IMG/VR virus record: IMGVR_UViG_3300045988_081755
Strand: one strand, 5' to 3'
DNA: 64,000 nt
Origin: a virus
Shown: positions 1-64,000 of the stretch, piece by piece
Layout of the letters: each line of letters begins with the position of its first letter
How positions within the stretch are numbered: the stretch's first letter is position 1
Program-made: the position numbers and the translations under genes
The notes under the pieces: model-generated
What the model was told of the DNA's origin: nothing
The model's database searches: none
What the model saw: the letters and a program-made list of their open reading frames with translations, nothing else

Positions 1-477
1 TTCACGAGGAGTCTTGTCAGCTTTCGCTGCCTTTTCCTTCTTCATACCTTTGTCAGACTTCGAAGGAGTCTTGCGGTTTTTCTGACGTTCTTCGTACTCA
101 GCCTCAGCCTCTACCAAACGAGCTTCCTCTTCCGGAGTCAGTTGTTCTTCCGACTGATAGGTTGAGTTACGTTTGTTCTGACGCTGCATAGCAGCTTCGG
201 GTGAACCGTCTTCAGGGTCAGGGTCTTCGGCAGTTTCTTCTTTCGCAGCTTTCTTAGGAGCAGCCTTTTTATCAGCTTTCTTTTCAGCGACTTTCTTGGC
301 TGGAGCTTTCTTAGGAGCTTCCTCTTCTTGAGCGGTTTCGCCACCTAACTTGTCAAGGAACTCTTGAGCTACCTTAACTTCCAATTCACTTGAATTCTCA
401 TCGTTGATGATTTCTTCGAGCTTTTCAGCGTCGAACTTTCTGTACTTCATCCGAAGTGCTAATGCATTACTTGCCAT
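1..477 (-). CDS. Lys/Ala/Glu-rich protein, 3' end beyond window (MASNALALRMKYRKFDAEKLEE...; 159 codons visible)
   Basis: Open frame from ATG 477-475 to the window edge, so it has no stop and is absent from the ORF track. A TATATTTG box lies upstream. The tracked ORF 138..344 is another frame of this low-complexity region. Confidence 0.5.
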   Translation of the reverse strand, partial: MASNALALRMKYRKFDAEKLEEIINDENSSELEVKVAQEFLDKLGGETAQEEEAPKKAPAKKVAEKKADKKAAPKKAAKEETAEDPDPEDGSPEAAMQRQNKRNSTYQSEEQLTPEEEARLVEAEAEYEERQKNRKTPSKSDKGMKKEKAAKADKTPRE

Positions 478-541
478 AATCGTTTTTTACTTTTAATTAT
501 TAAAATTGTTTTTCTGTGATGTTTTATCACTTATCTCGCTA

Positions 542-549
542 CAAATATA
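542..549 (-). promoter_or_regulatory. Bacteroidota-type -7 promoter element TATATTTG
   Basis: Exact TAnnTTTG on the minus strand in the 478-596 gap upstream of ATG 477. Confidence 0.4.
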
Positions 550-596
550 ACTGGAAATTTTCGAAAAGGTTTGATTTTCTCCCCGAAAAATCGAAA

Positions 597-1046
597 TTAT
601 TTTTTGCCGGAATGACCAAATCCACCCGCACCTCTCTCAGTGTCAGTGAGTTCTTCGACTGAAGAAACTTCGACAACTTCCTCGGCTTTTGCATACGGAG
701 CAAAGACGATTTGGGCAATTCTGTCACCATTCTCGATTGTTTGTGGTTCTGTCGACAGGTTAATCAACGGAACACCTACTTCCCCACGATAGTCAGCATC
801 GATTGTTCCGGGAGCATTGATTACGGTCAAACCTTGTTTCACGGCACAACCGCTGCGAGGTCTAACTTGTCCTTCGTGTCCGGGTTCGATTTCCATGTAC
901 AGCCCAGTCGGAATAATTTTTCTTTCCATAGGGTTCAACACGATTGAGCCTTCCGGAAGATAAGCTCTTAAATCCATTCCTGAACTGTCAGGAGTTTTGT
1001 ACTCGGGAAGCGCATTCCCACTCTTGTTTACGATTTTCAGTTTCAT
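597..1046 (-). CDS. dut: dUTP diphosphatase (dUTPase)
   Basis: Trimeric dUTPase motifs: SSGMDLRA, GTIDADYRGEVGVPLINLS, RIAQIVF and C-terminal RGAGGFGHSG. Confidence 0.9.
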   Translation of the reverse strand: MKLKIVNKSGNALPEYKTPDSSGMDLRAYLPEGSIVLNPMERKIIPTGLYMEIEPGHEGQVRPRSGCAVKQGLTVINAPGTIDADYRGEVGVPLINLSTEPQTIENGDRIAQIVFAPYAKAEEVVEVSSVEELTDTERGAGGFGHSGKK

Positions 1047-1049
1047 CTT

Positions 1050-1556
1050 TTAAATAAATTTGAAATTGTTGATTAAAGATATCTGTATATATTTAACGGA
1101 ATATTCTCCTTTCGAGCCTCGAAGTTTTAAAGTCTCCGTTGACGGATTGTTACATACTACTTCCATAACCTCATCTTTGTACATCACTTGCGTTCCTCTG
1201 TAAAGAATATACCATTTGTCATAATTCCCTTGAACTCGACGCTGTTCATCATCCTTGTACTGAAATAGAGGCAAGCCATACGGTTGCCAGAAATTCCTTT
1301 CAATAAACTCTGATACATTATATCCTGGAGTGAATATTGTATCAACGTGGAACTTCGCACTCAGTTCCTCAATCTTTGCACGTTTCTTAGCAGCTATATC
1401 CGCTGCAACACTTGCATACGTCTGGTTCTGATAAATAACCGACCGCAGTTTGTGAGTCAAATACTCTAACTGCAAGCTGGTTAGGAACGAACGATGTTTG
1501 TTCTCTGTCCTTCCGTGTGTACAGGCTTCTTCTTTAACTTTGTCCATACTTCTCAT
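1050..1556 (-). CDS. hypothetical protein
   Basis: 168-aa ORF with an ATTATG start. It overlaps the primase stop by 4 nt. No motif recognised. Confidence 0.5.
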   Translation of the reverse strand: MRSMDKVKEEACTHGRTENKHRSFLTSLQLEYLTHKLRSVIYQNQTYASVAADIAAKKRAKIEELSAKFHVDTIFTPGYNVSEFIERNFWQPYGLPLFQYKDDEQRRVQGNYDKWYILYRGTQVMYKDEVMEVVCNNPSTETLKLRGSKGEYSVKYIQISLINNFKFI

Positions 1557-2602
1557 AATTTTATTTCGACTTTATTATAAAAGAAGCTAATCGGGTCAAC
1601 TGCACCCCTCAAGACTTCTTCAAGATATTCTAAATCAATATTTCCAGGGTCTATTCCTGGCTTCCTTATCGCTGTCACATACACTCTGTCGAATAGCTCC
1701 CGCATCTTTAATGCCGAGTCTTTGCTCTCGTTTATAGTTCCAAAATCGTATAACAGGATAACCGTCTTGACACCTTTACGACGCATCATGTTAATCTGTC
1801 CTTGACCGATATTGTTCCCGAACGTAAAGCAACACTTGATATCATCTAAATGCTGAAGACCTAACAGGTTGTCAATGTTCACTTTATCGAAAATGCCCTC
1901 AACGATTATCACCGTCTCAGTCTTCCCCTTGATTATTTCATCGCAACCCCCCAACAGGTCTTGAAAGTTATTCTCCGAGTTTCTGTAACGTAGTACCAAA
2001 TCAGCTTCATGACGCTTGTATGCCTCAAGATTTTCTTTATGCCATTCTTTTGAGTACCTACTTCGTGCCCACCATGCCACGCACACGCCATCAATCTTCA
2101 TTTTGAAAATAATGAAGTTCTTCAGCTTCGCCTCCAACGGTGTGTTAGTATAGGACGGTTCAAACTCCGCATAATGTTCAGGCTGGAATCCACGATTATT
2201 TAGATACTCATCGTCCTCCAACGGTTTCAGACGTAATGGTAAATGAACAGGTTTCAACTCTTCCTGTTCAGCCACTTCTTCACCCTCTTTCATCCAGTTT
2301 GACATTTCCCCTTGAAAGTCTTCACCAATCTTAGGACACGTGTCAAGTTCATTCGGCTTAACTGTATAGGAGCGTTTCGCAAGGTCAGTCCGGTTGAGCT
2401 TCTTTAAGAACTCATAGACGGACACCTTTCTCGGACACTTCCAACAGTGGAACGTCGCGACTCCGTTCATGTTGAAGATGATACCCCACTTCCCTGCCTT
2501 GCCGCAGAACGGACATTCCATGTCCTTGTTTGTGAGCCACCCCTGTGAACCGAACGGAGTCAGATTGAAATCCGATATTATTTGTTCCTTGTCGTACCTC
2601 AT
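1553..2602 (-). CDS. DNA primase (zinc-ribbon plus TOPRIM-like)
   Basis: CPFCGKAGKW...HCWKCPRK zinc ribbon, followed by an acidic VIIVEGIFDKVN / LLYDFG TOPRIM-like core. It lies directly downstream of the helicase. Confidence 0.55.
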   Translation of the reverse strand: MRYDKEQIISDFNLTPFGSQGWLTNKDMECPFCGKAGKWGIIFNMNGVATFHCWKCPRKVSVYEFLKKLNRTDLAKRSYTVKPNELDTCPKIGEDFQGEMSNWMKEGEEVAEQEELKPVHLPLRLKPLEDDEYLNNRGFQPEHYAEFEPSYTNTPLEAKLKNFIIFKMKIDGVCVAWWARSRYSKEWHKENLEAYKRHEADLVLRYRNSENNFQDLLGGCDEIIKGKTETVIIVEGIFDKVNIDNLLGLQHLDDIKCCFTFGNNIGQGQINMMRRKGVKTVILLYDFGTINESKDSALKMRELFDRVYVTAIRKPGIDPGNIDLEYLEEVLRGAVDPISFFYNKVEIKL

Positions 2603-2609
2603 AACGAAA

Positions 2610-4244
2610 TTATTTTCTTCGGGGGACAGGTTTCTTTTCAGGTTCCCGAGCTCCCTTTGCCGATAAATATTCTTTTAACGACTGTTTTGTTTGCTTCTTA
2701 TTTAACGTCTCTTTTGGCTCTTGCGGGACACTTTCCCCCTCGCCCACTACCTTTGTACCAAATACTCCTGGAGCTATCTCTACTCGCTCCTTTCGTTCCC
2801 CAACAGCCGACTCACCGTTTCCCTTCTTAGAGCGACGGCTTTCCAACTTGTCAAGAGCTGACATATCAAGAACCGCCTCTTCAGTTGTTGAACGTGAAAT
2901 ATCGTAGAAGAAGCCATTCTCGTAATTAGTAGGAATGCGAATGATAATTCCGTTGTTCTTATAGTTACGGAGTTTATCACAATAAATACGAGCGATGTTC
3001 TTCTTTCCTTCTTCGATAGTTATGTTACCCGTGAACACGAATGAGAATGGCTTGATAAGTGTACGGTCGCCCTCTGTATTCTGACGAGTGATTACTCGTG
3101 TTGGGTCATTCCACACTTCGAAGGGAACATCCCCTGTTTGAGTAGCTGTTATCACCACACAGTCATACTTCTTCGCAATATCCTTGAGCCGTTGGGCACA
3201 CTTCTGTAACCTGTATTTGAGAAAGCTGGGGTCGAAGTCTATCTTCTTGTTTTCCCCCGACAGTAACAGGTCAAGCGAGTCGATACATATCAAGTCAGGA
3301 TAGTAACCATACTCTTTCTTATAGTCCTCAATCGCCTGCACCAAATCCGCTATCGTCATGTCCATCATCTCTTCTGAAGCATACACGTCAATATCGGAGT
3401 TCACGGTTGCTGCCCTCTTGATGAGAGCTGATATTCGTGAACGTGTCTCATCGGTGATTTCACCCCTCATTATCTTTGAATAGGTAGTGTTCGCGAGCAT
3501 TTGGTCAAACTTCACCACGCACTCTTCACGACCACCCTCTAACTGAAAGTGAAGACAGTGATTATGGGCGATTGATGTATTGTACCACGAGAAGTATTTC
3601 AGAGCGGTTGATTTACCAACTCCGGAGCGCATAATAATCAATGCAGTATCCTGTCGGGGAATACCACCGTCAGTCAGTTCGTCTATCGTTGAAATTCCTG
3701 TCGGTATCTTTGCCCGACGAGTTTCATCCTCGGCTTTCATTTGTGCCGTTCCTATGTTACGATAGAAATCCCTGTACACACGGGAAAACTTCCCACGAAA
3801 TTTATCAAGAGAAAAAGCGTTAATTTCCGCCATTCTTCTTTCCAGCAAAAGCATCGCCTCTTCCGGCTTTCCTTCATTATACATATCCCCGACCTCGTGC
3901 TGAGTAGCCACGAATGTCTGACGTCTAATAAAGGTTTCAAGCTGCCTGACCATAGGGTCGTATTCAGGGAGCTTGATAGCTTTCACATCTTCAATTTTCT
4001 TGAGCACATCCTTGTTAGAAGGAAAAGCCATTTCAACCATGCCAAACGTTGCCAAGTTACCCGACTTCTTCATCGTGTCTGACAGAACTTTCAGCATAGC
4101 TTTACAGCCTCCCAACTCTCTCGGGAAGTTACTCAAGTCGAGATTATCTACAACCAACGCAGCGAACTGTTTATTCGCGAACGCCAGTCGTAGCATTTCC
4201 TCTACGAAATTCGGACTCAATATTGCGTCAACCTTTTTTGCCAT
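2610..4244 (-). CDS. DnaB-like (SF4/RecA-fold) replicative helicase
   Basis: Walker A MRSGVGKST and Walker B DLICIDSLDLL. Adjacent to the primase. Confidence 0.6.
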   Translation of the reverse strand: MAKKVDAILSPNFVEEMLRLAFANKQFAALVVDNLDLSNFPRELGGCKAMLKVLSDTMKKSGNLATFGMVEMAFPSNKDVLKKIEDVKAIKLPEYDPMVRQLETFIRRQTFVATQHEVGDMYNEGKPEEAMLLLERRMAEINAFSLDKFRGKFSRVYRDFYRNIGTAQMKAEDETRRAKIPTGISTIDELTDGGIPRQDTALIIMRSGVGKSTALKYFSWYNTSIAHNHCLHFQLEGGREECVVKFDQMLANTTYSKIMRGEITDETRSRISALIKRAATVNSDIDVYASEEMMDMTIADLVQAIEDYKKEYGYYPDLICIDSLDLLLSGENKKIDFDPSFLKYRLQKCAQRLKDIAKKYDCVVITATQTGDVPFEVWNDPTRVITRQNTEGDRTLIKPFSFVFTGNITIEEGKKNIARIYCDKLRNYKNNGIIIRIPTNYENGFFYDISRSTTEEAVLDMSALDKLESRRSKKGNGESAVGERKERVEIAPGVFGTKVVGEGESVPQEPKETLNKKQTKQSLKEYLSAKGAREPEKKPVPRRK

Positions 4245-4254
4245 ATCATTTCAA

Positions 4255-6354
4255 TTATACTGCATCAACTTTAATTAGAACGGTGCTCTCTCGTAGCTTG
4301 TTAATTGCCATGAAAGATGAAGAAACTGTATCATCGTGCCCACTGATACTCTCAAGAGTTCCCTTATCGCTTCGAAAAGCAACACTATTGAACTCCCCAA
4401 ACATCTGGTCTACTTTTTGCTTCGTATCCGGATGATACGGGCACTTGATAGCTCCTCTCTCATATAACGCTGCGAGCGACGCCCATCCTGTTCTCAAATC
4501 CTTTTTATTCCCGGAAGTAGTCGTGAATGGCGTGATGTTCTTTATTCCCATTTGAACGCACATATCAGCCAAAATACTTTGAAAGCCGTTGTTCTCAACT
4601 ACTATCTCATTTGGCTTAAATACACGGTTCAACAAATCTATCTTTGATATCTGTTCATTATGGGATAAGCCTTTCTCACGGTAAATGTGCAACAGGTAGT
4701 AATTTCCTTGGATATCCTTTCCCCAAACTGTATAGCAGGTATAGTCGGCTCCCACGTTACCCGACACGGCAAAGTCGCAACCAATCACCACCCGTACCAA
4801 CTTGATAGGAAAAGACTCAATATTATCTACCAACCTGATGTTTTCCATCCCGATTGTACTCCTCTTTAATATCTCCCAAGGGAATATTGTACTGTCGTCG
4901 GAAATAGGTACGACAAGGTACTCACGAGAGAATACCATCGTCCCCAGAGACAGTTTTTCCTCCATTAGCTTATTCCATGTGAAGCGGTCAGGAGCTAACA
5001 GACGTCCGTCCGGAAATATTGCAGGGTACTCAAAGACCTTGAACTTCGGGTCTTTCTTTAATTCGGCATATAAGTCCTCCTGCTGATACGGTGTACCATC
5101 AACGAGATTATACCCATACGGCTCAACAATAGGAGTGATAGCACCTTTAAACAGGTCTCTCAGCTTCTCACGCTGTTCCAGCGAATAGATACTACTTTCG
5201 TCAGGCAAGTCATCACTGACTGCTGCCCCAACGTGAAGACCACGAATAAACCCGTCCTTTCCACGTAGGTGTAATTTCGTACCATTTTCACATTCTATAC
5301 TCGTCGCTGCCAGTGAAGCCTTCCCAGTAGGGTTCAGTTTCGCTGCCAACGCTTCATTCACACGAATTTCCTCTACCACCTTGTCGATATGCTGTTTACC
5401 CAGCTTCTCCGTATTGGTGATAATACAGGTTTCCTGACGATTCTTATTATCTGGAATGTCAGGTCTCATAAACGTTGGTCGTCTATAACTATACAGCCTC
5501 CACAACGGAAACGCCATACAGAACTCATAGGAGTTGTGAACAACGGTTCCATCCTCTAATTGAAACAGGTGGTCACCATCGCACATAAATCCATAATAAG
5601 ACTCTTCCCCTATCGGTGAAACTGTTATATTACTCCTTTCTAAGACAGGCTTATCAAATGAGAAAACTCTGTACCCCTGAAATCTTCTTTGTTTCTTTTC
5701 AGGATACTTCAGGAATTGACCCATTTCAATCTCAACATATTTCTTTCGCTTCGTATCCCACAGGCACATCACGTGTGCTCGGTTCACCGCATATGGCATA
5801 CCGTTTTCTTGCTCAACCCTGAACATCTGTGCCCGACCTATATGCCGAGTCAGAACTTTTCGAGGTGTAAAATCAATTCCCATGACTTCCATTCCGGGAT
5901 AAATGTCTTCAACGTTCTTCACGGAAAAGTCCGCCATTAAGATACGAGTCCCTCTGGCAAAACACTTTCCGTGAGAACGAGCAGCAAGATAAGCACTGTT
6001 CGGATATAGTTGAACCATGTTCCCCCATTCAAGATTTCTCCAACCTTGACGAAAATTAGGAAGCATAGTCGTTTTGAAATAGTTGTACGACTGAACCTTT
6101 AAGGTCTCATCCATTGATTCCTCTAATTGGTCAATGTAGTTAAGCCGTTCAGTCTCAAGAGTAGTATTTAGGGAAAGAACATTATTTGTCTGAATGAAGA
6201 TTTCTGATAGGAGTGCGTCCACATCACCCCCATAGCCGTTCATCAACTGATTTACAGCCACAGGTGGTAAAGACTCTATAACGTTGAACGCAGTAGAAAA
6301 GACGGTGTCCAACTGTTTATATGATAGCTTCAAATCTTCATTAAAATGTATCAT
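4255..6354 (-). CDS. terL: terminase large subunit interrupted by a mini-intein
   Basis: The P-loop AARSHGK/S is reconstituted once residues 131-274 are removed. The C-terminal RNaseH-like nuclease has acidic motifs VIGCDFAVSG, VVENNGFQS and HDDTVSS. Confidence 0.8.
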   Translation of the reverse strand: MIHFNEDLKLSYKQLDTVFSTAFNVIESLPPVAVNQLMNGYGGDVDALLSEIFIQTNNVLSLNTTLETERLNYIDQLEESMDETLKVQSYNYFKTTMLPNFRQGWRNLEWGNMVQLYPNSAYLAARSHGKCFARGTRILMADFSVKNVEDIYPGMEVMGIDFTPRKVLTRHIGRAQMFRVEQENGMPYAVNRAHVMCLWDTKRKKYVEIEMGQFLKYPEKKQRRFQGYRVFSFDKPVLERSNITVSPIGEESYYGFMCDGDHLFQLEDGTVVHNSYEFCMAFPLWRLYSYRRPTFMRPDIPDNKNRQETCIITNTEKLGKQHIDKVVEEIRVNEALAAKLNPTGKASLAATSIECENGTKLHLRGKDGFIRGLHVGAAVSDDLPDESSIYSLEQREKLRDLFKGAITPIVEPYGYNLVDGTPYQQEDLYAELKKDPKFKVFEYPAIFPDGRLLAPDRFTWNKLMEEKLSLGTMVFSREYLVVPISDDSTIFPWEILKRSTIGMENIRLVDNIESFPIKLVRVVIGCDFAVSGNVGADYTCYTVWGKDIQGNYYLLHIYREKGLSHNEQISKIDLLNRVFKPNEIVVENNGFQSILADMCVQMGIKNITPFTTTSGNKKDLRTGWASLAALYERGAIKCPYHPDTKQKVDQMFGEFNSVAFRSDKGTLESISGHDDTVSSSFMAINKLRESTVLIKVDAV
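5533..5964 (-). mobile_element. mini-intein (144 aa, Hint domain, no endonuclease domain) in the TerL Walker A loop
   Basis: It starts with Cys straight after GK (CFARGTRILMADF). Block B is VNRAHVM. It ends GTVVHN followed by Ser(+1). Coordinates were checked codon by codon. Confidence 0.75.
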
Positions 6355-6357
6355 ATC

Positions 6358-7041
6358 TTAAACCAATTGGAACTTTTCTATGAATCTTGATTCTTTTCTG
6401 GTTGATGAAATTGTCGGAGCTGCGGAGCCACCTGTTCCTCTCATGTGCTCAATGTACTTCAGCATCAATAAAGCATTGGCTCTCGTATCAATAAGCGCAC
6501 GGTGGGCATCTACCAATTCAACACCCTCAAGTCGGCAGCAGGTTCCGAGTTTATAGTTCTCTTGCTCAATGGCTCTGTAATACGCCAATTTCTGAGTATC
6601 CTCAACCCAGCGAACATAGTTGTAGACGTCATCTTTATTCCATTTGAACATCTCCTCTATGAACGGCATATCGAAGCCTTGAAAGTTGTGTCCGCACAAT
6701 ACGGCTCCAACTTTTGTATTCTTGTATTTTGACAGAATAGAGGCATAACCCCTGTATGCTTCTTTGATATCAACTCCGTTCTTAAACAGGTTTTCTTGGG
6801 ATAACCCATGAACGGCTTCTGCCTGTGGTGACCATTGATATTTGTCGACATACGGTTTAATCAGAACATCGAACTCTTCGACTATCTTCATATCCCAAAT
6901 ATCAATAACAACTGCTGCAACCTCTATGAGCAGAATGTCATGAAATGCTAATACAGGCTCTTTTCCTTTACCACCTTTCGATGGTAAGCCTGATGTCTCG
7001 GTATCACTAACCGTGATGTACCTCAAATTGCTTTTTGCCAT
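6358..7041 (-). CDS. DEDDh 3'-5' exonuclease (DnaQ/epsilon-like)
   Basis: ExoI VSDTETSGL, ExoII CGHNFQGFDMPF and ExoIII HRALIDTRANA. Confidence 0.8.
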   Translation of the reverse strand: MAKSNLRYITVSDTETSGLPSKGGKGKEPVLAFHDILLIEVAAVVIDIWDMKIVEEFDVLIKPYVDKYQWSPQAEAVHGLSQENLFKNGVDIKEAYRGYASILSKYKNTKVGAVLCGHNFQGFDMPFIEEMFKWNKDDVYNYVRWVEDTQKLAYYRAIEQENYKLGTCCRLEGVELVDAHRALIDTRANALLMLKYIEHMRGTGGSAAPTISSTRKESRFIEKFQLV

Positions 7042-7054
7042 AATCGTCTTTATT

Positions 7055-7441
7055 TTAAGAAATCATAAATTTCAAATCTTCTAAATCTCGGTCTCTGACC
7101 TCAACATCGTCGTAAACCAATACAAGGTTTAAGACAGGGTTCTTTTCACCTTTCAATCCCAAGGGAAAGTCATTTAACACTATCGTAGGCTCACCCTCCA
7201 TTGTAATATCAGCACGACACTGAATCACATAAAACTTGATGACAGCCTGTTCAGTTCTGTCATGAAATTGAAACAATTTTGAATTGAACTTCTTTTCAAG
7301 TTTCTCAATAAACTTGCTGAAAGATTCAATAAACTTTTCTTCGGTTTCGCTATTGCCCCCATCAATTAGGAGGTCAGCCAACCGCTTCGCCCCGAACAGT
7401 AAGCAAAGCCTCATGAGAATACCTGTTATTCTTTCATCCAT
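7055..7441 (-). CDS. hypothetical protein
   Basis: 128-aa ORF in the operon. A TAAATTTG box ends 7 nt upstream of its ATG. Confidence 0.45.
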   Translation of the reverse strand: MDERITGILMRLCLLFGAKRLADLLIDGGNSETEEKFIESFSKFIEKLEKKFNSKLFQFHDRTEQAVIKFYVIQCRADITMEGEPTIVLNDFPLGLKGEKNPVLNLVLVYDDVEVRDRDLEDLKFMIS

Positions 7442-7448
7442 TGTGCTA

Positions 7449-7456
7449 CAAATTTA
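7449..7456 (-). promoter_or_regulatory. -7 promoter element TAAATTTG (very short leader)
   Basis: Exact TAnnTTTG in the 19-nt gap between 7461 and 7441. Confidence 0.35.
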
Positions 7457-7460
7457 CTAA

Positions 7461-7874
7461 TTAAATATCATCTTTACAAACCGATGTTCTCGTCCCAAAC
7501 TCATACTCCTGATGACACTTTGGGCACGTGAGTTCTATGTTTGTTTTCTCAAGCCTTAACTCGGGAAATGCTCCTTTGGATTTAATGTGGCTAAAATATA
7601 TCGGTTTTAGAGGCTCAGGGAGCTTTGCGCCACAATGCGTACACACGTGAGCACGCTCCGCCCATATTTCCTTAAAGAGAGCCAATTCACCCGTTGCTGG
7701 TCGGAGTTTAGGTTTCTTCGCCTTATTCCTTTCCGCACGAACCTCAAATCGGGACTTCCCTTTGTGGAGCCTCTTATAGTTACAGTCGTCACAAAGGCAC
7801 TTCGTCTTATTCACGATGTAACGGTATTTGCCGCACTCCTTACAGTTCTGAAATGGTTCGTTATTCTTCGCCAT
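7461..7874 (-). CDS. HNH / NinG-like zinc-finger endonuclease
   Basis: An N-terminal Cys4 ribbon (CKECG...CDDC), then CTHCG...SHIKSKG...KTNIELTCPKCH. This fits the H-N-H beta-beta-alpha-metal pattern with two CxxC pairs. Confidence 0.55.
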   Translation of the reverse strand: MAKNNEPFQNCKECGKYRYIVNKTKCLCDDCNYKRLHKGKSRFEVRAERNKAKKPKLRPATGELALFKEIWAERAHVCTHCGAKLPEPLKPIYFSHIKSKGAFPELRLEKTNIELTCPKCHQEYEFGTRTSVCKDDI

Positions 7875-8520
7875 AATCTGTCATCCTTGATATTTCCCTT
7901 AATGTAACGTGCGTCCCGTTTAGCTGTTTCAGCTCCTCATCGCTTTTATCCGCTTCAGACGCTTTTTGATATAGATTCTTCCCACTCTTGTCCTTTACGA
8001 ATAACATTTCACAGTCTTTCTTGAACGGACACGAATAGCATATATCGTCATCAGGATTATACGGGTTATCACCAAATTTCGCAGCGCAAAAATTCGGACC
8101 AGATATTCTTGACATCCTCAACCGTTCCCGTCTAAACACGTCATCTGATACAGGCTGATAATTCGTAGATGCCACAGGGTTCTTCAACCCCTTTTCTCTT
8201 GCCCACTCCTTTGCGTGCCACTTTGCTTCTTCCGAATATTCCTTCCAGCGTTTCCATGCTTCTTTTCCCATAAACCAGCTCGGCATAGGTTTCAGCTCAT
8301 GTTCTTGGGATGAATACACATGGAATTGAAACAATAAAAAGTCCCAAATGAAATCCGCTCCTGCTGATGGTGGAAGGCTACCAAGAAAAGATACAACCGT
8401 AGAACGGTGTAAAGGTTTATTCATCTTTATCGTTCTCGGCTGTACCTTTGTTGCCCTCACCTGAAGATATTCATATATCCGCAGGACAATCTTTAGAGAA
8501 GTGTTATAATCATACAGCAT
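7861..8520 (-). CDS. hypothetical protein
   Basis: 219-aa ORF with a GATTATG start. No confident motif. Its position leaves small terminase as an untested possibility. Confidence 0.45.
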   Translation of the reverse strand: MLYDYNTSLKIVLRIYEYLQVRATKVQPRTIKMNKPLHRSTVVSFLGSLPPSAGADFIWDFLLFQFHVYSSQEHELKPMPSWFMGKEAWKRWKEYSEEAKWHAKEWAREKGLKNPVASTNYQPVSDDVFRRERLRMSRISGPNFCAAKFGDNPYNPDDDICYSCPFKKDCEMLFVKDKSGKNLYQKASEADKSDEELKQLNGTHVTLREISRMTDYGEE

Positions 8521-8537
8521 AATCGTCTTTAATTTAG

Positions 8538-8561
8538 GAAGAGGGAAATTACTCCCTCTTC
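8538..8561 (-). terminator. stem-loop terminator (GAAGAGGGA / TCCCTCTTC)
   Basis: 9-bp perfect stem with a 6-nt loop, just downstream of the stop at 8565. An A/T-rich tail follows on the minus strand. Confidence 0.45.
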
Positions 8562-8564
8562 ATT

Positions 8565-9134
8565 TTACTCCCAATCTATCGTCACGTCAATTGACTCCTG
8601 TTGGGGGTGGGTTACAGGTTTATAACGTCGTCCCGTCGGGTCTTGGGGGTCTGGCTCACAGACGTCATTATATTGCTGTTTGGCAGCATCCACATCAACG
8701 TGTCGACAGAACCATAAACCTATCTCATCTCCGGGATTCAAATCACCAACCTCAAGAACCGCATCTTCCGTCATATCAATGAACTTTGCCCTGAATGGTT
8801 TATTATTCGGGGATAGTACATTCTCCATTGACTTCTGATTGTATTTGTTCACAACGTTCATCTCCCCAATAGCTAATTTGTAGGAACAAATCGCATCCTC
8901 GGGACGTGTTATCTTTATCGTAATGTTTCGAGCTGGCTGCTGAAATTCATTCTTCAAAACGATAGCACGATATTCGTCTCTTCCTGACTTCATTGTCATC
9001 AATGATATCTCGTCAAACAAGTTCCCAAAGTCATCATTTGAAACAGGGGTGGAGGATTTAAATCCTCCTAATGAACGTTCCGGGTTCGGCTGTTCATTGT
9101 TTGCCCCAGTTGTTGTCGTATAGTACAGTTGCAT
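8565..9134 (-). CDS. hypothetical protein (possibly structural)
   Basis: 189-aa ORF at the distal end of the fibre module. No motif recognised. Confidence 0.45.
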   Translation of the reverse strand: MQLYYTTTTGANNEQPNPERSLGGFKSSTPVSNDDFGNLFDEISLMTMKSGRDEYRAIVLKNEFQQPARNITIKITRPEDAICSYKLAIGEMNVVNKYNQKSMENVLSPNNKPFRAKFIDMTEDAVLEVGDLNPGDEIGLWFCRHVDVDAAKQQYNDVCEPDPQDPTGRRYKPVTHPQQESIDVTIDWE

Positions 9135-9137
9135 AAT

Positions 9138-9740
9138 TCAAGACAATTTTAGTTTTAAAATCTTATTTCTTCTCATTATCTGAGCCTCAGACAATTTACG
9201 TCTATGCTCCTCGGTCATCTTTTTACCAAAGAATGGGTGATTCTTTCCACTCTTTGAAGCGGACATTTTCTTACGAGTATCTTCCGAATGTCTTTTATGG
9301 TAGAAGGGATTCTTCTTTCCAATTTTTGACTCAGAAAGCCTCCTTCTTTTCTCTGGGGTTAAATTTTCTCTTCTTTTAGATTCAGCCATCTTTTTAATGG
9401 CGTCTTCAGAAAGACTCATCCCCAAAGTTCCCTCACCACCATCGGTTGAATTATAACCATGTTTTCGGGTGTCGAATTTCTGAATGAAATACTGTTCGAG
9501 AAAATCGAGTTTCTTCTTAAGAACGTCTTTCGTAGGAGCGGAAACTGTCAGAACTTCTTCAACCAGGAAGTTCTCCTCACCATACTTTCGTATGGCTCGG
9601 TGGAACTTGTGGTCGGAGCCTCGTTCGGTTGAACAAATATGCCTCCTCCATCTATTTTCTATGGAGTAAACTGTCTGCCCAAAGTACCATTTCCCAGTGG
9701 GCAGACAGGTGACGCAATATATTCGACCATTGAAGCTCAT
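9138..9740 (-). CDS. GIY-YIG homing endonuclease with NUMOD3 repeats
   Basis: GRIYCVT...WYFGQT...RWRRH...NSTDGGEG catalytic domain. Two NUMOD3-like repeats follow: SESKIGKKNPFYHKRHSEDTRKKMS and ASKSGKNHPFFGKKMTEEHRRKLS. Confidence 0.8.
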   Translation of the reverse strand: MSFNGRIYCVTCLPTGKWYFGQTVYSIENRWRRHICSTERGSDHKFHRAIRKYGEENFLVEEVLTVSAPTKDVLKKKLDFLEQYFIQKFDTRKHGYNSTDGGEGTLGMSLSEDAIKKMAESKRRENLTPEKRRRLSESKIGKKNPFYHKRHSEDTRKKMSASKSGKNHPFFGKKMTEEHRRKLSEAQIMRRNKILKLKLS

Positions 9741-9742
9741 AA

Positions 9743-11128
9743 TTAATCGTCAGATTTTACCTTCACCATCACACCCTCGTATTCACCCGTTCCAGCCGGA
9801 GTTGGTACAGTAAACAGTTCTGAGCCACCGTTTGAAGTCGTAGTTTCGAAGTCCCAATAATCAGCCTGAGTGTCCTCTACGAACGTAGCTGTGTAAACAG
9901 TATCAGCAGAAGCCACAACGTCCTGAATTGCGGTTTGGTTGAACGCCACACCACCTTTCAGCCAGCCAGCAAACTTGTATCCAGGAACAGCCTGTGCGCA
10001 TATCTGTACAGTTGTGCCCATAGGAACGGAAATTGACTCTTCGGCTTTCGTTATCGTCGCTGAATTGTTAATTGAAACAGCTCCTTGAGATACACCACCG
10101 CTGGCTGTCTTGACGGTAATCTTCACATCTTGAATCGGGTCGGGGTCTTCTTCGAGAACAATATTCAAAGTTTCATTCTTTCCAATTACAGTATAGTTTC
10201 CGGACTTCGTCAAGTATCCTGGCTTGGATACTGACCAAATCAAAGTACGACCATCTATCGCCTCTACGCTGTTAGTAACCACACCATCAATGATTACTTT
10301 CGCATCCGCCGGAGTCGGGTTGATTGTTATCGTATAAGTCTGACCAGAACCTCCAGAGCCACCCAATGTCCAGTATTGAGTTCTTTCATCCAATATCGTT
10401 ACTGAACCACCATTGTTACGGATACGAGCAATGTAATACTCATTGGCATCCTTTGGCGGCATAGTGCCCTCTGATGGCTCTGGTACGAGAGTCAATTTAT
10501 ACGTGTCAAACGTATATAAGCCTTCCAACTGTTCGTCGGTAAAACGACGTCCCATCGGTATGCTACCCAATACGATAACTCGAAGTTGAGTTTCAGCTTG
10601 AAACGCCACACCGCTCGAAAGAACAACGTTATTCGCATTGATGATATCTACAATCTGATAGACCTGATTGTTTAAAGGCTGTGAACCGTCATCCTTCACA
10701 AACCGAATGCAGGTAGGAACGCCAGAACTTTGCCCTCTAACAATTCCCTGAAAATTGACAGTTCCGGAAACGTTTCCGGAAGTATCTACTTGAACATATC
10801 CGTTCTCGTAATTTCTTGAATCGGGACTAACTTTCAACCAGTAATATTTCTGGTCATTAGGAATCGGGAAGTCAAGCTGGTTATCAACTCGGTATCCTTT
10901 CAAGTCAGAACCGATAACGTAGCCACCCACCATATTGATTGCTCCCAATGTGGTAGACGCTGTTACCTTAAATGCTGACCCTGCTTTTCCTCCTGGAGAT
11001 ACCAAACCGAAGGAGAGGGAAGCGGCAAAGATTGCCGACACTTCAGGTTTCTCGTTCAGGAATGTCATCATCCGAGTGAGCTCTTCCTTTTCGAGGAACG
11101 TACCTCTGTGAATGTTTATCTTACTCAT
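9743..11128 (-). CDS. tail fibre / receptor-binding-type structural protein
   Basis: 461 aa and beta-rich. A Listeria-Bacteroides-like repeat lies near the C-terminus (VPGYKFAGWLKGG). It sits next to the baseplate module. Confidence 0.5.
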   Translation of the reverse strand: MSKINIHRGTFLEKEELTRMMTFLNEKPEVSAIFAASLSFGLVSPGGKAGSAFKVTASTTLGAINMVGGYVIGSDLKGYRVDNQLDFPIPNDQKYYWLKVSPDSRNYENGYVQVDTSGNVSGTVNFQGIVRGQSSGVPTCIRFVKDDGSQPLNNQVYQIVDIINANNVVLSSGVAFQAETQLRVIVLGSIPMGRRFTDEQLEGLYTFDTYKLTLVPEPSEGTMPPKDANEYYIARIRNNGGSVTILDERTQYWTLGGSGGSGQTYTITINPTPADAKVIIDGVVTNSVEAIDGRTLIWSVSKPGYLTKSGNYTVIGKNETLNIVLEEDPDPIQDVKITVKTASGGVSQGAVSINNSATITKAEESISVPMGTTVQICAQAVPGYKFAGWLKGGVAFNQTAIQDVVASADTVYTATFVEDTQADYWDFETTTSNGGSELFTVPTPAGTGEYEGVMVKVKSDD

Positions 11129-11142
11129 ATTATCAAAATTTA

Positions 11143-13491
11143 TTACTGTCCTTGTTGGTCAATTTCAATTCTTATCGGAGTGTCTCCAGCATCGCCTGAT
11201 GACGGTGTCACTTTTGCCCAATCTTCTGGTAACGGGTCAAGTGCCCATTTCTTAGAAGATGAAACAACGATTGTCTGGATACCACCTGTTGCCGGAAGTT
11301 GTACAGCCGACGGAGTAAACCTCAATTCGCTATTTCTTTCGAAAACAGCTTGAATTTCAAGGTCATGGTCTCCAATCCAATATTGAGTCGGGTTTCGAGT
11401 ATCCTCTGTAGAGTCGGTGATAATTCGCCATTTTAAGAACGTATAACCCGGACTTGGTGTTGCTGTAAGGGTTATCTCGGTTCTCGGTAAACGGCTTCCC
11501 TCAACGGTCGCTGTTCCCCATCCTGGCTCGATTATCTCAACATCTACATTCATAGGCAAGTTCATAACGACATTGACTGTTTGGTCTTGAGACATCATTA
11601 TGCTACCATCCGTTGAAACACCTCTGGAAGATACAGTATAATAAACCATATTATCCATTGGAACTTCAAAACGAACATAGCCATTTGAATCTGTCTTGGA
11701 TTCAAAGCCATTACTCAATGTAATAACTGCACCCTCTACTGGTGCACCGTCAAGTTCTCGCTTAACATTGAACGTCAAGAAGTAGGAAGTTCTCACTACC
11801 CAATCCAACCAAGTGTACGATACGACATTCTTGTAGGAAACAAGATACCGTCTTACGAACTCTTCAATATCATCTTTCGTTCTTGCTGATTTGATTTGAG
11901 CATACATCGCTATCACATTCTTCTGTCCGAGATACCCCTGTGAAAATGGAAGGTCAAGAGGTTTCAACACTATTCCTGCAATTTGAATATCGGCAGAAAT
12001 CATGTCTCGATTCTGAACGATATATGGAGCCATATACTTCACATCACCGATAAACCTCAGCGGTCTTCCATTTTCAAAATTCAAATACAGGCTTTCGTCT
12101 TTCTCCTCAAGAATGTTATAGATGATTCCTCTCAAACGATAATATATTCCTGGAACTTTACATGGACTCTGGTAACGGTCTCCAGTAAAGAAACTGTTCG
12201 TTTCGCGCCAATCAGTGATTCTAACCTGATTGATAAGATTCATATTGGCATCGTAACAGTTCACCCCGAACTCGATGTTCTGGTCACCCATACTCAACGA
12301 CTTCACCCAAACAGTCATTTCGTAATCAAGTCCTGGATAGACCTCCATCGCCTTGCTTGTATCGGCTTCGGTTGATATACCTACTCTTCCCGAGCCTGTT
12401 GGTTGAAAGACGTACAGATTATCAACAAACTTTCTCCGAACATCTCCCAATATAGGGTAATCTTTCAGTGGTCCAACTCCAACCGTATAAGACTCGGAAA
12501 ACTCAGCCGGAACATCTTCTCCAGTATAGATTTGCCAAGGATACTTTGTTTGAATCTCGTTTTCAACAGGAGAACCCGTTCTCTTCATTTGTAGTTCATC
12601 TTCCTTGAACTGTATCAAGTCGGCAAACGTATCACCTGCATAGTCTGGTCCATAATCCCAACCTTTCGAAACAGCATTGACAGTTTCTGTCCCATACCAA
12701 GTAGGAGAAGACCATCCTAAACACCACCCCACATTTTGCGGAGCCAATACAGCAAAGATGAACTCATTTGGTTTTGAATAACCCACCAGACGTCTTAGTT
12801 CCCCCTCTATCGTTCCCCCTGTATCAACTATCTGATACGTTCCTCGTTTGTAGAACTCTTGAATCCAATTATTAAACAGGTAACGACGCTGGTCAAGTGT
12901 ATCGATGTTTTCGTACACCAATCCCCAACCCTCAATAAATTCCTTCATCAAGAGGTCGCTGTTCTCTAACTGTCTAAATTGACGAGCATAAATTACGATG
13001 AACGCAAAGTAGTGCGTAATTGTCAGGAAGAATGTATTATAATCGTCCTCGTTATTACGGCTCACGTACAATGGGACTATTCCAGGCTCAAACAGCTTCT
13101 CTAAGACATTTATTGCCCATATCAGAACCTGTGGGTCGTTGCTATCAAAGAACGTCTTAAAAATCGTCTTATCGTAAATCGTTGATGATAGGGGTTCGTC
13201 GTATGGGGAAATTAATGCTCTTGTCTTGGGAAAGCCATACGGCTCTACCACATACTCGAGTACCAAATCAAAACTATCAGTGAGCCGACCCAGCTCACTG
13301 AATGTTTCTTTTGTCAGAGTCGTCCAATCGGTGAACGATTCACCCCCATCTTTTGAGTACCGAAACAGATTGGTCTCACCCTGTCGTGCTGCTCGCAATA
13401 CAGGTATAAGTCCAGCTGGCGGAATCACTTGAGTATGAATCGTGAACCCCTTTCCGACTCTGGGAAATTCTTTATACTTTATTGTTGCCAT
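11143..13491 (-). CDS. large tail fibre / baseplate-distal protein with CarboxypepD_reg-like, Flg_new-like and a complete BACON-like domain
   Basis: Motifs: GAVITLSNGFESKTDSNGYVRFEV and GYTFLKWRI. The C-terminal module is LRFTPSAVQLPATGGIQTIVVSSSKKWAL...DWAKVTPSSGDAGDT...IEIDQ. Confidence 0.5.
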   Translation of the reverse strand: MATIKYKEFPRVGKGFTIHTQVIPPAGLIPVLRAARQGETNLFRYSKDGGESFTDWTTLTKETFSELGRLTDSFDLVLEYVVEPYGFPKTRALISPYDEPLSSTIYDKTIFKTFFDSNDPQVLIWAINVLEKLFEPGIVPLYVSRNNEDDYNTFFLTITHYFAFIVIYARQFRQLENSDLLMKEFIEGWGLVYENIDTLDQRRYLFNNWIQEFYKRGTYQIVDTGGTIEGELRRLVGYSKPNEFIFAVLAPQNVGWCLGWSSPTWYGTETVNAVSKGWDYGPDYAGDTFADLIQFKEDELQMKRTGSPVENEIQTKYPWQIYTGEDVPAEFSESYTVGVGPLKDYPILGDVRRKFVDNLYVFQPTGSGRVGISTEADTSKAMEVYPGLDYEMTVWVKSLSMGDQNIEFGVNCYDANMNLINQVRITDWRETNSFFTGDRYQSPCKVPGIYYRLRGIIYNILEEKDESLYLNFENGRPLRFIGDVKYMAPYIVQNRDMISADIQIAGIVLKPLDLPFSQGYLGQKNVIAMYAQIKSARTKDDIEEFVRRYLVSYKNVVSYTWLDWVVRTSYFLTFNVKRELDGAPVEGAVITLSNGFESKTDSNGYVRFEVPMDNMVYYTVSSRGVSTDGSIMMSQDQTVNVVMNLPMNVDVEIIEPGWGTATVEGSRLPRTEITLTATPSPGYTFLKWRIITDSTEDTRNPTQYWIGDHDLEIQAVFERNSELRFTPSAVQLPATGGIQTIVVSSSKKWALDPLPEDWAKVTPSSGDAGDTPIRIEIDQQGQ

Positions 13492-13492
13492 T

Positions 13493-13963
13493 TCATTTCT
13501 TGAATTTTCTCAATAGCCAAAAGACTCCTCCACCCACTGTTGCTATACCAGCGTAGAAGAATATCTTCTCCCACCAGCGAAGCGGCATACGGGTTGGCAC
13601 CTCGACTTTCTTCTCAACTTCAACAGGATAGGGAGCCGGAATTTCCTTGATAACTTCCCTGTCTTTATACACTACTTTGACAGGGATGCTATCCTGTTTG
13701 TTTTCAATATCATGCTCAAGCAAACCTGACTCTCCATGATATGTTGCAGTCGAACGAGCATACTTCGTTTCAACCGTGCTTGTCGTGTCAGGTGTAATGT
13801 TCTTGACATACTCCTTTTCAATCTGAACCTGAACGACCGTGTCCCTCACTGTTTCCGTTACAGTAACCGTCTTTTCAACAGGAATATAAATCTTACGACT
13901 GCACGCAGCAATCATAAGAACTATCCCAACCAGCATAAGAGCCTTTTTCAAAATACTTTTCAT
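13493..13963 (-). CDS. lipoprotein with C-terminal transmembrane helix (unimolecular-spanin-like)
   Basis: The start was moved to the ATG in an AAGATTATG context, because the tracked start is TTG. The signal peptide has a lipobox (LMIAAC). The C-terminus is IFFYAGIATVGGGVFWLL followed by RKFKK. Confidence 0.5.
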   Translation of the reverse strand: MKSILKKALMLVGIVLMIAACSRKIYIPVEKTVTVTETVRDTVVQVQIEKEYVKNITPDTTSTVETKYARSTATYHGESGLLEHDIENKQDSIPVKVVYKDREVIKEIPAPYPVEVEKKVEVPTRMPLRWWEKIFFYAGIATVGGGVFWLLRKFKK

Positions 13964-13970
13964 AATCTTT

Positions 13971-14429
13971 TTATTCAATGGTTATCCACACTTCTCGCCC
14001 TGCTTTGATAGCTTCACGAACCATTTTCTTTACCCTTTCGGACGCATTAAATTGATTCTGTAACCGCTCTCTTCCAGGAACTCTATCCCCAACAAGAATA
14101 CATCCTTCAGTATGCCCAGCGTTGGCTCCAGCATGAATAAGTATCCCCAAGAAATGAGGCACGTTTTCCAAAGCAGGATACTCTTTCCCAAATTTAGGAG
14201 AGTACCGATATATTACTTTATAACGTCCTGCCGGAATACAGGTTTCTCCATACACCTTTTCAGGGCATTTACACGCAACTCCCCTTGGAGTATTAGGACA
14301 GGTATCCGGAAGTTTGCGCTGAGTATCTTCCAGAGTGTCAGCTATCCTCAACCCATCATGAGATAAAACTCCCATTGTCGCAGTTGGGGAAAATTCCTGA
14401 CGAATAAGTTTTAATTCTAAATTGCCCAT
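13971..14429 (-). CDS. DUF5675-like protein (IHxGxxxxxTxGCI motif; possible cell-wall enzyme)
   Basis: The pattern ELKLIR...GVL...TLED...IPAGRYKV...SPKF...PHFLGILIHAGANAGHTEGCILVG matches DUF5675 family proteins as I recall them. Confidence 0.5.
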   Translation of the reverse strand: MGNLELKLIRQEFSPTATMGVLSHDGLRIADTLEDTQRKLPDTCPNTPRGVACKCPEKVYGETCIPAGRYKVIYRYSPKFGKEYPALENVPHFLGILIHAGANAGHTEGCILVGDRVPGRERLQNQFNASERVKKMVREAIKAGREVWITIE

Positions 14430-14490
14430 ATCGTTTATCTTTTAAAATTCAACAGCGTAAAAATACAGCAAAAATTCTCTTGAAACAAGT

Positions 14491-15663
14491 CTAATTTGCG
14501 GGATAGAACACGGGTGAGAACTCGTTTGACGAGTCAAACATCACATTTCCTTCCAAGTCTCTCATTATGAATTTCTTGATTCTTGGTAGCATGAAATCTG
14601 ATACAGGCTCATCGACAGACGGCTTGAACCATTCAGAAGCCACATAGCGAACCCCCTCTGTATTCTTAACTATCTCTAACAGGTTATCCCACTCAACTCG
14701 CTGACCAGCTTCCCAGAAACGGAAGTCAAGATACTTCGTCATTCCAACCTGTATGTTCTTTCTTACGACAGCCGTATCGTAGCCAGCTTCCAACTCACAA
14801 CGAAAATCAACTCCGGCTTCACCACCGACCTCATACCATGTTGCATTCTCAAGTTTAATCCCCATTAGCTTGCCAGATACTATCATATCCCCAATTCCGA
14901 AATACGGAGTAGCCTTATCAAGCAAGGTTTTCAACTCTGCGTAGGAAAGCTCTTGACCGTTCTGAGTCGCTAACTGAATATGAATGAATGAGTCTTCCAT
15001 AATTCCAACAAACATAATCTTGAGAATTCGATTATCGAAATTTTGAAAGATTTGTGTCAGCTTCTCTATCGTGGCTGTCGCATACACGTTTTGATGATTC
15101 AGGATTCTCCTCCTGAACATTTCATCACTTTCAGTATCACGACCACCAATTGCATAATATTCATTCGTACACTCGTAATGACCCTGCGGAATTGGATTCA
15201 CGGTTGTGATACTATTCGCATCTACATTCGTAAACCGTCCTATTGCCTCGCTTCGCACCTTTACATAACCATACCCCGACTCGCCAACTGTAAGAGAGTT
15301 TTCGATGGCGAAACGAACCCCATTAGTGCTGACAAAGGTATTCACTCCAGCCGTGTACGTTGTTCCTGGTTCAGCATACACTCGTATATAAGTAGAAGAA
15401 CCCAACGCACCATAACGAGCCGTCACCCCAAACAAGGACGCTGCCCTATCAAGATAATCCCCAGAAGCGGTTTCTGGAAAGATTTGTGTCTCGACTATCG
15501 CCACATCCTTGATAGCCTTTTGCGCAACTTTTGCCGATGCATATGCAGCGGCATTCAAGACGGAATTATCAGTGATGTCAGATACCTTGTCCGTCTTGTT
15601 TAAGAATGTTTCAACCCAAAGATTCTTCAGGAATGAAATAGTATTATTTACTTTTGTTATCAT
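14491..15663 (-). CDS. baseplate J-like wedge protein
   Basis: The pattern LDRAASLFGVTARYGALGSSTYIRVYAEPGTTYTAGVNTFVSTNGVRF is typical of gpJ/gp47. The gene lies in the baseplate module. Confidence 0.6.
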   Translation of the reverse strand: MITKVNNTISFLKNLWVETFLNKTDKVSDITDNSVLNAAAYASAKVAQKAIKDVAIVETQIFPETASGDYLDRAASLFGVTARYGALGSSTYIRVYAEPGTTYTAGVNTFVSTNGVRFAIENSLTVGESGYGYVKVRSEAIGRFTNVDANSITTVNPIPQGHYECTNEYYAIGGRDTESDEMFRRRILNHQNVYATATIEKLTQIFQNFDNRILKIMFVGIMEDSFIHIQLATQNGQELSYAELKTLLDKATPYFGIGDMIVSGKLMGIKLENATWYEVGGEAGVDFRCELEAGYDTAVVRKNIQVGMTKYLDFRFWEAGQRVEWDNLLEIVKNTEGVRYVASEWFKPSVDEPVSDFMLPRIKKFIMRDLEGNVMFDSSNEFSPVFYPAN

Positions 15664-16580
15664 ATCTGAATATTTGTTACAAGAAAATTATTCGTTACTG
15701 TCTTCACCTGTATCTTCATGAAGATAGCGTCTTCCTTCCTGTACAGGTCAAGAAGATTTACTGATACCCACCGAGCGTCCCTTTGAAACATATTCACCAA
15801 GTGTTTGAACAGGGACGGATACTGTATGGCATTCACGGAAGAACCGATAGCCTCATTAGGAAGCCCATAATTCGGAAACTCCGGAATTGTACCTTTCAAA
15901 GCATGAATGATTGTGTCCAAAGCCTGCCCAATAGCAGCCTCGTATTCAAGCGTCGCCAAGTCATCGTTCTCAAACCGAAAGTTCTTATCGATGTCCTTAC
16001 CGAGTATCTTTTCAGAATCAAGGTTATCAACAATATTCGGAATATTGAAATTCCCCGATGTTCTGATATTAATCTTGAACATTCCTCCACCTGTATTCGC
16101 ATCGTAGTCCTCTTCCTCTACTGCGTTATTTCGAGCAATATCTACCCAATCATCCTGAGGATTGTTCGAGCCTAACTGTGATGATACATTCTCAAACGTT
16201 TCCCGAGTCTTAAGAACTCTTTGAAGAGCAACATTCATTCCGTACCGTCCAATAATAGCTGAACGCAACCATCGTGATGAATTGTCTATCGTCCACAACT
16301 TCGTTTGGCATTCAGTGAACATATCAAGCAATTCCCAAGAATCAATCCTGGAAAGACCTGTCGCCTTTAATGTGAACAACGGCTCAATTTCCTGCGATTG
16401 CTTCATCAGGGTGTCAAGCCTACCAAACGAGTCCCCAATATTGACATCGTCTTGACCTGTATAGTAAGCAACTATCAGTGGATAGTAGGAGTTGCAAAAC
16501 AATGCAAACGACTCAAAGTACGATTGAATGTCGTACCCTGTTTGTTTCTTAAATGTCTCTAATGCGTCTCTCATAACCAT
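15660..16580 (-). CDS. baseplate-associated protein (hypothetical)
   Basis: 306-aa ORF coupled by overlap to the J-like gene. Confidence 0.4.
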   Translation of the reverse strand: MVMRDALETFKKQTGYDIQSYFESFALFCNSYYPLIVAYYTGQDDVNIGDSFGRLDTLMKQSQEIEPLFTLKATGLSRIDSWELLDMFTECQTKLWTIDNSSRWLRSAIIGRYGMNVALQRVLKTRETFENVSSQLGSNNPQDDWVDIARNNAVEEEDYDANTGGGMFKINIRTSGNFNIPNIVDNLDSEKILGKDIDKNFRFENDDLATLEYEAAIGQALDTIIHALKGTIPEFPNYGLPNEAIGSSVNAIQYPSLFKHLVNMFQRDARWVSVNLLDLYRKEDAIFMKIQVKTVTNNFLVTNIQI

Positions 16581-17365
16581 CCCTCCAATACTGTTTCGGT
16601 CACAGGCTGTAAAGCATCTGTCACCACTGACGCAACTTCATTGACTCCTGTCTGTATCATCGAAGGAAGTAACTTGTCCAACAAGGATTTATCATTCTTG
16701 TTAGACACGGCTTCCAACGGAGCCAACGCAATCATCGTCATATTATAGTTCCATACCATATTCTTCGACAAGTCCTGTGAAAACTGCACTCCGGATGGCG
16801 GAATAGAAACGAGGTAACTTTCCCCGAGTGCCATATTATAGAAGTACAGCCTCAATGGTCTCCCACTTTCATCAAGACCAACGCTCTTACTTATCATTGC
16901 TTGAAGTATCTTCATCACGCCATAACCTGTCTTAACATTCAGATTGAAATTCGAAAATGCAAGTCCTGAAATTGAACCGCTCTTCTTAGTGATGTCAAAC
17001 AAATGATATTTTCCTGCACTGACGCTTTTGCTTGACGCATCAATGCTCACGGATGGCTTCGGATTAATTAGTATCTTGAACTGCCGACCAAAACTCCCCT
17101 TAATGTTAATTTCCTGAGGCGAATAGGAAGGAGTCGACAATACTGTTACTCCTGCCATCGACTTCTTGATATTAGTTCGGGTTGGTTCTGTCTTCGATAT
17201 AGAATCCGGCATTATAGGAAACGTCAGATAATCTATCGTGTTGTCGTTACTATCCGCAAGTTCCAAAGCAACCATGTACCATTCGAAGTCATTAGGATAC
17301 AAGCTCGCAAGAGCCTGTCCCCCGATTGACTTCGCCATGTTCATAACTGTATCTAATGCAGACAT
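16571..17365 (-). CDS. baseplate-associated protein (hypothetical)
   Basis: 264-aa ORF overlapping the next gene, with its own TATATTTG box upstream. Confidence 0.4.
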   Translation of the reverse strand: MSALDTVMNMAKSIGGQALASLYPNDFEWYMVALELADSNDNTIDYLTFPIMPDSISKTEPTRTNIKKSMAGVTVLSTPSYSPQEINIKGSFGRQFKILINPKPSVSIDASSKSVSAGKYHLFDITKKSGSISGLAFSNFNLNVKTGYGVMKILQAMISKSVGLDESGRPLRLYFYNMALGESYLVSIPPSGVQFSQDLSKNMVWNYNMTMIALAPLEAVSNKNDKSLLDKLLPSMIQTGVNEVASVVTDALQPVTETVLEGWL

Positions 17366-17382
17366 ATCTTTTAAATTTTCTA

Positions 17383-17390
17383 CAAATATA
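17383..17390 (-). promoter_or_regulatory. -7 promoter element TATATTTG
   Basis: Exact TAnnTTTG, 18 nt upstream of ATG 17365. Confidence 0.4.
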
Positions 17391-17398
17391 GTAAATCT

Positions 17399-17620
17399 CT
17401 ACAAAATTTTTCCCGTACTTGTCGTTGCCCCTGTCTGAGCAGCAGCAGTACCAGTGGTCGAAACAGTGATTCCAGGTTGAACCTCTCCCGTCTTGACAAA
17501 CGTATCAATCGCATCCGCCATGCCGTTTGCAAACTTACTATCGTCAATCTCAGTTTCTTTTCTTATTTGCGTCATCAATGAAAGTATTGATTGCGCAAGT
17601 CCTGCTTTATCTAATGGCAT
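17399..17620 (-). CDS. small tail/baseplate protein (hypothetical)
   Basis: 73-aa ORF with a GATTATG start, inside the baseplate module. Confidence 0.4.
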   Translation of the reverse strand: MPLDKAGLAQSILSLMTQIRKETEIDDSKFANGMADAIDTFVKTGEVQPGITVSTTGTAAAQTGATTSTGKIL

Positions 17621-17624
17621 AATC

Positions 17625-18665
17625 TTATTTATTAAAAAATTGTTTCAATAAACCGTTTAACTCAGTTGTCTTCTGTATCGTAGGAGGTAATGGTGTCCCG
17701 CTCGGTCCAACAGCCGTTGAAACTGTTAGCGTGGCGATAGCATCTACAATTTTTGTCAGGAGTTCATTCAACCCTGTCCCTCCATTGATAATTGACATCT
17801 TTCCATTTCTTATTTCAATCATTGCATCGCCCTGAGACAGAGTAGCTTTCTTATCCTCGAAACGCAGGGTGCAATCAAAGATTGTCGTCTCCGCTTTATT
17901 CTCGTTGACGGTATGATTATACTGGGTTTCCCCCACCTTTGTTTCTGTCACGAACCCTTGCTCGGTTATAGTCGTTTTTGAGAAGTTTTTATCGTCTCCC
18001 TCACCATACGTAGCAGAAACGGTCATTTCTTCCTTATTGATGCTTATTCCCGACTCATTTTCGGTGACAGGGTCTATCAGTTTAGCAGTGAGCTCTTCGA
18101 AAGCCTCTACTTCCACTTTCTTGTTAGCGGAAACTTTCACTGTACCCGTTGAACCTACCTCAAGAAGAGCGTTCTCGTCTCCAAGCGCATTTATCTTAAG
18201 AGTCCCGAACTGTTGCCCTCTAATTGAAATGAACAACGTTCCTCTCTTTGCACTACCTGTAATGCTCAAAGAACCCTTATCCCATTCACGAAGAATTGAA
18301 AACTCTTCATCGCTTCTCATAGGGATACGACCATTCGTTGAAATAAAGGTTCCGATAATCATCGGCTGGTTCATGTACGATTGTGCTATCCACATCACCG
18401 GAGTTCCCTTCTCCCCAACCTTTCTTGGAAAGGTTATATTCTGAAGAGCCTCGTTTGAAATGAAGCATTCGTGAATGACGTTCCCTTCACTATCATCAAT
18501 GATTGATATCTTATTCGTTCGAAAACAGGTGTCAACGAACTTATCACGGTCGACTCCTTCCGGAATTAGAACGTATCCAAATCCAGTTGTTTGCTGAACC
18601 GTTCCTTGCTTACGAACAGGGGAAACTCCTTGTTTCCCCACCTTTTTGACTCTAATCGTTGCCAT
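17625..18665 (-). CDS. baseplate hub/spike candidate
   Basis: 346-aa beta-rich ORF. The call rests only on its position between the post-tape-measure protein and the wedge genes. Confidence 0.35.
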   Translation of the reverse strand: MATIRVKKVGKQGVSPVRKQGTVQQTTGFGYVLIPEGVDRDKFVDTCFRTNKISIIDDSEGNVIHECFISNEALQNITFPRKVGEKGTPVMWIAQSYMNQPMIIGTFISTNGRIPMRSDEEFSILREWDKGSLSITGSAKRGTLFISIRGQQFGTLKINALGDENALLEVGSTGTVKVSANKKVEVEAFEELTAKLIDPVTENESGISINKEEMTVSATYGEGDDKNFSKTTITEQGFVTETKVGETQYNHTVNENKAETTIFDCTLRFEDKKATLSQGDAMIEIRNGKMSIINGGTGLNELLTKIVDAIATLTVSTAVGPSGTPLPPTIQKTTELNGLLKQFFNK

Positions 18666-20817
18666 CTTTAAACATTTCTCTTTCTAAGAAGAAGTTAAAC
18701 ACATCGATATTCACACCAAACTTCGTCGAAGACGGAGCTATCACATCGTCCTTATGCTTGGGGTCTCGCTTCTGAATATCCGCCCGAATTCCGTCAATAT
18801 CAACGATGTTGAAATAATTTTTCGCGGCATTAGTGATGTACTCAAGAAGCATCCCCCTCTCAACTGTCAGAACAGTAACACGGTCAATTACATCATTTGT
18901 GAATGTAATTGTATTGTTCACCGCTGTCACGTAGAAGAGCTCCTGCGTGCTCTCTAATATAACGAAAGTACCAACCTTAATACGTCTGTCCCCATTTATT
19001 GTTATCGTTCCTTTACGAGTGAACGGGAGATACGAGGTGGTCTCAACCACATACAGTAAATCATTCAACAACGCTTGAGACATTGTATTGATATTCTTTT
19101 CGTCGTCTTTCCCTTTCAGGCTCTTTTCAGACAGATAGATATCATTCGTGATGCACCGCTTATTTCCGAAACGTTCAACATACTCATTCAAGAAGATAAT
19201 AGGAACCAACGCCAGTGAGGAGAACTGTGAACTACCTGTCAATGCGTTCTGTGGCATGATTCGATACCACGCATAAGCACGGTTATCATACTCAAGCGAA
19301 AACGATAACAGGTCTTTCGGTTCTATTCCTATAAATTCTTTTGAATTGACAACGTTCTGAATTGCCGTCTTCGTAAACGGAGGCTGGCGTATCATCAGGT
19401 CGAATTCGTTCCCCCACGTATCTCCCCAAAATTCAACGAACGGTTGCTGGCATATCTTATTGAAGAAATCAAGCAACGTTCCTTCGGGGTTCGTCAATGA
19501 ACGGTCAACAATTCTTCTGTCTGATAGCTGTCCGTCCACCCACAGGGTAATCATCTGCCACACCCCCTTTGCATCAGGACGCTTCGCGCAATGAGAAAAC
19601 AGGCTGTTAGGAACGATTCCAATGTTTGACAACTGATTCACGATAAACGATGACACGGTGTCAATCTGCTGAAACTCATAAGCGAAATAATAATCGTACG
19701 AACCTGTCACCATGTTACGCTTGAACCACGAGGATTCGGGGTCTCCCCCATAGAACCACCTGTCTGGGCTTCCCTCTACAAATTTCAAAGGAATAAAGTA
19801 GGAACCATCCTCAACTAACAGTTTCATCAAGTCCCGACCAGATATTGATACAGAGTAATCCGTACTTTCGGAATCAACATTTGTTGAAACAGTATCTATC
19901 AGACCCATCATATCCCATATCAACTTGTCATTCAGTTCTGACGGTTCAATGATGTGGGTGCTTGATTGGCGTTTTCCCATATCCTCATACTTCTCCTTCT
20001 TCAACTTTTCGAAACGAATAAATATCATATCGTTGTTCTGAATGAACTTCGAAAACCAGTCACGATGAATACTTCCTCGCTTATCTGTAATATTAAAATG
20101 ATTAGCAAAGTCTTCGCCAAATGTCTGGATTGTAAGCGTATCAGTTGGAACGAGCTCAATAGAGAATGTCCCCATTGATATATCTTTATTCGTCGAACAG
20201 GTTCTTATCCAAGAACTGATATCATACACTTTATTGAAGGCACGTGAATAGACCCAAACTTTGATGTTTAAGGCTTTCATCTGAACATGGTATTCTTTGT
20301 TCTCATCGCCCGAACCTGACGCTGCGGCACGCTTCTTCGCTGCGTAAGAATCATTGATTGGCTTTGAGCTACTCGAATCACCATTGTTCGTAGGAGAGTC
20401 CCAAGGCACATATTCGGGGTCTTTCAGGAGCTCTTTTTGTTTCGTTGACCAAAACGCTGAGAAGCTACTATACTGCCTCATAAACAGGTCAGAAGCAAGT
20501 ATCTCTTGCAGCTCTGCGGTTATCTGTTTGTTTGGTATTGCGTACCATGTTCCCACCATTATCAACGGTGGCTTATTCTGCTCTATTTCACTCTTATATT
20601 TCTCCTTCATTTGAGGAGAATAACTGTTTATAATTATCTCAGCATTCGTCCAATGACCATCGGTAAATTTTAGGAAGTCATCAACGGTCAAGTCCTCTTG
20701 ATACCCTTGCTTCTTCAAATCATCAAGGAAATCTTGGATAGTCGCTGGTTCGCGACTATCTTCGATTCCTTTGAACCAATCGGTTGAATACGGAGGTATT
20801 TTCTTTTCTTCTGCCAT
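18652..20817 (-). CDS. large tail-tip/baseplate hub protein (hypothetical)
   Basis: 721-aa ORF immediately downstream of the tape measure gene. Confidence 0.4.
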   Translation of the reverse strand: MAEEKKIPPYSTDWFKGIEDSREPATIQDFLDDLKKQGYQEDLTVDDFLKFTDGHWTNAEIIINSYSPQMKEKYKSEIEQNKPPLIMVGTWYAIPNKQITAELQEILASDLFMRQYSSFSAFWSTKQKELLKDPEYVPWDSPTNNGDSSSSKPINDSYAAKKRAAASGSGDENKEYHVQMKALNIKVWVYSRAFNKVYDISSWIRTCSTNKDISMGTFSIELVPTDTLTIQTFGEDFANHFNITDKRGSIHRDWFSKFIQNNDMIFIRFEKLKKEKYEDMGKRQSSTHIIEPSELNDKLIWDMMGLIDTVSTNVDSESTDYSVSISGRDLMKLLVEDGSYFIPLKFVEGSPDRWFYGGDPESSWFKRNMVTGSYDYYFAYEFQQIDTVSSFIVNQLSNIGIVPNSLFSHCAKRPDAKGVWQMITLWVDGQLSDRRIVDRSLTNPEGTLLDFFNKICQQPFVEFWGDTWGNEFDLMIRQPPFTKTAIQNVVNSKEFIGIEPKDLLSFSLEYDNRAYAWYRIMPQNALTGSSQFSSLALVPIIFLNEYVERFGNKRCITNDIYLSEKSLKGKDDEKNINTMSQALLNDLLYVVETTSYLPFTRKGTITINGDRRIKVGTFVILESTQELFYVTAVNNTITFTNDVIDRVTVLTVERGMLLEYITNAAKNYFNIVDIDGIRADIQKRDPKHKDDVIAPSSTKFGVNIDVFNFFLEREMFKDGND

Positions 20818-20819
20818 AA

Positions 20820-23003
20820 TTATTCCGATTGAATTGTTATGTTATTCAATGACTTTCCAACTCCTTCTTTAACCCCCTGAGAAACATTCTCCCGGATTTT
20901 CTGTAACTGTTCATCGGTAAACTGTATAGCAGGGAATCCACCCTGTTGCCCTGTACCTGAGCCAGCACTTCCTGGAGAGGGAGCTACGATTGTAACAGGT
21001 ATCGGACCCTCGTCTTTGATTGCTTTAACAACCGCAGCGATAGAACCTTTTCCACCAAGAATTTCTTCATATCCATCCTTAATTTTTCGATTCTGTGTTG
21101 CGGCAGTAGATGCGGCAATGTCACCAACCTTACTTCGAGCATCAGCCTCAGAATATTCAGCACCCGTTGAACGACCACGCTGAAATATTTTCTTCGCATC
21201 GTTTCCAGTTGCCTTTTCCAAGTCAATAATATCAGTCATTGACAAATTAGGGAAGATTTGTTTCATCACCTGACGACCCATTTCGCCCCCACCCGTCATC
21301 TTCTGTATTCTTTCGAAGAACTGTTGCTGAAGTTCAGGTTTCTCCGGCATCTGTTCAATCATCGCTTGTAAATCTGATAATTGAGCATCGGGACCAGCAA
21401 CCTCTCTTGCGGTTCTCAAAAGCAACGCTTGGCTGACGTCATCTTGACTTACATTGTTTCCCATTAAAGAGTTCTGTACACGCTCTAATTGGCGACCCTC
21501 CATCCCAGTAGCATTCTGTATGCTTGTCATGGAACGTACAATCCCAGCCGTATTGAGTGAACCTGTTCTGTTAAGAACATTCTCTCCCATGCGATTGAAC
21601 GATTGTAAATACTCCCCAAGTGTCGAAGCGATGTACTGGTCACTCTTTCCGAGTCCCTGTAAGTTGGTGTCAAAAGCCTGTACAACGTTGGCTCCTGTAC
21701 GACCTGAACGGTCAAACCGTGTTGTCGCTAATACAGAAGCAGCATCATCTTCAGATAAGCCTCGAATCTTTCCAGCCATTAACAGTTGATTCACATCATG
21801 AAGGGAAGTGTTCCGTTCATAGACTCCAGCCTTTTGAAGAGTTGTAACCTGAGACAGATAATCTGTCATATTCAAGCCCAACGTCCGTGAAGCCCATGTA
21901 GGAAGCTCATCTTTATCAGTTACCAACCCTGCCTTATCAGCACTTCTTAATTGCTGTCTCTTTTGACCGTATTCCCAATCTTTCCAAGCCTCAGCCTCTT
22001 GTTGCGTTTTTGGAAAGGCAATTGCCGATAAATCAAGTGTTCCTGGTTCCTTTGGTTGTGATTGCTTCTGTCTATACGACCAATCCGTCGCCATCTTATA
22101 ATCATGAAACGTAGTGTTCCCACCCGTAACATAATCAACATTATCACCAAATGAATCAACGAATTGGCTCCCCAACGCTTCACGATAGGAAATGTTATGT
22201 AAAGCAGAATAATCCCCCAACGCTCTATCGTTCTGGGTTGCTGCCATACGTCCGACTTCCTTCTTTTCAGCTTCGGCTCCCGATATGCCGAATGTCAGCA
22301 TATTCAACAACCAATGATTACCCCTGTTATTCCGACGTTGAAATTCGTTTTCCGCACCATACTGTGCAGCCTCATACTTCGCTTGCTGACCCAATATTGT
22401 TCCAATCCCCATAATAAGCGCACCGAAAGGAAGCATTCCCATCAATCCACCCATACTCGTAGGGAGCTTGAACCCTTTTCCAAACATTCCAGCACCACCC
22501 TGTCCGGGAGTCGGAACCTCTGGAGTTGCCGGAGGTGGAGCTTGAGGAGGTTCCCCTCCGCCAGCCGAAGGAAGAACACCATTCGTGTCATCCCGCTGGG
22601 TCTTTTCCATTGTGTCCGCTATCCGGACAACTTCTGACAGTATCTTATCAAGAGTCGTTTGTTGGCGTTCAGTAAGCTGGGTATTTAAAGCACGACCAGA
22701 AGTTCCTGGAGATACAACTCCACCCGAACCACTTAAAGGTCGCCCAGTATAAGGGTCTATAAGGGTCGGTCGTCTTTCGGTCGGGGTATCATTAGGGAAG
22801 CCACCTTGCATTCCCCCTGAGAGAGCGTTTCGCTCCTTTAACAGGTCGATTTGCTTTTGAATGACTCCAACAGTTTGCTCAGCGATGTCCTTGAACGTAC
22901 TTTCCATCTTATTGAAGTCGTTCCACAAGGCTTGAGCGTTTTGCCGGAGCTCCTGAAGAGGTGACGCATCAGCCGATACCCGTATTCTCTTGTCTTCCGC
23001 CAT
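20820..23003 (-). CDS. tail tape measure protein
   Basis: 727 aa with helical regions, a Gly/Pro-rich linker and a hydrophobic segment (GGLMGMLPFGALIMGIGTILG). It follows the tube and chaperone genes. Confidence 0.7.
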   Translation of the reverse strand: MAEDKRIRVSADASPLQELRQNAQALWNDFNKMESTFKDIAEQTVGVIQKQIDLLKERNALSGGMQGGFPNDTPTERRPTLIDPYTGRPLSGSGGVVSPGTSGRALNTQLTERQQTTLDKILSEVVRIADTMEKTQRDDTNGVLPSAGGGEPPQAPPPATPEVPTPGQGGAGMFGKGFKLPTSMGGLMGMLPFGALIMGIGTILGQQAKYEAAQYGAENEFQRRNNRGNHWLLNMLTFGISGAEAEKKEVGRMAATQNDRALGDYSALHNISYREALGSQFVDSFGDNVDYVTGGNTTFHDYKMATDWSYRQKQSQPKEPGTLDLSAIAFPKTQQEAEAWKDWEYGQKRQQLRSADKAGLVTDKDELPTWASRTLGLNMTDYLSQVTTLQKAGVYERNTSLHDVNQLLMAGKIRGLSEDDAASVLATTRFDRSGRTGANVVQAFDTNLQGLGKSDQYIASTLGEYLQSFNRMGENVLNRTGSLNTAGIVRSMTSIQNATGMEGRQLERVQNSLMGNNVSQDDVSQALLLRTAREVAGPDAQLSDLQAMIEQMPEKPELQQQFFERIQKMTGGGEMGRQVMKQIFPNLSMTDIIDLEKATGNDAKKIFQRGRSTGAEYSEADARSKVGDIAASTAATQNRKIKDGYEEILGGKGSIAAVVKAIKDEGPIPVTIVAPSPGSAGSGTGQQGGFPAIQFTDEQLQKIRENVSQGVKEGVGKSLNNITIQSE

Positions 23004-23310
23004 TTTGTTCTAATTTAAGCATTTCTTCAATTTCTCTTTCAGCCTCAGTAGAGAAGTCCTCAATCGTAGTCGAAGCCTTAAAGATGTCCCCAATTCCGGG
23101 AATATACTTATCCTCATCTTTCCCACGTTCAGTCTGAAACTCTTTTAAATACAGCTTGTCTTCTTCGAATTCCATTAGCTGGTATAAAAAAGAAGATTCC
23201 CGATGAGCAGGGGACATAAATGAAACATTATGCTTTATTCGCCACCACCTGTCCAACGGGAATCTATTGTTCCAGCTGACAACACCCTGTATCAGCTCGG
23301 AATGTTTCAT
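22969..23310 (-). CDS. tail assembly chaperone candidate (second of pair)
   Basis: 113-aa acidic ORF between the first chaperone candidate and the tape measure gene. It has its own ATG 1 nt after the upstream stop (TAATATG). Confidence 0.4.
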   Translation of the reverse strand: MKHSELIQGVVSWNNRFPLDRWWRIKHNVSFMSPAHRESSFLYQLMEFEEDKLYLKEFQTERGKDEDKYIPGIGDIFKASTTIEDFSTEAEREIEEMLKLEQNGGRQENTGIG

Positions 23311-23311
23311 A

Positions 23312-23680
23312 TTACTCCTCCTTCTTTACGTCATCACTTTCATCACCTTTCAGGAGGTCAGTAATTTCTTTAAAGAACGGAGCAACCGTCTTGAAGTATT
23401 CATCGCGGATAAGTTTGTAGTCCCTGACGTCAAGTTCCGAAAAGTTTTTCACTTTCATATCCTCTATCAATTTCGGACACAAAACAGCAATCGCTGCTTC
23501 AATATCAATCATGTCAAGAGCATGCTGAGCCATAGCTGAAGGACTCATGACCATTGAGTTATAGAACCCTCTGGACAGGTTTTGCTTCATTGCTTCAATC
23601 TGATAGAACTGACCCACATTAGGGAACTTCACTGGGTAACTGTGCCCCTTGATTTCAATTGTTACTTCATCTTTTATCAT
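23312..23680 (-). CDS. tail assembly chaperone candidate (first of pair)
   Basis: 122-aa acidic ORF directly after the tube gene. Confidence 0.45.
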   Translation of the reverse strand: MIKDEVTIEIKGHSYPVKFPNVGQFYQIEAMKQNLSRGFYNSMVMSPSAMAQHALDMIDIEAAIAVLCPKLIEDMKVKNFSELDVRDYKLIRDEYFKTVAPFFKEITDLLKGDESDDVKKEE

Positions 23681-23702
23681 AATCTTCTTTTATTTAAAGC
23701 AA

Positions 23703-23719
23703 GGCAGGATTATCCTGCC
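23703..23719 (-). terminator. hairpin overlapping the tube stop codon (GGCAGGAT / ATCCTGCC)
   Basis: Near-perfect palindrome followed by TTGCTTTAAAT on the minus strand. It could lower expression downstream of the sheath and tube genes. Confidence 0.4.
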
Positions 23720-24198
23720 ATGCTGATTGGTTCAAGATAAATACCACTGATGTCGGTTCCTGCAAGTCCAGCCTCCTGGATGCTGAATGACTGAGTATTC
23801 AGTAAACAGCCTTGCAAGCGAGCAATGGTTTCACCCGTGTTATCAACTTCGGTAACAAGTTTCGTCGCTGCGTCTTCGCTTGATACCGTTTTCGCATACA
23901 CCGTAATGTCAAAAGCAATGTCCCCCAATACGAGGCTATTCTTTATCTCCGCTATGCTTCCGAACTTCTTGAGCATCTTCTTCATAATCGGAGTATTGAA
24001 TGAAATGAAGTATTGTGATACACTCCATTGACAAGTGTACGCCACAGGGGGTGCTTCCTGATAAGTCAGGCTTCCCAACCCCTGAACGTTGGCACGCTGT
24101 ACGTTTTCCGAGAATGTCAGGTTGCGGACGTATCCTGCAACCTCGTTATCTATTTTGATAAACGCTTTCGGTGCTGTAAAAACTCTTCCTCTTGCCAT
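23710..24198 (-). CDS. tail tube protein
   Basis: 162-aa ORF immediately downstream of the sheath gene. Confidence 0.55.
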   Translation of the reverse strand: MARGRVFTAPKAFIKIDNEVAGYVRNLTFSENVQRANVQGLGSLTYQEAPPVAYTCQWSVSQYFISFNTPIMKKMLKKFGSIAEIKNSLVLGDIAFDITVYAKTVSSEDAATKLVTEVDNTGETIARLQGCLLNTQSFSIQEAGLAGTDISGIYLEPISMAG

Positions 24199-24210
24199 AT
24201 CTTTTTAATT

Positions 24211-25869
24211 TTAGTTTTTCAACAAGAATCCGGTGAAGAAAATCTTAGTGATTTCACTGTTCACCACCACCTCATAGGTGACATCGTAATAGTCCTCAAC
24301 TCGAGTCGCAACAACGTTCTGGAACCGCTGAATCAAGTTGTCTTGATTTTCAGTCGCAACACGTGATTGCAAGAAGTTAATTGTCCAAGTCTCAAGAGCT
24401 CCCTTTGACAAAGTATTCAGGTTCACACCGTTTTCATCGCCCAACAGGTCAATCTCAGCATTCACGACACACTCTTTGTTCAACTGTGCAAGCACACGCA
24501 TGAACTGAATAGAGAAGGACAATCCCTTCTTATTGAAGAGCGTCTTGTTATCCTGAAGAGTTGTAACACCCTGAAGAACCACGAACCTCATCAAGTAAGG
24601 ATTCGGATAAACAACAACCAAACCAGCCTTGACAGCTTTCTCCATTTCCTTTTCGTCAGGAATGTGCTGAAGTTTGTCGCCACCGATTGTTTTGTTTGTT
24701 ACCGGAATATAAGGTGGTTTGCCACTCACACGACCGATTACTTGGCACAGGTTATAGAATACACCCCACCAACGTACTTTAGACGCTACCATGTCGCTTG
24801 CAGTGCCAATACCACCGTGAACACAAACCACGTATGCATTGTTGAACTGTCTTGCCATAGCAAGCGAGTCATTGAACTTCAACTTGCTGTCGTACGCACC
24901 GACATACACAAATTTGTCGAACTTCGCTTGAGTGTTGCGGTGAGCGATAACCTTGTTATTCGTAGCACCAGCACCCGAAGCACCGATTTGGTCTGTGAAT
25001 ACGATATTATACTCAACATCAGTGATTTGAGCTAACAGGTCGTCGAGGTCAGTCGGCTTATACTGTTCAGTCGCTCCAGTAGCTACTTGCCATCCTTCAT
25101 TGTCAGCAATGTCAGAAGCATCTACTGAACCGTCACCTGTGATTTTGCTTGAATCATCAAGAATGAATCTTGACCCAAAGTTCTCATCGGTTTGGCACCA
25201 CTGAATAACCTGAGCCAACGTAGTACATTCCGGAGTCTGACAAATCAGATACGGGTCAGCCTGTTCAACTGTCAATTCATCGTAGGAAAGTTCAACCCCT
25301 GTAATCGGGTCTTTATAAAGACCTGTAAAGGTTCCTCTCCAGAATTTCATAATGAACGCATTCGGGTCTTCCGTTCCGGCTTCAATTGTCCACGCATAAC
25401 CTGTTTTCAGGAAATCGCCTTCAACCTCGCCATTTGCATTCAATCCTTCGTCGATAGTTTTCACTACCAGCGTACCACCTTTCGAACCACCACCAGTCGG
25501 GGTGAACGTCATAGTTGCGGGAGTTGTCGTACAGGCACGAGCATACAGTAACTTACTGATACCAACCGCATCCGCATTATACGGGTCGGGAGTAAACAGA
25601 GCCTCTGCGCATTTCCAGAACATTCCGCCTTTCACGAAGTCACGAAAATCTGATAATGTCTCGAACTCATAGACAGCGTCCTTTCCTTGCTTGTCGGTGC
25701 CATTAACACCTGAACCTCCACCGAAGCCAGCACCATAAACACCCGTGTCAATCAAGAGCACGGTTCCATAGTCCAAATTTCGGGAAGCACTACTCTCTCC
25801 GGAAGTTATCGTTGAATATACTCCGGGAAGAGTTCTCAATTTTCCATTGAAATAAACGCTTGTTGCCAT
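24211..25869 (-). CDS. contractile tail sheath protein
   Basis: 552 aa with an N-terminal LPGVYSTI motif, in the sheath-tube-chaperone-tape measure order. Confidence 0.65.
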   Translation of the reverse strand: MATSVYFNGKLRTLPGVYSTITSGESSASRNLDYGTVLLIDTGVYGAGFGGGSGVNGTDKQGKDAVYEFETLSDFRDFVKGGMFWKCAEALFTPDPYNADAVGISKLLYARACTTTPATMTFTPTGGGSKGGTLVVKTIDEGLNANGEVEGDFLKTGYAWTIEAGTEDPNAFIMKFWRGTFTGLYKDPITGVELSYDELTVEQADPYLICQTPECTTLAQVIQWCQTDENFGSRFILDDSSKITGDGSVDASDIADNEGWQVATGATEQYKPTDLDDLLAQITDVEYNIVFTDQIGASGAGATNNKVIAHRNTQAKFDKFVYVGAYDSKLKFNDSLAMARQFNNAYVVCVHGGIGTASDMVASKVRWWGVFYNLCQVIGRVSGKPPYIPVTNKTIGGDKLQHIPDEKEMEKAVKAGLVVVYPNPYLMRFVVLQGVTTLQDNKTLFNKKGLSFSIQFMRVLAQLNKECVVNAEIDLLGDENGVNLNTLSKGALETWTINFLQSRVATENQDNLIQRFQNVVATRVEDYYDVTYEVVVNSEITKIFFTGFLLKN

Positions 25870-25959
25870 ATTATCTTTATTAAAAGTTTACTAACTTATT
25901 TCGGAATAAAGGTATAAAAATTTTCCAAAACATCAATAACCACAAATCTTTTTGAGGAA

Positions 25960-25983
25960 GGGCAAGAGCCGAAGCTCCTGCCC
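25960..25983 (-). terminator. stem-loop after the 1294-aa gene (GGGCAAGAGC / GCTCCTGCCC)
   Basis: 9 of 10 bp paired with a CGAA loop, 8 nt past the stop. There is no U-tract. Confidence 0.35.
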
Positions 25984-25990
25984 AAACTCA

Positions 25991-28900
25991 TTAAGAAATT
26001 TTCCAGCTCGTATTCGTCGTTATCTTGAACGTTTGTGAACCACCCGTTGCGCCATAAGACAGGCTCGTTGGAGTGACTTCAAGATACAGAATCTTCGCTA
26101 CCAGTGTTCTCGCACCTGTTACCGTGAACTGATAGGAGAGACTTGTGCTCACCCGTGTGCTGCCCTCGTACCATCCGTCAAACACGTCAGCACTATTGGT
26201 CTTGGTACATACAACCGTTGCCGAAGCACCATAGTTATAAGACCCACCGCCAGATACTGAACCACGTCCCGCAGCCGAACTGTCAAGACTGACAGATATT
26301 GTATAGGAACGAGTTGTTCTATTTCCTCGAGCCTCAACCGTAACATTTCCAGTAATAGTTCCTGGAGAATAAGTTACAGAGGTGGACACTCTGGTTGAAC
26401 CATTGTACCATCCGTCGAAGCTATAAGAATATTGAGCAGTAGTTGCCGGAAGCGATGCAGTAGAACCAGCAGCCGTACCACCATAAGAAACCGACTCGCT
26501 TGCACGACTCACAGAGGCAATATACGCATTCTTATTATAGGTGACAGTATAACTTCTCAGGCTTCTCGTTCCCTTCGCAGTGTACGTTGCATTAGCTGTT
26601 ACACCAGTCGGAGCATAAGTTGCTGAAGATGTTATCTTAGTCGCTCCGTTATACCAACCATCAACCCCATAGGAGTATTGAGCAGTCGTAGCGGAAACAG
26701 TCATCGTTGAACCAGTAGCGTTGGCTCCGTGAGCAACACGTTCTGAAGTTCTACTCAGACTTGCGACATAATCACCAGCCGAATAAGTTATCGTATAATA
26801 TTTCTTCGTGAAGCGAGCATATACGGTCATCGAGGCTGTTACACCTGAAATCGCATACGATGCTGAACTACTCAACAAAGAACCACCTGATGCACCAGCA
26901 GAATACCAACCATCAAACTGATAACCAGCAGCAGCCGAAGCCGTGACAGTTATACTTCCTCCGTGATTTACACTTCCACCACCTGAAACTGTTCCACCCG
27001 TTGTTCCGGCTGTATAGTTTCCTGTGCCGTCTGTATTACGATAATACGCTGACGGGGAGACTGTATATGAGTTAATGGTCGCTTTCGCTGTAAGAGACAA
27101 ATTAGACTTAACAGCCGTCGGAGCATACGTCAATGATGTTGAAACTCTGGTTGCGCCATTGTACCAACCGTCAAATGTATATCCCGCAGTGACTGTGGCT
27201 GTACAGCCAGTCGCATTAGCTCCCCAACTTACAACTTCAGAAGTCTTACTGATTGTGGCGATACCTGTTCCCTTGACATAAGTCACGGTATAAGTGTTCG
27301 TCGTATATTCAGCCGTATAAGTTGCATTCGCTGTAACAGTAATCTCACGAGAAGCAGTTGTTACACCATCAGACCACTTAGAGAATGTCTTTCCTTCTAT
27401 CGTAGAAGCTGTCAGAGTAACCTTTGTTCCATAATCATAAGTTCCCCCACCAGAACCATTGTTCACGGTAATTGTGTACTTATTGACTGTGGCTGTTCCT
27501 CTGGCTTCGAAAGTTCTCGCAGCCGTAATGTTCGCAACGCTCAACGCAAGAGCCGTACCAACCTGAGTGCTTCCTTCGTACCATCCCGCAAACGTGTATG
27601 TATATTGGGCAGTATTAGCAGGAAGAGTCGCTGTACAGGTCGCAGTTCCACCGTAATTTACGGATTCACTCGTCTTACTGATAGAAGCGATATTCGCATT
27701 CTTTGTATAAGATACTGTATAGACGTTAATTGTCGCAGACGCTGTCAATGTACAGTTAGACTGAATTGCTGATAGAGTTGCCTTACCAGCTGAAACTGTC
27801 AATGTACCTGTTCCAGAAGTCTTCGTCCAAGTCGGAGTATTGTAACCAGTAGAAGCAACCGCAGTATCTGAAGTCACTGAACCATTATACGCTACTCGCT
27901 CAGTCGTCTTCGTCAGAGCATTTACACCTGTTCCCCTCACATAAGTCACAGTAAACCAATTCTTTTGGAATCGAGCATAAACTGTTACCGCAGCCGTCAC
28001 ACTTGCTATCTCATAAGTCGCGGACGTGCTGATTTGTGTACCACCAGCGTCGTACCAACCTTGGAATGTATAACCTGCCTTCGCAGCAGCCGTTAAAGTC
28101 GCTTTAGAGCCATAGTTATATGTTCCCGAGCCTGTTACCGTACCGCCATTCGTTCCGCTCGTAAACGAGCCAGTAGAATCCGTATCACGGTATTGAGCCG
28201 TTCCTGTGATTGCAAATGTTTTCAACACTCCCTTAGCAGTGAGCGTCATGTTTCCAGTAACGTTGGTTGGTCCATAAGTAAGAGCCGTGCTGACACGAGT
28301 ATCACCGTTGTACCATCCATCGAAATTGTAACCTGTCACCAATGCCGCAGTAGAACCCTTCGCATTTGAACCGTGTTCAACTGTTTCACTCGCTGGAGTA
28401 ACCGAAGCAATTCCTGTGCCTTTCGCATACGTGATAACATAGGTATTGATTCCGAACGATGCAGCATAAGTTTCATTTGCCGTAACATTCGTGACGGTCA
28501 ATTTAGCTGTCTTGGTTCCATCACTCCATCCACTGAACGTGTATCCTGTCGAAGCGGTTGCAGTTGAAGATGCTTCGCCACCATACTGTACTCGAGCCGA
28601 TGTCGGCGATACTGAACCACCTGTTCCGGCTGTGAATGTTACTGTAAACCATTGACGCTGGAACCGTGCTGTCAAGCTGCGAGCTCCTGTTGCGGTGAAT
28701 GTATAGGAAGCGGAATCCGAAACTTTCGAATCGCCCTCATACCACCCAGCGAAACTGTACCCAGTTGCCGGAGTTGCTTTCGCAGTGACTGATGTTCCGT
28801 GATTGAAAGTTCCTCCTCCGGAAACAGTACCACCCGTCGTCCCTGATGTAAAGTCGCCCGATTCAGCCACACGAAATTGAGCAGCCAAATTGATAGCATA

Positions 28901-29875
28901 GCTCTTAATCGTGAACACCGCTTGAATCGTGCGGTTCTTAGTAATCTCCCATCCAGGATACGGGTTCGTCGTTGATTCAACCCCCTCTTCATCAACCCAT
29001 TTCGTAAAGTTGTAACCAGTAGCAGGGGTTGCAGTTGATTTAATGCTCGAACCATAGTCATAAGTTCCTCCTCCGGATACCGTTCCCGCACCTGTCGGGG
29101 TAATGGTAAACGCAAGAGAATACCTGTTAAGCGTTCGAGAACCAATTGCTGTGAATGTTCTGTTTGCTGTTATATTTGCCACGCTCAATGACAACGACGA
29201 AGAAATCTTCGTGTCGCCCTCATACCATCCTAAGAATGAATATGAGTATTGAGCCGTATTCGCGAGCAGTGTTGCAACCGCAGTTGCGGTATTTCCCCAA
29301 TTAATCTTCTCGGAAGTCTTATTAATCGTATTGATATAATCTCCTTTCGAATAGGTAACAGTCCAAGTCGAAGTTGCTTGAGTAACTGTTACCGTCCCAA
29401 CGACAGAAGCGATTGAACCCGTAACAGTTATCTTCCCTGTACGTCTTCCAACCGTGTTCTTAGGAATGGGGATTTGGGCACTGAATATAAACTCATCAAC
29501 GGCTCCTGGGTCATCAGGAATTGATGTCCCATTCACCGTCAATAAGCCATTCGCAGTATAATTAGCAGGCAAAACAATAGGGATATCATTCCCCGAACCA
29601 AGAGCGAAAGTAATCTTCGGTGAGTTGCTCTTTCCAGAAACAGTTATCGTCGAAGCTCCTTCGCCTACCTCAAATGAAGTCTTGTCCAAAGTAATGTATT
29701 CAGCAGTTGGCTCTTGCTTAACTTGGTAAGATTTTGCCGCTTCAATTCCTTTGACCACAGCCGTAACAACTGTCTGACGTTCAAGACGACCTTTATGTAT
29801 CGTGCCTGAATTGGTCAGAGTAGCGTCACCCTCTCCGGTCATTGGATTAACGGTCAACCAAGAATCTTTCGCCAT
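25991..29875 (-). CDS. 1294-aa fibre-like protein: N-terminal second-half BACON-like segment, about 14 Listeria-Bacteroides (Flg_new-like) repeats, C-terminal first-half BACON-like segment
   Basis: Fourteen G[YF]xFxGW[YS]-type repeats spaced about 75-80 aa apart. It starts MAKDSWLTVNPMTGEGDAT and ends LEVTPTSLSYGATGGSQTFKITTNTSWKIS*. Confidence 0.7.
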   Translation of the reverse strand: MAKDSWLTVNPMTGEGDATLTNSGTIHKGRLERQTVVTAVVKGIEAAKSYQVKQEPTAEYITLDKTSFEVGEGASTITVSGKSNSPKITFALGSGNDIPIVLPANYTANGLLTVNGTSIPDDPGAVDEFIFSAQIPIPKNTVGRRTGKITVTGSIASVVGTVTVTQATSTWTVTYSKGDYINTINKTSEKINWGNTATAVATLLANTAQYSYSFLGWYEGDTKISSSLSLSVANITANRTFTAIGSRTLNRYSLAFTITPTGAGTVSGGGTYDYGSSIKSTATPATGYNFTKWVDEEGVESTTNPYPGWEITKNRTIQAVFTIKSYAINLAAQFRVAESGDFTSGTTGGTVSGGGTFNHGTSVTAKATPATGYSFAGWYEGDSKVSDSASYTFTATGARSLTARFQRQWFTVTFTAGTGGSVSPTSARVQYGGEASSTATASTGYTFSGWSDGTKTAKLTVTNVTANETYAASFGINTYVITYAKGTGIASVTPASETVEHGSNAKGSTAALVTGYNFDGWYNGDTRVSTALTYGPTNVTGNMTLTAKGVLKTFAITGTAQYRDTDSTGSFTSGTNGGTVTGSGTYNYGSKATLTAAAKAGYTFQGWYDAGGTQISTSATYEIASVTAAVTVYARFQKNWFTVTYVRGTGVNALTKTTERVAYNGSVTSDTAVASTGYNTPTWTKTSGTGTLTVSAGKATLSAIQSNCTLTASATINVYTVSYTKNANIASISKTSESVNYGGTATCTATLPANTAQYTYTFAGWYEGSTQVGTALALSVANITAARTFEARGTATVNKYTITVNNGSGGGTYDYGTKVTLTASTIEGKTFSKWSDGVTTASREITVTANATYTAEYTTNTYTVTYVKGTGIATISKTSEVVSWGANATGCTATVTAGYTFDGWYNGATRVSTSLTYAPTAVKSNLSLTAKATINSYTVSPSAYYRNTDGTGNYTAGTTGGTVSGGGSVNHGGSITVTASAAAGYQFDGWYSAGASGGSLLSSSASYAISGVTASMTVYARFTKKYYTITYSAGDYVASLSRTSERVAHGANATGSTMTVSATTAQYSYGVDGWYNGATKITSSATYAPTGVTANATYTAKGTRSLRSYTVTYNKNAYIASVSRASESVSYGGTAAGSTASLPATTAQYSYSFDGWYNGSTRVSTSVTYSPGTITGNVTVEARGNRTTRSYTISVSLDSSAAGRGSVSGGGSYNYGASATVVCTKTNSADVFDGWYEGSTRVSTSLSYQFTVTGARTLVAKILYLEVTPTSLSYGATGGSQTFKITTNTSWKIS

Positions 29876-29901
29876 ACCCTAATTTGTTTTTAAAATTGTT
29901 T

Positions 29902-30438
29902 CTAACTGACAGTCCAGTTCACATTGGTTGAAACTTGGAATGTCTTACTTCCACCAGCGGCATCGTAGTCCAAAGATGTAGGTGTGACATCAAGATAGAA
30001 TATCTTAGCGACAAGGCTCACGGCTTCAGTGGCTGTGAACGTATATGTCGCACTCGAACTCACCTTGGTGGCTCCCTTATACCATCCATCGAATACGTCA
30101 CCACTCTTCGTCAGATTACATTTTGCAGTCACCTGACTTCCAGCACTTACCTCCGCAGACGCAGTAGCACCAGCAGCACCACCGTTCAACTGAACCGTAC
30201 CACGACTCGTAACGTCTGAATTGATTGACAGAGCAACTTGGAATGTACCCTGTGCAATGTCCTTCAACATTACATAATCGTTATTGCCGTAGGAAGCCAA
30301 CGCATCAGCGTCAAACTTTCCTGTCGCAACAAGTTCTTTCTTGCGGACGTAATTATTAGCAGGAACACCTATTACGTCGGGAGTTATCCCAACGGTGTCC
30401 GCTGCCTGTTTTGATGTCGCATACGGATTATTTGCCAT
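29902..30438 (-). CDS. 178-aa protein with one Flg_new-like repeat, ending in a first-half BACON-like segment
   Basis: The C-terminal ~100 aa are paralogous to the C-terminus of the 1294-aa protein (VFDGWYKGATKVS...LDVTPTSLDYDAAGGSKTFQVSTNVNWTVS*). Confidence 0.55.
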   Translation of the reverse strand: MANNPYATSKQAADTVGITPDVIGVPANNYVRKKELVATGKFDADALASYGNNDYVMLKDIAQGTFQVALSINSDVTSRGTVQLNGGAAGATASAEVSAGSQVTAKCNLTKSGDVFDGWYKGATKVSSSATYTFTATEAVSLVAKIFYLDVTPTSLDYDAAGGSKTFQVSTNVNWTVS

Positions 30439-30440
30439 AA

Positions 30441-30692
30441 TTAAGTAGTTTTTCCGGCACTTGCCTGACAGTCCACAAACTTCGTGAAAGCGATATTTCC
30501 AGAAACAGTATTGATTTTATCAACGATTTGTTGCCCCGTCAATTTGCTCATAATACCAGCCCCAGTCAGCTTATCAAGAATATTCTTCTCCGTCAATCCA
30601 TCAAGAATAGAAGACGGATTCTGTTGCTGATTCTGAACTATTGTCAGTAACTCATCAACTTTTGCTCCTGTGAATTTCGATTTATACGCCAT
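30441..30692 (-). CDS. hypothetical small protein
   Basis: 83-aa ORF with a GATTATG start, tightly packed against its neighbours. Confidence 0.4.
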   Translation of the reverse strand: MAYKSKFTGAKVDELLTIVQNQQQNPSSILDGLTEKNILDKLTGAGIMSKLTGQQIVDKINTVSGNIAFTKFVDCQASAGKTT

Positions 30693-30711
30693 AATCTTAT
30701 TTATTATTGGT

Positions 30712-30969
30712 TTATTCTTTTAACACCCCAAAATCGCTTCCAGTTGAATCCTGGAACCCCTCATCACTATCAGCAGGAATGAACGGCTCACGGAGACCCA
30801 ATTGAGTGATTGTAAACGATGATTCCAAAGGGATTGTTCCTTCGGTGATTTTACCTGTAACGGTCATCGTTCTGTCGAACCCCTCATTCGTTTCAACAGC
30901 AAGCGGGACAGCAGCCGACATTGCTGTCGGCTGTGCCACTTTCTTTGCCTTTTTCAACCGTTTTCCCAT
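30712..30969 (-). CDS. hypothetical small protein
   Basis: 85-aa ORF, 11 nt downstream of the 211-aa gene. It resembles a second-half BACON-like segment only weakly (DRTMTVTG...FTITQ). Confidence 0.4.
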   Translation of the reverse strand: MGKRLKKAKKVAQPTAMSAAVPLAVETNEGFDRTMTVTGKITEGTIPLESSFTITQLGLREPFIPADSDEGFQDSTGSDFGVLKE

Positions 30970-30980
30970 ATTCTAATAGA

Positions 30981-31616
30981 TTAGGAAAGTTCCCAAGAAG
31001 TATTAGAAATGATTGTCTGAGATACGGCTGCACCGCTTGCTTCCAGAGTGATTGTATCATTACCGAATGCAAACGTCGGGTCACCAGCAGATTGCTTAAT
31101 CTGAATTTGCTGAGACTGCCCTCCAGCGGTCGTAACTTTCATGGCAGCGGTCAATTCATCAACCGATGTATTGGCTGCGATACCTGTGAAAGTAATACTG
31201 AACTCGAACTCCTGAGTCGCTCCAGGGTCACCAGTGATAGCCACATTATTAGTGGTCTCAACTCCACCAGCGGTGTATTTGCTCGGAAGAGTCAATTCCA
31301 AACCTCCCTCAACGACCGCACGAGTTTTCAAATCGACAAGTTCGAAATTCAACTTAGAAGAGTTGGATTTACCTGTGATTGTCAGGGTTCCACCTGCTTT
31401 TCCAACAGTTGTTTCAGCTCCGTCGTTGAACGAAACGAACTCTGCCTTTCCCTTCTGGATTACGGTGTACGTCTTATTCGGAGATACGCCCACTGCCACA
31501 CCAGTCACCGTGGTAGTACGTTGTTCACGACCAGTGTGAACTGTACCTGTGTTCTGAACTGTCGCATTACCATTTCCCGAAGCGGGAGCGACGGTCAGCC
31601 ATACTGCTTTTGCCAT
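30981..31616 (-). CDS. 211-aa BACON/Ig-like protein (second-half segment, one full module, first-half segment)
   Basis: It starts MAKAVWLTVAPASGNGNAT, homologous to the N-terminus of the 1294-aa protein. It ends ...ITLEASGAAVSQTIISNTSWELS*. Confidence 0.5.
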   Translation of the reverse strand: MAKAVWLTVAPASGNGNATVQNTGTVHTGREQRTTTVTGVAVGVSPNKTYTVIQKGKAEFVSFNDGAETTVGKAGGTLTITGKSNSSKLNFELVDLKTRAVVEGGLELTLPSKYTAGGVETTNNVAITGDPGATQEFEFSITFTGIAANTSVDELTAAMKVTTAGGQSQQIQIKQSAGDPTFAFGNDTITLEASGAAVSQTIISNTSWELS

Positions 31617-31658
31617 AAATTCACTATTTTAAACGTTAAACAAAATTTTTCTCACCAA

Positions 31659-31666
31659 CAAAGATA
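31659..31666 (-). promoter_or_regulatory. -7 promoter element TATCTTTG
   Basis: Exact TAnnTTTG in the 31617-31686 gap upstream of ATG 31616. Confidence 0.4.
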
Positions 31667-31686
31667 GTAATATTAGAGCGAATTCC

Positions 31687-32568
31687 CTACTCAAGCCTCC
31701 AAGCGGTCTTCGCTTCAATATCCTGTTCCCCTTGATTATTCATTTCATCCAGCCACACATATCCCGACTTAAACTGAAACAGTTCGTTCCCTGTCTGAAG
31801 AACCCAATCTGTATTTGAATAGATAGTATTTTCTCCATTATTAGTAAGCTGGTCGAGCCACACATACGGGTGTGAAAATTCAAAATATTTGTCAATAGGA
31901 GGTGGATTCCAACTTGGGTCTGACCCAACAGGTATCGCATCCTCTATCACAAATCTCCTCACAATTTCAGGTCTAACGATTGAAGCATAATCTCCTATGT
32001 CCTCAACCTCTATTGACACGTTCTTTATCAATATCGGTTGCGGAAACAGGCTGTTCTCCGCTATCAATTCATTCGTGCTGAAATCGAAGTACGCAAACTC
32101 TTCCTCGAACGTATTTCTTGCACCTATCAACAACGCATACAATACCTCACCAATCAAGATTGATTCAAGCATATTGTCACTGAAGCACATCAGGTCAATT
32201 CTTGAAAGAGCTGGCTGTCGGAACCCCTCACGTTCATATTCAGGAACCCCAAAGGTATCAAGCACGGGAGCACCGTACCCACCCAACGGAGCTGGCTTAT
32301 CGGTTGAACGTCCTGGCTCTCTTACAATTATACAAGGCATATGGCTCTTATCCTTAGGATATTCCATCTTCACCTGTATCTTCCGAGGATTAGTATTCTT
32401 CCTCAAGAAAAGTGCCTTCGCCTGTTCGTAGAAGTCAAACTGCCCATCCCGAGTCCCGTAGAACATATGGTATAAGAAAGTCTGGGTCTCCGGCACACTT
32501 TCGTAATCATACTGAATGTATGCTATCAACCCATCGACTATCTGTTTTATTCTTGCAATTAGTATCAT
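31687..32568 (-). CDS. neck/head-completion region protein (hypothetical)
   Basis: 293-aa ORF between the capsid and tail modules. Confidence 0.4.
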   Translation of the reverse strand: MILIARIKQIVDGLIAYIQYDYESVPETQTFLYHMFYGTRDGQFDFYEQAKALFLRKNTNPRKIQVKMEYPKDKSHMPCIIVREPGRSTDKPAPLGGYGAPVLDTFGVPEYEREGFRQPALSRIDLMCFSDNMLESILIGEVLYALLIGARNTFEEEFAYFDFSTNELIAENSLFPQPILIKNVSIEVEDIGDYASIVRPEIVRRFVIEDAIPVGSDPSWNPPPIDKYFEFSHPYVWLDQLTNNGENTIYSNTDWVLQTGNELFQFKSGYVWLDEMNNQGEQDIEAKTAWRLE

Positions 32569-32570
32569 CT

Positions 32571-33341
32571 CTATAATTGATTTAAAAATTCATCAATCGC
32601 CATGTCAGCTACCTCAAACACCTGTGCCTCGTCAAGAGCTCTGTCCATGAACTTCCGAGGTTCAAATCCAGGATGAATCCAACTCAACGGGTCACTGTTA
32701 TTACTGACCCTGCGGAATGTAAAGTATCCCCCTCGATTCTCTTTGTCCGTAGATGAAACATCAATCCTCACGAGTCCTTGGTATTGGGGTGATTTATGGG
32801 TGTACTCTGGTATTACTCCGTTCGCTGTTCGAATTTCCTTACGACGACCCAATTGAGCGTACTGTGCTGGGAGTTGAGACTTCTTTACAGGCTGCCCACC
32901 GTTACTTTTTGCAATGTCGTATATTTCTTTCGGCAAAGCATTTTGAAAAATTGTGGATTCAGCAACAGCGTCAGGAGTAGCATAACGGAAAGGAATTGTC
33001 AAATACCAACCCCCACTTAAAGAAGTTTTCTTCTTCGGGGAATTGGCGAATCCTGGTTTCTCGTCGAACGGAGCTTTACCCTCTTCAAGAGCCAAAGCCA
33101 AACCATCCTGTCCAGGCTGTAAACCAAACACAACTTCCGTCGCACTCACTCGGTCGACATACATTGCTTGCTTATACAGTTTTCGAGTTTTCTTCAACTC
33201 TTTATTGACAAGGTTCTCCCACTTATTTACATACTCCGTCACGACTCGGTTGATAATTTCACCACCGAGTGCCTGAGCTTGGTCGCCTGTCAAAGCAAAC
33301 TCCGCTACAATTTCGCTCAAATCAACGTGTATCGGAATCAT
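32571..33341 (-). CDS. neck/head-completion region protein (hypothetical)
   Basis: 256-aa ORF that overlaps the upstream gene. Confidence 0.4.
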   Translation of the reverse strand: MIPIHVDLSEIVAEFALTGDQAQALGGEIINRVVTEYVNKWENLVNKELKKTRKLYKQAMYVDRVSATEVVFGLQPGQDGLALALEEGKAPFDEKPGFANSPKKKTSLSGGWYLTIPFRYATPDAVAESTIFQNALPKEIYDIAKSNGGQPVKKSQLPAQYAQLGRRKEIRTANGVIPEYTHKSPQYQGLVRIDVSSTDKENRGGYFTFRRVSNNSDPLSWIHPGFEPRKFMDRALDEAQVFEVADMAIDEFLNQL

Positions 33342-34134
33342 TATTATCGTCGTTATAGATTATCCCACTACCATCATAATTCGGTCGCTGCATATCAATA
33401 AGATGAGTCCTTCTCCCCACACCCTGTATGGGCATCTTGAGGATTTGTAGCTGCCCACTCTTCTTGTCTTTTCCTAACGAAGCACGTATCTCGTGAGGCA
33501 TATCAATGATATGATACTCCACCCGATGTTTGTACAGCACGGAAACCCCCATATCGGGTTCGACATTTCCAGGAGCAAATCGTAGGCAATACGGGTTCTC
33601 CGGAACAACTTCATACGTCGATGGGTCTAACTTCACCAACGGTGATGTTGAATCCTTAAAGATGTACACTGCCTCGATACCACCCTCTATTGGTGCGTAT
33701 GATAGAAAAACAGCAACCTCGTCACCTATCATCAGCCTCGCAACCAACATTTCCGTAAACGAAGCATATTCGTCCTCAACGGTTACTCTGTCAAAGTAGG
33801 AGAGGAAGTCTTTATCCTCATCACGAACAGTTATCGCAGCCGTACCCATCAATTCGGGAGCCCATTGAACGTATTGAGTATTCCGGTTCAAACCTGTTAC
33901 AAGAGCTTTCGTCCTACGAGGATTCACGAAGAAATATCCAAAGCCGTGACAGTTCTGACAATCAGGAAGAGCAGCTCCTGAACTTCCCTGACATGGGCAG
34001 CGAATAGCCTTTTCACAGATTATATCATAGCCGTGTGCCCAAATAACCGAATTGAAGTCATTTGGGCGAAAGCTCACCTGCGGTTGCCCATATAGGGACT
34101 GTTCGGGTGCTTCTGTTATGTTTCTTCTGTTCAT
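33322..34134 (-). CDS. neck region protein with Cys4 knuckle (CPCQG...CQNCHGFG)
   Basis: 270-aa ORF with a zinc-ribbon-like motif. Function not assigned. Confidence 0.4.
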   Translation of the reverse strand: MNRRNITEAPEQSLYGQPQVSFRPNDFNSVIWAHGYDIICEKAIRCPCQGSSGAALPDCQNCHGFGYFFVNPRRTKALVTGLNRNTQYVQWAPELMGTAAITVRDEDKDFLSYFDRVTVEDEYASFTEMLVARLMIGDEVAVFLSYAPIEGGIEAVYIFKDSTSPLVKLDPSTYEVVPENPYCLRFAPGNVEPDMGVSVLYKHRVEYHIIDMPHEIRASLGKDKKSGQLQILKMPIQGVGRRTHLIDMQRPNYDGSGIIYNDDNNDSDTR

Positions 34135-34934
34135 TATACCACAACCATTTTTATTTCGTCATAAATCAATTTTATCCTCTTCACTGTTTCAGCAATCTCC
34201 TTCTGATACTGTATGATACGAGCACCATAACCAGCATTCGTTGCGGAAGAAGTAGAACTGATTGATTGACTCAACCCGTCCACACCAATTGACTGGGCAG
34301 CGATACCAGCACCAAGAATCAAGTCTCCGGCAATACCTAATGGTCCAAACGTCGCTAACTTTCCAGTCAGGTTAATTAAGTCCATAGGCATGTGGTCGAG
34401 GTCGAATCCTGTAATGTACTGGAAATCCCAGTAATCCGGAATCAATCTAAAATGCTGACTACCCAATTGAGTAGTCAAACCGCTTAGAATCACTTCCGCA
34501 TTCGCAGTAGCAACAGCCGAACCCGTCGGAACGATTGATACACGTCTCTTATAAAGACCGTAACTGTTCTGATGAGTTGTAAGCCATTGTGTCGGATAGG
34601 AGATTTGCTCAAGATTGTTGAACCGTCCCGTCAACGAAATTGGCTTGTTGACGGGATAGTTCGTGAACAGAATAGGAAATTCCTGCCAATAGTCGGCTCG
34701 GTAGAATGTCAGCTTCTCTTGGTCAATGAACTGGCGCATCAGTTTAAGGTTGAAGAAGTTCTCCACCTCTTTCTGTGCTGCCTGAATGTAGAACCTCATG
34801 CTCTCAGAGCTGAATGAAGTCCCGTCACCACCCTGTATAGTTATCCCGTACAGGTACAAAGAAAAAATCTCCGTGGGATTAAACATCATCCCCGTATTCT
34901 TTCTATACTTCATTGTCAAAACAAGCTGTCCCAT
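34134..34934 (-). CDS. neck/connector region protein (hypothetical)
   Basis: 266-aa ORF sharing 1 nt with the next gene. Confidence 0.4.
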   Translation of the reverse strand: MGQLVLTMKYRKNTGMMFNPTEIFSLYLYGITIQGGDGTSFSSESMRFYIQAAQKEVENFFNLKLMRQFIDQEKLTFYRADYWQEFPILFTNYPVNKPISLTGRFNNLEQISYPTQWLTTHQNSYGLYKRRVSIVPTGSAVATANAEVILSGLTTQLGSQHFRLIPDYWDFQYITGFDLDHMPMDLINLTGKLATFGPLGIAGDLILGAGIAAQSIGVDGLSQSISSTSSATNAGYGARIIQYQKEIAETVKRIKLIYDEIKMVVV

Positions 34935-34939
34935 CTTAA

Positions 34940-35569
34940 TTACTCTTTAGAGGATGCTACCAAAAATTCGATGATTTCAGCTTTCGTTTTCTCAGCAATA
35001 GCAGCCATGTCAAAGCCACTCTCGGTTCCGAAAGCTATCAATTCATCTTTCTTCATTCCAGAAAGTTCTTTACGAAGAGCCTCTTCCTCCTGTTCCGGAG
35101 TCAAAGTTTCACCGCCATCACCCTCTGCGGGATTTTCGTCGCCTGTGGTCGCTGCGGTGTCTGCTGCGGGATTTTCAGGTGCTGGGGGTGTAACTGTCTC
35201 GGGTGCGGGGATAATTCCCTCAGCGAGCTTTAAACGAGCCTCATGCTCCTTCTCGTATTCACCTTTCCAGTTTACAACCTCTTGCTCGAGCTCTTCAATC
35301 TTCTTCTTCTGAGAAGTATTGATGTTAGTCAAGCGAGCCAGTTCCTTTTTGTACCACTCTTCACGGTCGTTGAAATCAGACTTCATCTGAACTTCCTTAG
35401 GAGTTTCGAATACGGGCTGTTTGCCGTGTTCATACAGGTTGGGTAAACCTAACTTCAGAGCTTCCTTCCCGAACTCGTCCTCGACCTCTGCAACACAATT
35501 AACGAACTTCACGTTCGTGCCATTAATGTTGATTACCTTGTTTCCTGCTTTTCTGTTAAAAAGTTTCAT
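34940..35569 (-). CDS. hypothetical protein with coiled-coil and acidic Pro/Ala-rich linker
   Basis: 209-aa ORF and the first gene after the strong terminator that follows the capsid gene. Confidence 0.4.
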   Translation of the reverse strand: MKLFNRKAGNKVININGTNVKFVNCVAEVEDEFGKEALKLGLPNLYEHGKQPVFETPKEVQMKSDFNDREEWYKKELARLTNINTSQKKKIEELEQEVVNWKGEYEKEHEARLKLAEGIIPAPETVTPPAPENPAADTAATTGDENPAEGDGGETLTPEQEEEALRKELSGMKKDELIAFGTESGFDMAAIAEKTKAEIIEFLVASSKE

Positions 35570-35599
35570 AATCGTTTCTTTAATTTGTTTATAAAATTA

Positions 35600-35630
35600 A
35601 TGGGGATGGGACTTACCACCCCATCCCCAT
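35600..35630 (-). terminator. rho-independent terminator after the major capsid gene
   Basis: 11-bp perfect stem ATGGGGATGGG / CCCATCCCCAT with a 9-nt loop. TAATTTTAT follows on the minus strand. Confidence 0.6.
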
Positions 35631-35657
35631 CATTATAACGTTACTCGGTCGTCTTTT

Positions 35658-37175
35658 TTAGGTAGTCGGCAAACCAATCTTACCAATGTTGATGATACGA
35701 GCAATCTTTCCTGGCATATACTCAACGGGAGTACCATAGTTCAGGACAGAGAACGAACGTCTCGGACCAACAATAGCGTAATCCAGTTTCATGGTACCAC
35801 CCAGTTCCAGATACTCAATCATTTCACTTCCGTTGAAGTAAACAAGAGCAGATTTGGTTCCGGCAATCCAACGGTTGCGGTCGTGAACCTCTCCCGGAGC
35901 AGCACCGTCCCATCCAGCAGCCAACTCAGTTGTGCTAACTTCAAAGATAGGATAGAAGTCTGCAGTCCCCTTATCAACAGGGTCTTTCTCAGTACGATAG
36001 ATAACGTAGCAAGTTTCAGGATAAGCAGAAGACTGCGCACCTTTGAACTTCAGAGTCACTGACTGAGTAGCACCAACAGCCTGTTCAGTGTCGTTCAGCA
36101 ATACAGGTTCAGACTCTCCGTAACGGTTCTTTGCTGTAACAGCATAGAAGTAGTTACCAGCGTGAACAGAGCCGAATACTCCCTTAGCATCAACAGCCAC
36201 AGCAACCGGAGTTGTTGTATCCTTGATAGGAGCATTAGGAGCTTTGTCAGAAGTCTTACCACCGCCCAACTTAATCGGTTTCGCGAAGTCGAAGAACTTG
36301 TCTGCCTTGATGTTCACTTTACCGAATTGAGTAGTGATGTCGTTTACCGACTGACCCATAGTAGCACCAACGACGCCACCAGCCATACCTACCACAACAC
36401 GTTTTGACTCGTGGAAGAGTTTCACGTAGTTGTTGAATACGATAGGAGAAGAAACGATACGGTCGATGATACCGTTTCGGTCGTTTACAACTGCCTGAGC
36501 AGCGTCTTCAACCAAAGCGTCGTTCAGTACAGAACCGTTTGCGTTCAGCACAGCAACGTCACCGAAGTAAGCGTCCAACACCTGTTCAGATGTTTTACCC
36601 AGAAGACCACCTGTGATATCGTTAATACCAGCGATGTGCTGAGCAAATACACCGTCAAACTCTTCAGGAACTTTTGCCGAGTTGGCGTCGATTACCTTTT
36701 TGTCCAGGATAGTCTGAAGCAAGATGGTCTTGTTCTCAACTTCCTTTGTGTACAGGCTACCAACGACAGTCTTGACAATCATACCCGGATGAGTCACCTG
36801 ACCAGTCACACCAGTGAATTTCACGGTGATTGACTTACGACGGTAAACAGAGTCAGTTTCAGTAGGAGTTTCACCTTCCTGATTGAAGATACCTACTTCC
36901 TGACCATATTTGTAGAGCTGATTGTACTGGTGAACAGTATTGTCAATTTTCTGACGGTTCAGTTCGTTCCAGAATACCAACTGGTCCAAACGGTTCTCGA
37001 GGTTCTTCAGCACAGAATCCAGAGATTCAGGTTTCAAACCACCACCGTTATTCAATTGGTCGTTGTACTGCATACCAGTCAACAGACCCGCCTCCATCGC
37101 CTTCAAGATTTCATCTGAAGACAGACTTTCCAACGGATTGGCGTTTTCCGTTCCAGTGTAATTGAATAAATCCAT
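35658..37175 (-). CDS. major capsid protein
   Basis: 505-aa ORF directly after the scaffold gene and followed by the strongest terminator in the window. The call is positional. Confidence 0.6.
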   Translation of the reverse strand: MDLFNYTGTENANPLESLSSDEILKAMEAGLLTGMQYNDQLNNGGGLKPESLDSVLKNLENRLDQLVFWNELNRQKIDNTVHQYNQLYKYGQEVGIFNQEGETPTETDSVYRRKSITVKFTGVTGQVTHPGMIVKTVVGSLYTKEVENKTILLQTILDKKVIDANSAKVPEEFDGVFAQHIAGINDITGGLLGKTSEQVLDAYFGDVAVLNANGSVLNDALVEDAAQAVVNDRNGIIDRIVSSPIVFNNYVKLFHESKRVVVGMAGGVVGATMGQSVNDITTQFGKVNIKADKFFDFAKPIKLGGGKTSDKAPNAPIKDTTTPVAVAVDAKGVFGSVHAGNYFYAVTAKNRYGESEPVLLNDTEQAVGATQSVTLKFKGAQSSAYPETCYVIYRTEKDPVDKGTADFYPIFEVSTTELAAGWDGAAPGEVHDRNRWIAGTKSALVYFNGSEMIEYLELGGTMKLDYAIVGPRRSFSVLNYGTPVEYMPGKIARIINIGKIGLPTT

Positions 37176-37213
37176 TTCCTATTTATTTTTAAAGTTATAA
37201 TTCGATAACGAAA

Positions 37214-37993
37214 TTATTTCACGAGACGAATGTTCTTCTTGTTATACATATACAAGGCTGCGTCTTGACCGATTGCCCCACATACAGGGTCGAGCAAATA
37301 GGCAGTTGTATTGTCACGCAAAGACTTCTGAATTTCGGGGTCGGTTTCCTCATCGATTGATTTAGTAATCAATTCACGAACAACCGCACGGTCACGAGAT
37401 ACGCTCAGGATGGTTTTGTCATCCTCGTCTTTCGCTCCACCGCCCATTTCGAGACTCTTTTCGATAACAGCCTTATTCAGACCAGCGGTCTTAAATGCAG
37501 GAGCAGTATCGCCAAAAGCAATAATCGCTTGACGCATACCGTCCAAAGATTTTTCAATCTTGTCAACGACAGGAGTCAAAGCCTGTTCAATTACTCCGGG
37601 AAGAGATTTCATGAACTCATCCTGAGACTGAGTAACCTTGCCAAGCAAGTTGTCTTCGATGCTCTTCATGATATCCGCAGAAATTGACTTGGCGATGTCG
37701 TCTTTGTCTTTACCCTTGTCAGCACCGCAACCCTTTTCAACATCGTCTGGGTCTTTCTTGTCACCATCCTTGTCATCAGGGTCTTTCTTGTCTTTTTCTT
37801 TGTCCTTTTCTTTCTTCTCGTGTTCACCGTCTCCGTCGCCTTCACCATGGTCATCCGGACCACTCTGAACCGACTTCTCCAATTTGATTGAGCCGGAATC
37901 AATCCAACCAGCAATCACCTCTTCTGAGAACCCACTACCAAGCAGGGACTTAACGAGGTCGTCATTTTTCTGTTCATCTGTTAATTGTACCAT
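37214..37993 (-). CDS. scaffolding protein
   Basis: 259 aa with a highly acidic, charged low-complexity core (DGDGEHEKKEKDKEKDKKDPDDKDGDKKDPDD). It lies between the protease and capsid genes. Confidence 0.55.
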   Translation of the reverse strand: MVQLTDEQKNDDLVKSLLGSGFSEEVIAGWIDSGSIKLEKSVQSGPDDHGEGDGDGEHEKKEKDKEKDKKDPDDKDGDKKDPDDVEKGCGADKGKDKDDIAKSISADIMKSIEDNLLGKVTQSQDEFMKSLPGVIEQALTPVVDKIEKSLDGMRQAIIAFGDTAPAFKTAGLNKAVIEKSLEMGGGAKDEDDKTILSVSRDRAVVRELITKSIDEETDPEIQKSLRDNTTAYLLDPVCGAIGQDAALYMYNKKNIRLVK

Positions 37994-38053
37994 AATCTTT
38001 TGAATTTTTCGGTTTAAAAATATTACAAAATTTCTTTTCCCTAAAATGAGTCG

Positions 38054-38728
38054 TCAAATGTCTTCTTGAACAATGCGGAATTTTGAGTCAATAATTATCC
38101 TCTTGTTTCCAACTACCTGTTCGAACATGATACTCTTTCGTAGGTGACTCTTCAAAATTTCACCCGTAGGAATAAAATCTTGCATTTGAATCCCCTTTAC
38201 AAAATCGATATACGAATTGAAATTCACAGGTGTGAACGTCAGAGCAATGTTATTGATAATTGCTTTCGTGATATGCTTTTCATTTTTCGGGTCTCGCTCG
38301 AGTGCTTTGCCCTCAATAGACATTCCAGGCTTTCGGGTTGAACCGCTTTCACGCATTTCAATACACTTATCCCAAAAGGCTCTCGCCTCGGGAGACTCGC
38401 TCCACAGCTTCCCTTTCACCCAAAACTTATTATCAACTATCTTCCCGTCAAGCGGTTCACCAATCCAAAACCTACTCTTCAGCTCTTTTGCTCGAACTGT
38501 TAGGTGGTCAAGATTGAATAAGCCGTGTTTCAGGAAGTATTGAATCTCGAAGCCGTTTGGCTCCATAGAGTCACCTTGATAATCCTTGCTGTCATCACTT
38601 GCGATACCCTCAAAGACCATGTTCTCGTAGCGACGTTCATCACCACGAGGATACTGCATAGCTTCCTCAGACTTCATAATGTCAAGAGGAAGCCAGAAGT
38701 TGAAATCATTTGGGGTTTGCTTCTTCAT
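38054..38728 (-). CDS. prohead maturation protease (HK97/S78-like)
   Basis: The order is protease, scaffold, capsid. The pattern EGIASDDSKDYQGD...NLDH...GMSIEGKAL...ALTFTPVN resembles the family. Confidence 0.5.
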   Translation of the reverse strand: MKKQTPNDFNFWLPLDIMKSEEAMQYPRGDERRYENMVFEGIASDDSKDYQGDSMEPNGFEIQYFLKHGLFNLDHLTVRAKELKSRFWIGEPLDGKIVDNKFWVKGKLWSESPEARAFWDKCIEMRESGSTRKPGMSIEGKALERDPKNEKHITKAIINNIALTFTPVNFNSYIDFVKGIQMQDFIPTGEILKSHLRKSIMFEQVVGNKRIIIDSKFRIVQEDI

Positions 38729-38753
38729 TGAATCCGTTTTTAAAATTCTGAGA

Positions 38754-38761
38754 CAAAATTA
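38754..38761 (-). promoter_or_regulatory. -7 promoter element TAATTTTG
   Basis: Exact TAnnTTTG, 26 nt upstream of ATG 38728. Confidence 0.4.
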
Positions 38762-38770
38762 CAAATCATT

Positions 38771-40072
38771 TCAGAAAGTTACAAATATTGGGTCACCAAC
38801 ATAATCGGTTCCTCTTTCATTCGCTGCCATAAATTCTTCATGAGGTGTCCGGACTTTCATCGGTCCCACCATCAAGGAATATTTCATTTCCTCGAGAAGA
38901 CGTAACATATCCGAGTCGTCGCCTGTAAACACAATTTCGCATTCAGTCAAGCGGTTGGTCGCTGGGTCTTCCTTATACCTTGTATCATGAATGATTAGAG
39001 GCTTCAAGAACTTCAGATGTCCGTTCTCCCCAACTGTCACTTCCTGCATTCCGCTGATACCTTTAAGAATGGTTTCGACACACTTCATCGGGTCACGAAC
39101 AGGAACAGCCAATTTTCGCTTGTCTCCGTCCATTGATTCAGGCTCAAGCGGTTTCACGGCTTCAATATCCATAGCCTTTTTCAGGATTGAAGTAAATCCC
39201 GGAACAAAAGCCTCCGGAGTAATGCGTCCTTCCTCAAGAGCTTTCAACAACGGTTGGGCGGCATCCATTTGCTGCGGTTTCATCATCAGGTCAAGAACGA
39301 TACGTCCTTGGTCAAAGATGAACGGCTTCAAAGGCATTTCCCCAAGGTCAATGAACTCTGCAAAACAATGTTCGCTCGCATCAACTGTTACAGGCTGGTC
39401 ACTGTCGACATACACCTGATAATATTTAATGTGGGCATCCGCATTCTTATGCTCCCCAAGATACACAATTCCTCTATCCGCAAGGGGGTCAAGATTTGTT
39501 TCTTCTTTTAGTTCACGTAATGCAGCGGTCTCAAAGTCCTCTCCTGGGTCGACATGACCTCCAGGGATACAAACCTTTCCAGTAGGACAGAACTCCTCAA
39601 CTCGATGTAATATGAGGACTCTACCAGACTTGTCCAAAGCAACCACATCAGCGTATTTGGTTGGCTCACCTGTAATTGACTTCACGATGTCGAAATACAC
39701 CTGTTTAGTCATCTTCCCTTCCCGATACGCCAGCTCGGCATTATCAAGAGTGTCAATGTCTTTACAGGCTTCCCCAACCTCAGGGTCATTGCGATAAGCC
39801 TCCAACGACTTCAGAATTTTGTTCCTCTGGTTTACGGCTGATGTAACTTCCTTTTGATGTTCTTTTAGGAATCCTCTATATTTCTCAAACACTTCGGATT
39901 TCTTCTGTTCCGGCAAACCATCAACTCCGTCAATTACTGACTTCTGAATTGAAAATTTATCGGACAGTTCTTGCCCAAGCAGGTCAAGTTTCCCGAGCTC
40001 CGATTTCAGATTCCGGTAATCCTCAATTTTCTCTTGAGCTGTCTGAATACCAAAAAACTTCTTTAAATTCAT
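38771..40072 (-). CDS. Nudix-hydrolase-domain protein embedded in the head module
   Basis: The Nudix box GGHVDPGEDFETAALRELKEETNL fits GX5EX7REUXEEXGU. The 433-aa protein has extra N- and C-terminal regions. Confidence 0.75.
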   Translation of the reverse strand: MNLKKFFGIQTAQEKIEDYRNLKSELGKLDLLGQELSDKFSIQKSVIDGVDGLPEQKKSEVFEKYRGFLKEHQKEVTSAVNQRNKILKSLEAYRNDPEVGEACKDIDTLDNAELAYREGKMTKQVYFDIVKSITGEPTKYADVVALDKSGRVLILHRVEEFCPTGKVCIPGGHVDPGEDFETAALRELKEETNLDPLADRGIVYLGEHKNADAHIKYYQVYVDSDQPVTVDASEHCFAEFIDLGEMPLKPFIFDQGRIVLDLMMKPQQMDAAQPLLKALEEGRITPEAFVPGFTSILKKAMDIEAVKPLEPESMDGDKRKLAVPVRDPMKCVETILKGISGMQEVTVGENGHLKFLKPLIIHDTRYKEDPATNRLTECEIVFTGDDSDMLRLLEEMKYSLMVGPMKVRTPHEEFMAANERGTDYVGDPIFVTF

Positions 40073-40083
40073 ATCTTTTCGTT

Positions 40084-41031
40084 TTAAACTGAATATTCTT
40101 TGTTTCCAATAGTTATCTTTGCTCGGCTCTTCCGCTCAACTTTACGTTGATAATTCTTAGGAGGCTCAAACTGTCTTGTATCAGGATTCCAAACATATCC
40201 TTTGGGGAGATACCTTAAATCACACCGACAGAACGGGTGAACAGGGTGTATCGTGGCTTTCCAGTCCTTAGACTTTACACCATAATTCGTACCGTTCGCC
40301 ATAAGTTCTGACAGGTGAAAAACCTTTGGCTCGCTTCCGATACCCCCTTTCAGGTACAGCCGTATGCAATGACGGCACGCTCCAGGAAAGACATCGAAGT
40401 AAACCAACGGGTCAGGGTCTTCTTCCATGATGATTTCCGCCCGACCAAGATTGTATATGTCTTGACTTTCCGTCTCAACAATACGTCCCCAATCACGGTT
40501 CCAATCATTCATTTGGTTCGCCAAGTTAGATGTTATCTTCTTGACTGAACGTTTCTCGAATGTGCCGTCCAACAGTTCCTTCTTCAGAACGGCATCAGCC
40601 TTTGCAGCCTCTTGAGCCTGTAAATAGCTGAGTTCCTCTGCCGAAATTGAAGCACGAACATCATTCTTGATACGCTCCGAAAATCCCTTGATATGAGTAT
40701 AAGTCTTGTTGGCTGCAACCTTATAGAACGCCATTTCCCTCGCTGTGGGCTCAAATAAGCCCATTTTAGAAAGAAACGCAGTAAACTCGGAGTAACTCAT
40801 CTGAGCCGTTGCATTCGTCCCAACAGCAGCCGAAACACGACCAAACAGAAAAGCCTGATAATGGGAAGGGAATTTAGGAATCAGTTTAATCAAGTCAACC
40901 CCTTTACGCTTGAGCAAGTCCAGGTCTTCCTTCGTTAGGAAGTCTTTCCCCAACACCTGTGCAACCATCTTGACCACCATGAGGTCGACGTTGTCCAAAA
41001 TCTTCTTTATTTCTTCTTCCGAAAATAACAT
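40084..41031 (-). CDS. Mu F / SPP1 gp7-like minor head (morphogenesis) protein
   Basis: Motifs CRHCIRLY and HPFCRCDLRY, with a position just after the portal gene. Confidence 0.6.
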   Translation of the reverse strand: MLFSEEEIKKILDNVDLMVVKMVAQVLGKDFLTKEDLDLLKRKGVDLIKLIPKFPSHYQAFLFGRVSAAVGTNATAQMSYSEFTAFLSKMGLFEPTAREMAFYKVAANKTYTHIKGFSERIKNDVRASISAEELSYLQAQEAAKADAVLKKELLDGTFEKRSVKKITSNLANQMNDWNRDWGRIVETESQDIYNLGRAEIIMEEDPDPLVYFDVFPGACRHCIRLYLKGGIGSEPKVFHLSELMANGTNYGVKSKDWKATIHPVHPFCRCDLRYLPKGYVWNPDTRQFEPPKNYQRKVERKSRAKITIGNKEYSV

Positions 41032-41195
41032 TATTTCTTTTCCTTTTGAATATCAACCATCGTTTGAACAATATCACCAAACAGCCGTACAGCGTTGAAA
41101 GCATTCTTCGACTGATTCTCATACTGCTTTTGAACCTTTGGATATCTCATCGGGTCAACGTGATGTTGGATTCTGGGGGATACAGGCTGTTTCAT
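41031..41195 (-). CDS. small ORF (54 aa) coupled to portal and Mu-F-like genes
   Basis: Below the track cut-off. ATGA overlap with the portal stop and TAATG overlap with the next start. Sequence MKQPVSPRIQHHVDPMRYPK... Confidence 0.35.
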   Translation of the reverse strand: MKQPVSPRIQHHVDPMRYPKVQKQYENQSKNAFNAVRLFGDIVQTMVDIQKEKK

Positions 41196-42940
41196 TTTCT
41201 TATTCCTAATTGTGAGTCAATAAATTCAAGAGCCTTCCCAAGAATAGGGTTGTCCATAGACTTCTCAACCAACATTTGGTCAATAGCCTCTTGAGCCGTC
41301 TTAGGAGAATCTTTACCCTCTTCGTCATCGACGATTTGGTTCATTCCTTCTCCTCCCATCATCTTGTTACTTTGAGCCGACTGATACACCGTGTTAAGGA
41401 TAGTATCCTTTTCGGGATTGAACTTCCTTCCGGAATACTTCTCAAACATATCCTCAAGAGATACGAACCCAGCCTCAGATTTCTTCTTGTCAAGTTCAAC
41501 CTGAGCAGCCTCGTCCTCTATCTCTATACCTGTAAAGACAAGCTCCAAGCGGTCATCAATCTCGCTGATGATATACTTATTCAGCACATTCTGATAGAAC
41601 ACCAACAGCGGAGTCAAACCTTTTTGGCGAGAATGGTCGAGACGTTCCTTCTGTCCTTCTTGACCGAATATACGGGCAGCATCCTGAAACTGAAAGCCGA
41701 GTTCCGATGGGTCCATACGGTACACAGCACAGGCAATCACCAATAGGAACTTAATCCATTCAGTGAATTCCATATCACGGTTCGTTTGCTGTAAATCAAT
41801 CCACTCGAGGTCTATACCTTGTATCACAGGAATCTTGTGAGAGTTGTACACGGTGCTCATCGTTTGTTTCCAGTCCTGACGGAATTCGTTCAGAGTTCCT
41901 TGGTCGATGTTTCCGTTCTTCACATTGATAAAGCCTTTCGGCTGGCTACCTTGTTTGAAGAAGTTACCATTATACTGCATTCCCCACAAAATCCACGTAA
42001 CAATTTCAATCAGCGTTTCCAGCTCCGAACAGCCATAGCCATTACGCAACACGTTGGTCGTCTTGTTTCGTACACCATACCCAAGTTCCCACGGATAGAA
42101 AACTACATACTCATTCGTTACAGGGTGTCTGATAATCTGACCGTCCCATACCATAGCATATCTTGGCAGATAACCATGCCAACGGAAATTCTCAAACATC
42201 TGTGCATATCGTGGGTCATTTGTGTCAAGCTGTCTAATAAGCGCAGCGTCCACGGCACGATACTTCTTGAGGTTCATGTTCCTCGCACGAACGAGCTCGA
42301 ACGTCATTTGGTCAAGCACGAGGGAATCCCTCAATACTTTACGGGTAAACTCTTGAAAGTTATCCTCACATTCCCATTTGTCATTCTCACCACCCTCTTC
42401 GAGAAACTTGACAATGTAGTCGACAATCTTCTTGTCCTTTACGTTCAGTTCCTTATCCTCAGAACCTTCCGAGCCTGGACTCTTCTTATAGCGTATCTGA
42501 TATCCTGGCTTCTGGTCATCAAGACTGTACTTTAAGAAGTTCTGAACCTGTTCAATACGAGTGTTGATGATAGCTTTAACAATAAAGATTTCGCCCATAC
42601 GATTGAGCGTGCCAAACGAAATACCGTTGTTCGGGTCTCGATAGCCTTTTCCGTTAAAGCCAATTTCAGAAGGATTCCAAAGGATTGATTTAATTTCCGG
42701 CTGCGGAGCTCTCCGACTGTTCTTTTGCTGTTCGGCAATGAACGCTTGTGCCTTCATTACTTCTTCAAAAGACTCCGAAGTTAGGGACTTCTGAAGCCTG
42801 TTGCGCAAAGCTATCGGAGCAGCCTGAGCCATCACTTGGAGTTCCTGAAGAGACAGTCCATCAAGACCGTCTATGGGAGCCGCATTATTGGCTCCCACTG
42901 AACTCCTGTTTTTTGATGAACGGTTTCTTCCTTTTCCCAT
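41192..42940 (-). CDS. portal protein
   Basis: 582 aa from the ATG at 42940; the tracked start at 43018 is TTG. The call rests on size and position upstream of the Mu-F-like gene. Confidence 0.6.
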   Translation of the reverse strand: MGKGRNRSSKNRSSVGANNAAPIDGLDGLSLQELQVMAQAAPIALRNRLQKSLTSESFEEVMKAQAFIAEQQKNSRRAPQPEIKSILWNPSEIGFNGKGYRDPNNGISFGTLNRMGEIFIVKAIINTRIEQVQNFLKYSLDDQKPGYQIRYKKSPGSEGSEDKELNVKDKKIVDYIVKFLEEGGENDKWECEDNFQEFTRKVLRDSLVLDQMTFELVRARNMNLKKYRAVDAALIRQLDTNDPRYAQMFENFRWHGYLPRYAMVWDGQIIRHPVTNEYVVFYPWELGYGVRNKTTNVLRNGYGCSELETLIEIVTWILWGMQYNGNFFKQGSQPKGFINVKNGNIDQGTLNEFRQDWKQTMSTVYNSHKIPVIQGIDLEWIDLQQTNRDMEFTEWIKFLLVIACAVYRMDPSELGFQFQDAARIFGQEGQKERLDHSRQKGLTPLLVFYQNVLNKYIISEIDDRLELVFTGIEIEDEAAQVELDKKKSEAGFVSLEDMFEKYSGRKFNPEKDTILNTVYQSAQSNKMMGGEGMNQIVDDEEGKDSPKTAQEAIDQMLVEKSMDNPILGKALEFIDSQLGIRK

Positions 42941-42942
42941 GA

Positions 42943-43638
42943 TTAAATAGTTCCAGGAGTGACGAATGTTTTTGCCTCGTAGGTTCTGCCTCCGTAGATG
43001 AAACGAATAGTGAACCAAGTAACCATTGCCGGACGGGTGATACCCAAATCCTTCACAATTTCAAACATCAGAGAATTGGAAGCCTTTGCGGTCAGGGTTT
43101 TCTTGTCTTCGCTCAACGTACCCAAGTCGGCAGAGTTTCCACGGAACTCAAGCTGACGTTCGTCAGCAAATATCTGTACCTGATATTCAGAATCATCCTG
43201 AGCATCGGCATCGGCAGCAATCTTTTTGAACTTCGCAACCAGCAAAGGCAAAGAACCCTTTGAAGAAGCATAGTCATATTGGTCAGTGTACGACTTCGGA
43301 ACCACGCTGTAATAGGTTGCCTCGTTATAAGCAACACCCAATTGCAATCCAAAGATTGTACCTACCTCTTCCGGCACACCAGAAGTAAAGTCAGCAGACT
43401 CATCAATGATAAGTTCATTGCCTTCGTAGCACTCTACTTTACATTCACAGGTCTTCGCCATGTTCAGCATAGTAGGAATAGTCACTTCGTCGCCCATCTT
43501 GAAATTCAAGCCAGCCGAAACAAGACCGGAATAATTCTTTCCAATCAGTCCTGTTATCATGAAGTTGTTAATGGTTCCAAGACCATCGGTCTCAACCGTT
43601 ACAGCTTCCGCACCTTTCGAATAAACATATTTCTTCAT
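42943..43638 (-). CDS. hypothetical protein
   Basis: 231-aa ORF with its own TAAATTTG box upstream. Confidence 0.45.
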   Translation of the reverse strand: MKKYVYSKGAEAVTVETDGLGTINNFMITGLIGKNYSGLVSAGLNFKMGDEVTIPTMLNMAKTCECKVECYEGNELIIDESADFTSGVPEEVGTIFGLQLGVAYNEATYYSVVPKSYTDQYDYASSKGSLPLLVAKFKKIAADADAQDDSEYQVQIFADERQLEFRGNSADLGTLSEDKKTLTAKASNSLMFEIVKDLGITRPAMVTWFTIRFIYGGRTYEAKTFVTPGTI

Positions 43639-43678
43639 TTCCTTTTATGTTTTAATTCTTACCAATTATTTAACGATA

Positions 43679-43686
43679 CAAATTTA
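43679..43686 (-). promoter_or_regulatory. -7 promoter element TAAATTTG
   Basis: Exact TAnnTTTG in the 43639-43720 gap. Confidence 0.4.
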
Positions 43687-43720
43687 CAAATAAAAATACC
43701 GAGATTAAAGCATGATATCC

Positions 43721-45148
43721 TTATTCCTTCTTTTGAGTCTCCTTACCACGGCTTTCCAATTCTCCCTTCACTTTCATTATAGAGTAAAGCAACTCCGCTC
43801 TTTGAGACTTCTTTATGGCTTCAAAGTTCTTGTTTAAATCATTCACAAGACCCTTCTCCATCTTCTTGAGGTTTTCCGTAGGAATGTTCTTAATGTTTGA
43901 CCACTTCTCATCAACACCCTTGCGAACCTTTTCTGACAGGTATTTCTTCAGATTGACCTTTCCGCTGTTAGGGACGTCCTCAAACTTGACACGGGTGTAA
44001 GACTCTTCGGTTTCACCTTGTTTTGATTCAGACTTTGAATCTTTAGAATTCCATTTATTTGCAAATTTATCCGCAGCCTTTGCAGCTTCATTTGGGGAGG
44101 AAAACAGTTTACTTTTCAAATCCTCTGCCTCTTTATGAAATTCTTCTGCTGCTTCAAAAGAAACTTTTGACGCTGAAACTGACGCTGAATATTCATACTT
44201 CTTGTCCTTCAGATTAGGAACAGCCTGGACAGCCATTGACTCTACCACACCATCTTCACCATATTTTTTCGTATCACTAAAAGAATTCCCCTCCCACCCA
44301 GAAAGACTCACTCGTTCTTTTTGGGGTTCGGACTTCGATTCTTCCTTTGATTTGCGATTTTCTTGAATGAGCTTGTTTATTTCACTCCATGTATCCGCAA
44401 TTTCTTTTGTAAGACGTTTTTCTTCATCAGACATTGGGGATTCAATATCAGGATTGGGGAACTTCTTTTTCTTTTCGGAAATGAGTCTTTCAACTTTTTC
44501 AGAAAGTTCTTTCCGTCTCTGAAGATTATCTACTTCTTCTTTCAACTTTTTTTTAATAGCAAAATCTGAAAATCCACCGATATGTTCAGCCAATGAACCA
44601 TTAAATTTTCTTCCAGTAACTTTGTTAATCCAAACTCCAACTTTTTCCTTTTTAAAAGGACCATATCCACCCCCTGAAGCTTCGGCTCCAATAGGAGCTT
44701 CCTTTAGAACTCTATCTGCCTTTTCATAGACAGATTCTTTTTGTTCAGATTCCTTCTTCTGGGCTTCGTTTATCTTCTTACTGGTTTCCTTGGCTTCCTC
44801 TGCGTTTTTCTTCTCTTCATTCGCCTTAACACCAGCATTAATCTTTTCAGCCTGTTTCTTCGCAGCCTCGAGTTTTTGTTTCTTCTCCGAAAGTTTCATC
44901 ACTTCCGCAGCCGGAAGATTCAGTTTCCCCTCGTTGATAGCAGCGATAACCTTGTTTACAGCCTCGAGCTCCTTTGCAGGGTCAGTTTCCTTCTTCTCAG
45001 TCTTTTCGCCATCGTCGGACTGTTTCTCAGCACCATACTTCTGTCCGACACGATGTTTACGACGGTTCTCAGCGGTGTCTGAATAAACACCCGAACGAGA
45101 TTTCATTATTGTTCTTTCTGTCAATGTAACCATATTCTTTTCAACCAT
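43721..45148 (-). CDS. Lys/Glu-rich 475-aa protein carrying an N-terminal GVYxDTxENRRxxRVGxxY motif
   Basis: Long charged helical ORF. The motif KSRSGVYSDTAENRRKHRVGQKYG is shared with the upstream gene. Confidence 0.5.
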   Translation of the reverse strand: MVEKNMVTLTERTIMKSRSGVYSDTAENRRKHRVGQKYGAEKQSDDGEKTEKKETDPAKELEAVNKVIAAINEGKLNLPAAEVMKLSEKKQKLEAAKKQAEKINAGVKANEEKKNAEEAKETSKKINEAQKKESEQKESVYEKADRVLKEAPIGAEASGGGYGPFKKEKVGVWINKVTGRKFNGSLAEHIGGFSDFAIKKKLKEEVDNLQRRKELSEKVERLISEKKKKFPNPDIESPMSDEEKRLTKEIADTWSEINKLIQENRKSKEESKSEPQKERVSLSGWEGNSFSDTKKYGEDGVVESMAVQAVPNLKDKKYEYSASVSASKVSFEAAEEFHKEAEDLKSKLFSSPNEAAKAADKFANKWNSKDSKSESKQGETEESYTRVKFEDVPNSGKVNLKKYLSEKVRKGVDEKWSNIKNIPTENLKKMEKGLVNDLNKNFEAIKKSQRAELLYSIMKVKGELESRGKETQKKE

Positions 45149-45162
45149 TTAATTTGATACCG

Positions 45163-45170
45163 CAAATATA
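45163..45170 (-). promoter_or_regulatory. -7 promoter element TATATTTG
   Basis: Exact TAnnTTTG, 15 nt upstream of ATG 45148. Confidence 0.4.
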
Positions 45171-45191
45171 TTACGAAATCTTGAATCATCA

Positions 45192-45215
45192 AAGAGTTTC
45201 CCGAAGAAAACTCTT
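45192..45215 (-). terminator. stem-loop (AAGAGTTT / AAACTCTT)
   Basis: 8-bp stem just downstream of the stop at 45219. The U-tract is weak. Confidence 0.3.
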
Positions 45216-45218
45216 GAA

Positions 45219-45461
45219 TTACTCCCAATCTTCAGGTAGGAGGGACTCCTTCCCGAGTTCCTTAGCACGCTTCTTAATCCAACGCTTCGCAGCAGCAGGG
45301 TCTTTTGCCCTGCCGACACTGCGTATAGCATCCTTTAAGTCCTGCCCGTTACGAATAGGAAACGAGCCATCCTTCATGGCTTCGCCTTCCTTTGCCAAAG
45401 CCTGTCTTTCCTTTTCGGGGAAGTCATGCTTATTCAACGATTTTTCGAGCAACGTTTCCAT
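45219..45461 (-). CDS. conserved small phage protein (DGSFPI...AIRSVGRA...RAKELG motif)
   Basis: 80-aa ORF. I recall this motif from phage head-module proteins. Function unknown. Confidence 0.5.
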   Translation of the reverse strand: METLLEKSLNKHDFPEKERQALAKEGEAMKDGSFPIRNGQDLKDAIRSVGRAKDPAAAKRWIKKRAKELGKESLLPEDWE

Positions 45462-45967
45462 TATTCATTGGGGATTTGGTTGACATACGGTTTCCCGACA
45501 CGACCCAAACGTTGATTGTCCGGAGTATCAGCATACACACCTGAACCCAGTGATTTGATGATGTCGTCTTTTGACTCATCACCTGTCAAAGACTTCAGGA
45601 AGTCAGCAGTAGGAGAGTAGGCTTGACCAACACGGTTCAAGCGACGGTTTTCGGGGGTGTCAAGATATACTCCTTCCAAGCCTTTCATGATTGTTCCGTC
45701 CGCAGCCTGTTCCCAAGCAACTTGCTTCTTACGATAATAGCGGAGGACATCTTTGTTCTGTTCGTCTGAGCAAACAGCCTTTTGGAGATACATTACATCA
45801 GCGACAAATGCCTCTTTTTCCTGGTCGCTTAATTCGCCACTACGACTCTTCATGAGTCCTTCTTTGTAGTAACTTGATACTTCCTCAGGAGTGAACACTT
45901 CATAACCGTTGTCAGCGGCAGTTTCCTCGAACATCGCCAAAGAAACTTTCTTGTTTTTATTTTCCAT
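45461..45967 (-). CDS. hypothetical protein with two GVYxDTPxNxRLxRVGxxY repeats
   Basis: The start was moved to the ATG at 45967 (GATTATG context) because a TACTTTTG box lies inside the tracked TTG-initiated extension. Repeats: GVYLDTPENRRLNRVGQAYS and GVYADTPDNQRLGRVGKPYV. Confidence 0.5.
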   Translation of the reverse strand: MENKNKKVSLAMFEETAADNGYEVFTPEEVSSYYKEGLMKSRSGELSDQEKEAFVADVMYLQKAVCSDEQNKDVLRYYRKKQVAWEQAADGTIMKGLEGVYLDTPENRRLNRVGQAYSPTADFLKSLTGDESKDDIIKSLGSGVYADTPDNQRLGRVGKPYVNQIPNE

Positions 45968-45999
45968 AATCTTCCTTTGTTTAAAATTTTCTTTGTGAG

Positions 46000-46007
46000 C
46001 AAAAGTA
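46000..46007 (-). promoter_or_regulatory. -7 promoter element TACTTTTG (start of the leftward head/structural transcription unit)
   Basis: Exact TAnnTTTG, 33 nt upstream of ATG 45967, at the edge of the divergent control region. Confidence 0.45.
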
Positions 46008-46061
46008 TTCAAAAATTTTGAATATGGTAGGAGAGAGTTCAACTGTCCTTAAAATAAAAAC

Positions 46062-46097
46062 GGGCAAAGAAGGAGGACTCTCGCCCTCCTTATGCCC
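46062..46097 (-). terminator. imperfect long hairpin with U-tract on the minus strand
   Basis: GGGCA..AAGGAGG / CCTCCTT.TGCCC, followed on the minus strand by GTTTTTATTTT. It lies upstream of the 46000 promoter. Confidence 0.3.
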
Positions 46098-46146
46098 CAG
46101 ACACTTCCTTAGTAGTAACTAAACACCAAAAGTAGAAATTCAGACT

Positions 46147-46182
46147 AAATCAAAATCTTTTGTCAAATCAAATGTAAATCAA
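46147..46182. repeat. AT-rich tract with three AAATCAA repeats (possible DNA-unwinding element)
   Basis: AAATCAA at 46147, 46165 and 46176, in a gene-free stretch next to the iterons. Confidence 0.35.
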
Positions 46183-46515
46183 GCCATAAAACAGACAGCT
46201 CGAGAACCGAACTGTACCATTATAACGGTATCGACTGGAAAAGGTTTTTCTCATTTCCTGTACCCCTAACGAATAAAGGCTGCGACAGCAGCCTCTCGAG
46301 GCGAAGCTCATCGAAGATGGCGAAGCCTGTCAAAACACCGAACGTCAGTGAGGAGTGTTTCGAGGTCGAAAATGACATTCATAAATTTCCGTTCGGGACT
46401 CTATTTCTTTTCTCTATTTCTAACTATTTCAATAATACTCATATTTACCCCTGCGCGCGAGGCTCTCTTGTCCTACGGATGTCTATCGGGATTTTCGAGC
46501 CACAATTTCCCGAAA

Positions 46516-46626
46516 TAAAAAGGGGGGTTTATACGCTCAATAAAAGGGGGTCTAAAGCGCATTTAAGGGGGTCTGTACGCTAATAAAGGGGGGTTTATAC
46601 GCTCGAAATGCATACGTCTGTACGCT
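46516..46626 (+). repeat. iteron array (4 full plus 1 partial direct repeats, about 21-24 bp period); putative replication origin
   Basis: Units of the form AAA(A)GGGGG(G)TyTrwAmGCkC. The G-runs start at 46522, 46546, 46567 and 46588. Units 1 and 4 are identical. The array ends about 100 bp upstream of the Rep gene. Confidence 0.65.
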
Positions 46627-46732
46627 GTAAAAACATACACGAGTAAATTTCTAACCCTTATTTAAGGGGTTAAAAATAGGAGCAAACCTTATTTTATGAT
46701 TTCCCGTTATTACAGTATAAAATCAAAAGATT

Positions 46733-47479
46733 ATGAGAAAAGATGTAATACAATGTTCGAAAAGAGTCAGCGAAGATACTCCTGACTACTCATGTTGGCA
46801 AATGCGCTGTCTGTGCTTAGTTGCCGACCAGCTCCAGCCTTTATTAAAGGAAGATATTGATTGGGCAAATACAAAGTTTGAAAACCTCGAAAAGTACGGT
46901 ATCTTTAACGATGACCATGAAGTTGAAATCACGATGAAACTTTCCGACATCGACAAGAACCGAAACGGAATTCGGGTTCTCAATGAGATTAAAAAGATGT
47001 TCGATATTCCCATTACATGGGATTGGATGAAAAACGGTAAAGCCACACGAACTGTCTTTTACTTTATCCATCGAATGGAATGGAATGAAGATAACCTGTT
47101 TTCTATTTATCTGTCCCATTTCAGCGTTCGATGGATTCTTGAGTTCGGGAAGCGACAGGGGTTCTTATCGTTTGACAAACCGTCAATGATGATGCTCTCT
47201 TCTTCCTACTCTATGCGCCTCTTTTTGATGTTGAGTCAATGGTACTCTAAGAAAGAGTTTTCTCTCGGTGTAGAGGAACTTGAGAGACGTCTGTGTTGTC
47301 CTAAATACACCCCCAAAGATTTACGTGTACAGGTGCTTGAACCTATAAGAAGAGAGTTAAATAGCAAGGACTGCCGTCTTTCTTTTGAATATAAGTTCGT
47401 GTCAAACGACAGAAAGAAAGGAGTTGGTCGAAAACGTTTTGATACTGTGGTGTTCACTATAATTGACAAAGAGAAATAA
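46733..47479 (+). CDS. Rep_3/RepB-like replication initiator
   Basis: The winged-helix initiator signature SSSYSMRLFLMLSQWYSKKEFSLGVEELERRL...LRVQVLEPIRRELN is typical of iteron-binding Rep proteins. Iterons lie upstream. Confidence 0.55.
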   Translation: MRKDVIQCSKRVSEDTPDYSCWQMRCLCLVADQLQPLLKEDIDWANTKFENLEKYGIFNDDHEVEITMKLSDIDKNRNGIRVLNEIKKMFDIPITWDWMKNGKATRTVFYFIHRMEWNEDNLFSIYLSHFSVRWILEFGKRQGFLSFDKPSMMMLSSSYSMRLFLMLSQWYSKKEFSLGVEELERRLCCPKYTPKDLRVQVLEPIRRELNSKDCRLSFEYKFVSNDRKKGVGRKRFDTVVFTIIDKEK

Positions 47480-47482
47480 TCT

Positions 47483-48022
47483 ATGGGCAAAGAAGATACA
47501 TTATCGGTTCTGAATATTCAAGCGGAAAACGACCGTCTGAATAAGCGTATCCTCTTTCTTGAGCGTGAAAATCGTGAACAGAGAAAGGAACTGTCAGACT
47601 ATGCTCGTAGGGAAAAGGAACTGTTGGAAGAGATAGACCGTTTGGAAGGAGAGCTCGATGAAATAACATTTGAGAAGCGTCCTAAATACAAGCCGGAAAA
47701 TCCAGCCGAAAGTGTTGACGACTTTCTCCTTCCAAAAGTAGATACTGGGACTGGGCTGAACCGAGTGGGCAAGATTGGCTTTGAAGAAGAGTGGGAAGAT
47801 GTCATGTATGCTTATACAGATGAAATCTTCGTTGAGTCAGATAAACCTGACGTCCTCTTCTATCGTGACGATGCTGAGAAATGCTTTATCACCCCCACGG
47901 GGAACACTCGGTTGCCTTTCCCTATTTTGCAAGAAGACCTTGACAGGTACAATATAATAAAAGTTCGACCATTGACTCAAGAGGAAATGGGGGAAGTGTG
48001 CAAAGAGTTCGATTTAACTTAA
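47483..48022 (+). CDS. coiled-coil hypothetical protein
   Basis: 179-aa ORF, 3 nt after the rep stop, with an N-terminal heptad-rich region. Confidence 0.45.
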   Translation: MGKEDTLSVLNIQAENDRLNKRILFLERENREQRKELSDYARREKELLEEIDRLEGELDEITFEKRPKYKPENPAESVDDFLLPKVDTGTGLNRVGKIGFEEEWEDVMYAYTDEIFVESDKPDVLFYRDDAEKCFITPTGNTRLPFPILQEDLDRYNIIKVRPLTQEEMGEVCKEFDLT

Positions 48023-48034
48023 AATTCATTCACA

Positions 48035-48298
48035 ATGTTTCAAATGAAAACTTTTCATTACTTGTATGTTATCATCGGAATGATGGTAGCTGCGTTCTTT
48101 GGAATTTCACTTGGGATGGGTATCACTTGCCTAATTCCGGTGTCATTCGTGGTGATTGGGCTGTTCGCCTACCAAAACATGAAGAAGAATCTTCCTGTCG
48201 GACAGGCTATTCTCAATGGCGGTTTACCACCCCTGATAGGTGGTCTTCTGATTTGGCTGTGTTTCTTGCTGGGGAATTGGTTCAATATAGGTGGATAA
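48035..48298 (+). CDS. small integral membrane protein (about 3 TM helices)
   Basis: 87 aa and almost entirely hydrophobic. TAATG overlap with the next gene. Confidence 0.5.
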   Translation: MFQMKTFHYLYVIIGMMVAAFFGISLGMGITCLIPVSFVVIGLFAYQNMKKNLPVGQAILNGGLPPLIGGLLIWLCFLLGNWFNIGG

Positions 48299-48603
48299 TG
48301 AAGAAACTTGTATTCCTATTCTTGACGTTGCTGATTGTAGGCTGTGGGACGACTCGAAAGACCGTGTTCTTTGAGCGAGTAACCCCACAGCCTCTTTCGG
48401 TGATTGACAGCCTGAACACCGTTCACGGCTTGAGCGTTCCTACGAATTTAAACTCGTGGGGCAAAACGTACTTCATCGGGAATGATTCCGTGATGACAAC
48501 TGTTTACGTCTTGACTGAAAGGAAGAAAGACACTTTATTTATCTTTTCTGTTACTGAAACAGCCGGAAAAGAAAATGTAATCTTTAAATTTAGGAAGGAA
48601 TGA
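48298..48603 (+). CDS. lipoprotein (101 aa)
   Basis: MKKLVFLFLTLLIVGCGTTRK is a signal peptide with a lipobox. The tracked ORF 47998..48603 is a GTG-started upstream extension of this frame. Confidence 0.55.
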   Translation: MKKLVFLFLTLLIVGCGTTRKTVFFERVTPQPLSVIDSLNTVHGLSVPTNLNSWGKTYFIGNDSVMTTVYVLTERKKDTLFIFSVTETAGKENVIFKFRKE

Positions 48604-49181
48604 TTACAAGAGGACTTGGATTTATTGAAAGTGGCGTCAATCCGAATGACGCCATTTATGCAGCTCCAAAGATTGAACTCCCGAAGAGCTATGAACTGAA
48701 AGAGCAACTCCGTGTCTATGACCAAGGAAACAAAGGAAGCTGCGTTTCCTGTACCGTTGCGGAGATGTTCAACTTCTATTGTAAATCGAAAGGTCGTGAA
48801 TCGGGCATCGGTTTCGAATACATTTACGACAACCGTTCTGACAAGACTATTGACGGAATGATGCCTCGTGAGGCTTTCGAAATTCTTAAACGGGAATCTC
48901 GTATTGATTTATTCGCTCGTGTGACGTCTCTTGACGCTCTCAAAAAGAGCGTTCTTGTCAATGGCGCAGCACTTATAGCGATGAATGTATTTTCGTATAA
49001 TGACGACTTTTGGGATGGCGATGAATTCATGGGTGGTCATGCTGTGGCTGTCGTTGGTTATGATGAAACAGGCTTAATCATTAAGAACTCCTGGGGTACA
49101 GGGTTCGGTCGTGGTGGCTATGTTACTCTCCCATACGGAAAGTTTAACAAAGTACGAGAAGCCTGGACTCTGCTGGGTTAA
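48600..49181 (+). CDS. papain-family (C1) cysteine peptidase, no pro-region or signal peptide
   Basis: QGNKGSCVSC carries the oxyanion Gln and the catalytic Cys. GGHAVAVVGYDETGLIIKNSWGTGFGRGGY carries the His and the Asn-Ser-Trp. Confidence 0.8.
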   Translation: MITRGLGFIESGVNPNDAIYAAPKIELPKSYELKEQLRVYDQGNKGSCVSCTVAEMFNFYCKSKGRESGIGFEYIYDNRSDKTIDGMMPREAFEILKRESRIDLFARVTSLDALKKSVLVNGAALIAMNVFSYNDDFWDGDEFMGGHAVAVVGYDETGLIIKNSWGTGFGRGGYVTLPYGKFNKVREAWTLLG

Positions 49182-49202
49182 TCTTTCGTTACTATTTGCG
49201 AG

Positions 49203-49238
49203 GAGCACTTCTTTCAGGAGTGCTCTTTGTTTTTCTTC
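49203..49238 (+). terminator. rho-independent terminator of the rep-to-peptidase operon
   Basis: Stem GAGCACT / AGTGCTC followed by TTTGTTTTTCTTC. Confidence 0.55.
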
Positions 49239-49250
49239 GAAAATCAAGAA

Positions 49251-49568
49251 GGAGTCTCCCTGTCGCAAGCTGGCGTTCCCTACGCAATTTCCGGTACAAC
49301 TATCAACATCACTGGATATGGTTCAGGCAAAGGAACTGTTAGCGTAACAGCTCCAGCAGGGGGTTCTTGGAGTATTGACTTCGCAAGCAATGCTTTCAGC
49401 CTTACTGCTTCGCCATCATCGGGTACTGGTCCGAACAGTTCCGTCACTATCAATGCTATCAATGATTCTGGTCAAACAGGTATTCACAGAATTAATATCT
49501 ATCTTAAAAACGGCTCAACGGTTGTTGATACAGCAACCGTTCAAGTTCGTATAACTTCTCAAGGATGA
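49251..49568 (+). other. silent alternative 3' cassette A (no start codon, no promoter)
   Basis: Begins GVSLSQAGVP at crossover site A, immediately after a terminator. The tracked start at 49227 is a TTG inside the terminator U-tract. The ~96-aa domain is unrelated to cassettes B and C. Confidence 0.5.
49253..49270 (+). repeat. putative inversion crossover site A (AGTCTCCCTGTCGCAAGC)
   Basis: 18/18 identical to site C and 17/18 to the reverse complement of site B, in the same codon phase. Confidence 0.55.
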
Positions 49569-49580
49569 TTATGAAGGAAA

Positions 49581-49602
49581 GGAGCTGGGATATCCCAGCT
49601 CC
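49581..49602. terminator. perfect 22-bp palindrome between convergent cassettes A and B (bidirectional terminator)
   Basis: GGAGCTGGGATATCCCAGCTCC lies between the stop at 49566-68 (+) and the stop at 49612-14 (-). Confidence 0.5.
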
Positions 49603-49611
49603 CAATTCCAA

Positions 49612-50700
49612 TTATGGTGTGATAGTTTGGTTTTCAGCTTTAAGAGTGAAAGTTGAAAAGTACCTAGAGTCGAATATATTTTGGCCACCCCGCTGAATGC
49701 GTACTGTAATAGTGTCACCAGCTTTGGCTTGAACAGTTTCCATCCTGCTTCCTGGTTTACAAACTGTCAATCCGTTTGTATTATTCCACATAATTGAGGC
49801 ATTTTCATACCCAGAACCCATAGAATAATAATCATTTGGACCATACAATGGAATACCCGTTGAATTAAATAGATAAGCGGTTGCTCCTGTATAATTACGG
49901 AACTTAATTGTTAGGGTAAATCGGGAAACGACGGCTGCTTGCAACAGGGAGACTGCTTGGGTCTTACCACTACCAGTCTGCGTATAGGAAACAGAACCGC
50001 CTCTCGAACCGCTTTGATTGGACGCAGCCGTAATAGATGTTCCATCCGTGTTCTTGCTGAACCCTGTTCCGCTAATCGTAGCCGTCCATGCAACATTTTC
50101 CTGGGTCGATGTTTCGACTCCGTTTATAACTTTCTTTCGGTAGGAAATTACGGTAACGGATTTCGTTCCACCACCAGCGACGAAACTGAGCGATGTCGGA
50201 GTCACGGAGAAGTAATAGTTCCAAGTTACTACTCCCGCAGCCTGACTCAATGAAATAGAAGCTGTTTTCCCACTTGTCCCCTGTGTATAGGAAACAGAAC
50301 CGCTTCTCGAACCGCTTTGATTGGACGCAGCCGTAATAGATGTTCCATCCGTGTTCTTGCTGAACCCTGTTCCGCTAATCGTAGCCGTCCATGCAACATT
50401 TTCCTGGGTCGATGTTTCGACTCCGTTTATAACTTTCTTTCGGTAGGAAATTACGGTAACGGATTTCGTTCCACCACCAGCGACGAAACTGAGCGATGTC
50501 GGAGTCACGGAGAAGTAATAGTTCCAAGTTACTACTCCCGCAGCCTGACTTGCGCCAACAGTACGTGTCATCCCGCCACCAGCGACTGAAAGGCTCGTAC
50601 TGCGTGTGGATTCTGTCTGGTTAGCAGACGCTGCGACAGTCACAGTTGTGCTACCACTTCCTCCGGAGTCCGGAGTTGCTGTAATAAAATCTTTCTTCAT
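49612..50700 (-). CDS. BACON-like repeat protein with exchangeable C-terminal domain (currently fused to cassette B)
   Basis: Starts MKKDFITATPDSGGSGSTT, a second-half BACON-like segment. Two near-identical 101-aa modules follow, then the junction QAVSLLQAAVV and a 108-aa C-terminal domain. A TAAATTTG box lies upstream. Confidence 0.6.
   Translation of the reverse strand: MKKDFITATPDSGGSGSTTVTVAASANQTESTRSTSLSVAGGGMTRTVGASQAAGVVTWNYYFSVTPTSLSFVAGGGTKSVTVISYRKKVINGVETSTQENVAWTATISGTGFSKNTDGTSITAASNQSGSRSGSVSYTQGTSGKTASISLSQAAGVVTWNYYFSVTPTSLSFVAGGGTKSVTVISYRKKVINGVETSTQENVAWTATISGTGFSKNTDGTSITAASNQSGSRGGSVSYTQTGSGKTQAVSLLQAAVVSRFTLTIKFRNYTGATAYLFNSTGIPLYGPNDYYSMGSGYENASIMWNNTNGLTVCKPGSRMETVQAKAGDTITVRIQRGGQNIFDSRYFSTFTLKAENQTITP
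49928..49960 (-). repeat. putative inversion crossover site B (inside the expressed gene)
   Basis: The reverse complement CCAAGCAGTCTCCCTGTTGCAAGCAGCCGTCGT matches site C at 32 of 33 positions. Confidence 0.55.
49982..50550 (-). repeat. tandem 303-bp duplication (two 266-bp copies, 1 mismatch)
   Basis: 49982-50247 matches 50285-50550 at an offset of exactly 303 bp (101 codons). The only difference is C50001 versus T50304. Confidence 0.85.
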
Positions 50701-50739
50701 AATTCTTAAAATTAGTTATAACTAAATGAAATTTCACCG

Positions 50740-50747
50740 CAAATTTA
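50740..50747 (-). promoter_or_regulatory. -7 promoter element TAAATTTG for the BACON-repeat gene
   Basis: Exact TAnnTTTG, 40 nt upstream of ATG 50700. It lies inside the segment bounded by sites B and C. Confidence 0.4.
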
Positions 50748-50752
50748 GCGGT

Positions 50753-51208
50753 TTATATCTCGAAATCAAAATCCTTTGTCGTTATCCTACAAAACGAGCC
50801 TTCCGGAGAAAGGCATATCACCTCTGTTTGGTCGTCTAAATACGATACAGATAGGACGGGGAGATAAGTGTATCCATCAATATAGAAAATGCCTGCAGGC
50901 TCCCCGTTAAGACCGTCAAACGTGGGAACCTGTATCCTGGGGGATACGACCTGTTTACCGCCACCGAAAACTCCGAAGTCCCTAACAGTCTGTTTCACCG
51001 TGACGAGTACCTGTTCAAGCTCGTGAATATACTTGCGTTTCATGTTCAAGTAGGAATTAAGAATCATGCTGACCTCAATCTTCCCTTCAATTCCGTACAG
51101 TTTCCTCGTTTCATTGCGGAGAACCTGAAGTTCTCCTGCGGAGAGTTCTTCAAAATCCTTTTCAAGAATGTCGAGCAACTGTTTGTTTCGCTTTTCTTCT
51201 TTCTTCAT
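50753..51208 (-). CDS. hypothetical protein (inside the B-C segment)
   Basis: 151-aa ORF with no recombinase motifs. Confidence 0.45.
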   Translation of the reverse strand: MKKEEKRNKQLLDILEKDFEELSAGELQVLRNETRKLYGIEGKIEVSMILNSYLNMKRKYIHELEQVLVTVKQTVRDFGVFGGGKQVVSPRIQVPTFDGLNGEPAGIFYIDGYTYLPVLSVSYLDDQTEVICLSPEGSFCRITTKDFDFEI

Positions 51209-51293
51209 GTCTTCATTCTTTTATATGTAAAACGTTCTTTTTCCGACAATCAATTGATTTTACGCCAGAATCTTCCTTATTCATTTAAAATAG

Positions 51294-51689
51294 AGCCAAG
51301 CAGTCTCCCTGTCGCAAGCAGCCGTCGTAATAACCTATAAATATAGAATTGCACCTGAATTGATTACAGTTTCTAATTCGCAACATGGTTCTGTGACGAA
51401 AACTGTTCTGATGTATAAAGAGCGTTATGTGAATGGGGTTAAAGATGGTGAAGAGCAAATTGAATACTCTTTACTTGACCAAAATGGAAGTTATTCCCCT
51501 GTTCCTTCTACCACATACACAAATGTTTGGGGAGGAACTTGGACAATTGAAAAGACAGGGAATTCTTTAAGGGTAACGACAATTTCAGGAGGAAGCAATT
51601 CTTCTGGTGGAATCACTGGTGTGAAATTAATGCCTGGAACCAGTTATGCTGGGACAATAAATACCGATTTAAATTTGGGTCGTCCATAA
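51294..51689 (+). other. silent alternative 3' cassette C (no start codon)
   Basis: The frame opens right after TAG 51291-93 and reads SQAVSLSQAAVVITYKYRIAPE..., matching the junction in the expressed gene. The tracked ORF 51360 starts at an internal TTG. Confidence 0.5.
51296..51328 (+). repeat. putative inversion crossover site C
   Basis: CCAAGCAGTCTCCCTGTCGCAAGCAGCCGTCGT is inverted relative to site B. Confidence 0.55.
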
Positions 51690-51700
51690 TTTCAAATAAA

Positions 51701-51727
51701 AAGAGCGGAGTTTTCGGCTCCGCTCTT
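51701..51727. terminator. 10-bp-stem terminator (AAGAGCGGAG / CTCCGCTCTT)
   Basis: The minus strand has the U-tract TTTATTTG, serving gene 51777..52052. The hairpin also closes cassette C on the plus strand. Confidence 0.6.
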
Positions 51728-51776
51728 CCCTGTCGTCAAACAATAAATCAAAATATGAAAACACAACAAAGAGAAT

Positions 51777-52052
51777 TCATTTTCCTCTGATGATAGTAGT
51801 ATAACGGTCATAGATGGCATCCCAGTTCTTTTCGACAAGTTTGCATTTCTGTGTGAAAGACTTATCGTTGAAAGTGTTGATGTTTTGAAAGACTCCGGCT
51901 TTCAGTTCCGGATGCCACATCTTTAGAAAGATACCCTGTTCACTGATGAAGCCTATTTCCTCACCCTTGTAAACTAACTGTGCATATTCTGACGTGGGCA
52001 TTCCGGCTCCACCCTTTACCGTTACTCGATTTATTTCAATAGGTGCTATCAT
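51777..52052 (-). CDS. hypothetical protein
   Basis: 91-aa ORF followed by a strong terminator. Confidence 0.45.
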   Translation of the reverse strand: MIAPIEINRVTVKGGAGMPTSEYAQLVYKGEEIGFISEQGIFLKMWHPELKAGVFQNINTFNDKSFTQKCKLVEKNWDAIYDRYTTIIRGK

Positions 52053-52344
52053 GATTCCTTTTCTTTAAGTTGTGATTTGATTCGAAGATTGTAGTTATCC
52101 CATATCAATTGAGCGTGTTCCTTGACCCAGTTTACTGCATACCTGTGGTCTTGGGGTTCTTTTAGTCTCAAATAAACAGGTTTGGGGTACAGTACAGGCA
52201 CAGTGATGAATTTCCTGTAACGGACATGATTGATTCTCCTTTGTAGAAAATCTGTGAACTTCTTTGTTCACCGCAAGCACGCTGAAGTTTTGACGGCTTC
52301 CCACCTCTCTTTGATGTAAACTTTATCTTTGCCATAATCATTAA

Positions 52345-52665
52345 TTATTTAGAAGTGGACCATTCAGGAGCTGTCTGACCGTAACATTCACAGGCTTGAA
52401 CGATGCTCTTATTGAGAGCCTCCCGATGTATAGATATAAACTTATTCAGGTTATCAACTGATTCCTTTAAGAGACGTATTTGATAGTCCGCAGAGTCCTT
52501 TTCAGATGTACAGGCTGTCGGGATATCTTCTCTCGCTTCGTACAGTTCATCAAGTAAAGATTTCAGTTCTTTGACTTGGCTTTCCATACCGCATAAAGTT
52601 TGATTCGTTACTTCCCAAGAATCTTTATAGGAAGAACCACTTTTGAATGTTAGTTGATGTTTCAT
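52345..52665 (-). CDS. hypothetical protein
   Basis: 106-aa helical ORF with a TATCTTTG box upstream. Confidence 0.45.
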   Translation of the reverse strand: MKHQLTFKSGSSYKDSWEVTNQTLCGMESQVKELKSLLDELYEAREDIPTACTSEKDSADYQIRLLKESVDNLNKFISIHREALNKSIVQACECYGQTAPEWSTSK

Positions 52666-52692
52666 GACTATCGATGTTTAAATTTGACAGTA

Positions 52693-52700
52693 CAAAGATA
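52693..52700 (-). promoter_or_regulatory. -7 promoter element TATCTTTG
   Basis: Exact TAnnTTTG, 28 nt upstream of ATG 52665 and directly after terminator copy 1. Confidence 0.4.
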
Positions 52701-52713
52701 GTGGAAAGAAATG

Positions 52714-52759
52714 AGACTGCAAAGAAAATCCCGGAATTTCTTCCGGGAAATCTTTGAGA
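52714..52759 (-). terminator. 46-bp terminator module, copy 1 (TCCCGGAA-tttc-TTCCGGGA)
   Basis: 8-bp stem followed by TTTTCTTTGCAGTCT on the minus strand. Identical to 57390-57435. Confidence 0.6.
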
Positions 52760-53308
52760 GGATTGATTTTTATGTGAAATCGAACTCGGCTACACAAACA
52801 TATTCTCCCTGATACTGAGGGTCTCCAAGATATAATCGAATGTACTGAAGAGCGTGTGAAGCGGGAGTGAATTGCTTTCCGGCAGACATTCTAAAATAAT
52901 GTGCAGTAAAGCCAGGAATTCCAGGGTTCTCGGGGTCACTTTGAACTTTGTCATAATATGACTTGGTTCCAGCTCCAGGAATATCTTTATACAAAGTTTC
53001 CATGTAAACGCCATTATTAAATGGCTCCTCCCATATATTTTCGATACTGTCTGAAAGCAATAACGCTCCTCTTGTTACCCAATAAGTATCGGACATTTCA
53101 GACACGGAAGGAATCTGTGCATTCATTTTAACTGAAAGATATGAAACTTCTCTTTCGTAACCATTGTCGTTTATTTCTGACTTTACAGAAAAACCCGTTG
53201 CGTTGAACGAAAAAGTAACATTTCCATTCCATTTATCAGCAATTGAAGTTAAACCCACAACGGGCATGAGCGGAATTCCGTTTTGGTCAACGGTTACAAG
53301 GCGAGATA

Positions 53309-53316
53309 CCCCCCCC
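53309..53316 (-). repeat. homopolymer G8 (C8 on plus strand) within the coding sequence
   Basis: Counted directly. It encodes the AGGG Gly run. Lengths of 7 or 10 restore the frame. Confidence 0.9.
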
Positions 53317-53392
53317 AGCGGAGAAGTTCAAAGTTGTGGAGCGAGCAGAAAAGGTTGGATTTGGGTCAGCAGATACGCTTACTTGAGCCGTA

Positions 53393-53402
53393 CCCCCCCC
53401 CC
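53393..53402 (-). repeat. homopolymer G10 (C10 on plus strand) within the coding sequence
   Basis: Counted directly. It encodes the SGGG Gly run. Lengths of 9 or 12 restore the frame. Confidence 0.9.
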
Positions 53403-53563
53403 GAATCGGGAGTGATTGTAAGAAAATCTTTTTTCATGATTCTTTAATTTTAAATTCAACGAAATTATTTATGCTATTGACGTCAATTATAGCCGATTTA
53501 AGAGGTTAAAAGTATGCCCCGAACAAATTATCCGGAGCACACCTTTGATTATCGCTTAGAGCC

Positions 53564-54835
53564 TTATAAGACGACCGCAAGGCTTGATACCACGTCCTCG
53601 AAGTATTTAATATCTTGGATGTGAACTTCACCCTTGATATATTTCTGAAGACGTTGGTGAATATCCGCAGCCGACGGAATCATCATTATAGGAGATGTTA
53701 CAGGTGCGGAAGCAATTACCACACAGGAATGTTCTCGGATACGCTGTTCCTTTTCGTTTTCCGTAACCGTATAAGTTACGAGAAAATGGGGAGTTTCCAT
53801 ATCGTCAGAATTGAGTTCCTTCATGTATTCTTTCGGCTGATGGTTTTCAGCTCCGTTCAGATATGAAAGATATTCCCAGTAAATAGGAAGCATTTCATAT
53901 TCCCCAAACATGAAGTTCTGAACCATCTTCATCAGATAACGTTCAGCCTCTTTGTCGGTAAAACCTTTCTGAATGGGGAACTCATTGATGTACATGAACG
54001 ATTTTCGCTTTGTCTCGTCAGAGTTCACCGGAGTAACCAACACAGCGATACGAGCCATACACAGGTCAGAAGTCGGGTCGGACTCTTTTACGATACGATA
54101 TCCAGGAATAGGACAGTCATCGAAGTCACGAGTGTCTTCAGGGGTGTCGGGGTTATCCAGTTCACCGATTGCGCTTAGAACCTGTTTCCCACGAACCAAA
54201 GCTGGAATCCATGCTGTACGGTCTTCGTTATCGTCACTTGTGCGTGCCCAAATCATCTTTTCTTCAGGAGCTTTTTCCTCTGGTGTGAATAGGTTGCCCT
54301 CAGGAGTCTTGACGTACCGTTCAATCTCTTTATCGGTCATGCCCTGTGGGTCGAGTTCGTGAACCAATGTAACTCCTAACAATTCCCAGCCCATACCGTC
54401 CGGCTCTGCGTTTATGGCTTTCTTGAAGTCCTGAATCAGGTTGTCCGTGAGCAATGCGGGTGCGGGTAACAAGTAGGATTTTTGAATGATACGTGTACCG
54501 AATTGACCTACCTTTCCGAACTTGCCTTCGTAAATGTAAATCTTCTTCCCGTCAAGAGACTGGGGTTGATACGGCTTTGCGCCTGACAATTTCTTCGAAC
54601 GGCATGCCTGACATTCATCATCGCAAGCGGTTGAGGTGAAGCAATAGTTCGGATACTGTTTAGATGTGGAAACAGCATGAAGAGGTGTGCCCCCTACATG
54701 ACCAATCTTAAGATACGACAAGCAAAGGTCATACATCAAGTCGGCATCGGTTTCCTCTGTAACGTTTACAGGCATTTGAAACTTCTGCGGTCTGCCGTCT
54801 GGGTCGGCATAGATAAAATTATAAACTACTTTCAT
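53564..54835 (-). CDS. hypothetical protein (423 aa)
   Basis: The start was moved to the ATG at 54835 (GATTATG context); the tracked start at 54892 is TTG. No motif recognised. Confidence 0.45.
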   Translation of the reverse strand: MKVVYNFIYADPDGRPQKFQMPVNVTEETDADLMYDLCLSYLKIGHVGGTPLHAVSTSKQYPNYCFTSTACDDECQACRSKKLSGAKPYQPQSLDGKKIYIYEGKFGKVGQFGTRIIQKSYLLPAPALLTDNLIQDFKKAINAEPDGMGWELLGVTLVHELDPQGMTDKEIERYVKTPEGNLFTPEEKAPEEKMIWARTSDDNEDRTAWIPALVRGKQVLSAIGELDNPDTPEDTRDFDDCPIPGYRIVKESDPTSDLCMARIAVLVTPVNSDETKRKSFMYINEFPIQKGFTDKEAERYLMKMVQNFMFGEYEMLPIYWEYLSYLNGAENHQPKEYMKELNSDDMETPHFLVTYTVTENEKEQRIREHSCVVIASAPVTSPIMMIPSAADIHQRLQKYIKGEVHIQDIKYFEDVVSSLAVVL

Positions 54836-54860
54836 AATCGGAAATGAATTTAGGATGTTG

Positions 54861-55265
54861 TTAAATTTGGATTGAATAAACCGGAGTATCAAACATCGAT
54901 ACTTTTCCGGGAACGAGTTTCTTTTGTTTCATGTCAGGAACTTGAAACATAACGGGAGTCGCATGATGTTCCGGAACGTGTTTAAAACGTTCGAAATACA
55001 ACTCAATGGCATTGAGAGTTGTGATGGCTGAGACTTGTGCCATTTCAGCCTCCTCTTTTGAGCCGTACAGGGAAGAAAACAGCCTTTCGCCTGTAACTAA
55101 TAAGATGGAGAAGCGAAACTTTCCCTTGGGAGATGTTAGAGCGTTCACCTGACTGACCTCTTTGATATTTTCAATTCGGTAGGCTTTCTGAACCTCAACG
55201 AGCTCGTCTCGCTTGGCAGCAGCTTCTTCGATTGGGGTGACCCATGATTTAATGAATATAAGCAT
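54861..55265 (-). CDS. hypothetical protein
   Basis: 134-aa ORF with a GATTATG start. Confidence 0.45.
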   Translation of the reverse strand: MLIFIKSWVTPIEEAAAKRDELVEVQKAYRIENIKEVSQVNALTSPKGKFRFSILLVTGERLFSSLYGSKEEAEMAQVSAITTLNAIELYFERFKHVPEHHATPVMFQVPDMKQKKLVPGKVSMFDTPVYSIQI

Positions 55266-55297
55266 AATCTTCGATTTTAAATTACAATGAAATAACG

Positions 55298-55654
55298 CTA
55301 TTCGACAGGACTGTCACCAGTAATCTCATAAATATTTCCATCCACCTGTTTGTAAGGAGTGAGGTCATCCGTTACCTGTATGAGTTCACACGGCTTGTCG
55401 TTGAAATACACAGCTTTCGTAGACCAATCTTCCAAGTTTCTGATGTAGATGTAAGCCACGATATCCTTACTGATATACCACTGGATTTTGCATACAAAAT
55501 CTTTGTGATGATTGAAGAAATGATACCACGTTACAATGTTCCAGAACAGTTCTTCCTCACCAGCGTCTTTGAAAGACACGTATTGAGCAGGGAAGATGAG
55601 GTGGCTGTACCACCACCTCATGAACCACCCCAATTTATTCTTCCGTTTTTGCAT
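55298..55654 (-). CDS. hypothetical protein
   Basis: 118-aa Trp/Tyr-rich ORF that overlaps the upstream gene. Confidence 0.45.
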   Translation of the reverse strand: MQKRKNKLGWFMRWWYSHLIFPAQYVSFKDAGEEELFWNIVTWYHFFNHHKDFVCKIQWYISKDIVAYIYIRNLEDWSTKAVYFNDKPCELIQVTDDLTPYKQVDGNIYEITGDSPVE

Positions 55655-56267
55655 TCTTGAGAGTTTCTTTTAAATCAGGTTTCAATGTCGCACGAATATT
55701 TTCGATAGTGTCACACAGGTTCGACGCTGGTTTCTTAGCATCGTCGTTCTTTTCATTCCAATCAGCCGTAATGATGTCCATATAGATGAGATACGCTTCC
55801 GGAAACTCTTCCTGAAGTCTGGCTGGTGTGAACCGTGTTTGTTTCATCAGGCACTTCAGACGCTTTTCCATGTGGTAGCGTTCTTTCTCTTCTTTGAGAT
55901 ACTCCTGAACCAAAAGAGCGATTTCATCATTGTCCTTGAGTTTACCAACATACGATTCGACCTTTTCATCCTCATAAGGTATTTCACAGGAAAATTTCAG
56001 GTGAATGTAGATAGTACGGCTTCCCCAATCTTCCGGGAACCATCCCTTCGGAAAGTTATAGGAGGAGAGCGTCGCTTCGTTACAGCGGAGGAAGAACTTC
56101 TTATGTGCTTTGAAACAAGCCAGAACGTCCTCAGGTGTCTTTCCGATAAACCGTTTCTCGATAGCTTCATTGAGCTTTTCCTGGAGAGCGTCGAGCTTCT
56201 CTTTGTAGTTCAAATTTGCCAACCGTGTGGCAATCGTCAATCTGGTGTCTTCTGCAATTACTGCCAT
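55635..56267 (-). CDS. hypothetical protein
   Basis: 210-aa ORF in the operon. Confidence 0.45.
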   Translation of the reverse strand: MAVIAEDTRLTIATRLANLNYKEKLDALQEKLNEAIEKRFIGKTPEDVLACFKAHKKFFLRCNEATLSSYNFPKGWFPEDWGSRTIYIHLKFSCEIPYEDEKVESYVGKLKDNDEIALLVQEYLKEEKERYHMEKRLKCLMKQTRFTPARLQEEFPEAYLIYMDIITADWNEKNDDAKKPASNLCDTIENIRATLKPDLKETLKNAKTEE

Positions 56268-56273
56268 GTCGTT

Positions 56274-57038
56274 CTACTTTTTAGGGTTCATATTCAAAAT
56301 CTTTGCTTTCGGTTGTGGCTCTGGACGCTGTTCAGGTTCTTTCGGGCATTCCCACAGTTGAGGAACATAGGTGAAGCGAGCCTTCGGGTCGGGCGAAGCC
56401 TGTTGCAAGAAAGCCACTTTCTCCATCGCCTCGCTCTCTTTGAGAGCCTCTAAGAGATTATCGTCCGTGTCCTTAACAACTTCACCAGAGTGCATATCAA
56501 TCACCTTAAACAGAGGCTCAGGGAGCTCCATGTTAGTGAACTCTGTAACGTCGAGATAATCACAGCCAAAGTTCTCAGCCGTTTTCAGGTCGCTGTCGCT
56601 GAACTGTCCTTCCAGACCAGAGGCGTCACCTATCATTAGGCACTCTTCCTTGCTGATTTCCAACCCTGTATTCTCACAGAATTCTTTCAGCATATTCTCA
56701 AGCATTCCTGGGTTCGGTTTACGGTCAGGACATTCCTTAGCATTGTAGGGACAGAACTGCCCAGCGACAAGTGTATTCAAGCCGATGAACGACTGAAGAG
56801 ATGCGATGACGTAAATGAATTTCGGTTGAAACATAGCTGGGTGAACATGACCCATTTCAATTCCACCCTGATTAGATACGATGAGAACAGCCTGTGGATG
56901 AAGTTTCTTGAGCTGCGCAAAAACCTCCATTTTCAGTTTCATGTCCCAGACTCCTTCCGGGAACGTTTTTCCGGATTCGGTATCGATGAGCGTACCGTCC
57001 AAGTCGATGAAGATAACTTTCTTCTTTGTAATGTCCAT
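56274..57038 (-). CDS. HAD-IIIA phosphatase (polynucleotide 3'-phosphatase / GmhB-like)
   Basis: Motif I FIDLDGTL, motif II VSNQ, motif III RKPNPGM and motif IV MIGDASG. Confidence 0.7.
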   Translation of the reverse strand: MDITKKKVIFIDLDGTLIDTESGKTFPEGVWDMKLKMEVFAQLKKLHPQAVLIVSNQGGIEMGHVHPAMFQPKFIYVIASLQSFIGLNTLVAGQFCPYNAKECPDRKPNPGMLENMLKEFCENTGLEISKEECLMIGDASGLEGQFSDSDLKTAENFGCDYLDVTEFTNMELPEPLFKVIDMHSGEVVKDTDDNLLEALKESEAMEKVAFLQQASPDPKARFTYVPQLWECPKEPEQRPEPQPKAKILNMNPKK

Positions 57039-57093
57039 AATCTTGTTTTAAAAAATGTTACTGATAAATATACGTGAAATCCAAGGAGTTCGA

Positions 57094-57333
57094 TTAGAAC
57101 TCCACGAATATTAATCTAAATTTGCTTCCAGGTTCGCAAACCCACATATGGGATGAACCAAACCCGAAGGAGAAATAACGGTTCAAAGATGGGTGGCGTT
57201 CCTGAAGAATTTTCATACAGTAACGAAGTCCGTCTTCTGTTTCAGAAGAAGTGATGTTGTTTAGGATTTCAGCGAAAATTTCAACTGATTTACTTTCCAT
57301 GTTTAGGAGAACTGATTCAACTGTTGCTTTCAT
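57094..57333 (-). CDS. hypothetical protein
   Basis: 79-aa ORF preceded by a TACCTTTG box and an A10 leader. Confidence 0.45.
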   Translation of the reverse strand: MKATVESVLLNMESKSVEIFAEILNNITSSETEDGLRYCMKILQERHPSLNRYFSFGFGSSHMWVCEPGSKFRLIFVEF

Positions 57334-57368
57334 GACTTTACTGTTTTTTTTTTAATTGATTTACACAA

Positions 57369-57376
57369 CAAAGGTA
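57369..57376 (-). promoter_or_regulatory. -7 promoter element TACCTTTG
   Basis: Exact TAnnTTTG directly after terminator copy 2. Confidence 0.4.
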
Positions 57377-57389
57377 ATGGATTCTCAGA

Positions 57390-57435
57390 AGACTGCAAAG
57401 AAAATCCCGGAATTTCTTCCGGGAAATCTTTGAGA
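57390..57435 (-). terminator. 46-bp terminator module, copy 2
   Basis: Identical to 52714-52759. It shows that the tracked ORF 57330..57554 is spurious. Confidence 0.6.
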
Positions 57436-57465
57436 ATGTCTAAAATTAGTTCCCTTATAATACGT

Positions 57466-57774
57466 TTACTTTCTCCGTCGATGGGTTTTCTTCGTCTTGT
57501 TTTTCTTCCTGTCTTTCCGGATTCTTTCTTCATTACGACCATGTTTCGAGCCACCTTTACCCATTCGTGGTAGGTCGTAGAGAGTAATGTCAGGAATATC
57601 AGGTCGAGGATAAATCGTGTACACCTGTTCAGGGATACGGGTTGGCTCGTACTCTTCTTTCTTTATATCCTCTACTCTGACAAGTTCAACGTCATGTTCC
57701 TGAGCCATTCTTATAGCTGCTTCCGGAATAGCTCCGGCTCTTCCAACGATTATTCCAATGCGTTTTCCTTCCAT
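57466..57774 (-). CDS. hypothetical protein with strongly basic tail
   Basis: 102-aa ORF ending in RKDRKKNKTKKTHRRRK. Confidence 0.45.
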   Translation of the reverse strand: MEGKRIGIIVGRAGAIPEAAIRMAQEHDVELVRVEDIKKEEYEPTRIPEQVYTIYPRPDIPDITLYDLPRMGKGGSKHGRNEERIRKDRKKNKTKKTHRRRK

Positions 57775-58268
57775 CAGTATCTCCTTTCTTCTCCGATGAT
57801 TAATAGAAGACCGTCCTTCATGTCCTCGACAATAAAATAACCGCCTCTAATCTTATCAGCACCCGTCATGTAGGAAAGAACCAAGCCTCTCTCAAGTGCG
57901 AGCGAGCGGATACGTTCACACATCTTCTGGGGAATTGTACTATCCTCGCTGTTTGTAATCGTTATGAGAACCGCAGCACCCTCCTTGCGGTCGTAGCCTG
58001 TAATCAAGTAGTTCGTACCGTCATCAAGATGAGCATCCGCACAATACAGTATCTCCCCAGCCAGCTCTGATGTTCGGGGTTCAAGTCCTGTGGCTTGAGA
58101 CAGGTTCAGGATAGAACTTTCAAGATTTTGAGAGGAGCGTTCAGCCATACGTTCTGAAAATTCTATCATAGACTTCACTGAAAGTTCTACGAGTGTGTCC
58201 TGATTAACACGTTTCCCACAGCCTGTAAGTAGGAGCAGGAAGATTGAAATGGTTGCTAACTGTTTCAT
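57774..58268 (-). CDS. lipoprotein
   Basis: MKQLATISIFLLLLTGCGKR is a signal peptide with a lipobox. Confidence 0.55.
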   Translation of the reverse strand: MKQLATISIFLLLLTGCGKRVNQDTLVELSVKSMIEFSERMAERSSQNLESSILNLSQATGLEPRTSELAGEILYCADAHLDDGTNYLITGYDRKEGAAVLITITNSEDSTIPQKMCERIRSLALERGLVLSYMTGADKIRGGYFIVEDMKDGLLLIIGEERRY

Positions 58269-58654
58269 AATCTATAAATTTCTTCGTTCATCATGTGCCT
58301 GTCAAAAGGACTGGCGTCTAATTTCACGTTCGCTCTATCATACTGTCGTAGGAAACGAGCGATTTCCATCATGTCTCGGTTTCCGAGGTCGATGAATTTA
58401 ATGTAGTCGGTCTTCGTACCCTGTAAAGATACGACCGCCCATGAGCCTGAACGATGATGAACATCAACTGAAACATCAATGTTCCCCATCAGTTTTCGGA
58501 TACGTTCCGCATGAACCTCAGCTTCCTGAGTCGCACACTTTTGCCTGTGGATTAATCCCTTTAAATCCGATTCCAATTTATTCATTCTTTCGAAGTCCTC
58601 TTTGAACAACCAAAAGAACAATTTACGAAGCCACTGTCGAATTAACTTTTTCAT
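58265..58654 (-). CDS. hypothetical protein
   Basis: The tracked start at 58738 is TTG. The first ATG, at 58654, gives MKKLIRQWLRKLFFWLF... (129 aa). The true start is uncertain. Confidence 0.4.
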   Translation of the reverse strand: MKKLIRQWLRKLFFWLFKEDFERMNKLESDLKGLIHRQKCATQEAEVHAERIRKLMGNIDVSVDVHHRSGSWAVVSLQGTKTDYIKFIDLGNRDMMEIARFLRQYDRANVKLDASPFDRHMMNEEIYRL

Positions 58655-58991
58655 TTTGTTTTTCTTTATTAGTTGCTTTCTTTGGTTGCTCTTCAGGATA
58701 GTGAAGCTCTTTCTCAATTGATTTACTTTCGTAATCAATGAATTCTTTCTTCTTCCGAAGGCTCATTTCCATAGCCTGTTGAATAGCTGGGCGAACGAAC
58801 TTGTCAAAGGCTTCCCCGTCAAGGAAGGCTTCGAATCCGTGGTTGCCACCAAGCGTCGTAATGTTTACGAAACAACCGCTTCCCATCAGGGAGCCACGCT
58901 TCCAGTCTTTCTTCCAAGCTCTCAACTTGGCGAGTAGCGAAGCCGTCGTTTGGGCTGTCGTTTCTTTGAGTTTCCTTTCAAATTTATTCAT
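58623..58991 (-). CDS. hypothetical protein
   Basis: 122-aa ORF. Confidence 0.4.
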   Translation of the reverse strand: MNKFERKLKETTAQTTASLLAKLRAWKKDWKRGSLMGSGCFVNITTLGGNHGFEAFLDGEAFDKFVRPAIQQAMEMSLRKKKEFIDYESKSIEKELHYPEEQPKKATNKEKQNEKVNSTVAS

Positions 58992-59736
58992 CTTTCTTTC
59001 CTTTATTGTTTACACCGTACCCAAATAGAGCGAAATCACATTTACACGGGTCTAACGGATAGACCTCGCGACAGTTAGTAGTGAGCTCAAGCACTGTATT
59101 CATGCTATCGCCTTTACCCTTTATGAGACCCAATTGACGACCAACGTTTGCGACGTGAGTGTCAAGCGGAATCATCAACCATGATGGAGGGATTAAACTC
59201 CAGATTCCTAAATCAACCGGACTGTTCTTTCTCACCATCCAGCGCAAAAACATATTTAGACGCTTGCAAGCCGACTTCGTGTCCTGGGGGATACCTTTCA
59301 CTCCAGGGAACAGGGTTATCAGCGCATAAAGATAATCTGTGGCGCAGCCGGAACGACAATACGCTTTGGATACAGCCTCTTCCATGTCCTCATTCTCATC
59401 GTAGATTTTCTTGAGTGCCTTACATAGTTCAGCGAAGTCGCCCCACTTGAAGAAGCGGTACATGGTTTCTTCTGAACCAACGTACTTCCTCCAGACCATA
59501 TTCTTGATATACATATAGGGAGTATATCGTTCCATGTCAGCGAACAGGCTCTCACAGGTTGAGAGGATTGCCTTTCGGTTCCCATACGCTAACCACGCAG
59601 CGATGAACCCTACTATTTCCTGAGAACATTTGTAACCAAACTTCCGAGGGAACTGTACAGGGTCGTCAGCTACGAATTCCGGCTTCTCGTACTGTTCAGC
59701 CAGCTTCATAATCAGATGTCTTGTTTTTGTTTCCAT
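58984..59736 (-). CDS. DUF2400 / TIGR02757-like protein
   Basis: The N-terminal pattern YEKPEFVADDPVQFPRKF...EIVGFIAAWLAYGNRKAI matches the family as I recall it. Biochemical role unknown. Confidence 0.5.
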   Translation of the reverse strand: METKTRHLIMKLAEQYEKPEFVADDPVQFPRKFGYKCSQEIVGFIAAWLAYGNRKAILSTCESLFADMERYTPYMYIKNMVWRKYVGSEETMYRFFKWGDFAELCKALKKIYDENEDMEEAVSKAYCRSGCATDYLYALITLFPGVKGIPQDTKSACKRLNMFLRWMVRKNSPVDLGIWSLIPPSWLMIPLDTHVANVGRQLGLIKGKGDSMNTVLELTTNCREVYPLDPCKCDFALFGYGVNNKGKKDE

Positions 59737-59739
59737 ACC

Positions 59740-60174
59740 TTATAAGTCATTAAATTTCACTTGATTGTTATGAAGGAGTTTCGTGAACTCAGCTCCGTCC
59801 CACCACTTGATGGTGAAGTGTTCTATCAACTCACGATAGGTTTCTTCCCCTGTCAGATTACCCTTTTCGAGTTCGTCCGTAATCTTATAGGGAAATCTCA
59901 TGTCAAGAATGTACAGGTTCAAGGATGGTCTTTCGAGAACCGCTCGAAGATACCGCCCATTGATGTTGAACTCTGTTAGGAAGCCATAACAGAGCACATC
60001 GAAGAGAAGCCAATATGTCTTCCCGTCTTTTGAGTAAACTCTGTGTTCTTTTCCTTTCGTTCGGTGTGGGTCAATACCTGCATTCTTGAACACCCGTGAT
60101 ATGCAGCCCACGTGTACGAAAGCGTCAAGATGACGCTGTACTTCAATTCCTGCTGGGATAAATTTCTTTGCCAT
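59740..60174 (-). CDS. hypothetical protein
   Basis: 144-aa ORF. Confidence 0.45.
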   Translation of the reverse strand: MAKKFIPAGIEVQRHLDAFVHVGCISRVFKNAGIDPHRTKGKEHRVYSKDGKTYWLLFDVLCYGFLTEFNINGRYLRAVLERPSLNLYILDMRFPYKITDELEKGNLTGEETYRELIEHFTIKWWDGAEFTKLLHNNQVKFNDL

Positions 60175-60188
60175 ATATTCTGTCTTAA

Positions 60189-60650
60189 TTATTCTTCATT
60201 CAAAGCAGCCATACACTCTTCATGAGCTTCCTTACAGGCTGCGTCCATGATATATTCCATGTTATCATACTCTGGACATTCCCTGACGGCTGTACCTGTT
60301 ACATCAACGTAGAGGCAACCACTCTCATCGCACTCGACAATAAACCATCCGTCATTATACATAACATAACCATCCTCGTAGATAGTCTGAATAAGTGTAC
60401 GTCCGTCTTTCATAGACGAAGAAGCGAGTTCGTAAGGACAGGTGATTGTGCCCTGTTCGGCTTGATTGATACGAGCCATCGCCACCAGAGCTACCTTTGC
60501 GAGCTCCCGACGTGATTCGATGTTATCAACATAGCGGTGAGTTCCTACTGGCTTGCTAAAATCTAAATTTTTGTAGTATCTATGACCTTTCATGACGTAC
60601 ACTTGTTTGATTTGACTGAGCAAATATACGTCGACTTTTCGAATATCCAA
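60189..60650 (-). CDS. hypothetical protein
   Basis: 153-aa ORF. The tracked start is TTG, and the first in-frame ATG is at 60593. Confidence 0.4.
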   Translation of the reverse strand: MDIRKVDVYLLSQIKQVYVMKGHRYYKNLDFSKPVGTHRYVDNIESRRELAKVALVAMARINQAEQGTITCPYELASSSMKDGRTLIQTIYEDGYVMYNDGWFIVECDESGCLYVDVTGTAVRECPEYDNMEYIMDAACKEAHEECMAALNEE

Positions 60651-60673
60651 TGAGTTCCTCGGGAATTTCTTGA

Positions 60674-60853
60674 TTATTTTCTTCGATTTTTCCTCAATTC
60701 GGCTCTGCGTTCTCTCCTACGAGCCTTTCCATCCTGAATTTTGAGTGAGCATTCACCAGACAGCCTGTACACTTCCGATTGAGTCTTACTAATTACGTGC
60801 TCACAGAACCCTGATAGGGTAACTGATGAGCTATGTTCCATTCTTTGGTTCAT
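60674..60853 (-). CDS. small basic ORF (59 aa), possible DNA-binding protein
   Basis: Just below the track cut-off. Sequence MNQRMEHSSSVTLSGFCEHVISKTQSEVYRLSGE...RRRERRAELRKNRRK. Confidence 0.3.
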   Translation of the reverse strand: MNQRMEHSSSVTLSGFCEHVISKTQSEVYRLSGECSLKIQDGKARRRERRAELRKNRRK

Positions 60854-61017
60854 TTTAGACGATTTAAGCGATTATAATTATAAAACGAGTAATTTGTACC
60901 AGCCAACAGAGGTAAATCTCGTAGAGCGACCACCAGTGGCTCCTATAAATCAGAAAGAGCTGAACCATTACAGCCCAACTCTTTCCTCACCTTATGAACA
61001 AAAAGTGCTCTCTCGAG

Positions 61018-61311
61018 TTATTTCTTCTTGCCTTTCTTCGGCTCAATCACTGTTTTCACAGTTTTAGAAGCCTTGAACGCCAATGTATGAGACTCCGGCA
61101 CGTTCATAGGTTTCTGAGTCAACGGATTCACACCCGTTTTTGCCGGATTGATTTTCTGTTTGAATTTACCGAACGGAAGGCTGATTTCATCGCCTTTCTC
61201 AACGCAAGTTTCAACGATTACCGGAGTAAGAGCGTCAATTACTTTTTCGGTATCTCTCTGGGTCATACCAGCTACTTCGGCAACTTTTGCCACGAATTCT
61301 GACTTTCTCAT
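61018..61311 (-). CDS. hup: HU/IHF-family DNA-binding protein
   Basis: MRKSEFVAKVAE...TQRDTEKVIDAL...ISLPFGKFKQKINPAKTGVNPLTQKPMNVPESHTLAFKASK is the canonical HU fold signature. Confidence 0.85.
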   Translation of the reverse strand: MRKSEFVAKVAEVAGMTQRDTEKVIDALTPVIVETCVEKGDEISLPFGKFKQKINPAKTGVNPLTQKPMNVPESHTLAFKASKTVKTVIEPKKGKKK

Positions 61312-61420
61312 TTTTGTTTTAATTTTAATGGATAAATAAATGTTTCAATTTTCAAACGTGTTTATATAACGTCGGTTTTCGTCAATCGGTTTTCTGTCAT
61401 CCCTGTAATCATTAGGATTC

Positions 61421-61978
61421 TCACCTGTCGGGAGTGAATACAGCGGACGTTCTCTTGCTATTTGCCCCACACATTCCAAGGAAGCGATAGGCAAGATTGA
61501 CAAGAAATGCTCTGTCTTTATTGCGCTGATATGCTATCTTCTTTCGAATCACGGACATCACCTGTGCATAACAGATACCATTCGAGAGCTGAATGTAGGT
61601 GTGGCTGAATTCTGTCACCACCCATACATTGATTAAGCGGTCTCCCCACTTGAAGATGTACGGCTTATGCTTCCATGTCACTTTGTCCATGAGCCGTTCA
61701 GCGTTCGAAAGATAATCCTCTTTATCTTTCATGAGATACATATTGTTTGCCTGAGAGTCTGATAGGAGCTTGAAGATATTCTTCTCCTGTTCAGGTGTAC
61801 AGATGACCTCCATGTCAATGTCGTGAGGTTCATCAACTTCCATTCCTAACTTATACAGGGCAAGAGACCCCACGATTAAGAACTTCATCCCATACGGTTC
61901 GAGAACCTGTTTACGGAACTCATCCAACGCTCGTTCAACTGGATTCGAGCTGTTTGTTGTTAAATCTGATGTAATCAT
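61421..61978 (-). CDS. nucleotidyltransferase-fold protein (tentative)
   Basis: FLIVGSLALYKLG...HDIDMEV resembles the GS...DxD minimal NTase motif. Confidence 0.35.
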   Translation of the reverse strand: MITSDLTTNSSNPVERALDEFRKQVLEPYGMKFLIVGSLALYKLGMEVDEPHDIDMEVICTPEQEKNIFKLLSDSQANNMYLMKDKEDYLSNAERLMDKVTWKHKPYIFKWGDRLINVWVVTEFSHTYIQLSNGICYAQVMSVIRKKIAYQRNKDRAFLVNLAYRFLGMCGANSKRTSAVFTPDR

Positions 61979-62030
61979 TTTCGAAATTATTTGATGTTTG
62001 ATAATGTTACGTGATTTCTCCGGTTATCGA

Positions 62031-62657
62031 TTACAGTCCTCTCGATTTAATGATATTCTTGAGCCTGTCGCTATAACCTTTCTTCTCAGCGTATATTCGG
62101 TCTAAATAGGCGAAATATTCGTCTCTTGTAAATCGTCGACAGAATGTACTTTGCCATATAGCGTAATCAGTAATGCAGTCGTGCCAGGAGTTAAATCGGG
62201 CATGACCCATCATGGTTCCTACTGCAAGCGTTGGACGGGTGCTGGGGACTTTCATCCCCAGACAGTTATGTCCTTCCCTGAACAGCTTCGAAGTGAACGT
62301 ACCTGATTCCTCTATACATTGAGCCATCACAATATCCGGATGGTCAAGCCTCAACTTGAAGATATAGTCGTACACTTCATCAAAGAACGTTTCAGGAACT
62401 GAATCACCCACCTCGGGCATCGTTTCCTCTACTGCATAGCAACCTCCGGCTGGTACGGCTTCAGGATTGCTGCAAGATTTCATTACAATAAAAGCACATA
62501 GGAACACCAAACCCCACCAGAGCATTGAGAACCAGTTGAACGGCTTCTCTTTGAACACGTCGGCTCGTACCTGTTCCATCTTGTTTTCAATCTTCTTCCA
62601 CAGGTTCTTCTTCTTTGGAGGAGACCCTCCTGGATAGATTTCTTTTGTTTCAAGCAT
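62031..62657 (-). CDS. membrane-anchored GH73 N-acetylglucosaminidase (endolysin candidate)
   Basis: The start was moved to the ATG at 62657; the tracked start is TTG. There is an N-terminal TM helix (FNWFSMLWWGLVFLCAFIVM). The glucosaminidase signature is IVMAQCIEESGTFTSKLFREGHNCLGMK...FNSWHDCITDY. Confidence 0.7.
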   Translation of the reverse strand: MLETKEIYPGGSPPKKKNLWKKIENKMEQVRADVFKEKPFNWFSMLWWGLVFLCAFIVMKSCSNPEAVPAGGCYAVEETMPEVGDSVPETFFDEVYDYIFKLRLDHPDIVMAQCIEESGTFTSKLFREGHNCLGMKVPSTRPTLAVGTMMGHARFNSWHDCITDYAIWQSTFCRRFTRDEYFAYLDRIYAEKKGYSDRLKNIIKSRGL

Positions 62658-62673
62658 AATTTCAAATTTTAGT

Positions 62674-62850
62674 TTATAATAGTAGGAAGAACCCAATCAC
62701 AATGAACGCCATCACTACTCCCGCACACATCGCTCCCAATAGTAGGAAGAACGCCAGCATAATCTGAGTCTTCACTCTTCCCCTGTAATAGCTACGACAG
62801 GTACGGCAAGCAGCCTCGTTCCTACATGAACATTTTCGACATCGTCTCAT
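62674..62850 (-). CDS. 58-aa Cys-rich, C-terminally membrane-anchored protein (holin-like candidate)
   Basis: Below the track cut-off. Sequence MRRCRKCSCRNEAACRTCRSYYRGR..., then MLAFFLLLGAMCAGVVMAFIVIGFFLLL. It is preceded by a rare AAGGAGG and ends 16 nt before the GH73 start. Confidence 0.4.
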   Translation of the reverse strand: MRRCRKCSCRNEAACRTCRSYYRGRVKTQIMLAFFLLLGAMCAGVVMAFIVIGFFLLL

Positions 62851-62863
62851 GATTGTTTCCTCC

Positions 62864-63085
62864 TTAAAATTCCACGATTGGTTTCTTCTTGTGCTTCTTA
62901 GGAAGTTCCTCGTTGAATGTCTTAGGAATCCAACGGAAGTTCCCAGCGAAGCTGATTCCCTGACTTTTCAGGAACCGTTCAAGCCTTTCTTCCAAGACTG
63001 CCACACAGGTATCAGTTTCCTGCCATGTCGTCTTATAGTTCTTAGCAAAGTTATTGCTGCAAATGTACACTTCTTGACCTATCAT
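62864..63085 (-). CDS. hypothetical protein
   Basis: 73-aa ORF with a GATTATG start. Confidence 0.4.
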   Translation of the reverse strand: MIGQEVYICSNNFAKNYKTTWQETDTCVAVLEERLERFLKSQGISFAGNFRWIPKTFNEELPKKHKKKPIVEF

Positions 63086-63540
63086 AATCTCTGAATGTTT
63101 TGACCTTTCACTCCCCAGATTGTTTCAAGAACAACGTAGGCAAACTGCTCCTGCAACTTCCTCTCTTTCTCAATGTCAGTGGAGCGTCTATACTGTTCTT
63201 TATGCTCATCGCTCCAACCAAGTGTCCGGCTGAACACTTCGAACGCTGGTTCAGTAAAGTAGGAGCATACAGCTACATGGCGACCGAAACGGCTGTCATC
63301 CGAAACGATTATTTCCCAACAGTATTCATCAGAGACGTTCAGATATCGTTGAGCCTCCCCGAGTGAACCCTGTCCGAGTCTCGGAAGTACGTGTATCTGA
63401 CGAGTGTGCCCAGGAGTGAAGACTTCCTGTAACTTCAGGATATAGTCGCCAGCTGACTTAACAGGCTGGTCGAACTCTTCCAATGACTTCACAAAGTTTC
63501 GCCAAGTCTGGTTAGACAGACCGTTCATGTTTACCATCAT
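63082..63540 (-). CDS. hypothetical protein
   Basis: 152-aa ORF with a GATTATG start. Confidence 0.45.
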   Translation of the reverse strand: MMVNMNGLSNQTWRNFVKSLEEFDQPVKSAGDYILKLQEVFTPGHTRQIHVLPRLGQGSLGEAQRYLNVSDEYCWEIIVSDDSRFGRHVAVCSYFTEPAFEVFSRTLGWSDEHKEQYRRSTDIEKERKLQEQFAYVVLETIWGVKGQNIQRL

Positions 63541-63552
63541 AATCTTTCTATA

Positions 63553-64000
63553 TTAATCGAGTTCATAAATAACCAAGTCCTCAGGGTCGAAGATAGACGG
63601 ATATTCATCCATACCCTTTTTCACATCAAACGTGAAGTTCAGTTGATACCGTTCATCGACCACGCAGAACTGCTGAGCGATTTCACTCCAGCGTATAACA
63701 TTCTTCGGTAACCAAGCCACTCCAAGCTCTTTATTGAGAATTCTCCAAGCCTTATCGGTGCAGTGAGTTATCGCAGCCGTTTGCATACGTCCTTCATGTA
63801 GGAAGCGGATAAGTCCTGATTTAAACAGGTACGAGCGCAGGTACGGTCTATCCTCAGGTAGTGTTGGCTCAGCAGGAGCCTCTATTGGCGTCTCTACGAC
63901 CTGTTCAGTAGCAAGGTCAGATAAGTGTCCGCGAAGGGATACCTGCCCTCCCTCAAGGAGCTCAAACGAGTCATAGATTACTTGTTTAACAGTGCCGTCA
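63553..64000 (-). CDS. hypothetical protein, 5' end probably beyond window
   Basis: The frame of the tracked ORF 63553..63786 stays open upstream to the window edge (...DGTVKQVIYDSFELLEGGQVSL...RMQTAAITH...). Confidence 0.4.
   Translation of the reverse strand, partial: DGTVKQVIYDSFELLEGGQVSLRGHLSDLATEQVVETPIEAPAEPTLPEDRPYLRSYLFKSGLIRFLHEGRMQTAAITHCTDKAWRILNKELGVAWLPKNVIRWSEIAQQFCVVDERYQLNFTFDVKKGMDEYPSIFDPEDLVIYELD

Follow-up and report, generated by a model that had tools for sequence, protein, structure and literature searches.

The BACON-repeat locus in the window

We analysed a window of 64,000 nt from the IMG/VR record IMGVR_UViG_3300045988_081755, in which the locus occupies positions 49,182-51,727. 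The carrier is a myovirus of the human gut, uncultured and abundant, with a genome of about 109 kb; in an exact-sequence look-up, one of its proteins was indexed in 631 assembly-collection blocks, with contigs of up to about 109 kb. The whole-genome view (about 109 kb) is a composite of the window and the remaining genome as taken from relatives. Metagenomic contigs of sister phages served as comparison material, and arrangements were compared contig against contig. The features are as follows.

48600..49181: papain-like peptidase gene, the left neighbour
49198..49230, plus strand: terminator hairpin (15-pair stem, then a T run) closing LF, just upstream of site A
49250..49272, plus strand: site A, LF context; core 49253-49270, AGTCTCCCTGTCGCAAGC
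49253..49568, plus strand: silent cassette A, BACON_2-type, about 100 aa past the junction, in frame
49581..49602, no strand: perfect 22-nt palindrome GGAGCTGGGATATCCCAGCTCC between the convergent cassettes A and B
49612..50700, minus strand: whole BACON-repeat gene, 362 aa
49612..49936, minus strand: cassette B, the C-terminal domain now expressed, all-beta
49937..49954, minus strand: core of site B (18-mer search), EX context, 3' end of the constant region; long form 49928-49960
49955..50700, minus strand: constant region of the BACON gene
50093..50126, minus strand: first 34-nt copy of the second repeat (IR2), encoding INGVETSTQENV
50396..50429, minus strand: second 34-nt copy of IR2
50753..51208, minus strand: 151-aa gene inside the central invertible segment, upstream of the BACON gene
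51209..51301, minus strand: region upstream of the 151-aa/BACON operon, presumed promoter; holds the PE context
51302..51319, plus strand: perfect core of site C (repeat and 18-mer search), PE context; long form 51296-51328
51302..51689, plus strand: silent cassette C, about 120 aa past the junction
51701..51727, no strand: terminator hairpin AAGAGCGGAG-TTTTCGG-CTCCGCTCTT at the right-flank junction
61021..61311: HU/IHF-like protein

With up to three mismatches allowed, exactly three copies of AGTCTCCCTGTCGCAAGC were found in the window, in the orientations +, -, +. The number expected from shuffles was 0.02, and three or more copies were reached in 0 of 100 shuffled sequences. The repeat finder reported B/C as a 37-nt inverted repeat (95% complementary), the strongest across the entire 64 kb, and A/B as a 28-nt inverted repeat (86%). 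An earlier note on this DNA had described site C as an inverted copy of site B with 32 of 33 bases matching, and an inverted 18-nt core at 49253-49270 (17/18 to B, 18/18 to C). Coordinates and sequence were both confirmed, as was the common codon phase of the three sites; the reverse complement of 49928-49960 (site B) is CCAAGCAGTCTCCCTGTTGCAAGCAGCCGTCGT. The note's claim that DNA identity at the sites exceeds protein conservation also holds, because the internal junction ISLSQAAGVV (about 50231-50262) encodes the same peptide with codons (ATT TCA TTG AGT CAG GCT) that differ from those of the site. Site A has G at -1 and T at +1, which differ from the flank bases of B and C. The core of site B carries one mismatch (TCG to TTG, giving VSLLQA), a change shared by the near-identical contigs L136 and L138 and by protein P0001. 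Uninterrupted matches are thereby cut to 11 and 6 nt against site A and to 17 and 15 nt against site C.

Neither cassette A nor cassette C contains a stop codon, and both are intact and in frame. The three cassettes are unrelated as proposed, with similarity confined to the site; cassette A, however, is itself BACON-type (BACON_2, E = 1.3e-5, Pfam). For cassette B, the predicted structure (pLDDT 65) shows a CBM41 likeness (E = 2.8e-3, TM 0.47), a weak, low-confidence hint of resemblance to carbohydrate-binding modules. The plus-strand reading frames had been described as lacking start codons. This is right for cassette C, where a TAG (51291-51293) directly precedes the frame and this stop-capped PE context keeps the cassette silent. 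Site A does follow the terminator hairpin at 49198-49230, but a possible TTG start at 49227 means that cassette A is not strictly start-less. The perfect palindrome noted between the convergent cassettes lies at 49581-49602, is kept in relatives (for example L152, 9941-9978) and is probably a bidirectional terminator. When the A-B and B-C inversions were made in silico, cassettes A and C were fused to the gene as the earlier note had predicted, in uninterrupted reading frames of 353 and 377 aa; the native product has 362 aa.

Within the constant region, a 303-bp module is duplicated in tandem (49961-50247 and 50264-50550, 97% identical). Only one module (about 260 aa) is present in most relatives and in the near-identical strain L138. 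Because of this duplication, the two IR2 copies in the window are direct and not inverted. Upstream of the 151-aa/BACON operon (51209..51301), no promoter was identified. The 151-aa protein is predicted to fold into three helices and SH3/Tudor-like barrels (pLDDT 88), and structure comparison gave no PDB match below E = 0.08. The predicted fold is not a known recombinase fold. Its gene is an ancestral resident, being found also in L257, a relative without the shufflon.

The fourth (RF) site of four-site relatives and its partner cassette are absent here. What the window carries is a reduced copy of the locus: three cassettes, three sites of which one is mutated, and an IR2 that is not inverted. 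Given the mismatch in site B and the missing fourth site, this copy may be sluggish or locked.

Arrangements among sister phages

Sister phages provided about 120 metagenomic loci, in which the core marks about 266 phage-type sites. Four classes of upstream context can be told apart (LF, EX, PE and RF), and the cassettes that follow the sites are of at least 14 types. Every common cassette type was found behind all four contexts, with LF/EX/PE/RF counts of 9/22/14/5 for c1, 13/10/11/7 for c2 and 7/5/7/9 for c3. Among the 12 complete four-site loci, 10 different arrangements were present, and the same four cassettes were seen in several permutations. Site orientation alternates along the full locus (+, -, +, -). 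The full, ancestral layout comprises four sites with four cassettes, and the second repeat class adds a fifth cassette that is fixed. The earlier note had suggested comparing relatives for cassette number and orientation; the three cassettes that it regarded as a distinguishing feature are not unusual.

Inversion at the repeats between near-identical genomes was observed. Loci L021 and L002 share a central segment of 1681 nt that is 100.00% identical yet inverted, and a cassette segment of 718 nt that is 100.00% identical, in total 2.4 kb of identical sequence. Altogether, 23 locus pairs at least 99% identical match in both orientations, and the segment ends lie at repeats. The architecture and its in-frame products are shown as well. 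In 324 homologous proteins, more than 12 different C-termini stand behind one N-terminus. Other genomes contain 10 fusions of the constant region with A-type cassettes (cluster c2). Fusions with C-type cassettes (cluster c5), joined at the site, occur in L008, L015, L173 and L231, and proteins P0019 (375 aa), P0109 and P0117 combine the constant region with a C-type cassette. Thus, the fusions that the earlier note expected from in-phase repeats and one constant gene are present in sister genomes. No deletion product between directly repeated sites was seen in the sister-phage loci. In six contigs near-identical to the window no alternative arrangement was found, all having the window's own. 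Switching inside populations may be expected from the contig comparisons.

Recombination at the two repeat classes

Every junction has the same asymmetric block, AG-N-AGTCTCCCTGTCGCAAGC, encoding ..VSLSQA.. in one phase. The block from -3 to +18 was almost invariant across 50 unique contexts, including five synonymous positions, and remained so in the LF and RF contexts, which are non-coding. At +1 the synonymous base changes freely, and beyond the block identity drops to about 50%. Core positions 1-15 were constant between lineages whose flanks are just 72-82% identical, and no allele co-varied between sites at these positions, unlike in IR2. An invariant core beside a free +1 base argues for recognition of sequence, and not mere identity. 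Core position -1 co-varies within genomes (32/36 loci). One variant of the core's 3' end stays with its cassette in every case, which places the crossover 5' of position 16. Dyad symmetry in the block reached at best 6 of 10 positions, a value typical of shuffled sequence.

IR2 is unrelated in sequence to the core, and it also flips DNA between near-identical genomes. Its copies are inverted in 58 related loci, where they bound a second invertible unit. The arms are identical in 51 of 57 loci with at least six co-varying alleles, and in 40 of 57 they match without interruption over exactly 34 nt.

Among the window ORFs no serine or tyrosine recombinase was detectable (Pfam, PHROGs, NCBIfam), in agreement with the earlier note. 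The search of the rest of the genome that it proposed, made with Pfam on the relatives-derived composite, gave no recognisable invertase, and scans of the composite of about 109 kb detected no recombinase of the serine, tyrosine or DEDD type. We also searched for the exact core in one genome per species from 185,579 bacterial and archaeal species. Eight single matches were found in unrelated, non-Bacteroidota genomes, which look like chance. As the core is otherwise absent from these genomes, no host locus among them shares it. The phage does encode a genuine RecA, along with SNF2-related and UvrD-type helicases, a Metallophos calcineurin-like phosphoesterase and a NinG/Rap-like endonuclease. 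A diversity-generating retroelement was rejected: no scan gave a reverse-transcriptase domain, and whole domains are swapped, in place of adenine-directed substitutions.

We explain the locus by a switch of the following kind. The central segment, with its putative promoter, carries the 151-aa gene together with the N-terminal, constant portion of the BACON-repeat protein, and is flanked by segments with convergent, start-less C-terminal cassettes. Conservative recombination between any two inverted sites, with the crossover 5' of core position 16, would flip the DNA between them and join another cassette in frame to the constant region, while cassettes behind terminators or stop codons would remain silent. 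An inner unit flipping at the 34-nt second repeat gives access to the fifth, fixed cassette. Recombination at the core may depend on an enzyme provided in trans, either a host invertase or an unrecognised phage protein, because none is detectable in the phage.

The sister loci support a real shufflon-type multiple-inversion switch. Combined with sequence-specific recombination at its core, performed by an enzyme in trans, it gives the best explanation, which as a whole we think somewhat more probable than not. As catalyst, such a putative enzyme is slightly favoured over homology-driven inversion. The latter, a tentative alternative, would dispense with a dedicated invertase: general homology-dependent recombination between short inverted repeats, through the phage RecA machinery or RecA-independent replication template switching, could flip the DNA, with gene conversion and selection keeping the repeats perfectly identical. 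It would fit a composite genome that has RecA, the listed helicases, phosphoesterase and endonuclease and an HU-like protein but shows no site-specific recombinase, and it would fit the missing site in host reference genomes. That two sequence-unrelated repeat classes both flip DNA points the same way, as do the co-varying IR2 alleles with their exact 34-nt identity, the homogenised position -1 and arms 96-100% identical over 23-28 nt within a genome, which is near the minimal length for efficient RecA action. The locus has also undergone further rearrangements of a kind known from homologous recombination, the tandem module duplication among them. However, core positions 1-15, which stay constant between diverged flanks without co-varying alleles and next to a free +1 base, speak against homology. 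The LF-RF and LF-EX site pairs share just about 21 nt, which is short for RecA; known RecA-dependent inversion systems use much longer homology; and deletions between direct sites were not seen. Were the invertase-free reading true, two families of matched inverted linker repeats of 21-34 nt at domain boundaries, with RecA and its partners, might flip segments frequently enough to serve as a programmed switch among five C-terminal domains, an idea to which we give the same limited credence. The universal linker would then also let lineages trade cassettes in co-infection.

The copy in the window could be locked in the cassette-B state, its other cassettes being silent leftovers of a system active in sister lineages. 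We consider this rather unlikely, although the short runs left by the site B mismatch, the deviating -1 and +1 bases of site A and the loss of the RF site with its partner cassette all speak for it. The near-identical contigs are likewise all window-like, and any breaks in them fall at the tandem module repeat instead of the sites; but this comparison covers six contigs only, a single mismatch need not stop a site-specific enzyme, and cassettes A and C have kept intact frames. It is far less probable, and indeed very improbable, that the arrangements reflect module exchange between co-infecting phages or assembly chimeras over short repeats, and not intragenomic inversion. The window is indeed a mosaic, with the left flank and cassette A 94.8% identical to L025 and the remaining locus 87-90% to other lineages, and cassettes are clearly common to several lineages. 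Nevertheless, pairs that are 99.5-100% identical differ just in the orientation of repeat-bounded segments, the same four cassettes occur in several permutations, and arrangements recur over independent assemblies and collections. Moreover, the repeats (23-37 nt) are below the usual final k-mer sizes of metagenome assemblers.

Relation to known inversion systems

In the R64/IncI1 shufflon, the Rci tyrosine recombinase acts on asymmetric sfx sites of about 19 bp, exchanges PilV C-termini and produces inversions only. The present locus resembles it in having a constant N-terminal coding region with alternative C-terminal segments joined by multiple inversions, in many permutations among the sister loci. 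Its short asymmetric sites (18-21 nt here) likewise stand in both orientations inside coding sequence, and inversions only were seen. R64 has a nearby Rci, whereas no Phage_integrase-family match was found in the window or composite genome. The locus also differs in belonging to a phage and not a plasmid, in carrying the putative promoter and constant region on an invertible segment, in having a second repeat class and in its unrelated site sequence.

The serine invertases Gin, Cin, Pin and Min of Mu G, P1 C, e14 P and p15B have an adjacent invertase gene, dyad-symmetric 26-bp sites and a Fis-dependent enhancer; p15B Min has many cassettes and six crossover sites. The likeness to Mu Gin and P1 Cin drawn in the earlier note holds for function, since phage-borne inversion swaps a C-terminal part (specificity-determining in those systems) behind a constant N-terminal part. 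It does not extend to design, which the asymmetric site brings closer to the R64 shufflon. The Gin, Hin, Cin and Min systems need a Resolvase-family protein, a small serine recombinase with an HTH encoded beside the invertible segment, and none was found in the window ORFs or composite genome. Their sites have dyad half-sites around a 2-bp core, whereas the site here lacks dyad symmetry. Unlike in the Gin, Cin, Pin and Min phage systems, inversion here acts on a BACON-repeat gene that is not part of the tail module. The sap locus of Campylobacter fetus inverts by nested, RecA-dependent events between complete cassette genes with several hundred bp of conserved 5' homology. There too a promoter-bearing segment inverts between opposite cassettes without a dedicated invertase, which offers a precedent for homology-driven inversion. 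In contrast to the hundreds of bp in sap, homology here is 21-37 nt (core) or 34 nt (IR2), and the cassettes are C-terminal domains only.

A tail-fibre shufflon with three non-homologous cassettes has been described in BV01-like temperate phages of Phocaeicola vulgatus (PMC13596623, preprint of September 2026). Those cassettes overlap the distal end of a carbohydrate-binding protein gene, and all configurations were detected in reads; the siphovirus has a flanking recombinase and a directional 10-bp motif, TGGGAGAACT, at cassette borders (PMC13596623). Both are shufflons in Bacteroidaceae phages, but ours is in an unrelated myovirus of about 109 kb with a different site and no recombinase detected. 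With at most one mismatch, TGGGAGAACT occurred 6 times in the window against 4.8 expected, and never at the locus. Gene-altering inversions and intragenic invertons of gut Bacteroidales are chromosomal and linked to Mpi- or Tsr-type invertases (PMC9881135). They share with our locus intragenic inverted repeats that create alternative protein ends, as well as the ecosystem and, probably, the host phylum; the survey reported no BACON phage locus (PMC9881135).

The BACON gene lies outside the structural module and has no similarity to the BACON protein encoded within that module.

The locus represents a known shufflon principle in a new setting, a phage BACON-repeat gene without a recognisable invertase. 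Bacteroidales constantly vary their capsules and surface proteins through DNA inversion. To our knowledge, the means by which their virulent phages keep up are largely unknown. The present data indicate that a prevalent gut phage uses the inversion strategy of the Bacteroidales, with a stock of at least 14 end domains that can replace one another on the BACON protein, up to five per genome, and near-identical genomes caught in differing configurations. These variable end domains may bind different glycans or receptors. The missing enzyme has three possible answers, namely a borrowed host invertase, a new recombinase family among the unannotated genes, or short repeats with RecA, and any one of them, if true, would be new for phage biology. 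A single reference sequence would mislead predictions of host range or adhesion. The sites also break metagenome assemblies: in 13 of 40 whole contigs an end lies no more than 60 nt from a site, a pattern that branching of the assembly graph would produce and that counts in favour of shuffling.

Repeats and cassettes in the window

The locus is built around a single BACON-repeat gene, and its elements are as follows.

49612..50700, minus strand: BACON-repeat gene, 362 aa
49253-49270: site A, the 18-nt core AGTCTCCCTGTCGCAAGC
49928-49960: site B, CCAAGCAGTCTCCCTGTTGCAAGCAGCCGTCGT, inside the BACON-repeat gene
51296-51328: site C, inverted copy of the site B sequence (32 of 33 bases match)
49198-49230: terminator hairpin preceding site A
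49581-49602: 22-nt palindrome
51291-51293: stop codon TAG preceding open reading frame (ORF) C
51701-51727: hairpin

The earlier note had described these elements as a shufflon-like locus, in which cassette B is currently expressed and cassettes A and C could be joined to the gene by inversion. Direct reading confirmed the elements, and the codon phase was identical for all copies of the core. When the inversions were carried out in silico, both products were uninterrupted, with 353 aa for A-B and 377 aa for B-C. The internal ISLSQAAGVV junction does use codons different from those at the sites, as had been claimed. The three cassettes have no common sequence past the junction. The gene gave weak BACON matches, and cassette A itself is a BACON_2 domain.

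Using a repeat finder, we found that the B/C pair forms a 37-nt inverted repeat with 95% complementarity, which ranks top across the 64 kb, and that the A/B pair extends over 28 nt (86%). With up to three mismatches allowed, the core occurs exactly three times in the window, against 0.02 expected copies. Apart from these sites, the window has a single inverted repeat that reaches 22 nt with its arms within 6 kb of each other (15732-15757 and 16446-16471; 26 nt, 85% complementary, arms separated by 688 nt). It falls within a gene of the baseplate region and is probably a chance occurrence.

Rearrangements among related phages

We searched for the core as an exact pattern and obtained 27 viral contigs and 88 metagenome contigs; together they provide about 120 loci, which contain about 266 phage-type sites. 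The sequences upstream of the core, in core orientation, fall into four classes.

LF: sequence that follows the terminator of the peptidase gene
EX: 3' end of the constant (N-terminal) BACON region
PE: other end of the central segment (constant region plus 151-aa gene), capped by in-frame stop codons
RF: right flank

At least 14 cassette types were found downstream, and each common type was seen behind all four contexts.

Table. Counts of cassette clusters c1, c2 and c3 behind the four upstream contexts.
Cluster: LF, EX, PE, RF
c1: 9, 22, 14, 5
c2: 13, 10, 11, 7
c3: 7, 5, 7, 9

The A-type cassette of the window (cluster c2) is fused to the constant region 10 times and the C-type cassette (c5) 5 times. 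The predicted fusions were also recovered among database proteins, where P0019 (375 aa) and P0109 have C-type ends; one N-terminus is combined there with more than 12 different C-termini. Complete loci carry four sites in the orientation +,-,+,-, with the layout LF[cassette> <cassette]-central segment-[cassette> <cassette]RF. Ten arrangements exist among the 12 complete loci, and three permutations of one four-cassette set were observed. No deletion products were seen among the related loci. Non-canonical layouts were found in L017, L187, L206, L214 and L234, where two adjacent sites are in direct orientation, the PE or EX site is absent, or the EX-like context is present twice. Such layouts suggest that sites have been lost and rearranged repeatedly, as in the window.

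An all-against-all comparison yielded 23 locus pairs that match in both orientations at 99% identity or more, with breakpoints within the repeats. For example, two loci from different samples (L021 and L002) share 100.00% identity over the 1681-nt central segment and the 718-nt cassette segment, and the central segment is inverted between them. Inversion between near-identical genomes occurs at two repeat classes, the core and a second repeat termed IR2. Furthermore, among 40 whole contigs, 13 have an end no more than 60 nt from a site, far above the few per cent that would be expected for random ends; one instance is the abutting contigs L192 and L203 of a single assembly, both at about 540-580x coverage. 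The usual final assembler k-mers are longer than these repeats, so breaks at the sites suggest that samples hold mixed configurations.

Most relatives have a central segment that exceeds that of the window by about 590 nt. The extra sequence consists of an inverted BACON-module remnant and then a fixed cassette, which stops short of the PE site. IR2 is a 34-nt inverted repeat, TAAACGGAGTCGAAACATCAACCCAGGAAAATGT, which encodes INGVETSTQENV and borders an inner unit of about 865 nt containing the 151-aa gene and the BACON N-terminus. The inverted pair is present in 58 loci, and flips of the inner unit distinguish near-identical genomes. The two arms co-vary over at least six alleles, and in 40 of 57 loci they are perfectly identical over a run of exactly 34 nt. 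In L016, the inner unit is joined to the fixed cassette, which gives a complete 266-aa gene and leaves the EX site on a truncated fragment; the full system can thus present five different ends. In the window, the following copies are direct repeats, because a 303-bp module is tandemly duplicated.

50093-50126: IR2, first copy
50396-50429: IR2, second copy

The duplication comprises a whole BACON module (49961-50550), and its copies are 97% identical. A single module without the duplication is found in L138, which is otherwise 99.8-100% identical to the window. The assemblies of L137, L139 and L141 break at the duplication.

Candidate catalysts and comparison with known systems

In a comparison of 50 unique contexts, the block AG-N-AGTCTCCCTGTCGCAAGC-N-G is essentially invariant, and identity outside it is about 50%. 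The invariance extends to synonymous positions and to the non-coding LF and RF contexts, and base +1, which is synonymous, varies freely. No dyad symmetry was found in the conserved block. The GCAGGA variant of the core 3' end stays with its cassette in every upstream context, which places the crossover 5' of position 16. Position -1 is C or G; in 32 of 36 loci all sites have the same base there, and it varies between genomes.

To search for the catalyst, every window ORF of 150 aa or more was scanned with Pfam, and 56 unknown or small ORFs with PHROGs and NCBIfam. The rest of the genome, rebuilt from relatives (L028-L035, L036, L098 and L128), was scanned with Pfam; it comprised 10 kb past each window end and a remainder from a relative with 94-99% identity (contig 3300045988_073438; L036, L128 and L098). 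Within profile-recognisable families, this composite genome showed no recombinase of the serine or tyrosine type, no DEDD or DDE transposase and no reverse transcriptase. The only recombination-type matches were RecA, helicases, ligase and homing endonucleases. The RecA is genuine (L036:15005-15964; E = 1.8e-76 to solved RecA structures). Further phage genes specify helicases of the SNF2-related and UvrD types, a ligase, RNase H and a NinG/Rap-like endonuclease. A 97-aa DNA-bending protein of the HU/IHF family (61021..61311; NCBIfam IHF-alpha model, E = 2.7e-10) is encoded as well and could assist recombination where the segments are short (0.7 kb).

The 151-aa protein is unlikely to be a hidden invertase. 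Its confident model (pLDDT 88) consists of three helices and SH3/Tudor-like barrels, and nothing in the PDB matched it below E = 0.08. Nor is it a shufflon-specific factor: a homologue with the same flanking genes exists in the more distant L257, which has no BACON gene, cassettes or sites, so the gene is an older resident of the locus. A site common to phage and host was also considered. The exact core is absent from the Bacteroidota among reference genomes of 185,579 bacterial and archaeal species (one genome each), and the 8 matches in that set, all in unrelated non-Bacteroidota genomes, look like chance.

We lean slightly towards inversion by a sequence-specific enzyme acting in trans. Core positions 1-15 do not vary between lineages, and this conservation stops abruptly at an adjacent synonymous base that is free to change; in addition, only about 21 nt are common to all four contexts, the site is asymmetric, and deletion products are absent. 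Inversion driven by homology is a tentative alternative that we credit less, and several results point to it. The composite genome yielded no invertase and the phage has its own RecA; two repeat classes of unrelated sequence are both active; and the IR2 arms co-vary with an exact 34-nt run, while position -1 is homogenised within genomes. A mixed mechanism is also possible, in which an enzyme recognises the core and IR2 recombines by homology. By eye, core and IR2 have GAGTC alone in common, which is compatible with chance.

Functionally, the locus is a shufflon. Its site design is like that of R64/Rci, it is a phage C-terminal switch like p15B Min and Mu G, and its invertible segment presumably carries a promoter, like that of C. 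fetus sap. By its features, the locus falls outside each of the enzyme-defined families compared. Among published systems, the nearest is a recombinase-flanked shufflon in BV01-like Phocaeicola phages (PMC13596623); it has a different motif, for which the window shows no enrichment. BACON adhesins of an unassigned group of myovirus-like gut phages, including a variant with an altered C-terminus, have been reported (PMC13370021); the variant could not be matched to the window gene. The locus was not described in the published literature searched. The missing recombinase and the two repeat classes are its genuinely unusual features.

State, role and setting of the window copy

The window copy has three sites, without the RF site and its partner cassette. 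The core of site B has a mismatch (TCG to TTG), also found in near-identical relatives, and site A differs from the other sites at -1 and +1. Near-identical contigs have one arrangement throughout and, if broken, are broken at the tandem module repeat, not at the sites. This copy may switch rarely or never; the silent cassettes are intact, and we consider it rather unlikely that the copy is locked.

The model of cassette B has low confidence (pLDDT 65), and its best structural matches, the carbohydrate-binding modules CBM41, CBM20 and CBM25 (E about 3e-3), are only a hint. Together with the BACON-like cassette A, they make variable glycan or receptor binding a reasonable inference. The protein could be a fibre, a decoration protein or a non-virion protein. 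Its gene adjoins the replication initiator, outside the structural module, and a search for an N-terminal anchor in common with the structural-module BACON protein (30981..31616) showed no similarity.

On the left, an ORF with an internal lipoprotein-type signal sequence, MKKLVFLFLTLLIVGCG (47998..48603; called as two genes of 101 and 87 aa in other assemblies), and a papain-like peptidase gene (48600..49181) are confined to genomes with the shufflon. On the right, a block encoding a 91-aa protein (51690-52188) is 98% identical even where the neighbouring genes of the lineages are about 72% identical to the window, which may reflect either very strong constraint or co-transfer during exchange of the shufflon module between lineages. 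The 442-aa and 91-aa neighbour proteins have no sequence relatives in the PDB. In L257 (4648-7100; contig 3300045988_070094), Rep3, 183-aa, 151-aa-type and 91-aa genes are consecutive, without peptidase, lipoprotein, BACON gene or cassettes. The whole shufflon block looks like an insertion at this spot.

The phage is tailed with a contractile tail, having genes for tail sheath, baseplate J protein, portal, large terminase subunit and major head protein. Contigs with exact copies of window proteins are 105-109 kb, and the index of the assembly collection lists one window protein in 631 blocks. INPHARED phages gave zero megablast matches to the locus or to the first 25 kb, and no close relative is deposited there. 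By tblastn, the major capsid protein reaches 35% identity with that of DAC19 and related phages of Bacteroides thetaiotaomicron, and otherwise matches only unannotated faecal contigs; this points to a Bacteroidales host.

A thymidine hypermodification gene set is present (HMUD2, HMUDK helicase-like kinase, thymidylate-synthase homologue and dUTPase; L032:11798-14680, just left of the window, and window 600..1046). The phage DNA is probably modified at T, as a 5-hmU derivative, and such modification, if present, would influence host enzymes working on the sites. The large terminase subunit (4255..6354) has 699 aa; precomputed Pfam matches of a homologue of identical length are an intein/Hint domain (Hom_end_hint) and Terminase_6C, and the terminase may harbour an intein. 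Free-standing GIY-YIG/NUMOD3 homing endonuclease genes (window 9138..9740; L128:11952-12710) are present in a strain-dependent manner; the one beside RNase T is missing from L033 and L035. To the right of the window (L028:2042-2578 and L029-L031), there are a Tad2-like/Sequestin gene of the anti-Thoeris sponge family, a phage sigma-70 factor, ferritin, a GroEL-type chaperonin and many small unknown ORFs.

Follow-up and report, generated by a model that had tools for sequence, protein, structure and literature searches.

The two poly-G runs that interrupt a BACON-domain gene in an uncultured, myovirus-like phage of the human gut (about 109 kb) are probably real hypermutable simple-sequence repeats that act as two serial switches on one gene, i.e., a phage contingency locus. 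The core of this reading was put forward in a first-pass annotation of the window, the 64,000-nucleotide stretch of phage DNA analyzed here, and it is supported by tract positions that are conserved among relatives, tract lengths that vary, an intact gene in a close relative and the signature of purifying selection on the coding segments.

Inspection of the sequence placed the start codon of the gene, which is encoded on the minus strand, at ATG 53437, and indicated that its three frames belong to a single gene split by a G10 and a G8 run (Table 1), which begin at nt 36 and nt 122 of the gene and are separated by 76 nt. The frame of ATG 53437 translates as MKKDFLTITPDSGGGYGSSKRIC and ends at a stop codon at 53368-53366; in the middle segment frame +1 is the open one, and in the last segment, which includes a 165-aa ORF at 52770-53267, it is frame +2. 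In the wrong frames at tract 1, a stop codon follows 4-8 codons downstream. When tract 1 consists of 9 or 12 G and tract 2 of 7 or 10 G, a single ORF of 221-223 aa results; removal of one G per tract gives a 221-aa protein with an N-terminal Pfam BACON domain that spans both tracts. The start codon, tract coordinates, stop codon and 165-aa ORF given in the first-pass annotation were each borne out on the sequence, as were the rescue by these tract lengths and its caveat that both tracts are exactly +1 off the open frame. The N-terminal motif MKKDF[LI]T..P[DE][SN] is present in every paralogue of the family. The 60 nt 5′ of the ATG are 100% identical in the closely related contigs L031 and L033 and 63% identical in L009-type paralogues; a sigma-70 scan upstream of the gene returned no promoter match, and a Bacteroidota-type promoter, considered as a candidate for this region, was not established. 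The terminator-like hairpin at the other end of the gene has a stem of 8 bp with 5 GC pairs followed by TTTTCTTT, and it belongs to a 46-nt element with a second copy at 57390-57435.

Table 1. Features of the poly-G gene and its tract-less paralogue, in positions of the window.
Feature	Position	Strand	Basis or remark
Tract-less BACON paralogue, MKKDFITATPDS class	49612..50700	-	Mixed Gly codons; varies by DNA inversion
Hairpin resembling an intrinsic terminator, then T-run	52729..52748	-	Directly past the stop codon
Segment C, end of BACON plus beta-rich C-terminal domain of ~165 aa and stop	52770..53308	-	ORF, orthologues, model
Poly-G tract 2, G8, +1 relative to in-frame 7 or 10	53309..53316	-	Sequence
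Segment B, BACON core (TAQVSVSADPNPTFSARSTTLNFSA), open only in frame +1	53317..53392	-	Pfam, pN/pS
Poly-G tract 1, G10, +1 relative to in-frame 9 or 12	53393..53402	-	Sequence
Segment A, start codon and codons 1-11 (MKKDFLTITPDS), frame 0	53403..53437	-	Translation
Upstream intergenic region, presumed promoter	53438..53505	-	Conservation; promoter function presumed

Apart from the two tracts, no G/C run in the window exceeds a length of 6; extrapolation from the window's own run-length distribution gives an expectation of 0.23 runs of at least 8 and 0.008 runs of at least 10; the tract lengths far exceed chance. GGG accounts for 16% of Gly codons, and GGGGGG was used in 0 of 99 Gly-Gly pairs in 39 long ORFs. 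Across 534 kb of related DNA, 133 of the 146 G/C runs of at least 7 are coding-strand runs within 180 nt of the start of one of these genes; the remaining runs are mostly the same tracts in genes with cut or mutated starts. The tracts are thus maintained non-randomly, against codon bias, across several paralogue classes. Only two other long homopolymers occur in the window, a T8 at 44547-44554 within a 475-aa ORF that is intact and an A10 between genes at 57344-57353; genes of the window are not broken by any further homopolymer, and there was no sign in it of general homopolymer miscalling.

A comparison of tract lengths in related genomes, as proposed in the first-pass annotation, was made with about 70 related contigs, about 55 of which yielded 62 tract-bearing genes, counts that are not fully independent because some contigs of different databases may share source samples. 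Judging by their SPAdes-style names and by HMP or Logan as sources, the contigs are probably mostly Illumina assemblies. The results showed that each genome has 2-5 paralogous genes with the tracts at matching positions and that tract lengths vary, with 5-11 G and a mode of 10 at tract 1 and 5-11 G and a mode of 9 at tract 2. Within the window lineage, tract 1 has 6, 8, 9, 10 or 11 G and tract 2 has 6, 8, 9 or 10 G. The window's own combination of 10/8 (tract 1/tract 2) is shared by the ENA scaffold L067, which has the same inter-tract DNA and matches the window throughout. Further contigs with the same inter-tract DNA have 8/8 (L068, 0 mismatches over 758 nt, with an aberrant 3′ end that is a join across the 46-nt repeat and is unrelated to the tracts), 10/10 (L069, 3 mismatches over 1085), 10/9 (L033) and 9/10 (L031, identical to allele P0002), and more distant copies of the lineage have 11/10, 6/6 and 11/6. 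The gene of L031 is fully in frame and encodes a 222-aa protein, so that one of the combinations predicted to restore the frame, G9/G10, does occur in a close relative. Tract length differed in 44 of 46 pairs at 1-3% flank divergence, and it changes faster than substitutions build up; in two pairs with identical flanks the tract lengths were identical too, which indicates that length calls reproduce.

The frame offsets 0, +1 and +2 were represented by 16, 23 and 23 genes at tract 1 and by 18, 19 and 17 at tract 2. Five of the 54 two-tract genes are fully in frame, and about 9.5% of database members are full length. These frame states are statistically indistinguishable from random, and thus there is no visible enrichment of ON consensus genotypes; such uniformity would fit equally well with a fast neutral switch and with leaky slippage of RNA polymerase or ribosome. 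Among database clusters, 54 are full length (218-223 aa, with a BACON match) and 50 are of 165 aa, and the full-length clusters vary by whole Gly residues, having GG, GGG or GGGG at one tract and GG or GGG at the other. In-frame alleles with tracts down to G5-G6 occur, as do alleles that are interrupted yet in frame (GEG, GGEG, GGRG and GER), and L045 is interrupted at both tracts. In addition, five contigs stop exactly at a tract (L004/L025, L005, L022, L035 and L057), as would be seen if a sample contained mixed tract lengths. These contig breaks and the difference between L068 and the window hint at variation within populations.

Selection on the reading frame was assessed segment by segment. 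Segment A gave a pN/pS of 0.135. For segment B, where classes of equal length were used, pN/pS was 0.36 in the BACON frame versus 0.82 and 1.86 in the other frames, a second value in the BACON frame being 0.51 and the wrong frames spanning 0.8-1.9; a right-anchored calculation across classes of unequal length was misaligned and was discarded as invalid. For segment C, dN/dS was about 0.07-0.3 in most pairs with dS of at least 0.3, and 10 orthologues of 177-178 codons contained zero stops and zero indels, with dS saturated between the window and the others. All three segments are under purifying selection in the full-length frame, and this, together with the variable tract lengths, speaks against a dead pseudogene, which the first-pass annotation had named as an alternative.

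We propose that slipped-strand mispairing during phage DNA replication adds or removes G's, as the known behavior of such tracts would predict. Only one of the nine frame combinations would allow translation to run from ATG 53437 across the BACON domain and on into the C-terminal domain (about 221 aa), and the remaining combinations would end after about 20-50 codons, the broken alleles presumably giving no functional product. Being +1 in each tract, the window copy, G10/G8, would be OFF. Phage populations would then be mixed, with the accessory protein made by a minority of their members, with switching reversible within the population and possibly of adaptive benefit, and the same switching would take place independently at each of the 2-5 tract-bearing paralogues per genome. 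The locus has tracts of at least 7 G that lie within an ORF and shift its frame, lengths that evolve faster than the flanks, ON and OFF alleles in nature, non-random maintenance of the repeats and purifying selection on the full frame, all of which are expected of a contingency locus.

The paralogues provided further information on how the tracts might have arisen and on their recombination. At the positions equivalent to the tracts, the paralogue at 49612-50700 has the Gly codons GGA GGA AGT GGT and GGT GGC GGG. The first-pass annotation, which had correctly read these mixed codons, concluded that the homopolymers are derived; this is not supported, since tracts are common to most paralogue classes and the tract-less MKKDFITATPDS class is the exception. 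Its suggestion that the neighboring locus switches by inversion was upheld: inverted repeats of 37 nt lie at 49928-49964 and 51292-51328, and relatives carry the segment 49930-51286 in one orientation or the other. A recombinase gene was not recognized in the window. When the window lineage was compared with the L009, L011 and L040 paralogues, segment A was 97% and segment B 82-91% shared, and similarity fell to about 25%, the random level, immediately 3′ of tract 2. This mosaic boundary with L009-type paralogues is the only clear one; apparent breaks at tract 1 and in L042 were not accepted, as they are artefacts that stem from the shortness and conservation of segment A and from the way offsets were parsed; those at tract 1 are unconvincing given a segment A of 35 nt that is conserved in all copies. 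One allele, P0023, carries a precise deletion from tract 1 to tract 2.

Several other explanations have to be weighed against a contingency locus. RNA polymerase or the ribosome might slip on the G runs so that all genotypes yield some full-length protein, and the tracts would then set a low expression level and not a heritable ON/OFF state. This would account for a full-length frame that is clearly under purifying selection while in-frame consensus genotypes are not enriched, and for tracts that cluster at 9-10 G irrespective of frame; moreover, on a GGG-GGG run the Gly-tRNA re-pairs perfectly in any frame. We nevertheless regard such leaky recoding as an unlikely full explanation. A programmed site needs a shift of fixed direction and size, whereas offsets 0, +1 and +2 are all common here; no fixed, conserved shift was seen among the homologues, many of which are fully in-frame alleles, including those with G5-G6 or interrupted tracts. 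Most genotypes would also need two independent slips, giving a very low yield, and transcriptional slippage by bacterial RNA polymerase is well documented on long A/T runs but much less so on G. Leaky recoding and DNA-level switching could both operate. It is highly improbable that the true lengths are G9 and G7, i.e., that this is a plain intact gene in which each tract was over-called by one during sequencing or assembly. The exact +1 offset at both tracts is what this would produce, and L068, a separate assembly with identical flanks, has G8 and not G10 at tract 1, so that length calls may disagree between assemblies; however, the G8 of L068 is likewise out of frame. The over-calling alternative, also raised in the first-pass annotation, is countered by L067, which repeats the G10/G8 of the window, and by the range of 5-11 G in about 55 contigs from many projects and assemblers, which goes far beyond a stutter of plus or minus 1. 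The reproduced lengths in identical-flank pairs and the absence from the window of any other gene-breaking homopolymer are likewise at odds with it, and the interrupted alleles and varied in-frame Gly counts point to real evolutionary length change. The locus would be hypervariable even if the window copy were wrong.

The tracts might also be kept mainly as microhomology for swaps between N-terminal and C-terminal parts, with frameshifts as a tolerated side effect. The fall in similarity just past tract 2 in L009, L011 and L040 and the tract-to-tract deletion in P0023 are in keeping with such a role, but we consider it very unlikely as the main reason for the tracts: a single clear mosaic boundary was found, recombination requires neither 9-10 G nor a homopolymer of Gly codons, and rapid length change between near-identical genomes would be left unexplained. 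Recombination at the tracts is compatible with a contingency locus and no replacement for it. A decaying family, in which the genes are dead and the frameshifts are their first lesions, is barely credible. The assembled consensus is out of frame for about 90% of copies, and a few copies carry extra lesions (an ATG-to-ATA start in L026, a deletion in the start A-run of L060 and a C5-versus-C4 shift in L008), but purifying selection on all three segments in the BACON frame already contradicts it, and the 54 intact clusters, the tracts kept against codon bias in several paralogue classes and the 10 orthologues lacking stops and indels outside the tracts despite saturated dS all argue in the same direction.

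The function of the switched protein was approached through sequence and structure comparisons. In the frame-corrected protein, the BACON domain (PF13004) covers residues 3-51 and profile positions 9-60 of 61, with a score of 37.7 bits against a gathering cut-off of 25 (Pfam, E=2e-9), and database homologues of 209-223 aa have precomputed PF13004 matches. An AlphaFold model of the C-terminal domain alone is confident (pLDDT 88, pTM 0.86) and had no match in the PDB at E of 0.001 or below, with TM of at most 0.40. The full-length model is poor (pLDDT 55), and its comparison with the PDB and BFVD gave generic beta-sandwich TEAD matches with a TM of about 0.27 and otherwise the same BACON family. 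The protein family is narrow, an exhaustive search of 1.84 billion proteins returning 15 representatives, none informative. PHROGs returned no family for the gene or nine neighbors, the 50,697 phage records of GenBank gave no match to the region by blastn or to the corrected protein by tblastn, and a search through bacteria and archaea, each species represented by one genome, yielded no relative and thus no prophage or host clue. Genes for sheath and tail-lysin proteins lie at about 18.6-25.9 kb and the portal gene at 41-43 kb; the poly-G gene, at 52.8-53.4 kb, has as neighbors a Rep3-type initiator, a C1 peptidase and unannotated small genes. Given that the gene lies outside the recognizable tail module and that no likeness to receptor-binding or tail proteins was found by sequence or structure beyond BACON, the label of a "tip-type" gene with a "tip domain" in the first-pass annotation could not be sustained. 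A role in adhesion may be suggested, because Pfam calls BACON a putative binding domain, and the BACON domain would also point to a Bacteroidota host.

Tentatively, and with rather less confidence than we place in the contingency locus, the upstream region and the N-terminal stretch of about 45 BACON codons with both tracts could be a portable switch cassette, present in 2-5 paralogues per genome. Such a cassette would recombine at or beside the tracts with unrelated C-terminal domains, and the paralogues would flip independently, alongside the inversion shufflon on the tract-less paralogue. Were this so, the virions of each burst, or the infected cells, would differ stochastically in the combination of binding proteins they carry, and a widespread group of human-gut phages would have its own equivalent of the contingency-gene families of bacteria.

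A common uncultured phage group of the human gut concentrates nearly all its long G runs in one BACON gene family, and if the switch is real, it would be a naturally occurring system in which to investigate bet-hedging by gut viruses. Gene callers list members of the family as fragments of 165 aa or ~210 aa in thousands of database entries; together with the contig breaks at the tracts, this means that pipelines dropping "frameshifted" genes would miss the family systematically.

Gut phages diversify binding proteins via retroelements and inversions. To our knowledge, reports of phage-side homopolymer switching are limited to Campylobacter phages and, since very recently, T-even coliphages. 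In 2021, Sorensen et al. reportedly found hypermutable poly-G tracts in Campylobacter phages of the genus Fletchervirus, with phenotypically different subpopulations. A passage of PMC12823448 cites this Campylobacter phage poly-G precedent. As in Fletchervirus, intragenic poly-G runs of varying length lie on the coding strand, and each genome has several tract-bearing genes; the likeness is one of mechanism and not of descent, as no DNA or protein match was found in the 50,697 GenBank phage records. Unlike in Fletchervirus, the present gene has two serial tracts, 76 nt apart, in the N-terminal BACON module of a paralogous family, and its phage is an uncultured one of about 109 kb from the human gut.

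In coliphages T2 and T4, homopolymers in ORFs often gain or lose one base, which inactivates genes reversibly and has been read as bet-hedging; these contingency loci, of which there are over 100, spread across genes of every class, are mostly A-runs of 6-9 that the reference genome has in frame, and the measured mutation frequency is about 1e-4 to 1e-3 per read (Gomez, Barrick and Waters 2025, bioRxiv; PMC12633550). The present case likewise involves homopolymers in a phage ORF that are able to shift its frame. In contrast to the T2/T4 loci, it has longer runs (up to G10-G11), which occur in a single gene family, are mostly out of frame in the consensus and account for practically every long G/C run of the genome. 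The Campylobacter jejuni genes cj1421, cj1422 and cj1426 carry an N-terminal G9-G10 within the ORF, with ON and OFF one base apart, populations that are mixed, and length calls that differ between assembly and PCR (PMC8713573). The N-terminal position of a G9-G10-type tract inside the ORF is shared with the present gene; the C. jejuni loci are cellular genes under host replication and usually have one tract, whereas here a virus gene has two.

Diversity-generating retroelements of gut Bacteroides phages, e.g., the 'Quimbyviridae', diversify accessory binding proteins, and poly-G switching is not described in that study (Benler et al. 2021, PMC8008677). Unlike these elements, the poly-G gene shows no rewriting of C-type lectin-fold codons by a reverse transcriptase. 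The tract-less paralogue at 49612-50700 appears to use inversion, as do the G and C segments of Mu and P1 and the shufflons of plasmids, where the C-terminal portion of a surface protein is switched stochastically. In the tail-fibre inversion of Mu and P1, alternative C-termini are swapped by site-specific recombination, whereas the poly-G gene would be switched by its frame, without an alternative cassette.

Reading of the minus strand with translation of all frames showed that the gene under study starts with MKKDFLTITPDS at an ATG at 53437, and that two G tracts divide it into segment A (ATG to tract 1), segment B (between the tracts) and segment C (tract 2 to the stop). One ORF of 221-223 aa results when one G is dropped from each tract or two are added, in agreement with the ATG, tracts, stop, 165-aa ORF and corrected frame given in the first-pass annotation. 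The frame-corrected protein matched the Pfam BACON family (PF13004) over residues 3-51 (E=2e-9; 37.7 bits, cut-off 25) and, because this match spans both tracts, the three-frame join restores a real domain.

Features of the poly-G gene and its neighbourhood
Feature	Position	Strand	Remarks
Tract 1	53393-53402	minus	G10; starting frame then hits stop 53368-53366
Segment B	between tracts	minus	TAQVSVSADPNPTFSARSTTLNFSA; open in frame +1
Tract 2	53309-53316	minus	G8
Segment C	after G8	minus	VSRLVTVDQNGIPLMPVVGLTS...; open in frame +2; includes 165-aa ORF 52770-53267
Terminator-like hairpin	52729-52748		directly after stop codon of poly-G gene
Inverted repeat	49928-49964 vs 51292-51328		37 nt, 95% complementary; former within paralogue 49612-50700
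Third copy of inversion site	49249-49276
Promoterless C-terminal cassettes	49227-49568 and 51360-51689	plus
Rep3-type replication initiator	46733-47479	plus	WH1/WH2 domains
Papain-family C1 peptidase	48600-49181	plus

The phage is myovirus-like (tail sheath, major head protein, portal, large terminase, DnaB helicase), and the window is 100% identical over 3.3 kb to the ENA metagenome scaffold L067 (109,310 bp). No similar sequence was found in GenBank phages or in a scan with one genome for each prokaryotic species; the relatives were about 70 loci from IMG/VR and metagenome contig scans, drawn from metagenome assemblies of the human gut and other sources. In every related genome, 2-5 paralogous genes share the start motif MKKDF[LI]T..P[DE][SN] and poly-G at the same two positions, then differ in their C-terminal domains, and in one class (MKKDFITATPDS), which includes the window's 49612-50700 gene, the tracts are never present. 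Since the two positions are shared by paralogues and one class is tract-less, the tracts are a trait of the family; the first-pass annotation had taken them to be derived in the window's gene.

Apart from the G10 and G8 tracts, the 64-kb window has no G/C run of more than 6, and its own run-length distribution gives an expectation of 0.23 runs of at least 8 and 0.008 of at least 10; in its long ORFs GGG makes up 16% of Gly codons and GGGGGG is used in 0 of 99 Gly-Gly pairs. Across 534 kb of related DNA there are 146 G/C runs of at least 7, and the first 180 nt of family genes contain 133 of these on the coding strand; most of the other 13 are again family tracts, in copies whose start is truncated or mutated. 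A further variable poly-G was seen near the 3′ end of an unrelated gene (...AEFRRGG followed by MSKPFFDNFCDSPAFYANASPDVV...), with G8 in L022:828 and L023:1725 and a G10 that disrupts the frame in L024:491; the window has no homologue of this gene.

Comparison of tract lengths in related genomes, a check proposed in the first-pass annotation, showed that position is conserved and length hypervariable: the 62 tract-bearing genes have 5-11 G, with modes of 10 (tract 1) and 9 (tract 2). Among copies whose segment B is identical to the window's, G10/G8 was read in the window and in L067, its probable source scaffold, G8/G8 in the Logan contig L068 (other run and assembler; 0 mismatches/758 nt), G10/G10 in L069 (3 mismatches/1085 nt), G10/G9 in L033 and G9/G10 in L031, which is fully in frame and encodes the 222-aa database protein P0002; more distant copies of this lineage had 11/10, 6/6 and 11/6. 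Length calls reproduce, since family-wide two pairs with identical flanks had identical tracts, and at least one tract differs in 44 of 46 pairs at 1-3% flank divergence. Five contig ends fall exactly at a poly-G tract (starts of L004/L025, L005 and L035, ends of L022 and L057), which suggests that assemblers break there; public data therefore probably contain the BACON poly-G family in under-assembled and mis-annotated form. The start of L035 is an artefactual C7G10 palindrome.

Shifts of 0, +1 and +2 from the open frame were found in 16, 23 and 23 genes at tract 1 and in 18, 19 and 17 at tract 2, and 5 of the 54 genes with two tracts are in frame throughout vs 6 expected under random states. 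The protein database has 54 BACON-matching clusters of 218-223 aa, alongside 50 of about 165 aa, whose start was called at the internal Met, and 9 of 209-212 aa; about 9.5% of member sequences are full length, near 1/9. Intact alleles vary by whole Gly residues (DNGG/DNGGG/DNGGGG before TTQ; SAGG/SAGGG before VSR), some in-frame alleles have an interrupted tract (GEG, GGEG, GGRG, GER), and L045, with both tracts interrupted, resembles an allele locked ON. The locus is no programmed frameshift site of the classical kind, since neither tract has a fixed offset. In L001-type paralogues (e.g., L015:2305), of the GAT AAT-poly-G class, A-ATG-GGG provides a +1-frame ATG just before tract 1, and gene callers therefore give 209-212-aa proteins starting MGGGTTQ... 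(P0013, P0018, P0024, P0039; about 35% of database members); in this class a +1 state of tract 1 may be less than fully OFF. The window's gene (GAT TCG-poly-G) is without an ATG at this place. A few paralogue copies are damaged outside the tracts, by an ATG-to-ATA start (L026:6721), by loss of one base from the start region's A-run (L060:3034) or, within segment A, by a C5-versus-C4 shift (L008:5999), and these copies may be locked-OFF or decaying.

Segment C (177-178 codons) has no stop or indel in ten orthologues, and most pairs with dS of at least 0.3 gave dN/dS of about 0.07-0.3, these and the following pairwise comparisons being non-independent; dS is saturated between the window and several other orthologues. 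Read in the BACON frame, segment B (25-26 codons) gave pN/pS of 0.36 and 0.51, vs 0.8-1.9 for the other two frames, and codons 1-11 of segment A gave 0.135. Given low ratios in all three segments, selection acts on the full-length protein, beyond the 165-aa ORF alone, and the dead pseudogene that had been raised as an alternative is ruled out.

Homopolymer over-calling had also been raised, and one-base stutter is no sufficient explanation for lengths of 5-11 G across many projects and assemblers; nor does the window show general miscalling, since its other long homopolymers, a T8 within an intact 475-aa ORF and an intergenic A10, break no gene. A miscall in the window's own assembly is possible, as L068 disagrees with it at tract 1, but would leave the nature of the locus unchanged. 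The main rival is leaky expression via RNA or ribosome slippage, which would account equally well for random-looking consensus frames and a conserved protein. The best-supported reading is the contingency locus already proposed in the first-pass annotation, with two homopolymer switches in series, given the conserved positions, hypervariable lengths, ON and OFF alleles and purifying selection. In such a locus DNA slippage would alter tract lengths, presumably reversibly within a population, the 221-aa protein would arise from one of nine frame combinations, OFF alleles, among them the window's copy (+1, +1), would give no product, and switching might bring some benefit.

With the flank 51690-52100 as fixed reference, the neighbouring segment 49930-51286, enclosed by the 37-nt inverted repeats, takes both orientations among relatives: that of the window in L021, L009, L011 and L058 and the inverted one in L033, L049, L040, L046 and L008; the locus is thus invertible and shufflon-like, as earlier suspected. 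No recombinase gene was identified within the window. A tandem duplication (49961-50247/50264-50550; 287 nt, 97% identical, 303-nt period) doubles an internal domain of the tract-less BACON paralogue, and the Rep3-type initiator and C1 peptidase genes lie in the stretch that separates the structural module from the BACON genes. The tracts may also serve as recombination joints: between the window lineage (window, L031-L033) and the L009/L011/L040 class, segment A is 97% and segment B 82-91% identical, and identity falls to about 25% (random level) within a few bases past tract 2, the C-terminal domains being unrelated, which places a mosaic boundary at tract 2. The database homologue P0023 reads MKKDFITVSPDTGGGVSRAITV..., a precise in-frame loss of everything between the tracts that removes most of the BACON domain. 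A 46-nt terminator-containing element occurs twice, 4.7 kb apart (52714-52759 and 57390-57435; minus strand ...TCCCGGAAGAAATTCCGGGATTTTCTTTGCAGTC...), and L068 is joined across it, as an assembly chimera or deletion variant.

The label "tip domain" was unsupported, because PHROGs gave no family for the gene or its neighbours, the C-terminal model had no significant PDB relative, the only true BFVD matches were a "BACON domain-containing protein [Myoviridae sp. ct3pM2]" and a truncated orthologue, and the recognisable tail module does not include the gene. The full-length structure model was poor; the C-terminal domain alone, a very narrow family (15 representatives among 1.84 billion proteins), gave a confident beta-rich fold (pLDDT 88, pTM 0.86). 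According to Pfam, BACON is a putative binding domain, and gut-phage BACON-type domains are predicted to mediate adhesion (PMC8008677), a role that this protein may share.

Full-text literature searches found no description of poly-G or contingency loci in gut or BACON-bearing phages. This kind of locus is already known from Campylobacter phages, where poly-G tracts diversify phage populations (Sorensen 2021, as cited in PMC12823448), and from T2/T4, for which homopolymer contingency loci are published (PMC12633550). What is particular to the window phage and its relatives is that two tracts lie within one conserved N-terminal domain, that tracts are used across a whole paralogous family in which the genome's long G runs are placed near-exclusively, and that the poly-G locus coexists with an inversion switch.
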